DNA of 40,118 nt from a virus. Lineage: Duplodnaviria > Caudoviricetes. The DNA is taken from IMG/VR virus record IMGVR_UViG_3300046779_000390, positions 1 to 40,118 of that record. One strand, given 5' to 3'. The notes under the pieces were generated by a model. That model saw nothing but the letters and a program-made list of their open reading frames with translations, was not told the origin of the DNA and did not search any database. Position numbers and translations under genes: made by a program. Below, in pieces: positions 1 to 40,118 of the stretch (within the stretch, counting starts at the first letter, position 1; each line of letters opens with the position of its first letter).

Positions 1-111
1 CGTTGATGCTCCTTAACGCTGCAGGGGCTGCAAGCCCAGTGGTTCCAGCAATCTCATTGCAGATGCCATCGATGTCTTTGAACTTATCTCTTGTGCGTCC
101 AGCCTGTGCCT
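1..111. repeat. Terminal direct repeat, left copy (circular assembly overlap)
   Basis: Identical to 40008-40118; a reading frame runs through the junction. Confidence 0.97.
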
Positions 112-250
112 TGATGTTCAAGGCTCCAACTGTTGCAAGTCCTGTTGTCCCAGCCCAGGCATTAGCAGCGCCCTGTTCGTCAAGTCCAGTAGTGCCAGCA
201 AGCCTGTTGAGTTCTGCTGTAAGGCTACTTCCTGCTGTGCCTAGTGCCAT
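1..250 (-). CDS. 84-aa probable virion protein spanning the circular junction (not in ORF track)
   Basis: ATG at 250; MALGTAGSSLTAELNRLAGTTGL...ALRSINA; last codon completed by 40007-40006 and TAA at 40005-40003 overlapping the next ATG. Three AGTTGL repeats. Confidence 0.85.
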   Translation of the reverse strand, partial: MALGTAGSSLTAELNRLAGTTGLDEQGAANAWAGTTGLATVGALNIKAQAGRTRDKFKDIDGICNEIAGTTGLAAPAALRSIN

Positions 251-252
251 TG

Positions 253-972
253 TTAACCCTTCTTGTAACGCTTTGGTAGTACTAAGTTAGATTGCTTTTC
301 TACTCCGCCAAAGAAGGCTTTGTAGTAATGCTCATCAAATGAGAATCGTTTCATATGGGGAACTGTTGCACCTGTGTGACAGTAGACTGGAACATCTGCC
401 TTATCGCATACTGCGAAGAAGTAGATATCCTCTCCCATAAATGTATTGCCAACTCCAACCTCTGTAAAGAATGGAGCATCTGGAAGTACCTCACGGATAC
501 GCTCAACCACACTGCGGTGCATTAGGACAAAGCCCATACCAGCAGCACCGACCTTGATAAGTTTGTTATCAGGTAGTGGGTGAATCCGTTGAATACCAAG
601 AACACCATCAGCCTCTGCGAACTCATATACCGTTGGCATAGGAATCATCAGTGGGTCTTCAGGTGTATCTGTTGTGAAGTAAACTCCAGTCATAATAGGA
701 CGCTCCTTGGCGTCCTTGTTATCCCAGAGCAACTTAAATTTATCGACACTGATAACTACATCTGAGTCAACCCAGAGTAGCCAGTCTGTCTTCTTCTGCT
801 CGTACCAGTAATTGATTACCTTCTCACGCTGTCGGGCAATCTGGTTGCCTTGACTGCGAAGTGAAGTATCAAATGTGATACCAGACTTGAGTAGTACATC
901 GACTACTCCTTGCATAAACTTTCCGTCTACATTACCGTTATCGCACCAAGCGATTGATACTGTCTCTTGCAT
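253..972 (-). CDS. Glycosyltransferase, GT-A/family 2-like
   Basis: WLLWVDSD (DxD motif), IARQR segment, GAAGMGFVLMHR and GEDIYF motifs. Confidence 0.85.
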   Translation of the reverse strand: MQETVSIAWCDNGNVDGKFMQGVVDVLLKSGITFDTSLRSQGNQIARQREKVINYWYEQKKTDWLLWVDSDVVISVDKFKLLWDNKDAKERPIMTGVYFTTDTPEDPLMIPMPTVYEFAEADGVLGIQRIHPLPDNKLIKVGAAGMGFVLMHRSVVERIREVLPDAPFFTEVGVGNTFMGEDIYFFAVCDKADVPVYCHTGATVPHMKRFSFDEHYYKAFFGGVEKQSNLVLPKRYKKG

Positions 973-986
973 TGTCCCCTGCTTTC

Positions 987-1136
987 TTACTTCTTCTTTG
1001 CTCTTGCGTTGTCAACTAGATTTGGATAAGGGCGTCCAGCCTTCTTAGCCATTGCTTTAGCCTTAGCCTTCTGAGCAGGTGTAAGCGGTGTTGACTTCTT
1101 CTTAGGGTTCTTCTTATCCCAGAATGCTTGCTTCAT
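987..1136 (-). CDS. 49-aa Lys-rich protein (not in ORF track)
   Basis: MKQAFWDKKNPKKKSTPLTPAQKAKAKAMAKKAGRPYPNLVDNARAKKK; TAATG coupling to upstream gene; fills the gap. Confidence 0.8.
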   Translation of the reverse strand: MKQAFWDKKNPKKKSTPLTPAQKAKAKAMAKKAGRPYPNLVDNARAKKK

Positions 1137-1393
1137 TACCACTTCACCTTATCTGCCCAATATGCTGCGCTCATTTTACCCTTAGCAATGTTCTTTGCGT
1201 GACGTGCTTTGAATGAAGCCTGACGTGCTGTTGGCTTCTTATCGCCAGTCACACCCTGCTGACCAAAGCGAATAGTCTTGACCTTCGCACCTTCTTTAGC
1301 CACAACAACGTGTGACTTAGTTGGGTGATTAGGTGTACGCTTTGGCTTGTTGAAGCCAGATACTCCTGCTCGCTTTAGTCGTGGGTCTTGCAT
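1136..1393 (-). CDS. Small basic phage protein (RFGQQG...FKARH...AYWA type)
   Basis: 85 aa, TAATG coupling at both ends; motif pattern familiar from aquatic phages, function unknown. Confidence 0.8.
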   Translation of the reverse strand: MQDPRLKRAGVSGFNKPKRTPNHPTKSHVVVAKEGAKVKTIRFGQQGVTGDKKPTARQASFKARHAKNIAKGKMSAAYWADKVKW

Positions 1394-1665
1394 TAGTAGT
1401 TGTCCATCCCTGGGTTGTTAAGGTATGCAGCCTTCTGTGATGGAGTCATATTGAAACCGCTAACGCGGTCTTTGCGAGCCTTCTCACGTGCTGCTGCAGC
1501 AGCCTTTGCCTGGCGTTCACGTTCCTTGGTATCAAATTCTGATTTACGTTCATTGAGTTTGTGGCTCTTGTATGCTGCTTTAGCGAGGCGTCCTGTAACT
1601 AGAGCCGCGCCTGCAGCAACAAGTCCACCACCAACTGCTTCGCTCATCTTATAGTCTCTAGCCAT
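1393..1665 (-). CDS. Hypothetical protein with N-terminal hydrophobic stretch and basic helix
   Basis: 90 aa, in operon order and translationally coupled. Confidence 0.7.
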   Translation of the reverse strand: MARDYKMSEAVGGGLVAAGAALVTGRLAKAAYKSHKLNERKSEFDTKERERQAKAAAAAREKARKDRVSGFNMTPSQKAAYLNNPGMDNY

Positions 1666-1803
1666 TTACTTCTTCTTACCCATCTTCTTCATTGTCTTCT
1701 TAGCAGCCTTCTTCATACCAGCCTTGGCTGAACCGTATTCCATCATACGTTCCTTCTTGCCTTCGCCCATTTCGTGCTTCTTATTCTTTGCTGACATCTT
1801 CAT
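1666..1803 (-). CDS. 45-aa Lys/Met-rich protein (not in ORF track)
   Basis: MKMSAKNKKHEMGEGKKERMMEYGSAKAGMKKAAKKTMKKMGKKK; TAATG coupling; fills the gap exactly. Confidence 0.8.
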   Translation of the reverse strand: MKMSAKNKKHEMGEGKKERMMEYGSAKAGMKKAAKKTMKKMGKKK

Positions 1804-2231
1804 TAGATTGCTCCCACTTCCTTGAGTACTTCGGTTGTCTTCTTGTTTATATCTTTTGTCTTCGGCATAGTCTCGGCGTTGTACGCCTTGCCTAATGTCG
1901 CTGACGCTTCATATGCTGCTTCTATGTGGGCACGTGTTGTGCCTGCTGGTTGGATACCTTGTGCTCTTGCATCTCGGTAAGCCTGAAGTTCGCCTGTCCA
2001 CTTCTTGTCAGGAATATCTCTGCCTGCATCTCCTGTGCCAAACTGAAGACCTCTGGCTTTACAGCCAAAGCAATCTTCATCACACTGGGTGTGGTCAATC
2101 TCTACTATGTCTAGGTCAGGGAATGGTGTCTCTCTGGTTTCATCGCAGAGTACACATCCCCACTTAGTTGCCTTGAAGTCGTGCTGTGGGGTGAAGCCCC
2201 ATTCAAGTACCTTGCTGATATGTATATGCAT
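1803..2231 (-). CDS. Hypothetical protein with Cys/His metal-binding motifs
   Basis: HxH, CVLC and HTQCDEDCFGC motifs; operon position. Confidence 0.75.
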   Translation of the reverse strand: MHIHISKVLEWGFTPQHDFKATKWGCVLCDETRETPFPDLDIVEIDHTQCDEDCFGCKARGLQFGTGDAGRDIPDKKWTGELQAYRDARAQGIQPAGTTRAHIEAAYEASATLGKAYNAETMPKTKDINKKTTEVLKEVGAI

Positions 2232-2240
2232 AGTTGTCCC

Positions 2241-2510
2241 TTACTGTGCTGTGAAGTTCGCCTCTGTTACACCAATGCCTGCGGCAATAAGTTCTGCCTT
2301 AGTTGCCTCGTTTACGGTGTAGTCATAGCCACCACGATAAACTGTGTCGTAGTCAAGAAGGTCCTCATCTACTGCATAGCGCAGAGTTGAGTAAGTACTG
2401 CCAGACTTGACAACAGTAATGCCACGCTTTAACTTGTAGAAGTAGAACAAACGAGCACCGCCCGCTGGACCCTCATCTACAGTTGGACCTCTGAATGTAT
2501 AGTCTGTCAT
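2241..2510 (-). CDS. Hypothetical virion protein downstream of the capsid gene
   Basis: 89 aa, AAGGAG ribosome-binding site. Confidence 0.75.
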   Translation of the reverse strand: MTDYTFRGPTVDEGPAGGARLFYFYKLKRGITVVKSGSTYSTLRYAVDEDLLDYDTVYRGGYDYTVNEATKAELIAAGIGVTEANFTAQ

Positions 2511-2533
2511 TGTTCTCCTTAGTGAACTTACTG

Positions 2534-2559
2534 ATGAGGCTAGGTTTCCCTAGCCCCAC
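2534..2559 (-). terminator. Stem-loop after major capsid gene (terminator or mRNA stabiliser, no U-tract)
   Basis: GTGGGGCTAGG-GAAA-CCTAGCCTCAT, 11-bp stem with GNRA tetraloop just after the capsid stop. Confidence 0.7.
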
Positions 2560-2570
2560 CCGTCAATCAA

Positions 2571-3524
2571 CTAAGCGATTGATGAACCTGATTCGATTCG
2601 GTATAGTGCTTCTTCACGGTAGCGTGCGAAGCCGAGTACGCCGTACCAACCCATTGGGCGGTGACGCATCAACTTGTCAACTACTGGTCCGATGACTACG
2701 TGTGGTTCTTCAGCAACTGCTTCTGCCATTGCCTGCTGTCCCGCGATGATTGTGCGGTAGTTACGAGCAGATGCTGCACCGTCAGTTGCGTTGTAAAGAC
2801 GTGGAGACTCAACGAAGTATGCACCTTCGTATGTTCCGATTTCTCCTGCCCAGATGCGGTCCTGTGATGAACCGTACTGGTTTGGAAGGAGCCATCCTGC
2901 TGAACCTGTCTCAGCGCGGAGGTCGTGTGAAACTTCTGGGTGGATACCAGCCCAGTAGAGTGAACCCTTGCGACCTGTTGCCTTACCAGCACGCAACTTC
3001 GCAACAGCCTTGCGAACGTTTGCTGATGCAAGTGTCGCTGCTGCTGTGATTGTTGCTGTTGATGTTGCTGTTGCTCCTGCGTAGATGACGTTTGAGCCAC
3101 CACGAAGTGTTGTCATTGCAACTGAGTCGATTGAGTCAGCAAGGTTGAATGCGATGATGTTAGCAATCGCTGGGTCAACATCTGCAAGTGAGAAGAGTTC
3201 AAGTGCACGAGTTACGAGAACTGAGTTACCGTACTCTGCAAGTGTGATTGTCACAGATGTTGGAGTAGATAGTGCTACTGCATCTGGGTCTGTATCTTCT
3301 GTGAGTGCAGTTGTTGCTGCTGAAAGGTCAACGTACTTCTGGAGTACAACTGTTGAACCTGGGATTGACTGGTTTGCTGGGCGCTTGTCTGCTACTGAGC
3401 GAATGAGTGGCTCTGAACGGAGTGCGAACTCCAAGAGACGGTCATAAGCCTTTTGGACAAGACCTGCAGCACCAGCGGTACCTCCGAGTGTAGAGGAACC
3501 TGTTGATGTAAATGCGTTTGCCAT
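2571..3524 (-). CDS. Major capsid protein (HK97 fold, N4-gp56-like)
   Basis: 317 aa; IHPEVSHDLR and GEIGTYEGAYFVES motifs; AAGGA ribosome-binding site; follows scaffold. Confidence 0.92.
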   Translation of the reverse strand: MANAFTSTGSSTLGGTAGAAGLVQKAYDRLLEFALRSEPLIRSVADKRPANQSIPGSTVVLQKYVDLSAATTALTEDTDPDAVALSTPTSVTITLAEYGNSVLVTRALELFSLADVDPAIANIIAFNLADSIDSVAMTTLRGGSNVIYAGATATSTATITAAATLASANVRKAVAKLRAGKATGRKGSLYWAGIHPEVSHDLRAETGSAGWLLPNQYGSSQDRIWAGEIGTYEGAYFVESPRLYNATDGAASARNYRTIIAGQQAMAEAVAEEPHVVIGPVVDKLMRHRPMGWYGVLGFARYREEALYRIESGSSIA

Positions 3525-3563
3525 TTAGGTTTATTCCTTTAGTGTTAGAAACTATGATTGGAT

Positions 3564-4043
3564 TTATTGCGAACGAAGAACGTTCAAGAAATCATCCAGG
3601 TTATCTGCCTGGTCCATTCTCAAACTTAGATTCTCTGCTCTGTCGGGTGTTAATGCACCCTGAGTGATAACGTCCTGCTGACGTAATGCAGCACGGTCCA
3701 TCTCACTCGCTTGCGGTGCTTCCTGAGTCTGAGTAAGCCCGAACAAATCTCCGTTATCTTCTAGCCAGTTATTCACTGACTCTTCTGATACATCGTCTAT
3801 GTCCTTGAGGATTAGTCGTACTGCTTTAGGATTCACACCCTTCTTTTCTAGGACTTCCTTGACGGTTCGCTCACGCTGCGACTTGGATAAAGTCTCAAGT
3901 TGCTCAGTGAGTTCCTTGATTCGCTTCTCGTCATTACGCTTGGCTTTCCGCAACTTCTTTAAGAGGTCACTTCCGTCCATTTGTGTTTCAGATACATCGG
4001 TATCTAGGTCATCGTCTTCTTCGTCCCAGTAGTTGTTGCTCAT
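3564..4043 (-). CDS. Capsid scaffolding protein
   Basis: Acidic N-terminus plus coiled coil directly upstream of capsid gene; ATG at 4043 preferred (GAAGGGTGG upstream). Confidence 0.75.
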   Translation of the reverse strand: MSNNYWDEEDDDLDTDVSETQMDGSDLLKKLRKAKRNDEKRIKELTEQLETLSKSQRERTVKEVLEKKGVNPKAVRLILKDIDDVSEESVNNWLEDNGDLFGLTQTQEAPQASEMDRAALRQQDVITQGALTPDRAENLSLRMDQADNLDDFLNVLRSQ

Positions 4044-4070
4044 AGCAACTGCCACCCTTCTCTATTAGTT

Positions 4071-4160
4071 AGTTCGCAAGCCTCAGGTTCCATTCGGGGG
4101 ATTGGTCTGGCTCTTGCTACCAGTCTGTTACGCTGACGGGGCTGGTCGGTCCGTTCAGGA
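4071..4160 (-). ncRNA. Candidate cis-regulatory structured RNA in the scaffold leader
   Basis: Hairpin CUGA(A)CGG/CCGUCAG whose loop ACCAG can pair with downstream CUGGU, then a long irregular hairpin closed by GCAAG/CUUGC. Confidence 0.5.
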
Positions 4161-4171
4161 TTCTTGTTTGT

Positions 4172-5503
4172 TTAGAAAGTGCCTCGTGTTTGTGAGGTCA
4201 GGCTTGCCCTGTTGACGCCTGCGCTTCCACCGAAGCGTGCCTTCTCTTGTTCAGTCAAGGCTGTACGTGCACGCTTTGCAGATGCAAGTCCTTGGAATGC
4301 TTCTTGTTCAGCCTGTAGTTGACCGTAATCTTCTCCAGTTGAAATCTGAGATAGGAAGTCTGCACGAGGTGTAACCTCAGCAACTGTCTGGAATCCAGCA
4401 CGTGCCTGCTCTTTAGTGACACCAAGGTTTGCAAGAGTCTCAGCACCCATAAGGATGTTTGTCTTTCCTTGAGATGTCTTAATACCCTGAGCAAGTGCGG
4501 CTCCGCCGATTTCACCAATCTGAATCTTGCGCTGTAGCGCAGGAAGTCCCTCTTTAGGGTCAAGCACTGCGTTAACAATGTCAGCCTGATTGAGCATTGG
4601 ATAGTACTCAGCCAGTGCCTTCTTAGTATCTGCGTCTGCATTCTGTACGCGATTAACAGCAAGACCTACACGGTCAGATACTTCTGCTGCAGATACATCA
4701 TTGGCAATAAACTGGTTTAACTTATCTCGTGTTGCAAGGCTAGATACACCGTAACTCTGTAGAACTTCTGTGTAAGAACGCTCTGCACGTAGGTATTCTG
4801 CTGGGCTTAATACTGATTTACCTGCAGCAAGGCGAGCCTTGTTTGCTGGGAATCGTGTCTGAAATGCTACTGCTAGTGGGTCATTGCTGTTAGGGTCTTG
4901 CATAATCAACTGAATGGTGTCAGATGAGTAGCCCTTCATTACAGCATTGGTGATTGCATCACCTAGGTCACCGATTCCATAAGAGGAAAGAAGTGCTTTG
5001 ATTGCAGCAATTGAATCAACTCTACTAGTTGTTGATGTAGCAGTGTTGATTGCTGATGCAACCCATCCCTTGTTATCGTCCCAAGTGTATGTATTGCCAT
5101 CTTGTGGCATCGCTGGCTTTGCCCACTTTGTGCCATCCCAAATCCACGCTGAACCTGGCTGACCCTTTGGTGCTCCAGTTCCAGTGCCCGTGCCAGTTCC
5201 TGTACCTGCACCAGCAGTTCCAGTTGTTCCTGTCTTTGCAGCAACACTTGTTGTGTCGACTCCAGGGACTCCAGCACCAGTGATGTAGTTAGGTGTAGTT
5301 GTTGATGTGTAACCAGCAGGAGCACCACCGATGGTAACGGTAGGTTGCATAGTAGTTGTTGGCTTATAGCCAGCAGGGGCACCACCAATTGTTACTGTAG
5401 GCTGCAGTCCTGTTGCTGGTTTAGGTGTGACGCCAGCGTTAGGATTGTAAGTAAGTCCAGTAAGTGGGTTGTAAGTTATTTTAGGTTCTGGTGCAATAGC
5501 CAT
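4172..5503 (-). CDS. Probable internal virion (ejection) protein
   Basis: 443 aa; low-complexity Thr/Gly/Pro N-terminus and helical C-terminus; last of three genes between portal and scaffold. Confidence 0.6.
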   Translation of the reverse strand: MAIAPEPKITYNPLTGLTYNPNAGVTPKPATGLQPTVTIGGAPAGYKPTTTMQPTVTIGGAPAGYTSTTTPNYITGAGVPGVDTTSVAAKTGTTGTAGAGTGTGTGTGTGAPKGQPGSAWIWDGTKWAKPAMPQDGNTYTWDDNKGWVASAINTATSTTSRVDSIAAIKALLSSYGIGDLGDAITNAVMKGYSSDTIQLIMQDPNSNDPLAVAFQTRFPANKARLAAGKSVLSPAEYLRAERSYTEVLQSYGVSSLATRDKLNQFIANDVSAAEVSDRVGLAVNRVQNADADTKKALAEYYPMLNQADIVNAVLDPKEGLPALQRKIQIGEIGGAALAQGIKTSQGKTNILMGAETLANLGVTKEQARAGFQTVAEVTPRADFLSQISTGEDYGQLQAEQEAFQGLASAKRARTALTEQEKARFGGSAGVNRASLTSQTRGTF

Positions 5504-6405
5504 TATCCAACCAATCCGAATGTCTTAGCAAGGCTATTGGCTAGGTTGCTCATAGTGTCTTGTGCATTCTTAGTAAAGCGCCACTTAGGGTTGTTACGCA
5601 GAGATACTTCATAGTCGTACAAGTTCATAAGATTCTTAGGGTCTTTTGCTACAGACTGGAGTTCTTTAAGGTCGATAGCATCTGCATCTTCTTCAAGGAT
5701 ATTTGCACGTGTCTGAAGGTATGGGCTAAGTAGTTGCTTAACTGTGTATCCCTTATCAATCTTGTCAGAGAGTGCTGGGAAAAATGTCTTAGCCTGTAGG
5801 TTGATAAGGTTAAGTTCAGACTTCAACTTATCTGGGTTCAATGCCACGTTTGTTGCATTCTGTAGTAATGACTGCATATTTACTGGCAAGCCATTCTCGG
5901 CATATGCATTTCTAAGGGTTGTAACACTCACGCCGAAGTTACCCTTATTCAATGCTGAAACAGAAACTGGGTCACCAGTGTTAGCCTTAGCAATAAGGTT
6001 GGTTGCATAACTCTTGAGATACTTGTTAAGGATATCCTGGCGCTCTTGAGCAGATACACCCTGGATAACTATGTTGTTACCCTTGCCCTTAATCTGCTTA
6101 TTTGTACGGCTTGACTGAAGTGAGATTAGTTCATTGGCATAAGCCCTTAGAACATCCTTAGGCGCTGTTGAACCAAACATAGTGCTGAAGGCATCTGAGA
6201 ACTCGGCATTTGCTTCACCGATTGAAGATACAGATGCGTATGGCTCTGACTGAGCGTACTGACCAGCATATCCTGCACCAAGTTCAGTGTTAACTGGCGC
6301 ACCAATATTAGGATTGCTGTCATCCTGGTCACGAACCACTAATGGTACGTCTGCTCCAGCATAAACTTTATCGTTGTCTTTATCTACAGACACGCTATTC
6401 TCCAA
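5503..6405 (-). CDS. Probable internal virion protein
   Basis: 300 aa, coupled to both neighbours in the structural operon. Confidence 0.6.
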   Translation of the reverse strand: MENSVSVDKDNDKVYAGADVPLVVRDQDDSNPNIGAPVNTELGAGYAGQYAQSEPYASVSSIGEANAEFSDAFSTMFGSTAPKDVLRAYANELISLQSSRTNKQIKGKGNNIVIQGVSAQERQDILNKYLKSYATNLIAKANTGDPVSVSALNKGNFGVSVTTLRNAYAENGLPVNMQSLLQNATNVALNPDKLKSELNLINLQAKTFFPALSDKIDKGYTVKQLLSPYLQTRANILEEDADAIDLKELQSVAKDPKNLMNLYDYEVSLRNNPKWRFTKNAQDTMSNLANSLAKTFGLVG

Positions 6406-9400
6406 TCAAAGGTTCAAATAAATTCCAGTAGAGTGACTTGGCGTTAGGGTTATCGCCAGCAATCTGACGCAGAACGTCTTTGAGGTCTTCTCTGATTGCC
6501 TTCTTGTAACCAGAGTCATAGTCTGTTCTTCCAGTAACGCCGTTAATCTGGGCTGTGCCCTGGTCATACTGGACAATCATTGCTGCAAATACATCTGCAA
6601 GTTTCTTATCTGGTGACTTACCGCTGTATACAACATTACGTAGGTCATCTAGTGCTTCCTTCTTGAGAGCAAGATATGCACCATCTGGAGATATCTGCTT
6701 GGCTAGAAGTGGGTAAGACTTCTTAAAGAAATCAGATTCCAACTTCCACTGCTCACGAAGGTAGCGACGCTTACCAGAATCCGCTGTCTCTAGGATTGTC
6801 TGGTCGTATAAATCTTTACGAGTGTTGTACTGCTGGCGAGCATCTGCTGTAGAAGCCTCACGTAAGAAGTCCTCAAGGTCCTTGTTCTTAACAAGACCCT
6901 GTGACTTAAGGTATGTGTACGCTTCGATATCGCTTGTCCCGTTAATCGGGATAAAGAATGCTGCCGCTTGCTTGTTGTTCTTGATTAACTCTGAGTTATT
7001 CTTAACAAACTGTGCTGCCTCGTATGTCTTAGCAAATGATGCTTCTGTACCAGCAGTTGTCTTTGCAACTGCATATACAGTCTTGCTTGGATATAGAGTA
7101 GCGAACTGTACGAAAGCCTTCTCGAATGCGTGGTCATCATCAGCGTAGCGGCTGAGAATCTTCGCAAACTCTGAGTCCCAAGTGAAGTATCCAGCATCAA
7201 TCATTTCCTTTGGAACATCCTTGGTAGCAAACATCTGCACAGATGCAGGTGCTCCAAGTCCAGTTACAAAGCGTAGTGCCATAATGTTGGTAGCCTGAAT
7301 GATTGCATTGGTGGTAAATGGGTTGATATCTGCACCAGTTGTAGGACCGTTGCCAGTAGATATCAGCAATCTCATAGCCTGTACAGCAGCAGAGTATTTC
7401 TGCTCTGTCATCATAGTCTTATCGTTCTTGATACCTAGGTCAATCAGTCGCTGGATGTTAATTGGTGTGGTCTTGCGCCACCATTCCTGGTCAGGTGATG
7501 CACCTGTAAGAACTGGTCCCGCTGAACGCACCCAAGCACCAATGCCAGGGATATTCTCAAGCACCGTTGTAGAAAGTCCGATAAACGGACCGCTAAGACG
7601 TAGTGCTGCAGACTCTGGGTCAAGAGATGGTGTGAGCATCTTGACTTTGCCACCGAAGTTAGAGGACATTGGCTGTGCACCAGGGATACCTAGTAGTTTG
7701 AACGCTGTATTACCTAGTACGTAGTTAAGAACATCGTCTCCTGGGTAGGTAAAGTACATCTCACCGTTGTTATCCTTGTGGATAAAGCCAGAATGCTCGA
7801 ATGTCTGGTTAGTAATTGCAAGACGCACCAAGGCACGCTTCTCATACTTACTCAAACGTGCAACACGACGATAGAAGTCTTCAGTTGCGCGGTAGTAACG
7901 ACCAAAGTTACGCAGGTTGAACGCAAGGTTGGTACGAATATCAGAGTTATCTACATAACCAAGGGTTCTCTGACGAGCAAGGTTGATTGCAACCTCGTGT
8001 GACTGGCTGCGTGCAAGTTTATCTGCTACAGCATCATCGATTCCAGCGTCGAGTAGACCCTTTTTGAAGTTACTTTCGTACTTTATTAAGTCATCACGGT
8101 ACATAATGTAGTTACCGTAGGTAATTGGCTCACGGTCAAGGATAGAAATTTGCTTTCCAACCCAAGCGTAACCATTCTTCATAACACGGTCAAAGAATCC
8201 GATGCTATCGCCATCTACAAGAGGAACAAGTTCACGTCCAAGGACGGTCTTTGGCATCTGGAAGTTCTCGTTGTACTTGTGAAGTTGCTTAAAGTCAAAG
8301 TTATCGATACCACCAGAAGCCTTAATCTCTTCAATTAGGTTCTTGTTGAGTCGACCTGAGTAGTCACGTAGAGCATTTGTAGCATCTGCATAGATGCGAC
8401 GAGCGAACTCGTATGAACCTTCAGAGTTATAGATAGCAAACTTCTTGGCTAGTTCATTTCCCTTGCCATCAAGGTACTGTGCGACTGCTTCAATCGCATC
8501 TTCTTCCTTGCGGTAGATGTTACTGAATACAATCTGACCAAAGATGTTTCTCTTGCCAATTGTGTTGTGCAAATCTAGGTACCAGTTAAGTAGGAAGTCT
8601 GTACGGTTGTAAGCAATCTCTCCGTATACAGTGCTGAACTTTACTTCCTTGAGAGCCTTAGTAATATCTGGGTTAAGTGCTACAGATGGACCATACTGGC
8701 GTAGGTAGTTAGCAGTAGATTCTGCTATATCTTCCTTGAACTCAGCCTGGCGCACAGCGCCGTTGATTTCCTGCATAACTGTGTTACCACCATTGGTAAC
8801 CCAATCTTCAGCGTATCCTGCGGCACGCTTGCCCTTTGCTGTTTGCAAGAACTCAGGCTTGAAACGGTCCTTGAGAAGTGACTTGCCAATAGCCTGAGCC
8901 AATTCTTCTGGATTATCAGCCATAGCGAGAATCTCTTGCTTGCTGTAATTCTTACGTGTAATGTTGTAAAGAGTGCGAGATATGATTCCGAGAGGACTTA
9001 CTTCCTTCTCAATCTTTCGCCCTGCGCTAATCTTAAGTGTTGGAGCAGATGCCTTACGGATTTCCTGAGACATTGCAAAACCCTTGAAGTAGTTTGCGAT
9101 ACCCTCGGCACCGCCGATAAGTGCTGCTGTACCAACTTCTTCAACGCTTGTACGAATACCAAGACGTGGGTAGAGGTTTAGATAGGACCAGATATCTGTA
9201 ACCTTTTGGTTAACTACTGATTCACCGACCTTACCAGTGATTGCAGAGAATACGTTGCCACGAAGTTCAAACTTGCGTAGGTCAACAAGGTTAGGCATAT
9301 AGCGTGACTGGCTTGTCTGATAAGCACGAACACCACGTTGAGCACCATTGAGTTCTGCAGCGTTGAAAGAATCAACATCAGCAGGGTCTAGGTCATCAAT

Positions 9401-11740
9401 ATACTTCTTGATATCCTTGCGTGCAACACGCATCTTGCCCATTGTTCCGCCAAGAATCTTGAGCGAATTGTCAATGTCAGAAACAATGTCTTTGATTGCA
9501 CTTGCTTCTTCTGGAGAAACTGGAGTCTTAGCGATGAGTTCCTTCTTAAGAGCCTTAAGTTCGTTAACCTGCTGTGTGATTACAGCCATCTCTTGCCCGC
9601 TTGAAGCGAGTACTCGCATAGCCTTACCATCAGACTGAGCCTGGTCGGTTGCCTCTGCAACAATCTTGCGAACACCTTCTGGTGCTGGCAGTCTTCCGAC
9701 ATTAAGAGTTCCAAGAACTCGTGACCATTCACCAAGGTCAAGAACACTCTGGTTTACAGAGTAAAGTTCCTGTGCTGTCTCATCGATAGATGCGATGAAC
9801 TCACGACCTGCTACTGAGTGGTCAAGACCCATACCGTATGCAAGTGTCTTTGTAAGACCCTTGTACATAAGAAGACGTTGACCTTCGTTTGCTGCAATCC
9901 AGGCTGCACGGAAAGTCGATGCTGTGCCTTTATCAATAACTGTACGCATTAAGCGGTAAACCTGTGTTGCGCTGCTAGCATCGCTGATTGAGATGATGCG
10001 TTCCTGTGAAGGAGCAATAGATAACTGACGCATAACGCGGTCAATCTTTGCTGCAACAGAAGCATCCTTTGATACAAACTTACCCTCTGTCTTAACGCCT
10101 TTAACTGTCTTTCCAGTTCCAGCGAAGAGTGAGCGAATACCAGTAGGAGTTGTAATCTCCTTGTATCCGATTTTCTCTGACCAAGAGATAGGGTCTTCAT
10201 CTGCAAAACGAGCAATGTCATCTACGTTGCCTGGAAGTGCGATAGCCTCATACTTACCAGCGACTTTTTCAAGACCCTTAAGTGCTCCATCACGGAGCCA
10301 ATCTTTTGCATAGCGAGCCTGTGTGTATCGTGGGACCAGTGGGTCACGACGAAGACCAGCATTGCCTCGGCTAATATCATCAATGATATCTCCACCGCGG
10401 AAGAATTCAAGAGCAGTGTCAGCATCCTTAATGTTAGGAGCCATATACTGCGCTACATCAAGATTGATTTCAGGGAAACGTTCTTGGATGCGTGTAAGTG
10501 CAGCACCCTTTTGAACTGTATCGCCCTTATTGTAGGCAACAAATACTTTACCTAGTTCATCCCAGTAGCGACGTACTGAAGCATTCTTGAATGCCTTCTC
10601 AAGATTACGTGGGTCTTCGCCCATCTTAATAAGACCGAAGCGAGCAATATCTGCAGTGCGCTTTGCCTTACCAATTAGGATAAGTGGGTCAAGACCAAAT
10701 GTTACTGCGAAGTCAATTCCACCAGAAACTGTATTAAAGAATGCCTTTTCTGCAAGGCTGCCATTGCGAGCAGCATCAGCCTCGAATGGGAATGCAGATA
10801 CAAGTGCACGAGCAACATCTCGTCCAGGGCTTATCTTAGCCCGCTCATACATAGATACTGCTTCGCCAACAATTCTGGCTGCTTCTTTATCTCCAGATGT
10901 GTAGCGCTGAATTAGGTCAAGTGCCTGTGGATTCTTAAGAATCTCTTCGTAGTTATCGATAAAGTTTTTCTTACCAGCAAGCATCTTACCAACATATGCT
11001 GCATCAGGTGTGATTGAACTTTCAATCTTTGCTACTTCGCTTTTATCAAAGACGTTCTCTTTATCAGAAGCCTGTTCCCAGTACTTCTTCCAAGTAGTTG
11101 AGTTGTCCTGTGCTGTGGCATCTTCTCCACCAGGAGCAAGTTCCTTAAGTCCCTGACCAAGAAACTTTGCATAACTAAGAAGACCGCCTTCGCCTTCTTC
11201 TTCAGCAAGACGCTCTGCAGCGTAAGGCTGCTTAATAATTTTTTCCTGTGAGCGCACTAGCGCTTCTAGAACTTTTCCAGTTCCCTTCTTAACAGGTTCT
11301 GGTGTTGCCTCGGCAACTGTTGCAGTAACAGGTGCAGTACCCAAGCCAAGCAGTGCCTGCGCTGGGTTAACTGATGTCTCTGGCTTAATTGGAAGCCCAG
11401 CAATTTGCATACCAAGTTCTTTGAATGTCTGAACTGCGTAGTGTGCAGAAGACTGGACACTTCTAGCAATATTGCCAAGAAAGCCTTTATCCTGAATTGA
11501 ATACTTAGGGCTGAAGTAAGTCCTCAAAGCATCCTGATACTCAGGTGTTAGGTTCTTGTAATTCTTGTAAGCATCGTTCTGTGGAAGAGATGCAAGGAAC
11601 TGGTGAGTCTTTTTGAGTTCACCAAATGCAGCGAGTTGAGCCTGCTCTGCAGGAGTCAGTTTCGCCTGGGCTGCTGCAGTAGCAACGCCAGGTGATAAGT
11701 TTTCAGCAATCTTAGATAATGGTTTATTCTTTTCAGCCAT
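6395..11740 (-). CDS. Large (1781 aa) probable internal virion / DNA ejection protein
   Basis: Largest gene, mostly helical, no tape-measure-like repeats; podovirus-like context. Confidence 0.65.
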   Translation of the reverse strand: MAEKNKPLSKIAENLSPGVATAAAQAKLTPAEQAQLAAFGELKKTHQFLASLPQNDAYKNYKNLTPEYQDALRTYFSPKYSIQDKGFLGNIARSVQSSAHYAVQTFKELGMQIAGLPIKPETSVNPAQALLGLGTAPVTATVAEATPEPVKKGTGKVLEALVRSQEKIIKQPYAAERLAEEEGEGGLLSYAKFLGQGLKELAPGGEDATAQDNSTTWKKYWEQASDKENVFDKSEVAKIESSITPDAAYVGKMLAGKKNFIDNYEEILKNPQALDLIQRYTSGDKEAARIVGEAVSMYERAKISPGRDVARALVSAFPFEADAARNGSLAEKAFFNTVSGGIDFAVTFGLDPLILIGKAKRTADIARFGLIKMGEDPRNLEKAFKNASVRRYWDELGKVFVAYNKGDTVQKGAALTRIQERFPEINLDVAQYMAPNIKDADTALEFFRGGDIIDDISRGNAGLRRDPLVPRYTQARYAKDWLRDGALKGLEKVAGKYEAIALPGNVDDIARFADEDPISWSEKIGYKEITTPTGIRSLFAGTGKTVKGVKTEGKFVSKDASVAAKIDRVMRQLSIAPSQERIISISDASSATQVYRLMRTVIDKGTASTFRAAWIAANEGQRLLMYKGLTKTLAYGMGLDHSVAGREFIASIDETAQELYSVNQSVLDLGEWSRVLGTLNVGRLPAPEGVRKIVAEATDQAQSDGKAMRVLASSGQEMAVITQQVNELKALKKELIAKTPVSPEEASAIKDIVSDIDNSLKILGGTMGKMRVARKDIKKYIDDLDPADVDSFNAAELNGAQRGVRAYQTSQSRYMPNLVDLRKFELRGNVFSAITGKVGESVVNQKVTDIWSYLNLYPRLGIRTSVEEVGTAALIGGAEGIANYFKGFAMSQEIRKASAPTLKISAGRKIEKEVSPLGIISRTLYNITRKNYSKQEILAMADNPEELAQAIGKSLLKDRFKPEFLQTAKGKRAAGYAEDWVTNGGNTVMQEINGAVRQAEFKEDIAESTANYLRQYGPSVALNPDITKALKEVKFSTVYGEIAYNRTDFLLNWYLDLHNTIGKRNIFGQIVFSNIYRKEEDAIEAVAQYLDGKGNELAKKFAIYNSEGSYEFARRIYADATNALRDYSGRLNKNLIEEIKASGGIDNFDFKQLHKYNENFQMPKTVLGRELVPLVDGDSIGFFDRVMKNGYAWVGKQISILDREPITYGNYIMYRDDLIKYESNFKKGLLDAGIDDAVADKLARSQSHEVAINLARQRTLGYVDNSDIRTNLAFNLRNFGRYYRATEDFYRRVARLSKYEKRALVRLAITNQTFEHSGFIHKDNNGEMYFTYPGDDVLNYVLGNTAFKLLGIPGAQPMSSNFGGKVKMLTPSLDPESAALRLSGPFIGLSTTVLENIPGIGAWVRSAGPVLTGASPDQEWWRKTTPINIQRLIDLGIKNDKTMMTEQKYSAAVQAMRLLISTGNGPTTGADINPFTTNAIIQATNIMALRFVTGLGAPASVQMFATKDVPKEMIDAGYFTWDSEFAKILSRYADDDHAFEKAFVQFATLYPSKTVYAVAKTTAGTEASFAKTYEAAQFVKNNSELIKNNKQAAAFFIPINGTSDIEAYTYLKSQGLVKNKDLEDFLREASTADARQQYNTRKDLYDQTILETADSGKRRYLREQWKLESDFFKKSYPLLAKQISPDGAYLALKKEALDDLRNVVYSGKSPDKKLADVFAAMIVQYDQGTAQINGVTGRTDYDSGYKKAIREDLKDVLRQIAGDNPNAKSLYWNLFEPLIGE

Positions 11741-12150
11741 TAAAGACCTCTGGATGCTACATAGTTATAAAGGTCTTGTACGTCTCCAGTAGGGTCAATG
11801 TCAATCATAGATGAAAGAATCTCAGAAAGTGAACGCTCACGAGGAAGGTTAAGTGCTTCACTTCCTGGACCTGCGCCGAAATCCATACCTGCTGTAAGTG
11901 GTTCGTCAGGACGCTCAGTAGGTGCTGTAAGAGGTGTTACTGCAGGGAGCATAGGTGCTTCTGATGGACCAGCCATTGGTGCACTCTGTTGCTGTTGCAT
12001 TGTTGCTTGCCCTTCACCATATGGAAGACCAGCGATGTACTTTGCTGGTTGAGTTCCTGATTGTCCCGCTCCGCCTGTGCCTGAAACATTTGCAGGGTTA
12101 TTCTGTGGAGCAGTTGGACGGAAGCCTCCGCTGTTCTGATTGCCTGCCAT
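11740..12150 (-). CDS. Hypothetical protein, Gly/Pro/Gln-rich
   Basis: 136 aa, AGGAG ribosome-binding site, TAATG coupling to the large gene. Confidence 0.75.
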   Translation of the reverse strand: MAGNQNSGGFRPTAPQNNPANVSGTGGAGQSGTQPAKYIAGLPYGEGQATMQQQQSAPMAGPSEAPMLPAVTPLTAPTERPDEPLTAGMDFGAGPGSEALNLPRERSLSEILSSMIDIDPTGDVQDLYNYVASRGL

Positions 12151-12158
12151 AGTAACTC

Positions 12159-12701
12159 CTACTTAGAATGTTTGAATTGTGATTTAGATATGTAAGGACC
12201 TGCTGTGAATGCTGTAAGTTTTGCTGCAATCTCCATTGCTTCGTAAGCATCTGCACCTGCGTGCATCGCTCCGATAGCAAAAGGTGCTCCTGAACCAGCA
12301 GCATAAACGCCGCTAGTATTTTTACTTACTGCTAACTCATCATCAATGTCGAATATCTCACCACAAACTGCTATGAGAAATTGAAATCTTTGTTCTGTCT
12401 TTGGTTCATCAAAGTTAAAACCATTTGATGATAGACACCTACGGAGTGAAGGCATAGCCTTCGATACCATAAAGTGAAATAAATCTTTTTTATCAGCCTT
12501 GCTAGGAACTGGTGGTTCCCAGATGTGCTGTGCCACATCGCAAGGTAGAACCTCGCCTGAGCCTGCAATCAGATAACCATTGCGTTCTGAAATCTTCTTG
12601 ACGTTAGCGTGAGAATAGATATAACCCACTGAATCAGTGGTGCGGCTGTCAGCCACAAGAACACAACTATCGTCGTATTCGATACCAATCAGTGTTGTCA
12701 T
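12159..12701 (-). CDS. Ntn-hydrolase, proteasome beta-subunit/HslV-like peptidase
   Basis: M-T-T start (Thr1 nucleophile after Met removal), VADSR, KKI, IAGSG and AAGSGA motifs. Confidence 0.85.
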   Translation of the reverse strand: MTTLIGIEYDDSCVLVADSRTTDSVGYIYSHANVKKISERNGYLIAGSGEVLPCDVAQHIWEPPVPSKADKKDLFHFMVSKAMPSLRRCLSSNGFNFDEPKTEQRFQFLIAVCGEIFDIDDELAVSKNTSGVYAAGSGAPFAIGAMHAGADAYEAMEIAAKLTAFTAGPYISKSQFKHSK

Positions 12702-12715
12702 TGTCCCCTACTTTG

Positions 12716-14476
12716 TTATCCTCTAGTTACTACGCGTCCACCAGCCTTACCAGATGCGGTAAGACTTGAAAGAATTGTTTGAATGTCTGGTGCTGGTTGC
12801 ATTGCTTCGACTGGAAGAGCGCCTCCTGCTGGAGCAGCGGCGGGAGCAGGGGACGGTTGCTCAACCATAGGTGCTTCCCCAGCAGGAGGAACTTGTTGCT
12901 GCGGAGCAAAGGTTGCTTCAATCGCATCCTCAAGCGCCTGTCCCTTTTGGCGTGCTTTGATAACCGCAGCAATTTTACGAACTACCTCTGAGGCATCTCC
13001 GCCAGATGCAGCCATTTGTGGGATGGCTTGTGTGTAGGCAGTAATGGAACCAAGAAGAGAATCTCTCATCTTCTCAATTTCAATCTTTTCTAATTCTTGT
13101 GTGACGTTAACTGTGAATGGAAGTTCACGCATAGCCATATCCTTAGAGATAAGACCGCCACCAAGTGCCTGTAGCATAAAGATAAGACCCTGTGCAGGGT
13201 TAAGACCAGCAAGCATTCCGTAACGAACATCGGCTGAGTAATCAGACTTGATGTCCTTAGAAGGCTTGTATGTGATTTCGTATGGGGAACCAGCGTCAAC
13301 ACCACGAATGGTCTTTTCGTCTGGGAAGATTTTCTCATCAACTTCAAAGCAGATGCTGATTACGTCACGAAGTGCCGCAGCAAAGATTGCTTGTGCTGAT
13401 TTAACCTGGGTGTCAAATGCACCCATAAGTGCCTGTACGCCTTGTCCAGTGACAATAGAGGCATCGATGTTTCCTGTACGTCCTTCAGGATAACGTGCAC
13501 CTACTCGTAGTTCTTGGTTGAGTAGTTGCTGCTCAGTAAATGCGCCCTGTGGAAGATTGAGGTCCACACGACGAACGCCTGCTGGGTTGGCTGTACGGAT
13601 AACCGCATCTCCACCCAACTGTAGTTCCTGTACATCCTGTGGAAGAACGATAGGAGCCTGAACGCTCTTCTCTGCTGCTTCCATTGCAAGCAACGCAAAG
13701 CGGTTGCGTAGCAACTGGATACCAAGAACATCATCAAATTGTCCACGTAGTTCACCATCAATAGATGGCTTACGTGCAATGACAACCATCATCTTACCGA
13801 TAGGGTTCATCGCACGAGAAAGAACTAGGTTGTCCTTTGATGGGATATAGATAACTGACTGGTCTTTGTCGTAGTAGCGAATTAACTCAACCTGAGCATT
13901 CAAGTCCTGCTTGTAACCCATAGGTCCGAGCAACATTGAATCGTATTCAGGGAACTGAGTAACGAGTTCGCCTAGTGTCATCATATATCGTTTTGCAAAT
14001 GCAACACAGCGTCCGTAGCGGTCAAACTCTGGGTAAGCCCCCACTGGGTTTTCTACGCGGATGCGAGGCAGTTTGCTTTCTTCGTCTAATTCAATAATGA
14101 AAGGGACGAAACCAAATGTGATGTACCAGTCGGCTCCTGAGTACATCTGTACAGCCAAATCAGAATGCTGGAAATAGTTAGCAGCAATACGTGTGCGCTT
14201 GTCAGCAAAGTTACGTGCACGGTCATTGACCGCATTGGCTGCAGAGCAGTTAACCGCTGGAAGCGGAGCCATTACTTCTGAAAGGTCACGAGCAACGATG
14301 TCGATAAAGTTTGCGACTACGTTTGCATCAACACCATCTGGGAAGAAGTCTGGATAAACTTCTGAAATCTTACCCTTACGGACAGCAAGTACGTCAAGGT
14401 TGCGAGCATCGCGCTCGTGGTTGCGGTAGCGCAGCGATTGAACGCGGGCTGCAACCTGCTCCATTGATAATGCCAT
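12716..14476 (-). CDS. Portal protein
   Basis: About 586 aa directly after terminase; ATG at 14476 preferred (AGGA site, no overlap with terminase); Pro/Ala-rich tail. Confidence 0.85.
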   Translation of the reverse strand: MALSMEQVAARVQSLRYRNHERDARNLDVLAVRKGKISEVYPDFFPDGVDANVVANFIDIVARDLSEVMAPLPAVNCSAANAVNDRARNFADKRTRIAANYFQHSDLAVQMYSGADWYITFGFVPFIIELDEESKLPRIRVENPVGAYPEFDRYGRCVAFAKRYMMTLGELVTQFPEYDSMLLGPMGYKQDLNAQVELIRYYDKDQSVIYIPSKDNLVLSRAMNPIGKMMVVIARKPSIDGELRGQFDDVLGIQLLRNRFALLAMEAAEKSVQAPIVLPQDVQELQLGGDAVIRTANPAGVRRVDLNLPQGAFTEQQLLNQELRVGARYPEGRTGNIDASIVTGQGVQALMGAFDTQVKSAQAIFAAALRDVISICFEVDEKIFPDEKTIRGVDAGSPYEITYKPSKDIKSDYSADVRYGMLAGLNPAQGLIFMLQALGGGLISKDMAMRELPFTVNVTQELEKIEIEKMRDSLLGSITAYTQAIPQMAASGGDASEVVRKIAAVIKARQKGQALEDAIEATFAPQQQVPPAGEAPMVEQPSPAPAAAPAGGALPVEAMQPAPDIQTILSSLTASGKAGGRVVTRG

Positions 14477-14483
14477 TGGTTTC

Positions 14484-16352
14484 CTATCCGTAAGTTTGTG
14501 CCCATTGCTCTGCAAAGGCTTCGTCTAAATTCAGTGAACCACGATTGGACATCTGTGCCCTCGTTGCCCATCGGTTGGTTTGGTACTGTCCCACTCTGGA
14601 TGACTGTTGCATCAACTCACGGATACGAATAATCGCAAACCATAGAGCCATAACGCAGTCGGTAGGGTTCTTGGTGTCAGGCTTCCAGGTAATCAACTCT
14701 TGAACCAAAGTCTTAAGACCTTCAGAGCCTTCGTTGGAAGGCAGTTCGATGATGTTGTTATCTTGGAATCGTCCATCACGTGCATTGCCAAAAAGCATTG
14801 CCATAGATGCCACACCAAAAGATGTGTCCCACTTGTTCTTACCAGTGAAGTGTGAGTTCAACTGGCACCCATACTGGGCTAGAAAGTTTCTTAGGTTCTC
14901 ATCCAGGGCGTAAGCCTTCTGGTGAGCGTTGATTTCAATTCTGACTTCTTGTGGTCGATACTTCTCGACCCAATCTTCAATCAGATTCTGAATCTTGGCT
15001 GGTGTTGGCTCAGTCATATTGACTGCATCAAGAACATAAATCTTGCCATCGGCTCGATTGTATGTACAGATGACAGCACCTGTAGCACCTGCCATAGCAG
15101 GGTCAAGACCCATAACTGTATAGGTTGACTCTAAATGCTTTGGATGTCCAGGCACTCCTGCCTTTAGCGGTCCACGCTTTCGCATTCCGTTGACGGAACC
15201 TTGCACACACAAAGGTGAGAAGATTGAATCTTCTTGGACGTCTTCTTGTTGGTAGACCATAGCCCAGACAGAGGGCGCGACTTCAGAGCGACGCGTAAAG
15301 AGAGAAGGTCCATCCCACTTGGGAAAAAGTCCGTTCTCATCAGGTTCGTCCAATTCGTTTTCTTGCTGGTCTGATTTAGCCCAGAGTGTTTTCCAGTTCT
15401 TGGGGTTCTCATCAAACTCAAGGACTGCAGGCATTGCCGCGTAGGTGAAGGGTGACTTGCCACCGCTCCACTGTCCTGGGTCACGTAGCATCTTGTAGAG
15501 GTCTACTGGTGCCACTCTGGTTCCGACGATAATTAACTTACCGTGTCGACCAAGACGGGTGATAACTTCTTTCTGAAGCCAGTCCATCTGTTTTTCCCAC
15601 TCGTGGGCATTGCTACCCATAACTGCGTCATCGACAATAATCAAGTCAGCACGAGCACCGTAAATCTGGGAACCAATACCGAGGGCTTGGACCGTTGGGT
15701 CCTTCTCGCCTGAATCTCGACCAGTACCTAGGTAAATCATATCTGCTTGCCACTGGGTGGCATCTGCCTTGTATCCACCATTAGGTCCAAAGGCAACCTG
15801 TAATTTGGTGTAGGCAGGGTGTGAAAGTCTTGTCTTAATCGCACCAAGGAACTTACGAGCCATACCCTGAGTCTTAGAGACGATAATGACTCTAGTGTTC
15901 GGGTTGGTCACAATTCGGTAGACCACGTAGTTGGTCGTGATGACCGTAGACTTGGCGTGCTCAGGTGGGACGTTAATCAGAATTCTGTTAAGGGCTGCCT
16001 GCTCGTAGGTCATAGCAGGATGTAGCCACCTAGGTTCCCTACCCTCAATCATATCGAACCAGTTGAGGTGGTGTGGGAAAAGTTTGGTATCTAGGAACTG
16101 CTCACAGAAGTCAGGGAACTCGATGTCCTTAAGTTCCTTGAGGTCAGCCTTGATGCCCTTACCTTCCAGGCGGGCTTTCTCAGAGCGTTCCTTAAAGTCA
16201 GGGTCCTGCATCACCCACTGGCGGAAGGTTGTATCGTTACGGTTGACCGTAGCCATAGCCCCAGTAATGGTGTTACCCTGGGCTAGTTGGATGAGTACCC
16301 GCTCCTGGGCTTCCTTTTTGGAGATGTCCTGCTTTCCAGCCTTACGTCCCAT
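14484..16352 (-). CDS. terL: Terminase large subunit with N-terminal HTH-like extension
   Basis: Walker A-like PPEHAKST, Walker B LIIVDD, coupling motif VGT, nuclease GLDPA and DCVMA. Confidence 0.92.
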   Translation of the reverse strand: MGRKAGKQDISKKEAQERVLIQLAQGNTITGAMATVNRNDTTFRQWVMQDPDFKERSEKARLEGKGIKADLKELKDIEFPDFCEQFLDTKLFPHHLNWFDMIEGREPRWLHPAMTYEQAALNRILINVPPEHAKSTVITTNYVVYRIVTNPNTRVIIVSKTQGMARKFLGAIKTRLSHPAYTKLQVAFGPNGGYKADATQWQADMIYLGTGRDSGEKDPTVQALGIGSQIYGARADLIIVDDAVMGSNAHEWEKQMDWLQKEVITRLGRHGKLIIVGTRVAPVDLYKMLRDPGQWSGGKSPFTYAAMPAVLEFDENPKNWKTLWAKSDQQENELDEPDENGLFPKWDGPSLFTRRSEVAPSVWAMVYQQEDVQEDSIFSPLCVQGSVNGMRKRGPLKAGVPGHPKHLESTYTVMGLDPAMAGATGAVICTYNRADGKIYVLDAVNMTEPTPAKIQNLIEDWVEKYRPQEVRIEINAHQKAYALDENLRNFLAQYGCQLNSHFTGKNKWDTSFGVASMAMLFGNARDGRFQDNNIIELPSNEGSEGLKTLVQELITWKPDTKNPTDCVMALWFAIIRIRELMQQSSRVGQYQTNRWATRAQMSNRGSLNLDEAFAEQWAQTYG

Positions 16353-16510
16353 TTAGTTGTCCCAATCAATAGAATCCCCAACTTGCGTTAGCAGAGGTTG
16401 GGGTACCTAGGAGTATTCTGCAGTCTTCTCTAGGTCTGTACCTGTGCCCCTCTGGGGCATAATATAACACCAATCACGCCTATAAAATAACGGCATAACT
16501 CTGGCGCATT

Positions 16511-16702
16511 CCTACGAAGTAGGTTCGATATTTATATATTATATCGAACGAAGCGTAGCCCTAGCGAAGCGAGTTCGCTAGAACTTTATAAGTTCTTGCT
16601 ATATAAGATAACCCGTTGGAAACGGGTAAACCGAACACTGTATATTAAAATATTTTATAAATAGGGGGCTACCTATATATAAGCCCTGGTCAGAGCCAGG
16701 GC
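16511..16702. repeat. Cluster of six short inverted repeats in AT-rich DNA
   Basis: CCTAC-GAA-GTAGG, GTTCGATAT-N9-ATATCGAAC, CTAGCGAA-N5-TTCGCTAG, AGAACTT-TAT-AAGTTCT, ACCCGTT-GGA-AACGGGT, GCCCTGG-N6-CCAGGGC. Confidence 0.85.
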
Positions 16703-16858
16703 GATATAACAGAAAAATTTAGATTGATAGTACAGTATTGGTATGCACCTGATTAAACAAACCCTGGGTCAAATGTCTAACCTTAAGGTAGACCTATAGA
16801 CTTAGACACTTACCTATATATATGTCTAACTCTTAACCTTACCGTTAGACTAAGGAAG

Positions 16859-16890
16859 TTATCCACAGGATAAGTAATAGTTGTGGATAA
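16859..16890. promoter_or_regulatory. Pair of perfect inverted DnaA boxes
   Basis: TTATCCACA at 16859-16867 and TGTGGATAA at 16882-16890, 14 bp apart. Confidence 0.7.
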
Positions 16891-17023
16891 ACTTATGTTG
16901 TGCGACTATCTCCCCTCCCAAATCACGGGGGCAATATAAGTTACTTAAATCTAAATCGGGTAACTTATCGGGGAAGTTGGCAGACTATATAAATATATAT
17001 GGCATCAACCCGATAACCGATAA

Positions 17024-17056
17024 TGTGATGCATCTCACACGGCTAACCCCTTGACA
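17024..17056 (+). promoter_or_regulatory. CRP/GlxR-type site 1 plus TTGACA
   Basis: TGTGA-tgcatc-TCACA at 17024-17039, TTGACA at 17051-17056; no well-spaced -10 found. Confidence 0.65.
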
Positions 17057-17123
17057 TTCGCCTAATGTTATGGTTGCCCCGATATGTCCGAATTGTATGT
17101 ATCCTTACGCCTAAGGGCTATAA

Positions 17124-17179
17124 TGTGATGTAACTCACACGATTTGCTATTGACAAGCGTGTGATGTATCCCCTAATGT
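17124..17179 (+). promoter_or_regulatory. CRP/GlxR-type site 2 plus SigA-type early promoter
   Basis: TGTGA-tgtaac-TCACA at 17124-17139, TTGACA at 17150-17155, 18-bp spacer, TAATGT at 17174-17179. Confidence 0.75.
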
Positions 17180-17219
17180 TCATCTTGTAAGTACAACTCA
17201 ACAGCGAACAGGAGAAAAA

Positions 17220-17417
17220 ATGTCACAAGACATCCACGCAGAATCTAACCGCCTTATCTCTCGCTATGTAGCGAAGAAAAATGAGTTCACTCTTGAAGTC
17301 ATCGCAGATGCGTTAGAATTCTACTTTCACAGCGAGCAACACCTATACCCCGCTAATGTAATTTGGGAAGTACGCAACAAGGTTATTGATTCGCTCAACA
17401 ATAGTAAAGTGAGTTAA
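17220..17417 (+). CDS. First early gene, hypothetical
   Basis: 65 aa, ACAGGAG ribosome-binding site, follows promoter. Confidence 0.75.
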   Translation: MSQDIHAESNRLISRYVAKKNEFTLEVIADALEFYFHSEQHLYPANVIWEVRNKVIDSLNNSKVS

Positions 17418-17440
17418 ATCACAGCCCCGCATCCTTGACA
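17408..17440 (+). promoter_or_regulatory. CRP/GlxR-type site 3 plus TTGACA
   Basis: AGTGA-gttaaa-TCACA at 17408-17423, TTGACA at 17435-17440; -10 unclear. Confidence 0.55.
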
Positions 17441-17473
17441 GGAGGGCACAGCGAGCGAGACGCTAGTGGGGCA
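17424..17473 (+). ncRNA. 50-nt tRNA-like element (acceptor stem plus T-arm)
   Basis: GCCCCGC/GUGGGGC 7-bp stem, discriminator A, T-arm CAGCG-AGCGAGA-CGCUA, one small internal hairpin; no anticodon arm. Confidence 0.45.
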
Positions 17474-17518
17474 CGGGTGGCAGATAGCCACCGCAAGGCT
17501 AGGCAGGAGGGCTTAGAT

Positions 17519-17818
17519 ATGAGTTACTCAATTAAGAAAGCGATGCGCGAGGAATTCCTCAACGCTATCGAACACGGCGAGACACTAGACTCTATCCGCG
17601 ACAATAGCGGGGAATGGGTAGACGGCTACCTCCCGATTTACAACAACACCATCATAGCAGAATGGCAAGCGATGCCAGGAGATTACGATAACCGCGGGCA
17701 CGCCGAACTAGGGCGCGGCGAGGAGATAGACATCATCAACCTAATGAGTCTAGACCTATACCTTTACTATACCGATATGGTACACGAGACACTAAACGAA
17801 ATGGAGTCGGGAGAATGA
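17519..17818 (+). CDS. Ocr-like (T7 gp0.3-like) acidic DNA-mimic anti-restriction protein
   Basis: 99 aa from ATG 17519 (AGGAGG site); VDGYLPIYNNTII and DIINLMSLDLY resemble Ocr ADNAVPHYYADIF and DVIRILQARIY; acidic; very early position. Confidence 0.6.
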   Translation: MSYSIKKAMREEFLNAIEHGETLDSIRDNSGEWVDGYLPIYNNTIIAEWQAMPGDYDNRGHAELGRGEEIDIINLMSLDLYLYYTDMVHETLNEMESGE

Positions 17819-17922
17819 GCACAACTTTACACCTAGGCGATTGCCTTAACGGGTGCGATATCTGCAAGGATAGGCACCACGAGGGGCAGACTATCTGCCT
17901 AGATTGCGGGGTGGAATTATGA
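17815..17922 (+). CDS. 35-aa Cys/His-rich microprotein (not in ORF track)
   Basis: MSTTLHLGDCLNGCDICKDRHHEGQTICLDCGVEL; ATGA overlaps at both ends. Confidence 0.65.
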   Translation: MSTTLHLGDCLNGCDICKDRHHEGQTICLDCGVEL

Positions 17923-18059
17923 AATGTGCAGACTGTGGGGCAGATGTGGGAAAGTACGAGATGTTTCCAGGGGATAGATGCCTATCCTGCCACGCTATCG
18001 AATTCGATAAGCATCCAATGCCAACGGCGCAGGAGATTCGCCAGATGTGGGGGATGTGA
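17919..18059 (+). CDS. 46-aa zinc-finger microprotein (not in ORF track)
   Basis: MKCADCG...RCLSCH...QMWGM; two CxxC motifs; ATGA coupling. Confidence 0.7.
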   Translation: MKCADCGADVGKYEMFPGDRCLSCHAIEFDKHPMPTAQEIRQMWGM

Positions 18060-18110
18060 CCTATCTCACACAGAAATCTATTGACACGCGTTAGCACATT
18101 AGGCAACACT
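18055..18110 (+). promoter_or_regulatory. CRP/GlxR-type site 4 plus promoter
   Basis: TGTGA-cctatc-TCACA at 18055-18070, TTGACA at 18081-18086, possible -10 AACACT at 18105-18110. Confidence 0.7.
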
Positions 18111-18140
18111 TAAACCAACCAACTACAGGAGGAATACATT

Positions 18141-18662
18141 ATGAAAAAAGCAGACATCGAAATCGGCAAGGATTATGCCTACCAATATCGACGCAACGAC
18201 ACGGACTCAGTGCACGGCATCGCCCGCGCTACAGTCACGGGGTTTGGGTCATCGTGGGGCGGAGCGGTAATGGTTGAAATCTCAATTCATCGTACCCGTT
18301 GGGAATATGAATACGACACAGACTATAAGCGAATCGAAGGCAGTGAGAAGAGAGTCGAGTATACGGAACCCCGCAAGGTGGCACTACTCACTATCGTTGG
18401 AGAGTATGAGCAGGAGAAGGCGCGACGCGAGGCATTTGCTATCCAACGCACGGCAGAGATGAAAGAGTACGAAAGACTACGAGAAATCCGCAAGCAGTGG
18501 AAGGCAGATAACTACGACCCTGCGATGAAAGAATTACGGGCAGAGTTGGCAATTATTACAGGCAAGAGTTACATCAGCGAGGATACAAGACTCAACGAGT
18601 TCGACATCGACCAAATCAAAGCAATAACCGAGGCACTACGAAAGGTAATGGTAAGCGCATAA
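18141..18662 (+). CDS. Hypothetical protein (beta-rich N-terminus, coiled coil)
   Basis: 173 aa, AGGAGG ribosome-binding site. Confidence 0.8.
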   Translation: MKKADIEIGKDYAYQYRRNDTDSVHGIARATVTGFGSSWGGAVMVEISIHRTRWEYEYDTDYKRIEGSEKRVEYTEPRKVALLTIVGEYEQEKARREAFAIQRTAEMKEYERLREIRKQWKADNYDPAMKELRAELAIITGKSYISEDTRLNEFDIDQIKAITEALRKVMVSA

Positions 18663-18967
18663 TGAAACAAATGAACCAACGAGATGCGATTCATTACATC
18701 GCAACGGCTCAAGAATTCAAGGCGTCTGCCCTTATGGGTACGACGGCACACATCGGGGCGGGTAGGCTTGATGATGAAGAGACCGCCCGCTATAACGACG
18801 CGGTAAGTAAGGGCATAGACTATATCGTTTACTCTTACAATACCCCTATCGCGTGGCACGGATTCGACGGGTGGTACGTAGTCGAGCAGAAGTTCAGCGT
18901 CACTACTAGCAAGCATCAGAACTATGTCCGTCGCGCTATCGCAGAGAGTTTGGAGATAGCGGTATGA
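18662..18967 (+). CDS. Phage early protein (YSYxTPIA...SxTTSKHQ type)
   Basis: 101 aa, TAATG coupling; motif pattern common in phage early regions. Confidence 0.8.
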   Translation: MKQMNQRDAIHYIATAQEFKASALMGTTAHIGAGRLDDEETARYNDAVSKGIDYIVYSYNTPIAWHGFDGWYVVEQKFSVTTSKHQNYVRRAIAESLEIAV

Positions 18968-19191
18968 CATACGACTACACAGTGCAGTTCATCGGAAGTT
19001 ATTGGGTACTTTCCACCCGTGTATCTATTGAACTAGATGACACAGAGGGGAACTTATCAGATGAAGCACGCGATAAGGCAGAAACAGAGGCAGACGAATC
19101 TATTCAAGGCGAGTTAGGTATATCACCATTAAACTTTGCACACAGTGCGATAGTAACGCTTAACCTAGAGGGAGAGGACATTGAACTATGA
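18964..19191 (+). CDS. Acidic hypothetical protein
   Basis: 75 aa, ATGA coupling. Confidence 0.7.
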   Translation: MTYDYTVQFIGSYWVLSTRVSIELDDTEGNLSDEARDKAETEADESIQGELGISPLNFAHSAIVTLNLEGEDIEL

Positions 19192-19349
19192 AACTTACAC
19201 GACGTGGAGAGATAGTATTCAAGGTGCTATTGGTAGCAGGCGCAGGGCTAGTGATGTTTGGTATGTATGAATTCATCGGGCATATCTGGTGGACAGGGGA
19301 TAGTTATTGCTGGGGCACAATGCTTGAATGTATGGAGGGCGGACTATGA
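19188..19349 (+). CDS. 53-aa single-pass membrane protein (not in ORF track)
   Basis: MKLTRRGEIVFKVLLVAGAGLVMFGMYEFIGHIWWTGDSYCWGTMLECMEGGL; GAGG site, ATGA coupling. Confidence 0.75.
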   Translation: MKLTRRGEIVFKVLLVAGAGLVMFGMYEFIGHIWWTGDSYCWGTMLECMEGGL

Positions 19350-19402
19350 TTATCTGCGGTGACCACCTCGTGCCAGTAAAAGATTGCGGGTGCTTGAGAT
19401 GA
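19346..19402 (+). CDS. 18-aa Cys/His peptide (not in ORF track)
   Basis: MIICGDHLVPVKDCGCLR; GGAGG site and ATGA overlaps on both sides. Confidence 0.5.
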   Translation: MIICGDHLVPVKDCGCLR

Positions 19403-19491
19403 TTGTATTGACACTAGCATCGCTACCCATTATCGTATTATGTATCTTAGGGATTGCCCTAAGTGGACAACCAATAGACGGAGGAGAATAA
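19399..19491 (+). CDS. 30-aa hydrophobic peptide (not in ORF track)
   Basis: MIVLTLASLPIIVLCILGIALSGQPIDGGE; ATGA coupling; fills the gap. Confidence 0.5.
   Translation: MIVLTLASLPIIVLCILGIALSGQPIDGGE
19408..19436 (+). promoter_or_regulatory. Internal SigA-type promoter
   Basis: TTGACA-N17-TATCGT. Confidence 0.5.
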
Positions 19492-19492
19492 A

Positions 19493-19696
19493 GTGAATGA
19501 AGAAGTAGGGAACTGCGATACCTGTAATTCTTGGGACGATAGTTTAGAAGAAGGTATCTGCCAGACTTGCATTAACGAAGAGACCGAGCAGGTCAGTTGG
19601 ACTGTGCTCGTAGACCTAGCCACACAACTGGCGGAGTTGTCAGTTGCCAACGAGAAGGGTGAAGAGATTGTCCGAACCAATGTATCTACAAGGTGA
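19493..19696 (+). CDS. Acidic zinc-binding hypothetical protein
   Basis: CDTC and CQTC motifs; GGAGG site. Confidence 0.7.
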   Translation: MNEEVGNCDTCNSWDDSLEEGICQTCINEETEQVSWTVLVDLATQLAELSVANEKGEEIVRTNVSTR

Positions 19697-19868
19697 CACG
19701 ATTGCCCTTAGCAACACAGGCTACGCAGTACAGGAAGTTGAATGTGATTGCGGGAACTTGCAGGAGATTGACGTAGAAGAACAGTACGCACACGGAGATA
19801 CAACCTGGTATGGGGAGTGGACTTGCACAAAGTGCAACGAGTTCCATACCTCAGACGGGTGGTACTAA
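19680..19868 (+). CDS. Zinc-ribbon hypothetical protein
   Basis: ATG 19680 preferred; CDCG and CTKC motifs. Confidence 0.7.
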   Translation: MYLQGDTIALSNTGYAVQEVECDCGNLQEIDVEEQYAHGDTTWYGEWTCTKCNEFHTSDGWY

Positions 19869-20089
19869 TGAATCAGTATCGAGTATCGTATAAGGTAGAA
19901 GGCGTACGCATTATGAATGTGTGGTTGCCTGACGAAGTAGTGCCACCAAGGGAGTTCCACTTATGGGATTATCCACAGCAGGATGAATGGCTATACACAC
20001 ACCAAGCGCACAGCAACGTGCACTTAGAAGATATTCACCACGCAGAAGCAGAGTCAGTACTCAAGGTGACCCACCTGAAGGCAGTCTAA
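19868..20089 (+). CDS. Hypothetical protein
   Basis: ATG 19868 via TAATG coupling; 73 aa. Confidence 0.7.
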   Translation: MNQYRVSYKVEGVRIMNVWLPDEVVPPREFHLWDYPQQDEWLYTHQAHSNVHLEDIHHAEAESVLKVTHLKAV

Positions 20090-20178
20090 TGAGCGTGACC
20101 CTGCTATTCATAGGGCTTATCAGCCTGCGTTACCACAGGAAATGGATTACTTACTACAAGAGTTGGAGAGATAGATGA
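20089..20178 (+). CDS. 29-aa hydrophobic/basic peptide
   Basis: MSVTLLFIGLISLRYHRKWITYYKSWRDR; coupled at both ends. Confidence 0.5.
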   Translation: MSVTLLFIGLISLRYHRKWITYYKSWRDR

Positions 20179-20429
20179 TTGACCCAGCATACTTACCACC
20201 TGAATGGATGAAGTCAGCGTTATGTGCACAAGTAGATACGGAAATCTTTTACCCTGAACGTGGTGACTCAGCATCAGCAGATGCAGCAAGAAGAATCTGT
20301 TCACTCTGTGATGTCAAGGTGCAGTGCCTAGAGTATGCACTAGATAATGCAGAACGCTACGGCATATGGGGTGGAACGAATGAACGTGACCGCAGACCTA
20401 TGTTCAAGGCTAGGGGGATAGCGTGTTAA
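20175..20429 (+). CDS. whiB: WhiB-family Fe-S transcription factor
   Basis: C...CxxC-x5-C plus GIWGG and C-terminal ERDRR. Confidence 0.93.
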   Translation: MIDPAYLPPEWMKSALCAQVDTEIFYPERGDSASADAARRICSLCDVKVQCLEYALDNAERYGIWGGTNERDRRPMFKARGIAC

Positions 20430-20776
20430 AAGATAGAAGTTGGCACGCAGAGGGGCTATGTAGTGGGCACGAAGACCCTGACCTATGGCACTATGACAAC
20501 TCACCTAAGCCTGAGATTAAAGAGGAACAGGTACATCGTAGCGTACGTGCTATACAAATCTGTGCAGATTGTCCAGTCAAGTGGGAGTGCTTACAACAGG
20601 GGATTGAACCTGAGAATTTACTGTGGAGTATCGACGGGCACGGGTCTATATGGGGTGGCAGGCTTACATCTGAGCGTGCATTGATGGCTGGATACCCTGC
20701 CTCTCACAATATGATTGAGAAGGAACAGCGACACGCAAGGAATGTTAAGCGGAATCTTGGTAGAATTGTCAGATGA
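20423..20776 (+). CDS. whiB: Second, divergent WhiB-family protein
   Basis: CSGHEDPDLW, CADCPVKWEC and SIWGG motifs, with insertions and a basic tail. Confidence 0.85.
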   Translation: MLKDRSWHAEGLCSGHEDPDLWHYDNSPKPEIKEEQVHRSVRAIQICADCPVKWECLQQGIEPENLLWSIDGHGSIWGGRLTSERALMAGYPASHNMIEKEQRHARNVKRNLGRIVR

Positions 20777-21192
20777 AAAAGCGAATGATAATCCTGATAC
20801 TTCTCTTCATCTTTGCGTGGACTTTCCCGCTTACTCACGAGGTAGAAGTAAAGGTTAATATCGGCAAGCATTTACCTAAGCAGGCAGTGCAGACCAAGGC
20901 TACGCCTAAGGAGAAGTATCAGAACAAGGTGATGGCTATGCGCTACGCCAAGGCAGGATGGGGTTGGGATAGAACTCAACGTCGCTGTGCCTACTCACTC
21001 TTTATGAAGGAGTCAAGGTTCGACCACCTAGCAGACAACCCTAGGTCAACAGCCTTTGGTATTGGACAGGTACTCAAGGAGAAGAGTAAGCACCCTGATA
21101 TACAGATACTCAACGCGTATAAATATATCAAGCACCGCTACGACACCCCGTGCCGTGCCCTCAACCATCACAACCGCAAGAACTGGTACTGA
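20773..21192 (+). CDS. Lytic transglycosylase (SLT/lysozyme-like) with signal anchor
   Basis: Hydrophobic N-terminus; catalytic KES, AFGIGQ, YIKHRY and C-terminal NWY. Confidence 0.85.
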   Translation: MKKRMIILILLFIFAWTFPLTHEVEVKVNIGKHLPKQAVQTKATPKEKYQNKVMAMRYAKAGWGWDRTQRRCAYSLFMKESRFDHLADNPRSTAFGIGQVLKEKSKHPDIQILNAYKYIKHRYDTPCRALNHHNRKNWY

Positions 21193-21193
21193 T

Positions 21194-21427
21194 ATGATTG
21201 AAAGAGTATATGTTGGGTCACACGTTACTTCTTCTTGTTATACCTGTGGCATAGAAGATTACTTTATGGGATATAAGTTACATATACAGAAAAATATAAA
21301 TAGTTTCCGCAACCTACACAGAGGGCACGAAGGGAAGATAGATATAGAGAATGAGTTTGCGTTAAGCGACCCTGATTATATATCACCTTATGCTTGTTCG
21401 GGTTGTGAGTTGTGCGAAATTGTTTGA
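21194..21427 (+). CDS. AT-rich hypothetical protein with Cys motifs
   Basis: ATG 21194 directly after previous stop; CYTC and CSGC motifs. Confidence 0.6.
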   Translation: MIERVYVGSHVTSSCYTCGIEDYFMGYKLHIQKNINSFRNLHRGHEGKIDIENEFALSDPDYISPYACSGCELCEIV

Positions 21428-21602
21428 CCTATACAACCTAGAGAATCCAACGCTTGCGTGCATCTGTGGTTGTTTGATGTTTGAGATTACTGTAATGTGG
21501 GACAGCGAGACAAGAGAGGTAGGTTGGTATGACCTGCGACAAAGGTGCAAAGAATGTGGAGCAGAATCAACTGCCCCTACCCCGATTGACGAAGGAGTCT
21601 GA
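21390..21602 (+). CDS. Zinc-ribbon protein (start may be TTG 21420)
   Basis: CICG and CKECG motifs, TAPTPID tail. Confidence 0.7.
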   Translation: MLVRVVSCAKLFDLYNLENPTLACICGCLMFEITVMWDSETREVGWYDLRQRCKECGAESTAPTPIDEGV

Positions 21603-21769
21603 TGCCTAAGTATGATTATAAGTGTGATACCTGCGGTGGTACACAAGAGATTGATAGAAGTTTTGGTGACAACACTGAACCTATCTGTTGCCAAGCAACA
21701 ATGAGTAGGGTATGGTCAGCACCAGCGGTCAAGTTTAATGGCTCTGGTTTCTATAGCACAGGAGGATAG
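21602..21769 (+). CDS. FmdB-family zinc-ribbon regulator (not in ORF track)
   Basis: MPKYDYKCDTCG...CC...MSRVWSAPAVKFNGSGFYSTGG, the typical FmdB signature. Confidence 0.88.
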   Translation: MPKYDYKCDTCGGTQEIDRSFGDNTEPICCQATMSRVWSAPAVKFNGSGFYSTGG

Positions 21770-21770
21770 T

Positions 21771-21893
21771 ATGAATACAGTACAAAGTTGGAAAGAGATT
21801 GTCGAACTACATCACGCAGAGTTAATCAAGGATTACCCTGAAGTATTATGGGTTGACCCAGGTGAAGTTGACTACGATAGCAAGGAAGAGTAA
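21771..21893 (+). CDS. 40-aa acidic protein (not in ORF track)
   Basis: MNTVQSWKEIVELHHAELIKDYPEVLWVDPGEVDYDSKEE; AGGAGG site; TAATG coupling. Confidence 0.7.
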   Translation: MNTVQSWKEIVELHHAELIKDYPEVLWVDPGEVDYDSKEE

Positions 21894-22228
21894 TGACTCA
21901 CGATGAATTGCTGGAAAAGATAAACGATTTGTTTGGTGAAGGTTCTAACCCTGGAGCACCGACTAATCCAACATATGATTCTATGCTTGCATTTGAGACT
22001 GCTCTTATGGAAGTAGTCAAGTTGCATAGACCTAGTGAAGAGTTATTCAGCAAGGTTGAATTTATGAGCGGGATAGAAGCGAATTATTTGGTATGCGAAC
22101 ACTGCAATGGACTGGTAGATAACCCTAAGATAACAGTTATATATCCTTGCCGAACTATTCGGGGGATTGAGTATGCTCTTGAGTATGTTCTTCGGAAGGG
22201 TCTGAGTCCGCATCCTGATATGGCTTGA
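21893..22228 (+). CDS. Hypothetical metal-binding protein (LH...CxxC...YPC)
   Basis: 111 aa; overlaps the convergent sigma gene by 74 bp. Confidence 0.7.
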   Translation: MTHDELLEKINDLFGEGSNPGAPTNPTYDSMLAFETALMEVVKLHRPSEELFSKVEFMSGIEANYLVCEHCNGLVDNPKITVIYPCRTIRGIEYALEYVLRKGLSPHPDMA

Positions 22229-22817
22229 AGCCACCAATCTTATGGATTAGTTTCTTGATGGCACGCTTGTTACGCATACGAGCAGTGTCTTCACTGCCTA
22301 GTTCCATCTCTGTAGCAATAGCACCAAAGTCCATTGACTCTGCATAGCGGAGGAACAATAACTTCCTATCGTCCTTGCTTAACTTCCAGAATCCGAAGTC
22401 AACTTCAATCATCATAGCCATTAGATTGCCACCCTCATTGGGTGCGCTAGGCTTACCTGGTCTGCCAAGGTTTAACTGTGCAGTGATATTGAAATCACCA
22501 CGCAAGACAGAGGGCAACAGTGCCTCAACCATATCGGCTTCATAGTAGAACAGGTCAGAGGTTTCATACCCACCTGACTTAGCCTTCCAGTGCTGGCAAT
22601 AGTCCAGTGCTTGGTTACGTAGGCTACGATAGATTAAGTTCTTCGCATCCTTCTCACCGATTGCTTCCCACTCATTAAGTTTATTGGGATGTTCAATGAA
22701 CCACTGATACAAAGATTGTCTGATGTCATCTATATCTATCTCAAACTTACGATGATACTCAGAGGCAACGGAATCAACTACGTAATCCCAGTGCTCGATG
22801 CGCTCCCACTCAATCAT
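22155..22817 (-). CDS. Phage sigma-70-like transcription factor
   Basis: Region 2-like DDIRQSLYQW...LRNQALDY and region 4-like LSKDDRKLLFLRY...IATEM...RAIKKL. Confidence 0.8.
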   Translation of the reverse strand: MIEWERIEHWDYVVDSVASEYHRKFEIDIDDIRQSLYQWFIEHPNKLNEWEAIGEKDAKNLIYRSLRNQALDYCQHWKAKSGGYETSDLFYYEADMVEALLPSVLRGDFNITAQLNLGRPGKPSAPNEGGNLMAMMIEVDFGFWKLSKDDRKLLFLRYAESMDFGAIATEMELGSEDTARMRNKRAIKKLIHKIGGFKPYQDADSDPSEEHTQEHTQSPE

Positions 22818-23200
22818 ATAATCTTAAACCCTTTGTCAACAGGAATGAACCCAACCATCTTCATCTTGTTGTTCTTGTTAGCGAACTCAGTAGTAGATGG
22901 TAACCACTTCTCTGCCCACGAGATGATGATGAGGTCAAGCAATGGGAATGCCCAGATACCCTCAGGTGTGGAGTTAATGTACCAAGGCGCAAGCCCTAAC
23001 TTAGCAGACTCTTCAAGAAGGAAGTCATACTTCATCTTCTCAATCAGTAGTTCGGGGTAGTGTGTGCGTCTGCACTTAAGTTCTATAAATAGTTTAGCGT
23101 CTTCTGATATGCAGTCGAAGCCATCATATATTTCGGGGGAGTGAACGAGGTCGGGGAACTTCTCTGCCTTCAACCAGTCGAATAGTTCCTGTTCTTTCAT
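22814..23200 (-). CDS. PD-(D/E)XK endonuclease-like protein
   Basis: E...FDC...IELKCR motif. Confidence 0.7.
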   Translation of the reverse strand: MKEQELFDWLKAEKFPDLVHSPEIYDGFDCISEDAKLFIELKCRRTHYPELLIEKMKYDFLLEESAKLGLAPWYINSTPEGIWAFPLLDLIIISWAEKWLPSTTEFANKNNKMKMVGFIPVDKGFKII

Positions 23201-23319
23201 TAGTCTCCGTGAACTGTTGAGTAGTGTTGTTCTTCATAGTCTTTGTGAACATAGCATCCACAGTTAGCACAGACAAAGAAGTCCTTTAGTGATGTACGAA
23301 TAAAAGTACCTGAACGCAC
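23200..23319 (-). CDS. 39-aa C2H2-like microprotein (not in ORF track)
   Basis: GTG start; RSGTFIRTSLKDFFVCANCGCYVHKDYEEQHYSTVHGD; TAATG coupling; fills the gap. Confidence 0.65.
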   Translation of the reverse strand: MRSGTFIRTSLKDFFVCANCGCYVHKDYEEQHYSTVHGD

Positions 23320-23321
23320 CC

Positions 23322-23687
23322 TTACTTATCCCACTTCCCTCTTAGTACTAACAGCGCAATTATACCATAGTTTGCTAGGTCTTTGAAGGAATCCTCAAGT
23401 GGTTCGTGGAATGGCTTGTCACCTGACGAGGTAAGGTTATTGATGCGTGCCATCTTGTCGTGCATACGTACACGTAACCCATTGATTGGTCCACCTGGTG
23501 AGTCAGAGATATTCTTTGGTCCGTAGTCACGGTGCTTACTCAGTAGCAAGTCACCGAGTTCTCTCATTGTGTCCCAGACTGCCTGCTCAAAATCGGAATT
23601 GCCAACGTCACGTTTAGGTGATTTCCCTCCACCGTGTAACTCTTCACGTTCATCCCTAGTCCTGCCAAGTGGGTTATAATCTGCCAT
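23322..23687 (-). CDS. Nucleotide modification associated domain (DUF1599/Nmad1-like, MazG-like fold)
   Basis: KHRDYG...RMHDKMARI...EDSFKDLANYGII motifs. Confidence 0.8.
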   Translation of the reverse strand: MADYNPLGRTRDEREELHGGGKSPKRDVGNSDFEQAVWDTMRELGDLLLSKHRDYGPKNISDSPGGPINGLRVRMHDKMARINNLTSSGDKPFHEPLEDSFKDLANYGIIALLVLRGKWDK

Positions 23688-23713
23688 ATCTCTTCACGCT
23701 CCGCCTTCTCCAT
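23564..23713 (-). CDS. Possible 49-aa overlapping gene
   Basis: MEKAEREEIWQIITHLAGLG...; AAGGA site; overlaps the disordered N-terminus of the DUF1599-like gene. Confidence 0.4.
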   Translation of the reverse strand: MEKAEREEIWQIITHLAGLGMNVKSYTVEGNHLNVTLAIPILSRQSGTQ

Positions 23714-24065
23714 CGTTATCCTTTGATAGTAACTTCTCAATGTTAGCATCTAAGTCCTGCATAGCAGACTTGACTACCATATCTTCAACCAATTCATCAA
23801 TCATATCGAATCCCATCTCCGCTGCAAACAGCGTGACATAGGTAGATTGAGTCATCAACTTAATCTGTTCTGGTTCTTCTGCGTGATGATACAAGAATCT
23901 AAGTAGTGACCCCAATAGTAACTGCATCCCATTAGGTAGCAAGTAGTACGGGTCGAAGTCCTCATCATCTTCCAGTGTGTGGTCAATCAGTTCGAATGAG
24001 TTCTCGAACTGTGTGTCACACTCGTGGCAGTATGATTCAGGTGGTTCGTTGGGGTCAAAGTCCAA
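23694..24065 (-). CDS. Acidic protein with C2H2-like motif
   Basis: CHECDTQF...LIDH; 123 aa. Confidence 0.7.
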   Translation of the reverse strand: MDFDPNEPPESYCHECDTQFENSFELIDHTLEDDEDFDPYYLLPNGMQLLLGSLLRFLYHHAEEPEQIKLMTQSTYVTLFAAEMGFDMIDELVEDMVVKSAMQDLDANIEKLLSKDNDGEGGA

Positions 24066-24067
24066 GT

Positions 24068-24685
24068 TTAGATATCCATCTTCTCGTGAAAGTATCCTGC
24101 TCCTGCTTGCACATACATCGAATTAACATCTTCTCCTTCGGGGAGTTGAACGATAGTAACTGGCAGTTCTCTGGCAAGGCTGCGGGCAAACTCCGTCCCT
24201 GGTTGGTCTCCATCGGCGAAGACAAATACTCTTTCAAAATCTGCAAGCAATCGTGTGTAGTGTCTCTTCCAGGAGTTCGCTCCAGGTACACCAATGCAAG
24301 GAATACCAACACAGAAACTGAGAGTAATAGTATCCAGTTCACCTTCGCACACCCCTATAAAATCTCCTGCTTGTTCTACATCAAGCACGTTGTACATTCT
24401 AGTTTCAGCACCAGTCATACCCATATACTTAGGTTCGACTGCGGGGTTCAGGCTTCTGAATCGTAAGTCTACTACACCTGTCTTGGTTACATACGGAATA
24501 GCAAGTCGACCTGAGTACTGCTCGTGTCCAACTTCAGGTTCCGAGACTACGCCTAATGATGCCAGACGTGCTACTTCCTGACTGATTCCTCTGCTTGCTA
24601 GGTAATCGGATGCCAGATGAATACTTTCCGCGTACTTCTTGGTGGCTTTGCCCAGTAATTCCTTCTGCAAATGTCCTTGCTTCAT
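24068..24685 (-). CDS. DNA primase catalytic (TOPRIM) part
   Basis: YLASRGI, RLAIPY, KY, CEGELD, GVPG and FADGDQPG motifs. Confidence 0.9.
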   Translation of the reverse strand: MKQGHLQKELLGKATKKYAESIHLASDYLASRGISQEVARLASLGVVSEPEVGHEQYSGRLAIPYVTKTGVVDLRFRSLNPAVEPKYMGMTGAETRMYNVLDVEQAGDFIGVCEGELDTITLSFCVGIPCIGVPGANSWKRHYTRLLADFERVFVFADGDQPGTEFARSLARELPVTIVQLPEGEDVNSMYVQAGAGYFHEKMDI

Positions 24686-24914
24686 TGATATTTATTCCCT
24701 CCTGTTGCGCGATTATTTGTAGGCTGTTGCCCTGAACGCCACAGGCAAAGCATATAAAGATATTCTTATCGAGGTTGGCACTACCTGATTGGTGCGTATC
24801 TGAATGGAACGGACACTTAAGGTTGACCTGCCCGTGCCCTTGTCTAAGGTTCGCACCATAATGGCGGAGGACATCTGCAATGTTCGGCAAGTCATTATCT
24901 ATCCTTGTCACCAT
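24534..24914 (-). CDS. DNA primase CHC2 zinc-binding part
   Basis: CPFH...CFACG; overlaps the TOPRIM ORF by 152 bp. Confidence 0.88.
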   Translation of the reverse strand: MVTRIDNDLPNIADVLRHYGANLRQGHGQVNLKCPFHSDTHQSGSANLDKNIFICFACGVQGNSLQIIAQQEGININEARTFAEGITGQSHQEVRGKYSSGIRLPSKQRNQSGSSTSGIIRRSLGT

Positions 24915-25269
24915 TACCTGTCTTCTCCTTTACCCACTGCTCTAGGTCTTGCACAACCCAGGACTTATCTATGCCTGCATTGCGACGTTTGACTATGACA
25001 TAGTGCAACGGAACTTCTGGTAAGTTACGCGCCTTTGCATAGTTCACTGCTTCTACTTGTGCCTCTCGCCAGAACTGTGGCAAGTCTATCTTCTTTACAT
25101 TCTTAAGTTCAAGGATGTAATTCTTTCCTGCGATGGTGGCAACTAAGTCACCCTCATCCTTTGCACCAGCCTTAGTGAGACGCTCAACTAGCACACCGAT
25201 TTGTTCACGTAACCATTTCATTGTGCCAGTCTCATAGCCTGAGCCTTTGCGTCCGTTGGGGTTAGCCAT
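24895..25269 (-). CDS. Holliday junction resolvase (Hjc-like)
   Basis: RKGSGYE...DEGDL...ILELKN motifs. Confidence 0.8.
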   Translation of the reverse strand: MANPNGRKGSGYETGTMKWLREQIGVLVERLTKAGAKDEGDLVATIAGKNYILELKNVKKIDLPQFWREAQVEAVNYAKARNLPEVPLHYVIVKRRNAGIDKSWVVQDLEQWVKEKTGNGDKDR

Positions 25270-25466
25270 TAACTTGCGCTCTTATCCTTACGCAAGATGC
25301 GCTGTGCCCACGATAGACCAGCGTTGAGACCATCAGTCCACTCATCAGTGATGGGAACCTTTGCTGCTTCAATCTTCTGAATCAACTTCTCAGTCTCTTC
25401 TTTAATCTTTAGTACTACAAGAGCGCGAGTCTCCTGTGTTACATCGTCTTCTTCTTCTCTAATCAT
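25269..25466 (-). CDS. Hypothetical protein
   Basis: 65 aa, coupled to the resolvase gene. Confidence 0.7.
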   Translation of the reverse strand: MIREEEDDVTQETRALVVLKIKEETEKLIQKIEAAKVPITDEWTDGLNAGLSWAQRILRKDKSAS

Positions 25467-25468
25467 AT

Positions 25469-26251
25469 CTATCCATTCTCTGGTATGTCTTCGACATACA
25501 TATACTCAGGGTTAAATGATAGCCAACAAGTTAGGTTAGCGTTAGCATCGGCACGCCCGTATCTGTTCTTCACTGGAGCAATAGCCATAGAAGTACCAAC
25601 GATACCAAGAGTACAGATAAGAGCGGGGAGTTGAGCCACCTTCCCCTGTAGTGCTGAACGTGGCTGGCAAGGGTTACCCAGTACACCTTCAGAAGTATGA
25701 TGAAGAATAATAATCCCAGCGTTAGTTGCACGAGCAAGATATTTCAACTCCTTCATAATTGCACGCATTGAAGCGAACTCTTCACCACCATCTGTTGCTA
25801 TATCCATTAGGTTATCTACGAAGATAGCCTCAGGTGGTACACCCCATAGTTCCTCAAAGGCTTCTACTTCTTCGAGGATATCTTGTAGTGTTGGTGAAGA
25901 TTCAAATGACCAGACGATATGGCTTGCTCTATGGAGCACAGCCTTAGTCCAACCAGTATCGGTATTCATTAGATGCTCAACGTCAGTCTGATTCTTACCG
26001 CTAATCATTGACGCTAGGCGCATAGCCATAGTGTGTGCGTTCGTATCTGCAGAAATGTACAGAGTGGGAACGTGCATACGGAGGGCTAAAGCCAGTGCCA
26101 GAGTGGACTTTCCGACCCCTGGTACACCTGCAAGCATAGAGACTTCTGCTCTACGAAATATAATTTTGTTGTTATCAAATGTTTTGAAGCAACTTGGTAG
26201 CGGTTCGCCACCTATGTCGGAACGTCCGACACTTCTTACTAAAGTTCTCAT
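25469..26251 (-). CDS. DnaB/RecA-like helicase (C-terminal ATPase domain)
   Basis: Walker A GVPGVGKS, Walker B IFVDN, LHH and KNRYG motifs. Confidence 0.88.
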   Translation of the reverse strand: MRTLVRSVGRSDIGGEPLPSCFKTFDNNKIIFRRAEVSMLAGVPGVGKSTLALALALRMHVPTLYISADTNAHTMAMRLASMISGKNQTDVEHLMNTDTGWTKAVLHRASHIVWSFESSPTLQDILEEVEAFEELWGVPPEAIFVDNLMDIATDGGEEFASMRAIMKELKYLARATNAGIIILHHTSEGVLGNPCQPRSALQGKVAQLPALICTLGIVGTSMAIAPVKNRYGRADANANLTCWLSFNPEYMYVEDIPENG

Positions 26252-26272
26252 TGACTTCTCCTGTCATTAAAG

Positions 26273-26319
26273 TTAGAAGTAGGGCAATCACCTTCCCCGT
26301 CTGACTACCCTACTTCTAA
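26273..26319 (-). promoter_or_regulatory. 18-bp stem-loop upstream of helicase
   Basis: TTAGAAGTAGGGTAGTCA-GACGGGGAAGG-TGATTGCCCTACTTCTAA with G-U pairs on the minus strand. Confidence 0.7.
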
Positions 26320-26326
26320 TTCTTAT

Positions 26327-26764
26327 TTAGTTGAGTGGCTTACACTGGTCAGGAGTTCCCTGTGGTGTCGGGCAAGCCCAGAAAGCGTAAGGCTTCCCAG
26401 TTGTTTTGCTCGTTCCCTGTCGGAAGATTCTCGCGCCGTGTACGCACGTTGGTGTTGTTGGCTGCGCCGATGCGGGCGGTGGGGTTTGCATTGGTGCCCC
26501 ACCGAACGGATTGCCCGCCTGGGTTGGAGTTGAGAATCCAGATGGCGTTGTGTCTGCTGTGGAATTCTGCGTCGATAAAGGGAGCACGGTGTAAGCACCT
26601 TGCACCTTCTTAGCAACTGCTGCAATCTGTGTTGAGTAATCGCTAATACCTTCTAGCAATACACTCAGTTCATCAGCAGTGTTTGCTCGAACGTTAATCA
26701 TATCTGAGTTACTGGTCGGGCTAGTGCGAATAGAAACCTGTAGTTTCCAGTCTTCGTTTGACAT
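26327..26764 (-). CDS. Replication-region protein with C-terminal CxH...C...C zinc motif (possible ssDNA binding)
   Basis: CVHGARIFRQGTSKTTGKPYAFWACP...QC; Pro/Thr linker; between exonuclease and helicase. Confidence 0.65.
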   Translation of the reverse strand: MSNEDWKLQVSIRTSPTSNSDMINVRANTADELSVLLEGISDYSTQIAAVAKKVQGAYTVLPLSTQNSTADTTPSGFSTPTQAGNPFGGAPMQTPPPASAQPTTPTCVHGARIFRQGTSKTTGKPYAFWACPTPQGTPDQCKPLN

Positions 26765-27376
26765 TTATTTATCCTTCTTTGCGAATTGGCAGTGCTCTAT
26801 GAGTCCACAGAAACTGCACGATTGTAGGTTCGGTAGAAATATACCAGCCTTGCGTGCTTTGTCAAAGCCATCAACAAAGTATTCAAGTGTGTCTAGCGTA
26901 TATCTACTTAGGTCAATCATTTCTCCTGTCCCCGATTCACGAGACATCCAGTAGTTTCCTAGATTGACTGGAACTCCTATCATCTGTTCGACTCCTACTT
27001 TGTAGAAGCCTAACTGAAGGTCGGAGGTAGGGCGTGTACGTGAAGTCTTAAGGTCGACAATCACAAGTTGTCCGTTAACCTCAAAGATTCTGTCAATAAA
27101 CATCTTCACTGGCACACCTGCGATGACTGGATTCAACTCCAACTCGATGGCACGTACACCTTGCGGAGTTGTCCAAATTTTCCAGTCAGGGTTGTTCTGT
27201 CTCCACTTGATGTAGTTGTCTACCCAAACGGAGCCATTGATATTCCACCAATTGCCATCCTCTTTGTTAGGATTTTCTTTAGTGGCTCGACCTGCACGAC
27301 GTGCAGTCTCAAGATTTAGTCCTTCAGTTTCCTTGCGCCAGGCTTTCGCCCACAGTTCATTCGTTGTCGTAATCAT
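26765..27376 (-). CDS. Cas4/RecB-like exonuclease, C-terminal part
   Basis: IE...IDRI...IVDLKT, QLGFY and CSFCGLIEHC motifs; ATG 27376 with GGAG upstream. Confidence 0.85.
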   Translation of the reverse strand: MITTTNELWAKAWRKETEGLNLETARRAGRATKENPNKEDGNWWNINGSVWVDNYIKWRQNNPDWKIWTTPQGVRAIELELNPVIAGVPVKMFIDRIFEVNGQLVIVDLKTSRTRPTSDLQLGFYKVGVEQMIGVPVNLGNYWMSRESGTGEMIDLSRYTLDTLEYFVDGFDKARKAGIFLPNLQSCSFCGLIEHCQFAKKDK

Positions 27377-27545
27377 ACAACTCCGTTGCATAGTGGAAAG
27401 CACGTCCTCCTGCTGACCAGATGGATGGTTCCTCTGGAACCTGAAGTAGTCGACCTAGGTAGTACTGATAACCACAGGTCAGATATGTTGTGAACGCTGA
27501 GTAACTGATGTGCTCAGGTAAAGTATAATCGTCTAACTTAATCAT
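27357..27545 (-). CDS. Cas4/RecB-like exonuclease, N-terminal part
   Basis: HISYS...TCGYQYYL...GRAFH; ATG 27545. Confidence 0.8.
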   Translation of the reverse strand: MIKLDDYTLPEHISYSAFTTYLTCGYQYYLGRLLQVPEEPSIWSAGGRAFHYATELYDYDNE

Positions 27546-27687
27546 CGAGGAAGTCCACGAGATAGTCAACCTCTTCACGTAGTTCTCGAACTGTTTCCTC
27601 TAGGTCGTGCAATGCAAAGGTCAGTTCAGATAGTAGCCAAGCGATATCGTCGTGTTCTTCTTCGTGCTTCTTAAATGGATTCCACAT
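27538..27687 (-). CDS. 49-aa acidic coiled-coil protein (not in ORF track)
   Basis: MWNPFKKHEEEHDDIAWLLSELTFALHDLEETVRELREEVDYLVDFLDD; GACAGGAG site. Confidence 0.75.
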   Translation of the reverse strand: MWNPFKKHEEEHDDIAWLLSELTFALHDLEETVRELREEVDYLVDFLDD

Positions 27688-27708
27688 AATTGCTCCTGTC
27701 GTAGTTGT

Positions 27709-27762
27709 TTAGATAGACCCCCTGAGAGGACAGGAGGTGACTCAATCAGGGGACCTATCTAA
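27709..27762 (-). promoter_or_regulatory. Leader hairpin with anti-Shine-Dalgarno loop
   Basis: 17-bp stem plus GAG/CUC closing the loop UCACCUCCUGUC, complementary to GACAGGAG at 27700-27693. Confidence 0.65.
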
Positions 27763-27780
27763 TCCTTCATTCGTCCAAAC

Positions 27781-27860
27781 TATTAATATATAATATATAT
27801 ATTATATAGGCGCCTTAGCGCCTTATATAGTATTTATTATTTATTAATAATTTAATTATA
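27781..27860. repeat. Extremely AT-rich palindromic tract
   Basis: 22-bp perfect palindrome TATATAATATATATATTATATA at 27787-27808 followed by AGGCGC-CTTA-GCGCCT. Confidence 0.8.
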
Positions 27861-27885
27861 CACATACCCTGACCTGACTTGTCAA
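27855..27885 (-). promoter_or_regulatory. Promoter for the replication operon
   Basis: TTGACA (27885-27880)-N19-TATAAT (27860-27855); spacer is long. Confidence 0.6.
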
Positions 27886-27908
27886 GTCTCGACACGCCGT
27901 GCTACACT
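27879..27908 (+). promoter_or_regulatory. Divergent promoter with GACAC box
   Basis: TTGTCA-N18-TACACT with extended -10 TG; GACAC at 27891-27895 in the spacer. Confidence 0.6.
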
Positions 27909-27914
27909 TTTCTG

Positions 27915-28090
27915 ACTGGTGGATGAGCACGACTCATTCCCATTAAGTGTGGCAAGCCGTCGTGGGCTGAGCCACCACCAGAGTTTCTAGCGCCTTCCAC
28001 CAGGGGTGGTCGGTACTTGCTTGGCTAGAAACGACAAAAGGACCCCCTTCCATAGCAGTGATGCTAGGGTTGGGGGTCTTCTTGTCTCTA
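27915..28090 (+). ncRNA. Candidate structured small RNA (kissing-loop three-way junction, long hairpin, terminator)
   Basis: P1 CUGGUG/CACCAG, P2 loop CACGA complementary to P3 loop GUCGUG; GUUUCUAGC/GCUAGAAAC hairpin; begins at the predicted +1. Confidence 0.6.
28033..28086. terminator. Probable bidirectional intrinsic terminator
   Basis: GACCCCC...GGGGGTC stem with U-rich tails on both strands, downstream of the holin gene. Confidence 0.8.
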
Positions 28091-28127
28091 TCGCCCTGCT
28101 AGGGGCGTATATGAGGGTGTTTTAGAA

Positions 28128-28319
28128 CTACTTCTTGCGACCAAACTCTGGTGAGTTGGTGTCCAAAGCCTTGAGGACTGGACCGACGAAGCCTGCTACG
28201 AATGCCATAGCCAACTTCTTAGGGTCGTGCTCTCCTGCCATATACAGTGCTGATACAGCAGTCGCTGCAGCACGGAAGTATGACAGTCCGATTTGCTTTA
28301 GTTTTTCTGTGTCGAACAT
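28128..28319 (-). CDS. Holin-like membrane protein
   Basis: 63 aa, two hydrophobic segments and basic tail; follows the endolysin. Confidence 0.7.
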   Translation of the reverse strand: MFDTEKLKQIGLSYFRAAATAVSALYMAGEHDPKKLAMAFVAGFVGPVLKALDTNSPEFGRKK

Positions 28320-28328
28320 ATGTTCTCC

Positions 28329-28838
28329 TTATGACTTGAAGACGGGCTTACCGAATCCCACGATGTACACAGGTAGTGACTTCTTGAGGGCAGGTCCGTT
28401 CTTTGCTTTGTATGCACGCTTCTTCAGGCAGACTTGCCCTCCGTTGCGCTGGTCACCCTTTTTATCAGGTGCTGTATTGCCTTCGATAGTAATTACAGTT
28501 CCGTCTCCGTTGTCTCTAACCACGATTCCAACGTGGCTAATGCGGTCAATACCATCGTTGGGAAAATCAAAGAAAACAATATCCCCAGGTAGTGGAGTCG
28601 CTTCATCTACTTTCTCCCATTGGTTCTTTTTGATGAAGGCTTGGGCGCCAGCAAGTGTGCCAACCACGTTAGGAATCTTAAGCCCAACTTCGTTCGCGCA
28701 CCACATAACAAACGAACCACACCAAGGTAGGAAGTTTGCTTTAGTGAACGCACCGTACTTAGTCTCATTGTCCTTTGGTCCTTCGATTACCCCGATTTCT
28801 GCACGGGCTACTTTGATAAAGTCATTACGCTGACCCAT
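28329..28838 (-). CDS. Endolysin, CHAP domain
   Basis: PWCGSFV, PGDIVFF, SHVGIV and IEGNT motifs; ATG 28838 preferred. Confidence 0.9.
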   Translation of the reverse strand: MGQRNDFIKVARAEIGVIEGPKDNETKYGAFTKANFLPWCGSFVMWCANEVGLKIPNVVGTLAGAQAFIKKNQWEKVDEATPLPGDIVFFDFPNDGIDRISHVGIVVRDNGDGTVITIEGNTAPDKKGDQRNGGQVCLKKRAYKAKNGPALKKSLPVYIVGFGKPVFKS

Positions 28839-28839
28839 A

Positions 28840-29082
28840 TTATTCACTCGCCTTCTTGTCAACCTTCGCAAAGGCTGCATTGATTTCTTCTGCCGATAGG
28901 TTGCCATCTGCTAGGAAGAAGCGGGCTAGTGCTTCGAGTACTCGTGCTGCACCAAGTGCACCTGCAAGTACTGCTGCCTGCCACACCTCGATACCGACCA
29001 ATGAGCCAGCACCGATAACACCCAGTGCTTCGGCTGCAATGACTGCGAGTATTCGCATCATTACGTTCTTAAATGTATCCAT
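28840..29082 (-). CDS. Membrane protein in the lysis cassette
   Basis: 80 aa, two hydrophobic helices. Confidence 0.7.
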   Translation of the reverse strand: MDTFKNVMMRILAVIAAEALGVIGAGSLVGIEVWQAAVLAGALGAARVLEALARFFLADGNLSAEEINAAFAKVDKKASE

Positions 29083-29255
29083 TATTCATCGTCCTTTAGG
29101 TTGCGTAGATTAAGCGTGACTGTCCAGATGACTAGACAAATCACGATTGCATAACCAACAACTGTCTTGGCAGAACCTTCAAGGACTACCCAAGCGACGA
29201 ACATTCCAAGGAGTGTCCATAGTTGATTGGCAATATCTGATAGCAGTTTCTTCAT
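29082..29255 (-). CDS. 57-aa two-TM membrane protein (not in ORF track)
   Basis: MKKLLSDIANQLWTLLGMFVAWVVLEGSAKTVVGYAIVICLVIWTVTLNLRNLKDDE; TAATG coupling at both ends. Confidence 0.8.
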   Translation of the reverse strand: MKKLLSDIANQLWTLLGMFVAWVVLEGSAKTVVGYAIVICLVIWTVTLNLRNLKDDE

Positions 29256-30643
29256 TATGGTTTTCTCCTGTACGCAGCGGTTGCGGCAGCGCCTGCTGCT
29301 GCCTGGGTTGCTATGCCACCAGCGATGATGGCTGAAACGACTACATCTTCTGCAGTCTCACGAACTTCAGGTGGCAGGTCTGCACCTACACTGCCGAAGG
29401 CAGCAAGTGCTGCACCTGGGTCAGTAAACATTTCTTGCAGCAATGCTGCTGGGTCTTGCAATAAAGCAACAGCGATTGCTTCTTCTGCTGTAACTACTAC
29501 ACCGTTATCCAACTCAACTGGAGTTGATGGTGGTAGACTTTCTAAATTAACATCACTCACACTTGGAGGTTGCGATGGAGTATCAGGCACTGATGGTTGT
29601 ACGGGCGCTGGAGTTGGCTCTGGCAAAGGCTCAGGATTTACTACAGGCGGTTCCTCTTGGGCAACCTCAGTCGGAGGCTCAGGTGCAACTTCTGGTGCAG
29701 GCTCTGGTGCAGGTTCAGCGACAGCAGGAGGCTCTTCAGCAGGAGCAGGTGGTTCCTCTGCAGGTGCAGGAGGTTCCTCAGGTGGTGCAACAGGTTCGGG
29801 AGCAGGCTCTGGAATGGGCTGCGGAGCAGGTGCTGGGGCAACTGGCGCAGGAGCAGGGGCTGGCTGAGGTTGAGGCTCAGGTTGAGGTGCTGGCTGCGGA
29901 GCAGGTGCGGGAGTTGGTTCAGGTTCCACTGCTGGAGGCGGAGTAGGTACACTTGTACCAGATTCCGTACCACTCGAAGGAGGATTAGATGTTGCAGTCG
30001 TTGTATCTACTACTGTTGCTGTGTCTTGGACTGCTGTTTGTGTCTCAGAAGAAACAGTTTGAGTTTCAGTTGAAGAAGGAGCAGTCACAGTCTCGACACT
30101 GGCAGTCGGAGTTTCAACAGTTGAGGGAGCAGTTTGTGTCTCTACAGAACTCTCAGTCGCAGAAGGACTCGGAGTTGGAGTTGAAGTTTCAGCAGTTGAA
30201 GTCTCAGTGGCAGATGGAGAGGGAGAAGGCTCTGCGCTTGGCTCAGGAGTTGGCGATGGAGAAGGGGTCGGTTCAGGAGAGGGCGAAGGCTCTGGAGTGG
30301 GACTTACAGTAGGAGCAGGCGTTACGCCATTGTAATAACCAACAGCAGGGTCACTAAGATTATCGCTAACATAAGTAGTAAACCCTTGTGCGTATCCACC
30401 TTCACAGAACAACCTTGGGATGTATCCCTTGTCAGCAAAGAAATTGTTGCTGTTGTCCCATCCGATTTGAAATGTTTGTTGAGTACCATCCTGTTTCGCA
30501 CAGACTACATTTGCAGTAACTTGAACTGCTTGTGCATTAGGACTCCAAAAGAATGAAGTACCTAAGACGATAAAGAATACTGCTAACTTACTTCCTGTTA
30601 CCCTTAGAGAGTAAGAGGTAAATCTGGTCAACGCGTTGTTCAA
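29255..30643 (-). CDS. Exported Pro/Thr/Glu-rich protein with C-terminal membrane anchor (start uncertain)
   Basis: Signal-peptide-like segment ending AQA, small two-Cys domain, long PEP/PAP stalk, hydrophobic C-terminus plus RRKP. Confidence 0.75.
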   Translation of the reverse strand: MNNALTRFTSYSLRVTGSKLAVFFIVLGTSFFWSPNAQAVQVTANVVCAKQDGTQQTFQIGWDNSNNFFADKGYIPRLFCEGGYAQGFTTYVSDNLSDPAVGYYNGVTPAPTVSPTPEPSPSPEPTPSPSPTPEPSAEPSPSPSATETSTAETSTPTPSPSATESSVETQTAPSTVETPTASVETVTAPSSTETQTVSSETQTAVQDTATVVDTTTATSNPPSSGTESGTSVPTPPPAVEPEPTPAPAPQPAPQPEPQPQPAPAPAPVAPAPAPQPIPEPAPEPVAPPEEPPAPAEEPPAPAEEPPAVAEPAPEPAPEVAPEPPTEVAQEEPPVVNPEPLPEPTPAPVQPSVPDTPSQPPSVSDVNLESLPPSTPVELDNGVVVTAEEAIAVALLQDPAALLQEMFTDPGAALAAFGSVGADLPPEVRETAEDVVVSAIIAGGIATQAAAGAAATAAYRRKP

Positions 30644-30812
30644 CTCGGTCCAATCGTTCGGTGTTGATATTGACTGCGTCCCTCATTGAGCCTCCGCCGT
30701 TCGGCTTAAGTTCATCTAAGTAGTGCTTAACTAACCATCGAATTGCTGCAGTAAATCCAGCAAGCAGAGTCATTATTGCTACTGCAAACCCTGACCATTC
30801 TGTCGCTGTCAT
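30588..30812 (-). CDS. Single-TM coiled-coil membrane protein
   Basis: 74 aa; TM helix, PNGGGSMRD motif, coiled coil. Confidence 0.75.
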   Translation of the reverse strand: MTATEWSGFAVAIMTLLAGFTAAIRWLVKHYLDELKPNGGGSMRDAVNINTERLDRVEQRVDQIYLLLSKGNRK

Positions 30813-32785
30813 TAGACCGTCCTAATTGTTATGTTGATAACGCCACCAAATCCGCTGAATCGCTTATCAGGTGGTGTTGCTCGTTGGAATGAAATCTGTT
30901 CGATAACTGCCTGACGAGATTCGCCAGTAGTTAAGTCCTGCCAGGTAAGTACGTCACCTGTTTCTTCAATCTCTTCTAGTGCCTGAATCTTTTCAAATGA
31001 CTTACCTTCGTAACCAATCATTGAGTTGTATCGGTCAGTCTCTAGGTCATAGCAATAGACAGGGAACTGGATGATGCGTTGGCGTGGGGTAGCAATAGTT
31101 GCCTTAGCCTGGTAGCCCTTGAATACAGGACCTTGCGAGTTATCAGTTCCATCACGATAAAGAATAAACTTATAAGCAACATACTCTTGTGCTGTTGCAG
31201 GAGATGATGTGGTTACTTCAATAGGGCTGATGGTTGAGTCGTATGAGATGTGGTCATACTCGACTCCATCCTTGTCTACAGTTTCTAGTGTCATAGAACC
31301 GTAGGTAAAATTACCGCGTCCTAGTAGGCGTTTGAAGTTCTTAGGCTCAAGAGTTCCGTAGCGGATGTTACCTGTGGTTAGGTACCCTGATGTGCGAAGC
31401 GTTGTTGCATCTTCAATATAGATACCACCTGCTGCGCTATCAGCATATGCTGTTGTAAATACAAGGCGGTCAGTACCATCTGCAAATGCACAGCCAGTGG
31501 TTACGTGCCCTGTGACACCATCCATATAAAGGTCATTAGCCCAAGCAAAGCGTAGGGTTTCTAGTTCGTTAGATAGGTCAAGGCGGATTACTCCAGCCTC
31601 ACCATCTACCCCAGTAGCGCACCACACATAGTGGTCGCGTGCTGCAAAGTCGTAGCAAGGCTGTGATGTTTCTACGATAAGTGGACCGTAGTTGAGTGAG
31701 CCATCCTGGTCAGATACTGCTGCCACACGGATACCCTTGTTGGTGCCAATCATCATATAGCCAAGGTAGTAGAAGATTCTGTGGACAATCTCACCGACAG
31801 GTAGTTCTGCTGCTACTACTGCTGATGTAAGAGTAGGCATTACTCCAGCGGTAGAGAGTGTGAATTTCTGAATGGTTGATTGGATGCCATTGTAACCAGC
31901 AACATAGATAGCAGGACCAGAGGCTGCCACTGAGGTGTAGACGTGGCTAGTTGTTGGGTGTGTATACACAGCAGTTGGCATAGCAGATGCTGATGTTGAG
32001 AACTCAAAGACTTTGTTGTTGGCACACATTACGATGCGGTCTTTGATGTACTCCATTGTCGCATTAGTAACTGCGCCAATCTCATCAAACATTGTTACTA
32101 CGTCTGCAGTGGAAGCAGAAGAGCCAGTCAATGGCTTCTTGTATACAGTCTTCTTAGTTGCTGTGTTAGTAATCCAGTAGGCATAAGTGCCATCATCACA
32201 CATAGCAAAGACTGGGGCATCTGTTCCAGAGTTATAGTCCACGAAGTGGGTAACTGTTCCGTCTACTGCAATCTTGTCTACATCGTACTCGTCGTGAAGT
32301 AGCACACCTGATGTGGTGTTCCACTTGATAGAGCGCACGTGCTGTTGCACGTTACCATTAGATGCAATAGGACCAGTAGTTTCGTGAGTTGCTGTGCAAG
32401 ATGAGAGCAGTGTCACCTGACCCTTAGTCCAGACATCTACACCCTTGCTATCAGCAAATCGGTAGTGCCCATTTTCATCAGTTGTTGCTGGGTCATAGAA
32501 CTTAATACCTGAACCAGAGTGGAACGATGCTTGGCTACGAATCCACCAACCAGTCAGAGACTGCTCGCCAGGCTCAGTACCATTATCGAACTGGTCCTTA
32601 CGAAAGGGTGCAGTCTGACGGATATAAGGGCGTGAGTCATTGATTGCATAGAAGAATGGAAGTCCACCAATGGCTACGTCGTAAGACATATCGGTGTTCT
32701 GCCAGATTGCTGTAGATGAAACTACACCAACGTCAACTGCGATAGAGCGATTGGCTCTACCTTCGGTTATGTCGCGACCAGCCAC
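30812..32785 (-). CDS. Tail protein (beta-rich, nozzle/tail tubular B-like)
   Basis: 657 aa, beta-propeller-like pattern, last gene of the tail cluster. Confidence 0.6.
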   Translation of the reverse strand: MAGRDITEGRANRSIAVDVGVVSSTAIWQNTDMSYDVAIGGLPFFYAINDSRPYIRQTAPFRKDQFDNGTEPGEQSLTGWWIRSQASFHSGSGIKFYDPATTDENGHYRFADSKGVDVWTKGQVTLLSSCTATHETTGPIASNGNVQQHVRSIKWNTTSGVLLHDEYDVDKIAVDGTVTHFVDYNSGTDAPVFAMCDDGTYAYWITNTATKKTVYKKPLTGSSASTADVVTMFDEIGAVTNATMEYIKDRIVMCANNKVFEFSTSASAMPTAVYTHPTTSHVYTSVAASGPAIYVAGYNGIQSTIQKFTLSTAGVMPTLTSAVVAAELPVGEIVHRIFYYLGYMMIGTNKGIRVAAVSDQDGSLNYGPLIVETSQPCYDFAARDHYVWCATGVDGEAGVIRLDLSNELETLRFAWANDLYMDGVTGHVTTGCAFADGTDRLVFTTAYADSAAGGIYIEDATTLRTSGYLTTGNIRYGTLEPKNFKRLLGRGNFTYGSMTLETVDKDGVEYDHISYDSTISPIEVTTSSPATAQEYVAYKFILYRDGTDNSQGPVFKGYQAKATIATPRQRIIQFPVYCYDLETDRYNSMIGYEGKSFEKIQALEEIEETGDVLTWQDLTTGESRQAVIEQISFQRATPPDKRFSGFGGVINITIRTV

Positions 32786-32793
32786 GTTACTCC

Positions 32794-33081
32794 TTAGATA
32801 GAATGTTCAGTATTATTACAAACCCAATTACAGGTTTCTTCATTAAGCGTTGCTTCATTGTGGCATTTGATTGGAATGAAAGCATCTAAATCTTCACGAT
32901 ATTCCATACCGATTCCTGCAAAATGTTTTCTAATGTTTGAGTTGTAAGATGTTTTAATCCATCTTCCACCTAGATTGTTAAGCAACCATTCATATCCTTC
33001 GTCTCCTGCTGGGTCGTTATTATCTCCAACAGTTACGCGAAGAACAATATTGTTATCGTCAAGTTCTGCCCAATGAGCCAT
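32794..33081 (-). CDS. Small fibre-associated protein (MAHWA type)
   Basis: Paralogous to 34601-34855 (MAH, TSYN, R..[FY]AG); follows a Gly-rich gene. Confidence 0.7.
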   Translation of the reverse strand: MAHWAELDDNNIVLRVTVGDNNDPAGDEGYEWLLNNLGGRWIKTSYNSNIRKHFAGIGMEYREDLDAFIPIKCHNEATLNEETCNWVCNNTEHSI

Positions 33082-33083
33082 AC

Positions 33084-34019
33084 TTACACCGCCGATTTCA
33101 AGTATCGAACAATTACAATTCCAGAACCACCTGAACCACCAGAAGCACTGCCAGATGTATTTGCACCACCACCGCCACCTCCACCTGCGTTAGCGGTACC
33201 ATTCCCAGCAGCAGTATTTGTATAAGGCGCTCCACCAGTTGTGCTTCCAGCAATAGCACCAGTACCACCACCACCTGCGCCTCCAGCGCGTGGGGTTAGT
33301 GTAGATAGAAGTGTTCCCTGCGCTGCTCCACCACCACCGCCAGCATAGTAACCGCTAACTCCAGTACTCGTTGCGCTAGCCCAAGATGATAGTGATGCAG
33401 TACCACTTCCGCCAATTCCAGCAGGACCAGAAGATGAATAACTACCGCCAACGGCATCAGCACCACCACCGCCAGCAGAAGCATAGATGCCTCCACCAAA
33501 AGCAGATACTCCACCACCATTATTACCTTCACCAGAAACACCTGTTCCGCCACTGCCAGAACCAGATACACGGGCTGATGCACCGCCGCCTGAACCGCCA
33601 GAATTTCCATTAGAACCTGGTGAGCCAGTATAAGAACCACCTGAGCCACCGCCAGAGGTGCTGGCTACAGAACCCAAAGATGAGGAATTTCCAGACGTAG
33701 CGCTACCTCCACCAGCACCAATAGTACAGGTGTAAGAATTAGGTGTTAATGCCTGAGATGAAAATAGTTTTGCTCCACCCGCGCCACCGCCGCCGCCAGG
33801 TGAACCGTTCATTGAGCCACCACCGCCACCACCTGAAACAATAAAAATATCAGCAGTCAACGTTCCACCAATTACGGTAAATGTTCCATTGCTAGTAAAA
33901 GTACGATAGTAGTATGTTGAGTCAGATGCAAGCGTTCCACCAAGTACGGTGATACCTGCTCCCGCTTGAAGTCCATATGCTCTAGCACTAGCACCAGAGA
34001 ATGTTCCTATAATTGGCAC
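33084..34019 (-). CDS. Glycine-rich adhesin-like protein 3
   Basis: Poly-Gly motifs, C-terminal GGSGIVIVRY. Confidence 0.8.
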   Translation of the reverse strand: MPIIGTFSGASARAYGLQAGAGITVLGGTLASDSTYYYRTFTSNGTFTVIGGTLTADIFIVSGGGGGGSMNGSPGGGGGAGGAKLFSSQALTPNSYTCTIGAGGGSATSGNSSSLGSVASTSGGGSGGSYTGSPGSNGNSGGSGGGASARVSGSGSGGTGVSGEGNNGGGVSAFGGGIYASAGGGGADAVGGSYSSSGPAGIGGSGTASLSSWASATSTGVSGYYAGGGGGAAQGTLLSTLTPRAGGAGGGGTGAIAGSTTGGAPYTNTAAGNGTANAGGGGGGGANTSGSASGGSGGSGIVIVRYLKSAV

Positions 34020-34028
34020 AGTTTCTCC

Positions 34029-34604
34029 TTAGATAAATTTAGATTGTGATTCAAGAACTAGGTATGTAGGTGTTGCTGCTGTCTTAAGAATTGTGAATGA
34101 ATAGATGTCAGTTGCTGATGCATTTCCACCTGAGATTGCTGTACCACCCTGCACCTTTGGTGTTACTGTGGTTCCGTCTACCTGAATTGTATTAGGGTAA
34201 TAGGCAGTAGTTCCATTAGGTGTAATCCATACAACAGTAACTGATTCTCCTACTGACAACTTGCTGGCAAGAGTTGTGCCAGAGTTGTATCGGAAATTAA
34301 GAGTATGGTTTGCTGTAGCATTAGATGTGTAGTACCAAATTCCAGCAGTTTCAACGTCAATGTTGATTGTTCCAGTAGCAGCAGATGCAACAATGTTTGT
34401 AGTCTCAGATGGAGACTTAAATGTTGGATAGTTAGTTACTGGGTCGTTAATAGTTGGAGTAGTCAGCGTTGCTGATGTAGATGCAGCCTTAGAATCCAAC
34501 TGTGTTTGGATGGCAGAGGTAACTCCATCTACATACCCAAGTTCTGTTGCAGTTACAGCAGATAGTGCTGTTGAAGCATTGGCTAAGTCGCGTGCTTTGG
34601 TCAT
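34029..34604 (-). CDS. Tail fibre-associated protein
   Basis: MTKARDLAN start, ELGYVDGVTSAIQTQLD motif, beta-rich C-terminal domain. Confidence 0.7.
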   Translation of the reverse strand: MTKARDLANASTALSAVTATELGYVDGVTSAIQTQLDSKAASTSATLTTPTINDPVTNYPTFKSPSETTNIVASAATGTINIDVETAGIWYYTSNATANHTLNFRYNSGTTLASKLSVGESVTVVWITPNGTTAYYPNTIQVDGTTVTPKVQGGTAISGGNASATDIYSFTILKTAATPTYLVLESQSKFI

Positions 34605-34855
34605 TCAGGTACCTCTTCAGTTGATGGAGTGACAAAGTTAGTGCCATCCCAAATATCGCCAGAGCCTGCGTACTTGCCACGAAATGTAGCGTTGTATGAT
34701 GTCTGAGCCCATTCGGTATCTTCGCCATAAAGTGACTTGCAAAAAGCAATACCAATTGATTCTTGCTCAACACCATTTTCATCGTGGAGAACTTCGTTGT
34801 TAACTACGATTACTTCACGGACAATGTTGTCTTCTAATCTTGCAAAATGTGCCAT
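34601..34855 (-). CDS. Small fibre-associated protein (MAHFA type)
   Basis: Paralogous to 32794-33081. Confidence 0.7.
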   Translation of the reverse strand: MAHFARLEDNIVREVIVVNNEVLHDENGVEQESIGIAFCKSLYGEDTEWAQTSYNATFRGKYAGSGDIWDGTNFVTPSTEEVPE

Positions 34856-34865
34856 TATATTTTCC

Positions 34866-35696
34866 TTATCCTAGAACTATAACTACGTAACCTGAACCAC
34901 CTGCGCCTGAAGTAGTGTTTCCACCACCACCACCGCCACCAGTATTTGCTGTACCTGCAGTTCCGTTAGTGCCTGTAGTACCTGCACCTCCACCACCAAG
35001 ACCGCCAGTAGAGTTGTTTACTGGTCCGAATCCACCACCACCACCACCGAAATATGTTCCAGTGCCAGTAATTGTTGTAAGTAAGCCATCGCCACCATTA
35101 CCAGGTACGTTTGAACCAGAGGTTCCACCGCCTGCAGCAGTGGCTCCGCCACCGCCACCACCTGAGTTAGTTCCATTGTTGTTGCCACCAGCATTACCTA
35201 GTGTTGGCGTTCCAGGACCGCCTGAAGAGGCAAAGTTTCGTGCACCTCCACCACCAGAACCGCCTCCGCTGCCGTGGATTCGCTTAGAACCTCCACCTGC
35301 CGCTCCACCGCCTCCACCACCAGGTGCTGCGTATATACCACAAAGTGAACCAGTACCGTTGATACCATTAGTTTCGTTAAAGTAGTTACCAGAACCACCA
35401 GCACCAATTGTTACTGTATGAGAACCAGCAGTAAAGTAAACTCCTGTTTGATAGAAGACTCCACCTGCGCCACCGCCGCCTTCTGAAGCGCCACCACCGC
35501 CACCGACAACAAGAAGTTCGGCAAAGCCAGCCTTATCAAGAGTGATAGAGCCAGAGCCTGTGTACTTAATAATTGTCTTACCAGCACGGGTTGATGTATC
35601 AATTGTTGGAGAGCCTGTTGTTGCAGAGTAAGTTGCTAGACCAGGACTCATCGGTTGAGATGAATTAAAAGAAGTTGTAAATTTAGAAATTGTCAT
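34866..35696 (-). CDS. Glycine-rich adhesin-like protein 2
   Basis: Poly-Gly motifs; N-terminal GSPTIDTSTRAGKTI shared with protein 1. Confidence 0.8.
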   Translation of the reverse strand: MTISKFTTSFNSSQPMSPGLATYSATTGSPTIDTSTRAGKTIIKYTGSGSITLDKAGFAELLVVGGGGGASEGGGGAGGVFYQTGVYFTAGSHTVTIGAGGSGNYFNETNGINGTGSLCGIYAAPGGGGGGAAGGGSKRIHGSGGGSGGGGARNFASSGGPGTPTLGNAGGNNNGTNSGGGGGGATAAGGGTSGSNVPGNGGDGLLTTITGTGTYFGGGGGGFGPVNNSTGGLGGGGAGTTGTNGTAGTANTGGGGGGGNTTSGAGGSGYVVIVLG

Positions 35697-36508
35697 TAGA
35701 CCACCACCACTACGAATCCTGAAGAACCTGAACCACCAGAGTTGGGTCCAGATGCACCACCACCTCCGCCAGAGCCAGAGTTTGCTGGACTTGCGGATAA
35801 ACCAGCATTATTTTGTCCACCGTTACCACCGATACCGCTACCACCTGTACCTCTTGCAGTAGAGCCACCGCCACCTCCGCCACCTGCATAAAATACAGAT
35901 GTACCAGTAATTGAGTTTGCTAATCCAATACCGCCAGCACCTGGAGTGCCACCAGAACCACCAGCGTTAGAGCCAGCACCGCCAGCACCGCCGCCTCCAC
36001 CGCCAACAACGTTACCGCTACCGCCTGCGTTTCCTTGACCAAGTTGTGCAGCGCCACCTGAAGTGTTCGGACTACCTTGCCCGCCTCCACCAGAGCCGCC
36101 AACTTCACCGTTGTATGCGTATTGTGAAGTTCCTTTACCGCCACTGCCTCCACCAAGAGCAACAATATTATCGATAGCGCTTGCGCCACCACCAGTTGCG
36201 CTACCGCCTCCAGCGCCAACGGTAACAGTCAAAGTTCCAGCAGGTAATAATGAAGATGCACTGTAAAGGTAGCCACCTGCACCACCTCCGCCACAATAAG
36301 TTCCATATGGCGCACCCCCGCCTCCGCCTCCGCCAAGTACAAAAATTTCAGCGTAGCCAGCATTACTAAGGGTGATAGAACCACTGCCAGTAAACTTGTA
36401 AATAGTTTTACCTGGACGCGATGTTGTATCTACTGTTGGTGAACCAGAAGTAGAAGAGACTATTGCTGCGCCAATTGATTTGGCACCAGTAAAAGTTGAG
36501 ACTGACAT
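35696..36508 (-). CDS. Glycine-rich adhesin-like protein 1
   Basis: Poly-Gly motifs; GSPTVDTTSRPGKTI. Confidence 0.8.
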   Translation of the reverse strand: MSVSTFTGAKSIGAAIVSSTSGSPTVDTTSRPGKTIYKFTGSGSITLSNAGYAEIFVLGGGGGGGAPYGTYCGGGGAGGYLYSASSLLPAGTLTVTVGAGGGSATGGGASAIDNIVALGGGSGGKGTSQYAYNGEVGGSGGGGQGSPNTSGGAAQLGQGNAGGSGNVVGGGGGGAGGAGSNAGGSGGTPGAGGIGLANSITGTSVFYAGGGGGGGSTARGTGGSGIGGNGGQNNAGLSASPANSGSGGGGGASGPNSGGSGSSGFVVVVV

Positions 36509-36825
36509 TAAGCCTCGTCTCCAAATGCTGTGAATGTTACGTTAGCAGTGGAAGCGTATACTGTCAGAACATCTGTAGCAGCAAGTGTAATTCCAAGGGT
36601 AAGTGCTGTTGAGTCATTTGCTGACAAAGCAACATCGTATGCAATGTACTGTGATGCAGCAAGGGTTGCTCCAGCAACGCGTACAGCAATACGATATGTA
36701 GCAGCAGTAGATAGGTTAGCAACTACTAGAGTAGAGACAACTGCTGTCTTACCAGATGGAACTGTGTATAGAGTTGTTGCTGTAGTTGCTGATGGGTTAG
36801 ACTGCCCAAGTACTTTTTTAGCCAT
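36508..36825 (-). CDS. Small beta-rich tail fibre adaptor-like protein
   Basis: 105 aa, AGGAG site, between fibre and Gly-rich genes. Confidence 0.7.
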   Translation of the reverse strand: MAKKVLGQSNPSATTATTLYTVPSGKTAVVSTLVVANLSTAATYRIAVRVAGATLAASQYIAYDVALSANDSTALTLGITLAATDVLTVYASTANVTFTAFGDEA

Positions 36826-36847
36826 TTGTATTTCTCCTATTAGTTTC

Positions 36848-39058
36848 TTAAGCGCCCATCATCATAAAGATGTCAGCGGTTGGGTCGGTTGTTACAGAAG
36901 CCCAAGTTGCTGTGCTTCCATCTGTTGTTAAATATTTTCCTGTGTTACCTGATTGAGAAGGTAGGGCATCTACTGCAGCCCATTCAAGTCCTGTTGCTGT
37001 TGAAGAGTTAGCCTTGAGGAATTGTCCGTTGCTTCCGACAGTCAACTTACCTGGTGTGTCTGCAGATGTTCCTACAAGAATGTCACCCTTAGCATCGAAT
37101 ACTGAACGAGCAATAGCATCAGCAAGTTCAAACGCTGTGAAGGTAATAATCTCTACAATGTCGCTAGCAGCAAGGGCTGCAAGGGATGTGATGCTTGAGC
37201 CATCAGTTGCTGTGTAGTCAGATGTACGAGCAAGCAGTACGCCATTGAGGTATACCTGCTCCTTGCCTGGGATGTAGGAAAGTGTAAGTCCGTTAGCATC
37301 TGTACCAGAGAGCGATGTTTCTCCGCCTGACGCTGTGAAGCGGAAGCGGTAGATGTCAGCAGTAGATGAGATTGAACCCCACTCTGTGCCAGTCCAAGCG
37401 TACATAGCATTGTCTACAGAGTTCCAGTAGATAGCACCTTCAAGCAATGCATCTCCGTCATTATCTACAGATGGAGCAGAGGACTTGCTACCAAGGTAGC
37501 GGTCATCGAAATTGTCATAGGTTGTAGCGGCGGCAGCAGCGCTGGCTGCAGCGGCTGTAGCAGAACCAGCAACTGTATCTACATACGCTTTTGTAGCAGC
37601 GTGTAGGTCTACTGTAGGAGCACCTGACAAGGTAAGAGCACCTGTCATTGTGCTTCCTGCCTTAAGTACGAATGACTCGTAGACAGTTCCGCCTGACTGG
37701 ATTGCGCTAGCAATCTCACCAAGAGTATCAAGTGTAGAAGGTGCTGAGTTAACTAGGTCTGCAACCTTAGTATCTACATACAACTTAGTCGCAGCATCTG
37801 CGTTATCTGTTGGTGTAGCAAGAGTTGTAATCTTTTGGCTGTTCATTGAGATTGCAGCAACAGGGTCAGCAAACTCATCGAGAGTGTATGCCTTGACTGT
37901 TGATGCTAAATCAGAGATAGTAGATGCTGCCTGTGTACCAGTGTGGTTAGCACGGGCATATGGGTCAGATACCATCTTGGCTGCAGTGATAGTTCCGTCT
38001 GCAATGTCTGAGGCTACGATAGTTCCGTCAACCAAGTCAGCGGAAGTAATAGTTCCACCAAGGTCCAACTTAGTCTTGGCAATTGCTGCCGATGCATTGA
38101 TGTCTGCGTTAACGATAGTGCCGTTAGCAATCATCGTTGAGGTTACTGTACCTGTATCAGCCTGTGTTACAGCAGTACCTGAAATCTTTGTTGCTGTAAT
38201 AGCGGCAGATGAATTGATGTCAGCATCTACGATTGTGCCATTGGCAATCATTGTCGATGTAACTGTTCCAGTGTCTGTTGTGTACACACCGTTAGTTACT
38301 GTTCCAGCATTACCTGAAACTGTACCAGTTACGTTACCTGTCAAGTTACCAGTAAAGGTTCCTGCAATAGCACCAGTACCTGTAATGGTTGGGCTAGTCA
38401 GCGTCTTGTTTGTAAGTGTCTGTGTACCAGTCAATGTAACTACACCTGTAAGGGTGTTGCTTGCTGAGTCAATTGTCTTGTTTGTTAAAGTTTGTGTTGT
38501 ATCTGTACCAACAAGAGTTGTTGTAGCGTTAGGGATAGTAACAGTACGGTCTGCTGTAGGTTCTGCTGCAGTGAGGGTTGTCTCGTATGAATCAGCAGTT
38601 GCTCCCTCGAATACAATGCTTCCATCTCCAAGGGATAGGCTTGTAATTACTGGGCTTGTAAGAGTCTTGTTGGTCAGGGTTTGAGTGTCTGTTGTGCCAA
38701 CTACTGAACCAGTAAGTCCGTGCACTCCAGATGAAGCCTCAACGTGAGTGTTAGCCTCACGGTAGTCACGACCAATTGCCATATGACGAACTACTGCACC
38801 TGCAGAGTGAGCCTGACCAGTAGAGCCATCTACGCCACGTGTTACTGTAAGAGTATTTGTCGATACCGCCGTGACATCTACAATTTCTTCAAGGGCTGTA
38901 TCTGGGTCGATGACAACTGTAAAGGTTTCACCCGCTGAGATGGTTGTACCACCAAGCAGTGCTGAACCAGATACAACAGTTGCAGATGTACCAGATGAGG
39001 ATAGAGCGCCAGTCAGCGTTGTCTGCTGAGAGCGGGATGAATATTTTCTAGTTGTCAT
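36848..39058 (-). CDS. Tail fibre protein
   Basis: Thr/Ala-rich with repeated TQTLTNKT, DTGTVTSTMIANGTIV and AATKxYVD fibre motifs. Confidence 0.85.
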   Translation of the reverse strand: MTTRKYSSRSQQTTLTGALSSSGTSATVVSGSALLGGTTISAGETFTVVIDPDTALEEIVDVTAVSTNTLTVTRGVDGSTGQAHSAGAVVRHMAIGRDYREANTHVEASSGVHGLTGSVVGTTDTQTLTNKTLTSPVITSLSLGDGSIVFEGATADSYETTLTAAEPTADRTVTIPNATTTLVGTDTTQTLTNKTIDSASNTLTGVVTLTGTQTLTNKTLTSPTITGTGAIAGTFTGNLTGNVTGTVSGNAGTVTNGVYTTDTGTVTSTMIANGTIVDADINSSAAITATKISGTAVTQADTGTVTSTMIANGTIVNADINASAAIAKTKLDLGGTITSADLVDGTIVASDIADGTITAAKMVSDPYARANHTGTQAASTISDLASTVKAYTLDEFADPVAAISMNSQKITTLATPTDNADAATKLYVDTKVADLVNSAPSTLDTLGEIASAIQSGGTVYESFVLKAGSTMTGALTLSGAPTVDLHAATKAYVDTVAGSATAAAASAAAAATTYDNFDDRYLGSKSSAPSVDNDGDALLEGAIYWNSVDNAMYAWTGTEWGSISSTADIYRFRFTASGGETSLSGTDANGLTLSYIPGKEQVYLNGVLLARTSDYTATDGSSITSLAALAASDIVEIITFTAFELADAIARSVFDAKGDILVGTSADTPGKLTVGSNGQFLKANSSTATGLEWAAVDALPSQSGNTGKYLTTDGSTATWASVTTDPTADIFMMMGA

Positions 39059-39067
39059 TGCTGGTCC

Positions 39068-40003
39068 TTATCGGCGGGAGTAGTGAACTTTAGGAGGGTA
39101 GTTCTGTTGCTGTGCCTTTGTCTCTTCGTTAAGGCGTTGTGTGTAAAGAGCATAGAGTTGCTTAGTCGCACTCTGTGATGCACCGTATGGGCGCTTAGAG
39201 TCTGTCTCATCAGCCTGTGGGCTAACCTGTGCAGCACGTGCTGGGTCAAGGAATGAGAGCAGGCGATAGGCTGCACCAAGAATCACTACGTCCCGCGTTG
39301 ATTCTGGCAAGCCTGTTACTGTTGTATAAACATCTGTGTTTGCTGAGAAGGGGTTAGGGTCAGTTGCATAGACAACCTTGACTGTACGACCAGAGATAGG
39401 TGCTTCGCCAAGAGTGATTGTCTGAACTGTATCTGTGCCAGTGACATAACCGAATGCCTCAGGATTTGCTACAGCATCAAGGTCCCACTTACGGATGATG
39501 CGCCATTCCTTAGAAGGTCCGATGTCCTGCCAGTGAACCGTCAAGATATTCTTGATGTTCAAGTTAGCAAAAGCGTATGTGCTCTGTGCTGCGTTGAAGG
39601 TAAAGGTTGTTGTCTTGACTGCAAAGATGTTTGCTCCAAGGGAGCGGATAGTGTCATTGATTGCACGCTTGACACTGTAGCGAGGGAAGGTAGGAGAGAT
39701 AGTCACCTTGCTGTCAGCAGTGTGTGTTGCTGCAGTTGTGCCAAGGTAGCCACGACCATAAGGAGATACTGTTGCAGTATTTGCTACGCGGTCAAATGAA
39801 TCTACCCAAAGAAGTTCTTCATCAATCTCAAGGATACCTTTACCTACTGAGTCAGTTGACCCTAGGCTAAGGACAAGTGGTGATGCACTTGTTGATGTAG
39901 TTGTTGTTACTGCAGATGTAAGGTAGGTGCTACGGTCCTGTTGGAATGTATACCCAGCAAGGTTGACGAGTACCTCGTCCATCATATTATTTAGAGTTGT
40001 CAT
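39068..40003 (-). CDS. Tail adaptor / tail tubular A-like protein
   Basis: 311 aa, first gene of the tail cluster; helical ends around a beta core. Confidence 0.6.
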   Translation of the reverse strand: MTTLNNMMDEVLVNLAGYTFQQDRSTYLTSAVTTTTSTSASPLVLSLGSTDSVGKGILEIDEELLWVDSFDRVANTATVSPYGRGYLGTTAATHTADSKVTISPTFPRYSVKRAINDTIRSLGANIFAVKTTTFTFNAAQSTYAFANLNIKNILTVHWQDIGPSKEWRIIRKWDLDAVANPEAFGYVTGTDTVQTITLGEAPISGRTVKVVYATDPNPFSANTDVYTTVTGLPESTRDVVILGAAYRLLSFLDPARAAQVSPQADETDSKRPYGASQSATKQLYALYTQRLNEETKAQQQNYPPKVHYSRR

Positions 40004-40007
40004 TAGG

Positions 40008-40118
40008 CGTTGATGCTCCTTAACGCTGCAGGGGCTGCAAGCCCAGTGGTTCCAGCAATCTCATTGCAGATGCCATCGATGTCTTTGAACTTATCTCTTG
40101 TGCGTCCAGCCTGTGCCT
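40008..40118. repeat. Terminal direct repeat, right copy
   Basis: Identical to 1-111. Confidence 0.97.

What the first reader, a model, noticed from the sequence alone, without database searches (positions are those of the whole stretch)
27687..27762. Leader hairpin displaying an anti-Shine-Dalgarno loop that mimics the 16S rRNA 3' end
Seen: a long stem exposes UCACCUCCUGUC. Its CUCCUGUC pairs with the GACAGGAG ribosome-binding site 8 nt past the stem (pseudoknot), and the same GACAGGAG precedes the helicase gene (26265-26258). Known: UCACCUCCU is the 16S anti-SD sequence. Inference: a cis translational lock on the replication operon, or, if the hairpin is excised, a trans-acting SD-binding RNA affecting phage or host mRNAs.
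Basis: partly seen in the sequence, partly recalled or inferred. Interest (0 to 1): 0.7.

Follow-up and report, generated by a model that had tools for sequence, protein, structure and literature searches.

The report
Phage hairpin reads early-gene start tag
A conserved hairpin in freshwater actinobacterial phages carries a loop that is the exact complement of an eight-letter tag placed at the ribosome-binding sites of early and replication genes but almost never late genes, so one RNA likely switches down that whole gene class, and it may explain similar unexplained tags in mycobacterial phages.

Summary
The hairpin is real (minus strand, 27762-27709; z -3.85). It is present in 64 of 64 protein-fetched relatives of one clade and in 0 of 44 more distant ones; 15 of 21 stem pairs show two-sided compensation. 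Only CUCCUGUC of the loop is invariant. It differs from the actinobacterial 16S tail by one base (U to G), and early/replication ribosome-binding sites carry the matching change: GACAGGAG, 28 of 81 such starts against 1 of 82 late starts. The pseudoknot with the neighbouring site is possible but dispensable: a distant phage lineage has the same loop behind its early operon with no adjacent site and 7-9 tagged early genes. Some cluster K mycobacteriophages have a like hairpin whose loop matches their start-associated sequence (7 of 14 examined exact, 1 partial, 6 none). Most likely a multi-target antisense brake on early translation; pairing, processing and direction are untested, and no loop-target two-sided change exists within the clade. 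Two cultured Planktophila phages carry it. Earlier unchecked notes of this scan report like elements on other phage DNA.

The parts
27709..27762 (-). H1 hairpin: 17 bp + UU bulge + 3 bp stem
27729..27740 (-). H1 loop UCACCUCCUGUC; invariant seed CUCCUGUC at 27736-27729, abutting the 3' arm
   Evidence: invariant in 76 of 76 copies; costs 1.3 kcal/mol to free
27693..27700 (-). GACAGGAG ribosome-binding site of the first gene of the replication operon (predicted target; possible cis pseudoknot)
27538..27687 (-). 49-aa ORF, no PHROG match; absent in many relatives, where H1 and GACAGGAG lie directly before the exonuclease N-part
27848..27898 (-). Likely promoter of the H1 transcript: GGCGTGTC box (27898-27891), TTGACA (27885-27880), TATAAT (27860-27855; 19-nt spacer, so not flagged by the scanner)
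   Evidence: sequence, recurrence in relatives; start site inferred; one search did not list it
26923..26932 (-). GGGACAGGAG inside the exonuclease C-part; candidate coding-region target (10 bp possible)
   Evidence: third positions 99% and 98% fixed, rank 4 and 5 of 48 four-fold columns, median 72%; free in hairpin-less relatives
26275..26317 (-). H2 hairpin after the 145-aa gene, loop with conserved GGGGAWG; function unknown
   Evidence: 90 of 92 H1-clade loci; 11 of 11 consensus pairs with two-sided changes
26258..26265 (-). GACAGGAG ribosome-binding site of the helicase gene (predicted target)
24699..24705 (-). ACAGGAG (7 of 8) before the primase gene
17208..17214 (+). ACAGGAG (7 of 8) before the first early ORF (17220)
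18125..18131 (+). ACAGGAG (7 of 8) before early ORF 18141
21758..21764 (+). ACAGGAG (7 of 8) before early ORF 21771

Best explanation
A conserved 54-nt hairpin displays an invariant eight-base loop that is complementary to a phage-specific ribosome-binding tag (GACAGGAG) on early and replication genes, and it likely acts as one antisense RNA that pairs with these tags and damps translation of that gene class while late genes escape. Shown: the hairpin, its strand, the invariant loop, the tag's distribution, the one-base departure from the 16S tail matched by the tag, and relocation of the hairpin without an adjacent site in another lineage. Inferred: the RNA is made from the promoter at about 27848; it persists as leader or as a trimmed stable fragment (AU-rich flanks, strong stem); its loop binds tagged mRNAs at about -12.5 kcal/mol against about -7.8 for the 16S tail, occluding the 30S subunit; as it accumulates it helps the early-to-late switch, with feedback on its own operon (first gene, helicase, primase). 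Pairing with the neighbouring site in cis may be one case of the same interaction.
For: Stem covariation and invariant loop. Hairpin and tag occur together: 64 of 64 against 0 of 44 protein-fetched loci; exact GACAGGAG 3-16 copies in 11 hairpin-bearing genomes, 0-2 in 5 without, reversed control 0-2. Fully pairable sites at 33 of 81 early/replication starts, 2 of 82 late starts, 6 of 35 in hairpin-less genomes. Position 3 of GA-x-RGGRG is C or U in 61 of 61 starts (pairs with loop G, not with 16S U) against 5 of 9 in hairpin-less genomes; 16S tail CCUUUCU in all 150 listed actinobacterial matches. At positions 1-4 of the two operon sites at least 19 independent changes keep pairing, 1 breaks it. 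Distant lineage (helicase 48-50% identical): same loop behind whiB, no adjacent site, 7-9 tagged early genes in 4 long loci. Blind scan ranks H1 first by start-proximal complements in 9 of 11 genomes. Cluster K parallel with A-U in place of G-C at the same position, lying where late transcription starts (PMC11373665 section 19).
Against: No expression or binding data: RNA contigs of 4 runs did not cover H1. No two-sided loop-target change within the clade. The hairpin-bearing phages form one clade (76 tips, support 0.82), so the presence test is about one event plus the distant lineage. A-to-G changes at positions 4 and 7 are also tolerated by the 16S tail. The window itself has only 2 perfect start sites; its early sites are 7 of 8, one late-cassette gene (29255) also has 7 of 8, and ACAGGAG is only modestly enriched (13 against 6.65 expected). 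3 of 23 early starts in hairpin-less genomes have the exact tag. 6 of 14 SAS-bearing cluster K phages lack a matching coding-strand loop and the cluster EF phage has no reversed exact copy, so such tags can persist without the RNA. The CUUAA often preceding the tag is not explained by the loop.
Confidence: 0.6

Rival explanations
1. Cis-only translational lock: an H-type pseudoknot with the neighbouring RBS controls the first gene of the replication operon.
For: Seed abuts the 3' arm as in H-type knots; the neighbouring site stays pairable in 62 of 76 copies; fraying 2-3 base pairs costs only 1.5-2.9 kcal/mol; stem and linker lengths correlate (rho 0.49, non-independent rows).
Against: Does not explain the tag on many distant early genes, nor the lineage with no adjacent site; four copies have 21-bp stems with 4-5-nt linkers; 13 of 76 neighbouring sites are weakened to -8.2 kcal/mol.
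Confidence: 0.1
2. Sensor model: the strained cis pairing keeps the replication operon off until tagged early mRNAs capture the loop in trans and free the RBS, so the tag is a key rather than a target.
For: Same complementarity data; strained geometry makes the cis pairing displaceable.
Against: The relocated hairpin has no downstream gene to unlock; the cluster K hairpins have no adjacent start-associated sequence.
Confidence: 0.1
3. The tag is a site for a phage protein (RNA repressor, RegB-like nuclease or DNA-binding regulator) and the hairpin is a processing, stability or termination element whose loop carries a reversed copy for another reason.
For: CUUAA prefix and the internal coding site about 60 nt upstream of an internal promoter are not needed for RNA pairing; SAS persist in cluster K phages without the loop; the relocated copy sits where a terminator is expected.
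Against: A reversed copy placed exactly in an exposed loop, three times in different places and with a matching base change in cluster K, is not expected of a protein site; tag variants are nearly all G-U compatible.
Confidence: 0.13
4. The RNA pairs with tagged mRNAs but its effect is on stability or is positive (protection, guided cleavage, ribosome hand-over), not ribosome occlusion.
For: A constrained site inside the exonuclease coding region, where no ribosome starts.
Against: Nearly all other sites overlap the Shine-Dalgarno core; known unpaired C-rich seeds block initiation (PMC2790875 abstract).
Confidence: 0.07

Closest known systems
Start-associated sequences (SAS) of cluster K mycobacteriophages (PMC3203893, passages read; PMC11373665 passages and section 19; PMC12699233 passages) and cluster EF Microbacterium phages (PMC7302621, passages)
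   Same: Over-conserved motif at the RBS of non-structural genes, one orientation, extending beyond 16S pairing; role stated as unknown in 2011, 2024 and 2025. The single reversed copy noted in 2011 lies in a hairpin loop.
   Different: Different motif (GACAGGAG against GGGATAGGAGCCC), 8 against 13 nt, no ESAS inverted repeats tested here, unrelated phage genomes; a partner RNA is not described in the passages read.
RsaE-type sRNAs with unpaired C-rich seeds (PMC2790875, abstract)
   Same: Exposed pyrimidine-rich seed predicted to pair with RBSs of several mRNAs, without Hfq-type extended pairing.
   Different: Host RNA with a generic UCCC seed; here a phage leader or 3' hairpin whose seed differs from 16S by one base and whose targets carry the matching base; no sequence similarity (no Rfam match).
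T4 RegB (PMC9409239, passages)
   Same: Inactivates early phage mRNAs through their Shine-Dalgarno motif to ease the early-to-late transition.
Leader pseudoknots that control translation (T4 gene 32, IncI/IncB rep leaders; recalled, not looked up)
   Same: Hairpin loop pairing with a nearby leader sequence.
   Different: Stem here is 20 bp with a 4-10-nt linker, and the loop has many distant complements.

Membership tests
Trans-acting SD-blocking sRNA (RsaE-like mode) | Conserved unpaired seed complementary to RBSs of several mRNAs | tested here: met
Trans-acting SD-blocking sRNA (RsaE-like mode) | Exists as a discrete, stable transcript | tested here: inconclusive
   no RNA contig covered H1 in 4 runs; contigs cannot show ends
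Trans-acting SD-blocking sRNA (RsaE-like mode) | Blocks 30S binding on targets | not testable with these tools
   needs toeprinting or reporters
Any Rfam family (incl. RsaE) | Covariance-model match | tested here: not met
   no match at or near H1 or the cluster K hairpins
GUCCY-hairpin motif | GUC and CY flank a short stem from outside | tested here: not met
   supplement alignment of PMC2864571; here GUCC lies at the loop/stem junction
Start-associated sequence (SAS) | Repeated asymmetric motif 3-9 nt before starts of non-structural genes, beyond 16S pairing | tested here: met
Start-associated sequence (SAS) | Cluster K consensus GGGATAGGAGCCC | tested here: not met
   tag is GACAGGAG
Start-associated sequence (SAS) | Associated ESAS inverted repeats | not tested
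   not searched
H-type pseudoknot | Two-sided covariation of the loop helix | tested here: not met
   0 of 8 pairs; loop invariant, so the test has little power
H-type pseudoknot | Linker long enough to span the first stem | tested here: inconclusive
   needs 2-3 frayed pairs in the window by a rough length estimate; 4-5-nt linkers with 21 bp occur
Altered host anti-SD (tag simply optimal for the host ribosome) | Host 16S ends in CCUGUC | tested here: not met
   no Nanopelagicales among 31 genome matches; CCUUUCU in all 150 listed actinobacterial matches; the strain LanE-43 16S itself was not read

The most novel reading that the evidence does not exclude
Actinophages have repeatedly built a private translation-control code: early genes carry a Shine-Dalgarno sequence changed at one base, and a single phage hairpin RNA carrying the matching one-base variant of the 16S tail out-competes the ribosome on exactly those mRNAs. 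This would be an RNA-only counterpart of T4 RegB, give the missing reader of mycobacteriophage start-associated sequences in part of cluster K, and supply a natural orthogonal SD/anti-SD switch.
Probability: 0.45. Interest if true: 0.9.

Novelty: new variant of a known kind. Interest (0 to 1): 0.78.

Why it matters
How phages without RegA/RegB-type proteins silence early mRNAs is largely open, and the role of start-associated sequences has been called unknown from 2011 to 2025 (PMC3203893, PMC11373665, PMC12699233). This gives a named RNA, a named base pair and a list of targets. It can be tested in cultured systems: Planktophila phages E7 and F5 (PMC10202952) carry the hairpin and 9 and 8 tagged genes, and K1 phages grow on M. 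smegmatis. A 54-nt hairpin that selects mRNAs by one SD base would also be a useful synthetic part.

Tried and rejected
Rfam: no match. GUCCY-hairpin: different layout. RNA evidence: best holders had small shares; contigs of 4 runs covered neighbouring genes of relatives but not H1, which shows nothing either way. Host 16S ending in CCUGUC: not found in Nanopelagicales. Primase recognition site (5'-GTC, recalled from T7): does not explain the position at gene starts; dropped without a direct test. H1-H2 kissing: 7 bp possible in the window but the bases vary without compensation in relatives. A cognate hairpin with another loop in the five hairpin-less genomes: blind scan best score 1-3 sites. 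The same blind scan missed H1 in G005, ranked it low in the fragment G015, and did not rank the Angelica or Kratio hairpins on top, so it is insensitive. Cluster EF phage AnnaSerena: 11 forward, 0 reversed exact GGAAAGGA; loose scan of parts found none. L085/L086/L105/L106/L110 matched the pattern but L085 and L110, the two inspected, are unrelated divergent RBS pairs. Most motif hits were chance and were dropped when they neither folded nor lay beside the exonuclease. Fremin 2023 supplements: no hit in 6 files, but files 1, 2 and 4 were not searched. The last preprint search was uninformative.

Full report
Setting. The window is a whole virus record of 40,118 bases with terminase, portal, capsid, endolysin, WhiB, sigma factor, DnaB-like helicase, primase and a split exonuclease. 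Its nearest named relatives are records LanE43-AprE7 and -AprF5 (exonuclease 82%, helicase 87% identical), the cultured Planktophila phages of PMC10202952 (first part of the text read). The host is therefore likely a freshwater actinobacterium. 'Early', 'replication' and 'late' below are inferred from gene layout, not from transcript data.

Observation. The isolated hairpin beats 200 of 200 shuffles (z -3.85); longer windows do not stand out. Rfam has no match.

Conservation. Among loci fetched by protein similarity with enough upstream DNA, H1 is in 64 of 64 distinct loci at 66% or more exonuclease identity and in 0 of 44 below. On an exonuclease tree the 76 H1 tips form one clade (support 0.82) without any of the 41 others. 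In 76 distinct copies (the set includes motif-fetched loci, positive by construction) 98.5% of stem cells pair, 15 of 21 pairs change on both sides, no shuffle of 500 reaches this and slid controls give 41-50%. G-U cells outnumber A-C cells 139 to 2, which fixes the strand. H1 stays when the small first ORF is lost and when the upstream AT-rich module is replaced.

The loop. CUCCUGUC and the next two bases are invariant in 76 of 76; the four bases before vary. The actinobacterial 16S tail read CCUCCUUUCU in all 150 listed matches from 177 of 301 sampled genomes (56 further matches not listed; three unpublished genomes, G139, G020 and G067, are among them and the claim does not depend on them). 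A tail ending CCUGU gave 31 genome matches, 11 in 16S context, none titled Nanopelagicales. So the seed is the 16S tail with one U changed to G. The tag GACAGGAG is the ideal site GAAAGGAG with the matching A changed to C. Computed duplexes: seed with tag -12.5, 16S tail with tag -7.8, seed with a late-type UAAGGAG -6.4 kcal/mol.

The tag is genome-wide. Exact GACAGGAG occurs 9, 7, 8, 8, 16, 9, 10, 15, 9 and 3 times (the last a 68% fragment) in ten H1 genomes and 5 times in the window, against 2, 2, 1, 1, 0 in five genomes without H1; each H1 count includes the loop itself. With a mechanical start caller on 8 H1 genomes (G013-G015 left out as fragments or duplicated assembly), fully pairable sites precede 33 of 81 early and replication starts and 2 of 82 late starts (p 4e-10; genomes not independent); exact tags 28 of 81 and 1 of 82. 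In the five others: 6 of 35 pairable, 3 exact. Where a start has GA-x-RGGRG, x is C or U in 61 of 61 cases in H1 genomes and A, C, U, G 3, 3, 2, 1 times in the others. F5 has 10 copies against 1.15 expected: 6 early genes, 2 replication-operon starts, the coding site and the loop; E7 has 7 early and 2 replication starts by the same listing, and F5 8 in all. The window is a weak case: two perfect start sites, four 7-of-8 sites before early genes and primase, one before a lysis-cassette gene, and ACAGGAG 13 against 6.65 expected.

Pairing. At the neighbouring site 62 of 76 copies pair 8 of 8, 13 need a bulge and 1 mismatches; no pair changes on both sides because the loop never changes. At the site after H2, 87 of 90 are pairable and 3 read GACAGGAA. 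On the tree, positions 1-4 of the two sites show at least 19 changes that keep pairing and 1 that breaks it; A-to-G at position 4 also suits the 16S tail, so position 3 is the informative one. A site inside the exonuclease gene keeps GGG ACA GGR codons in 80 of 86 H1 loci and in 0 of 13 true outsiders (the fourteenth row there is an H1 locus), ranking 4th and 5th of 48 four-fold columns. It also lies about 60 nt before an internal promoter-like site, so a DNA role is possible.

Cis or trans. A cis knot needs an 8-nt linker to span 20 bp; by a rough length estimate 2-3 basal pairs must fray, costing 1.5-2.9 kcal/mol. It is not excluded. But eight viral contigs of a distant lineage (helicase 48-50%, exonuclease 37-43% identical) carry the same stem base and loop just behind whiB at the end of the early region, on the early strand, with no GACAGGAG after the stem; the four with long upstream DNA have 7, 8, 9 and 8 pairable early starts on that strand. 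These eight hairpins are nearly identical, so they count as one case. The constant feature is thus loop plus many tagged early genes, not loop plus neighbour.

Cluster K parallel. PMC3203893 (passages) describes GGGATAGGAGCCC before non-structural genes, says its reader may be RNA or protein, and notes one reversed copy in four K1 phages. In Angelica that copy is the loop CCUCCUAUCC of a 19-20-bp hairpin with a 5' bulge and short upper stem. In Adephagia it lies between genes 92 and 93, where late transcription appears to start (PMC11373665 section 19). The exact loop is in Angelica, Adephagia, Enkosi, Niklas, LastHope, Validus and, moved to the leader region before the small terminase gene, Kratio; Amohnition has a one-base-shorter loop. 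ZoeJ, Unicorn, Aminay, Marshawn, Pixie and Keshu have 14-25 tags and no such coding-strand loop; Pixie and Keshu have a minus-strand hairpin with loop ACCUAUCC; Boilgate has one tag and no hairpin. At the base where 16S has U, the freshwater pair is G-C and the cluster K pair A-U. Homology between the two is not shown, and the misses show the tag can persist without this RNA.

Mechanism. Most likely the hairpin, as leader or trimmed fragment, pairs through its loop with tagged RBSs and keeps the ribosome off, damping early and replication genes while late genes escape (0.6). Expression, processing, pairing and direction are all inferred. Rivals are listed with odds.

Novelty. The mode resembles RsaE-type seeds (PMC2790875, abstract) and the outcome resembles T4 RegB (PMC9409239, passages). 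Searches gave no paper describing this hairpin or an RNA partner for start-associated sequences; PMC11373665 and PMC12699233 (passages) still call their role unknown. PMC7302621 and PMC2864571 were seen as passages and a supplement hit; PMC10690425 only through a supplement search, where three files were not searched, so the motif may sit unnamed in that catalogue. The library lacks most subscription papers. Earlier notes of this scan, seen after the cluster K test, report like loops in other phage genomes; none matched this sequence. They are unchecked and not counted as support. Verdict: real, conserved element; new variant of a known kind; interest 0.78.

Noticed in passing
window 27545-27357 and 27376-26765 (-): The PD-(D/E)XK exonuclease is split into overlapping 62-aa and 203-aa ORFs in different frames; homologs are also about 200 aa and some relatives insert DNA between the parts. 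Natural split or frameshift not resolved.
   Followed up: partly
window 26317-26275 (-) and 16970-16976 (+): The GGGGAAG motif of the H2 loop recurs at the start of the early region on the early strand in most H1 genomes; possibly a second shared RNA or DNA site.
   Followed up: partly
window 26865-26838 (-): Promoter-like TTGACA-16-TATATT inside the exonuclease gene coincides with fixed synonymous codons; likely drives the downstream 145-aa gene.
   Followed up: partly
window 27898-27891 (-): GGCGTGTC recurs about 30 nt before the -10 box in many relatives; its reverse contains GACAC, recalled as a WhiA/WhiB site. Not tested.
   Followed up: no
window 27850-27781: Very AT-rich palindromic tract around GGCGC-NNN-GCGCC; hairpin-less relatives have a like tract around GACCCC-TTCG-GGGTC. 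Candidate origin.
   Followed up: no
L029, L060, L064, L071, L243, L253, L254 upstream of H1: The AT-rich tract is replaced by another conserved module with GGGGCGAAACCTC and GGGGGTAGGGGG motifs; possible structured RNA or tiny gene.
   Followed up: no
L257-L322 upstream of the exonuclease N-part: Many hairpin-less relatives place TATAAT 6-7 nt before the start codon, suggesting a leaderless mRNA where the H1 clade has a long leader.
   Followed up: no
L003, L004, L025, L026, L048, L064 and others, after H2: H2 plus its tag acts as an insertion point: an extra gene often lies between it and the helicase gene.
   Followed up: partly
Pixie 58825 and Keshu 58927 (-): Near-perfect 15-bp hairpin with loop ACCUAUCC, complementary to 7 nt of the SAS, on the strand opposite the genes.
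   Followed up: no
window 17435-17444 (+): TTGACAGGAGG with no start codon after it; probably a -35 box overlapping the tag.
   Followed up: no

Follow-up and report, generated by a model that had tools for sequence, protein, structure and literature searches.

The stretch of DNA analysed here (the window; 40,118 nucleotides, IMG/VR record IMGVR_UViG_3300046779_000390) is a complete virus genome with direct terminal repeats, whose genes include those for a large terminase of 622 aa (phrog_38, E 1e-70), a portal, a major head protein and two WhiB-like proteins. One intergenic region separates the replication block from the lysis block, both on the minus strand. On one side lies a 49-aa ORF with which the replication block begins; on the other the lysis block ends, and there, past the endolysin gene, a hydrophobic 63-aa ORF converges on the region; this ORF matches nothing in PHROGs or Pfam and is a putative holin by its position. 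The left part of the intergenic region matches the cultured Planktophila phage LanE43-AprF5 (PMC10202952) and a sister record at 75.6% over 208 nt. Since sequence is shared with cultured Planktophila phages, the window is assigned to a freshwater actinophage, whose host likely belongs to 'Ca. Nanopelagicales'.

The surroundings hold further features. An AT-rich imperfect palindrome with a GC-rich centre adjoins the RNA locus on the left and is kept in relatives; its central hairpin shows compensatory changes between lineages, and a separate 17-bp hairpin (27709-27762) spans the leader of the 49-aa ORF. The two are flipped as a block in some relatives (L221, L226), and the block (27709-27853) is a possible origin or translational operator. 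The PD-(D/E)XK exonuclease (26765-27542, minus strand) is divided into two overlapping ORFs of 61 and 204 aa, which match the N- and C-terminal parts of PF12705; relatives are split likewise, and the division is therefore a conserved split gene or frameshift and not an error. Positions 16352-18141 form a long, mainly non-coding stretch, also with ORFs starting only with short or unlisted frames, and contain four TGTGA/GTGA-N6-TCACA boxes, which we take to be CRP/GlxR-like, each a short distance 5' of a TTGACA site that belongs to the early block on the plus strand. Beside the lysis genes (29255-30643, minus strand) lies the gene of a 462-aa protein with a long, low-complexity middle rich in Pro, Glu, Ala and Thr.

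For the intergenic region, the original prediction had proposed a single plus-strand RNA of 176 nt, comprising a three-way junction with kissing loops and a second hairpin, and equipped with its own promoter and terminator. All sequences that it named are located where it had put them (Table 1), and its statement that the region contains no sizeable ORF is borne out: none longer than 39 aa lies fully within 27688-28127 on either strand.

Table 1. Features at and around the RNA locus, in window coordinates.
Feature	Position	Strand	Basis and remarks
AT-rich imperfect palindrome, GC-rich centre	27777..27853	.	kept in relatives; adjoins slot on left
Divergent promoter-like site TTGACA-N19-TATAAT, TG-extended	27855..27885	-	read from sequence, its 19-nt spacer lying beyond the range of the promoter scan; for replication genes
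Predicted sigma-A-type promoter	27879..27908	+	sequence match, supported by relatives; +1 predicted at A27915
-35-like TTGTCA	27879-27884	+	18-nt spacer to TACACT
GACACGCC box	27891..27898	+	marks left edge of slot; single exact copy in window
Extended -10 TG-c-TACACT	27900-27908	+	sequence
Three-way-junction RNA module, 68 nt	27915..27982	+	folding against shuffles, alignment of five members
P1	27916-27920/27977-27981	+	consensus fold of homologues
P2, bulged U27938	27921-27927/27933-27940	+	consensus fold of homologues
Loop L2, CACGA	27928-27932	+	sequence
Junction segment, invariant C and AAG	27941-27948	+	alignment
P3	27949-27975	+	loop L3 GUCGUG, 27959-27964
Invariant C27976	27976	+	predicted partner G27947
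Second stem-loop module	27983..28032	+	9-bp closing stem, inner CAGGG-loop hairpin, 3' bulge; z -2.9
Long terminator-like hairpin	28033..28090	.	z -5.4; kept in filled and empty slots
Hydrophobic 63-aa ORF	28128..28319	-	past endolysin, convergent on slot; putative holin by position

The segment 27915-28090 folds at -85.2 kcal/mol (z -6.1, with none of 200 shuffles as good), and the junction module alone gives a z of -3.0. Its hairpin loops L2 and L3 are complementary to each other, and hairpin loops with 5 bp of complementarity arose in 2 of 2000 shuffles of the window core. The three-way junction originally drawn stands; two of its pairs, G27921-C27976 and G27922-U27938, are replaced by G27921-C27940 and G27922-C27939 in the light of homologues. 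In the resulting consensus fold, the two bases after UGGU pair, across the bulged U, with the two bases that follow this U, and the G of the invariant AAG pairs with the single C before P1. Only two of the five members, when folded freely to minimum energy, adopt the consensus junction and leave both loops open, and the covarying fold lies 1.9-4.7 kcal/mol above the free minimum in each of the five; the L2-L3 duplex was scored at -7.2 kcal/mol, and set against this cost the modelled energies favour the predicted kissing of the two loops. An alternative fold, which had been suggested as a switch, exists as sequence, but it lies 11 kcal/mol above the minimum, has a pair probability of 0.0, and cannot form in the four other homologues, which are without the second hairpin.

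These four further distinct homologues all come from freshwater actinophages and bring the junction to five distinct sequences, present as one copy per record (four carrier records and the window). Every member lies just 5' of a terminator that ends convergent lysis genes and faces a holin-like gene. Pairwise, the members share 45-58 of about 68 positions (66-84%), their segments are of fixed length, and 95.9% of cells are paired in the alignment. Nine of the 25 stem pairs have changed on both sides, which none of 500 shuffles reaches, and the covariation score is 0.352 against 0.140 (slid controls 0.005-0.056, with zero to two two-sided pairs), numbers to be read with the caution that for five related sequences a shuffle control overstates significance and invariance may reflect descent. 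Two-sided changes affect P1 and P2 as well as each part of P3; the dinucleotide after P1, together with its partner, reads GG/CC, AG/CU, AA/UU (two members) and AC/GU. Exchanges between G-U and G-C point to the plus strand as the RNA strand. Stem covariation across five distinct members thus upholds the claim of a conserved three-way junction.

The loops behave differently from the stems: CACGA and GUCGUG are identical in all five members and none of the five loop-loop pairs ever varies, so that covariation says nothing for or against their kissing. Loops that are invariant and do not covary would also be expected if an outside sequence fixed them, as in a base-pairing sRNA whose invariant loops or junction seed on a host mRNA or on the RNA of a competing phage. 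We regard such an sRNA as unlikely, given that no complement of at least 9 nt recurs at a common gene in the five carrier records (two of them fragments), and that both invariant loops, being mutually complementary, would be hidden by their own pairing. The lack of a recurring complement in these records equally goes against an antisense RNA of the P1 c4 kind, directed at the phage's own genes.

The members were collected in several rounds. Among 62 close relatives two carry the junction, with identical sequences, and pattern scans added L211, L255 and L377. A first pattern scan, over 58 of 64 parts, gave 119 stretches, of which three were real by eye (L088, L116, L169); another gave 14, three of them real; and a scan of metagenomes with the loops left free gave 83, one of them real (L255), with L239 rejected as a chance match. 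Scanning the complete viral collection for both loops yielded 77 stretches, the five real ones representing the four homologue sequences, and a loops-free scan of 27 of 64 parts yielded 119, two of them real and both already known; all of these 119 were checked by script and 100 also with a covariance model, where the best new score (17 bits, L594) fell to a stretch that lacks the 3' arm of P1 and was rejected. No member with altered loops appeared in the loops-free scans (the scan with 14 stretches, metagenomes, genomes, and 27 of the 64 parts of the last scan); in the genomes, 185,579 species were scanned for the pattern, and none of the four matches folds like the junction. Another junction with complementary loops, AGUUGG/CCAACA, is present in L374; the covariance model gives it no score, and we count it as an analogue.

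Relatedness of the RNA does not follow that of the phages. The window RNA shares 57 of 68 positions with the RNA of a phage whose terminase is 46% identical, and 49 of 68 with the RNA of one whose terminase is 96% identical, which suggests that the junction RNA was probably exchanged horizontally between distant phages. A single insertion can be read from two loci, since L377 corresponds to L379 with the junction module added at the start (predicted +1) of its second promoter.

The second stem-loop is likewise separable. A homologue of it occurs without the junction in four loci (L226, L228, L232, L237; one distinct sequence, with two compensatory changes seen by eye), and the junction occurs without the second hairpin in four of five members; instead of a single 176-nt RNA, the locus therefore contains two independent modules that share a terminator. 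This terminator is present in all relatives, with filled or empty slot alike, and is for this reason part of the locus, where it chiefly ends the minus-strand lysis operon; it cannot be called the RNA's own. It was missed by a simple terminator scan, its plus-strand U-tract is weak, and it is probably bidirectional. The weak U-tract, together with a promoter that aims at the lysis genes, would suit a cis-acting element, an attenuator or antitermination RNA, which controls how much transcription reads through into the convergent genes for holin and endolysin and so adjusts the timing of lysis by antisense. This we consider very unlikely, because the alternative fold has no probability and no conservation, because other modules place a terminator of their own ahead of the shared one, and because in L377 another module intervenes between junction and terminator. 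At the opposite edge lies the GACACGCC box, whose role we infer from sequence: it includes GACAC, given as the WhiA motif in PMC10243135, just upstream of the divergent minus-strand -35, and in relatives it codes D-T-P at the start of a methyltransferase gene.

Between box and terminator, the content of the locus varies. For the window lineage, 80 loci were fetched with the neighbouring exonuclease fragment, of which 18 were too short and 62 could be resolved; 26 of the latter are empty, 32 contain an ORF and four a short insert. The ORF encodes a protein of about 190 aa in 31 cases (one was checked and matches Methyltransf_24, E 1e-19) and an unrelated one of 152 aa in L049. In the methyltransferase loci (L004, 2089-2664, and 30 similar ones), the start codons overlap the box and the stop overlaps the terminator. 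The junction is absent from 60 of the 62 resolved relatives and from cultured phage F5 (LanE43-AprF5, L001), whose slot is empty. This distribution bears on the suggestion that the RNA might be an oligomeric scaffold of the packaging motor. The prohead RNA of phi29 is a three-way junction with complementary loops, and such loops could pair between molecules here as well; the present RNA, however, is half the size, is missing in most close relatives, and belongs to a phage with an ordinary large terminase and portal. Being accessory, and having probably been transferred among distant phages, it is no packaging pRNA; a role of this kind is extremely improbable.

Altogether, the slot of a relative may be empty, be taken up by a methyltransferase gene, or hold an RNA module; about 17 such modules were counted by eye, some of them in tandem. 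A second lineage, in which an HNH gene (PF01844) lies upstream as in L211, is particularly rich: among the 80 loci fetched, one of them cut short, 34 slots are filled and 45 empty. By eye, the filled ones comprise a capped hairpin with GAA facing AGUA and its own terminator (11 loci), two further types of hairpin plus terminator (four and three loci), an H-type pseudoknot (six loci), two longer types (two loci each), the junction (two loci, one being the query's own and one also bearing the capped-hairpin type), the L374 junction, two singletons and two direct-repeat inserts; in three loci an extra module follows a second promoter. Six more module types occur in the window lineage and its neighbours. 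Besides the junction, about 16 small structured inserts sit 3' of the HNH stop codon (L359-L438) or 5' of the terminator (L215-L238, L322-L353), tandem inserts have separate promoters and terminators (L377, L379, L381, L255), and several short modules bring their own plus-strand terminator hairpin. Covariation was computed for the junction only and the folds of the other modules are predictions, although a covarying pseudoknot-like pairing was seen by eye in L221 and L233. Three loci (L392, L406, L387) carry, after the HNH stop codon, short direct repeats of TTGTGCTACA in either orientation, which are probably a DNA-binding site and not RNA.

Comparison of these loci also bears on the proposed promoter. 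A site is present, but its match alone is at chance level (5 sites against 3.7 +/- 2.0 in shuffles), and it is the relatives that lend it support. The motif TGnTAnnnT lies directly upstream of the junction in four of five members; in three of these, P1 opens with a purine located seven bases past the hexamer, and one has a 3-nt leader. In the remaining member (L255) the junction, without the motif directly upstream, lies behind another module that follows a small gene. Within the window lineage, the motif is found near the GACAC box in three of four short-insert loci and in none of 24 examined empty loci, and in the HNH lineage it is found at the gene end or slot edge in 30 of 34 filled loci against 1 of the 45 empty loci. 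The contrast persists in a thinned set of 49 sequences below 90% identity (18 of 21 filled, 1 of 28 empty; P 2e-9) and is spread over the tree. The bases on which the motif depends occupy the third position of Ser and Gly codons and are synonymous, so that the HNH protein is left unchanged. Two of the four filled loci without the motif are plain direct repeats and not RNA folds, and the motif goes with eight or more unrelated modules, its middle bases differing. Promoter and cassette could, instead of being separately selected, travel together by recombination, which could add to the signal. The -35 of the divergent minus-strand site overlaps the plus-strand -35, and the latter, which the original prediction had named, may be incidental. 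A stand-alone structured RNA of the plus strand with its own predicted promoter is thereby supported, and we hold it to be very probably a real non-coding RNA gene.

The opposite view would be that the slot is a tolerant recombination site filled with neutral or selfish insertions or with DNA-level structures. Most relatives do without the RNA, two inserts (L392, L406) are plain direct repeats without promoter motif, and no transcript was seen; 23 sequencing runs were listed, none with more than 0.23 of the words, and positions 27908-28009 were covered in none of the eight examined, which comprised contigs only and therefore give no evidence either way on transcription. Compensatory changes, G-U exchanges and the association of promoter with cassette indicate, by contrast, selection on the RNA, and leave the neutral view with very little probability.

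As originally stated, the RNA belongs to no Rfam family: a covariance-model check (Rfam 15) gave no match at the gathering threshold in the window, and at E up to 10 the seven weak matches within 27680-28140 all lie outside the RNA. A search that included the known ribozymes, at E up to 1-2 over 40 loci from both slot lineages, found nothing credible. Phage intergenic regions often contain ribozymes, and the junction could represent a small self-cleaving ribozyme of a new kind, or a processing element, by which RNAs at a transcript's end are released or trimmed. Its compact fold, the invariant C, AAG and C, a predicted bulged pyrimidine beside a G-C junction pair, and the tandem modules behind stop codons (L255) would fit. 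Yet known families are unmatched in window and loci, and four of five members begin flush with the predicted promoter, leaving little to cleave off; we give the ribozyme a small chance. Mimicry of a tRNA or anticodon was dropped by eye, as there is no T-loop and no U33-like base.

By BLAST, the RNA had only an 18-nt chance match, in two of 50,697 phage records, and the L377 array had no match among phage records; plasmid records gave no match either. Literature searches, whose scope left out most subscription papers, returned no published description of this RNA or of an RNA-cassette slot. An IMG/VR survey built on the same source data and the same comparative logic lists 10,006 unnamed candidate structured RNAs (Fremin et al., PMC10690425); six loop strings were unmatched in three of its six supplement files, and the motif could be among its candidates.

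What the RNA does has to be argued from its setting. It is accessory, bears a promoter, lacks an ORF, is closed by a stem, and has no plus-strand gene 3' of it in any of the five members; its effect must therefore be that of a molecule, exerted in trans or on the RNA itself. Unrelated folds that are interchangeable at one site and alternate with an accessory methyltransferase are the pattern of adaptive cargo. We tentatively favour, at somewhat less than an even chance, a compact trans-acting decoy for a host protein, at work early in infection. The host sigma-A RNA polymerase would start at A27915, flush with P1, and the transcript of about 175 nt would fold into its two modules separately and end at the shared hairpin. 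P1, P2 and P3 would stack with nearly no linker, and pairing of L2 with L3 would lock P2 against P3, creating a rigid surface whose invariant bases might be what a partner reads. That partner may be a host RNA-binding defence or regulatory protein, with different modules answering different host strains, which is the weakest step of the proposal.

Few phage RNA decoys are known. In phage PhiTE, pseudo-ToxI is an accessory structured RNA from a variable locus that recombination can expand or replace, and it works in trans on a protein (PMC3475682), likely the mode of the junction RNA too. Pseudo-ToxI, however, consists of short, nearly identical repeats in tandem that look like a host antitoxin (PMC3475682), whereas the slot modules differ in fold, yielded no host counterpart and match no Rfam family; 27300-28400 contains no tandem near-identical short repeats of the type III antitoxin or pseudo-ToxI kind. 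Racrs, the RNA anti-CRISPRs, are similarly small stand-alone phage RNAs that serve as decoys (PMC10651486), but they copy CRISPR repeats, while the junction RNA is a three-helix fold of 68 nt without Rfam match. The likely hosts are described as lacking CRISPR-Cas (PMC10202952) and for streamlined freshwater oligotrophs fewer defence systems are reported (PMC12143481), both of which weaken an anti-defence role.

In overall shape, another known RNA is comparable. The purine riboswitch aptamer has about 70 nt, a three-way junction, L2-L3 pairing and a long J2/3, all of which the junction RNA resembles in size, topology and loop complementarity, and it shares an invariant C before P1; its own segment lengths are fixed. 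These features would suit a riboswitch-like aptamer without expression platform, acting as a sponge that takes up a metabolite or nucleotide signal. The junction RNA nevertheless has no J1/2 linker, a longer P3, 5-6 predicted Watson-Crick loop pairs, no Rfam riboswitch match and no regulated gene after any of its five members, and we found no precedent for a stoichiometric RNA sponge of a small molecule, so that we judge the sponge quite unlikely and retain the protein-binding decoy as preferred reading.

The junction RNA is a real and new RNA family of a known broad kind, whose function we infer. It adds a structured RNA family with comparative support, and its locus yields a dozen or more further RNA candidates, with phages of empty slot as a built-in control. 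The cultured relative with such an empty slot (LanE43-AprF5; PMC10202952) makes expression, partners and fitness testable in the lineage that dominates freshwater bacteria, whose defence against phages is considered to be mainly a matter of surface diversity, and a natural, predicted kissing-loop junction of 68 nt is tractable for structure, ligand and ribozyme screens. Beyond the single family, we speculate, as a doubtful extension, that the slot represents a non-coding RNA arsenal, in which freshwater actinophages swap at least 15 unrelated RNAs, each an aptamer against a different host factor. Kissing-loop junctions, pseudoknots and capped hairpins would then be its elements, arrays would grow by insertion at a transcription start, and the RNAs would be switched on as the gene upstream acquires synonymous changes. 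If true, the arsenal would be an RNA counterpart of a protein anti-defence hotspot, carried by phages of the most abundant lake bacteria.
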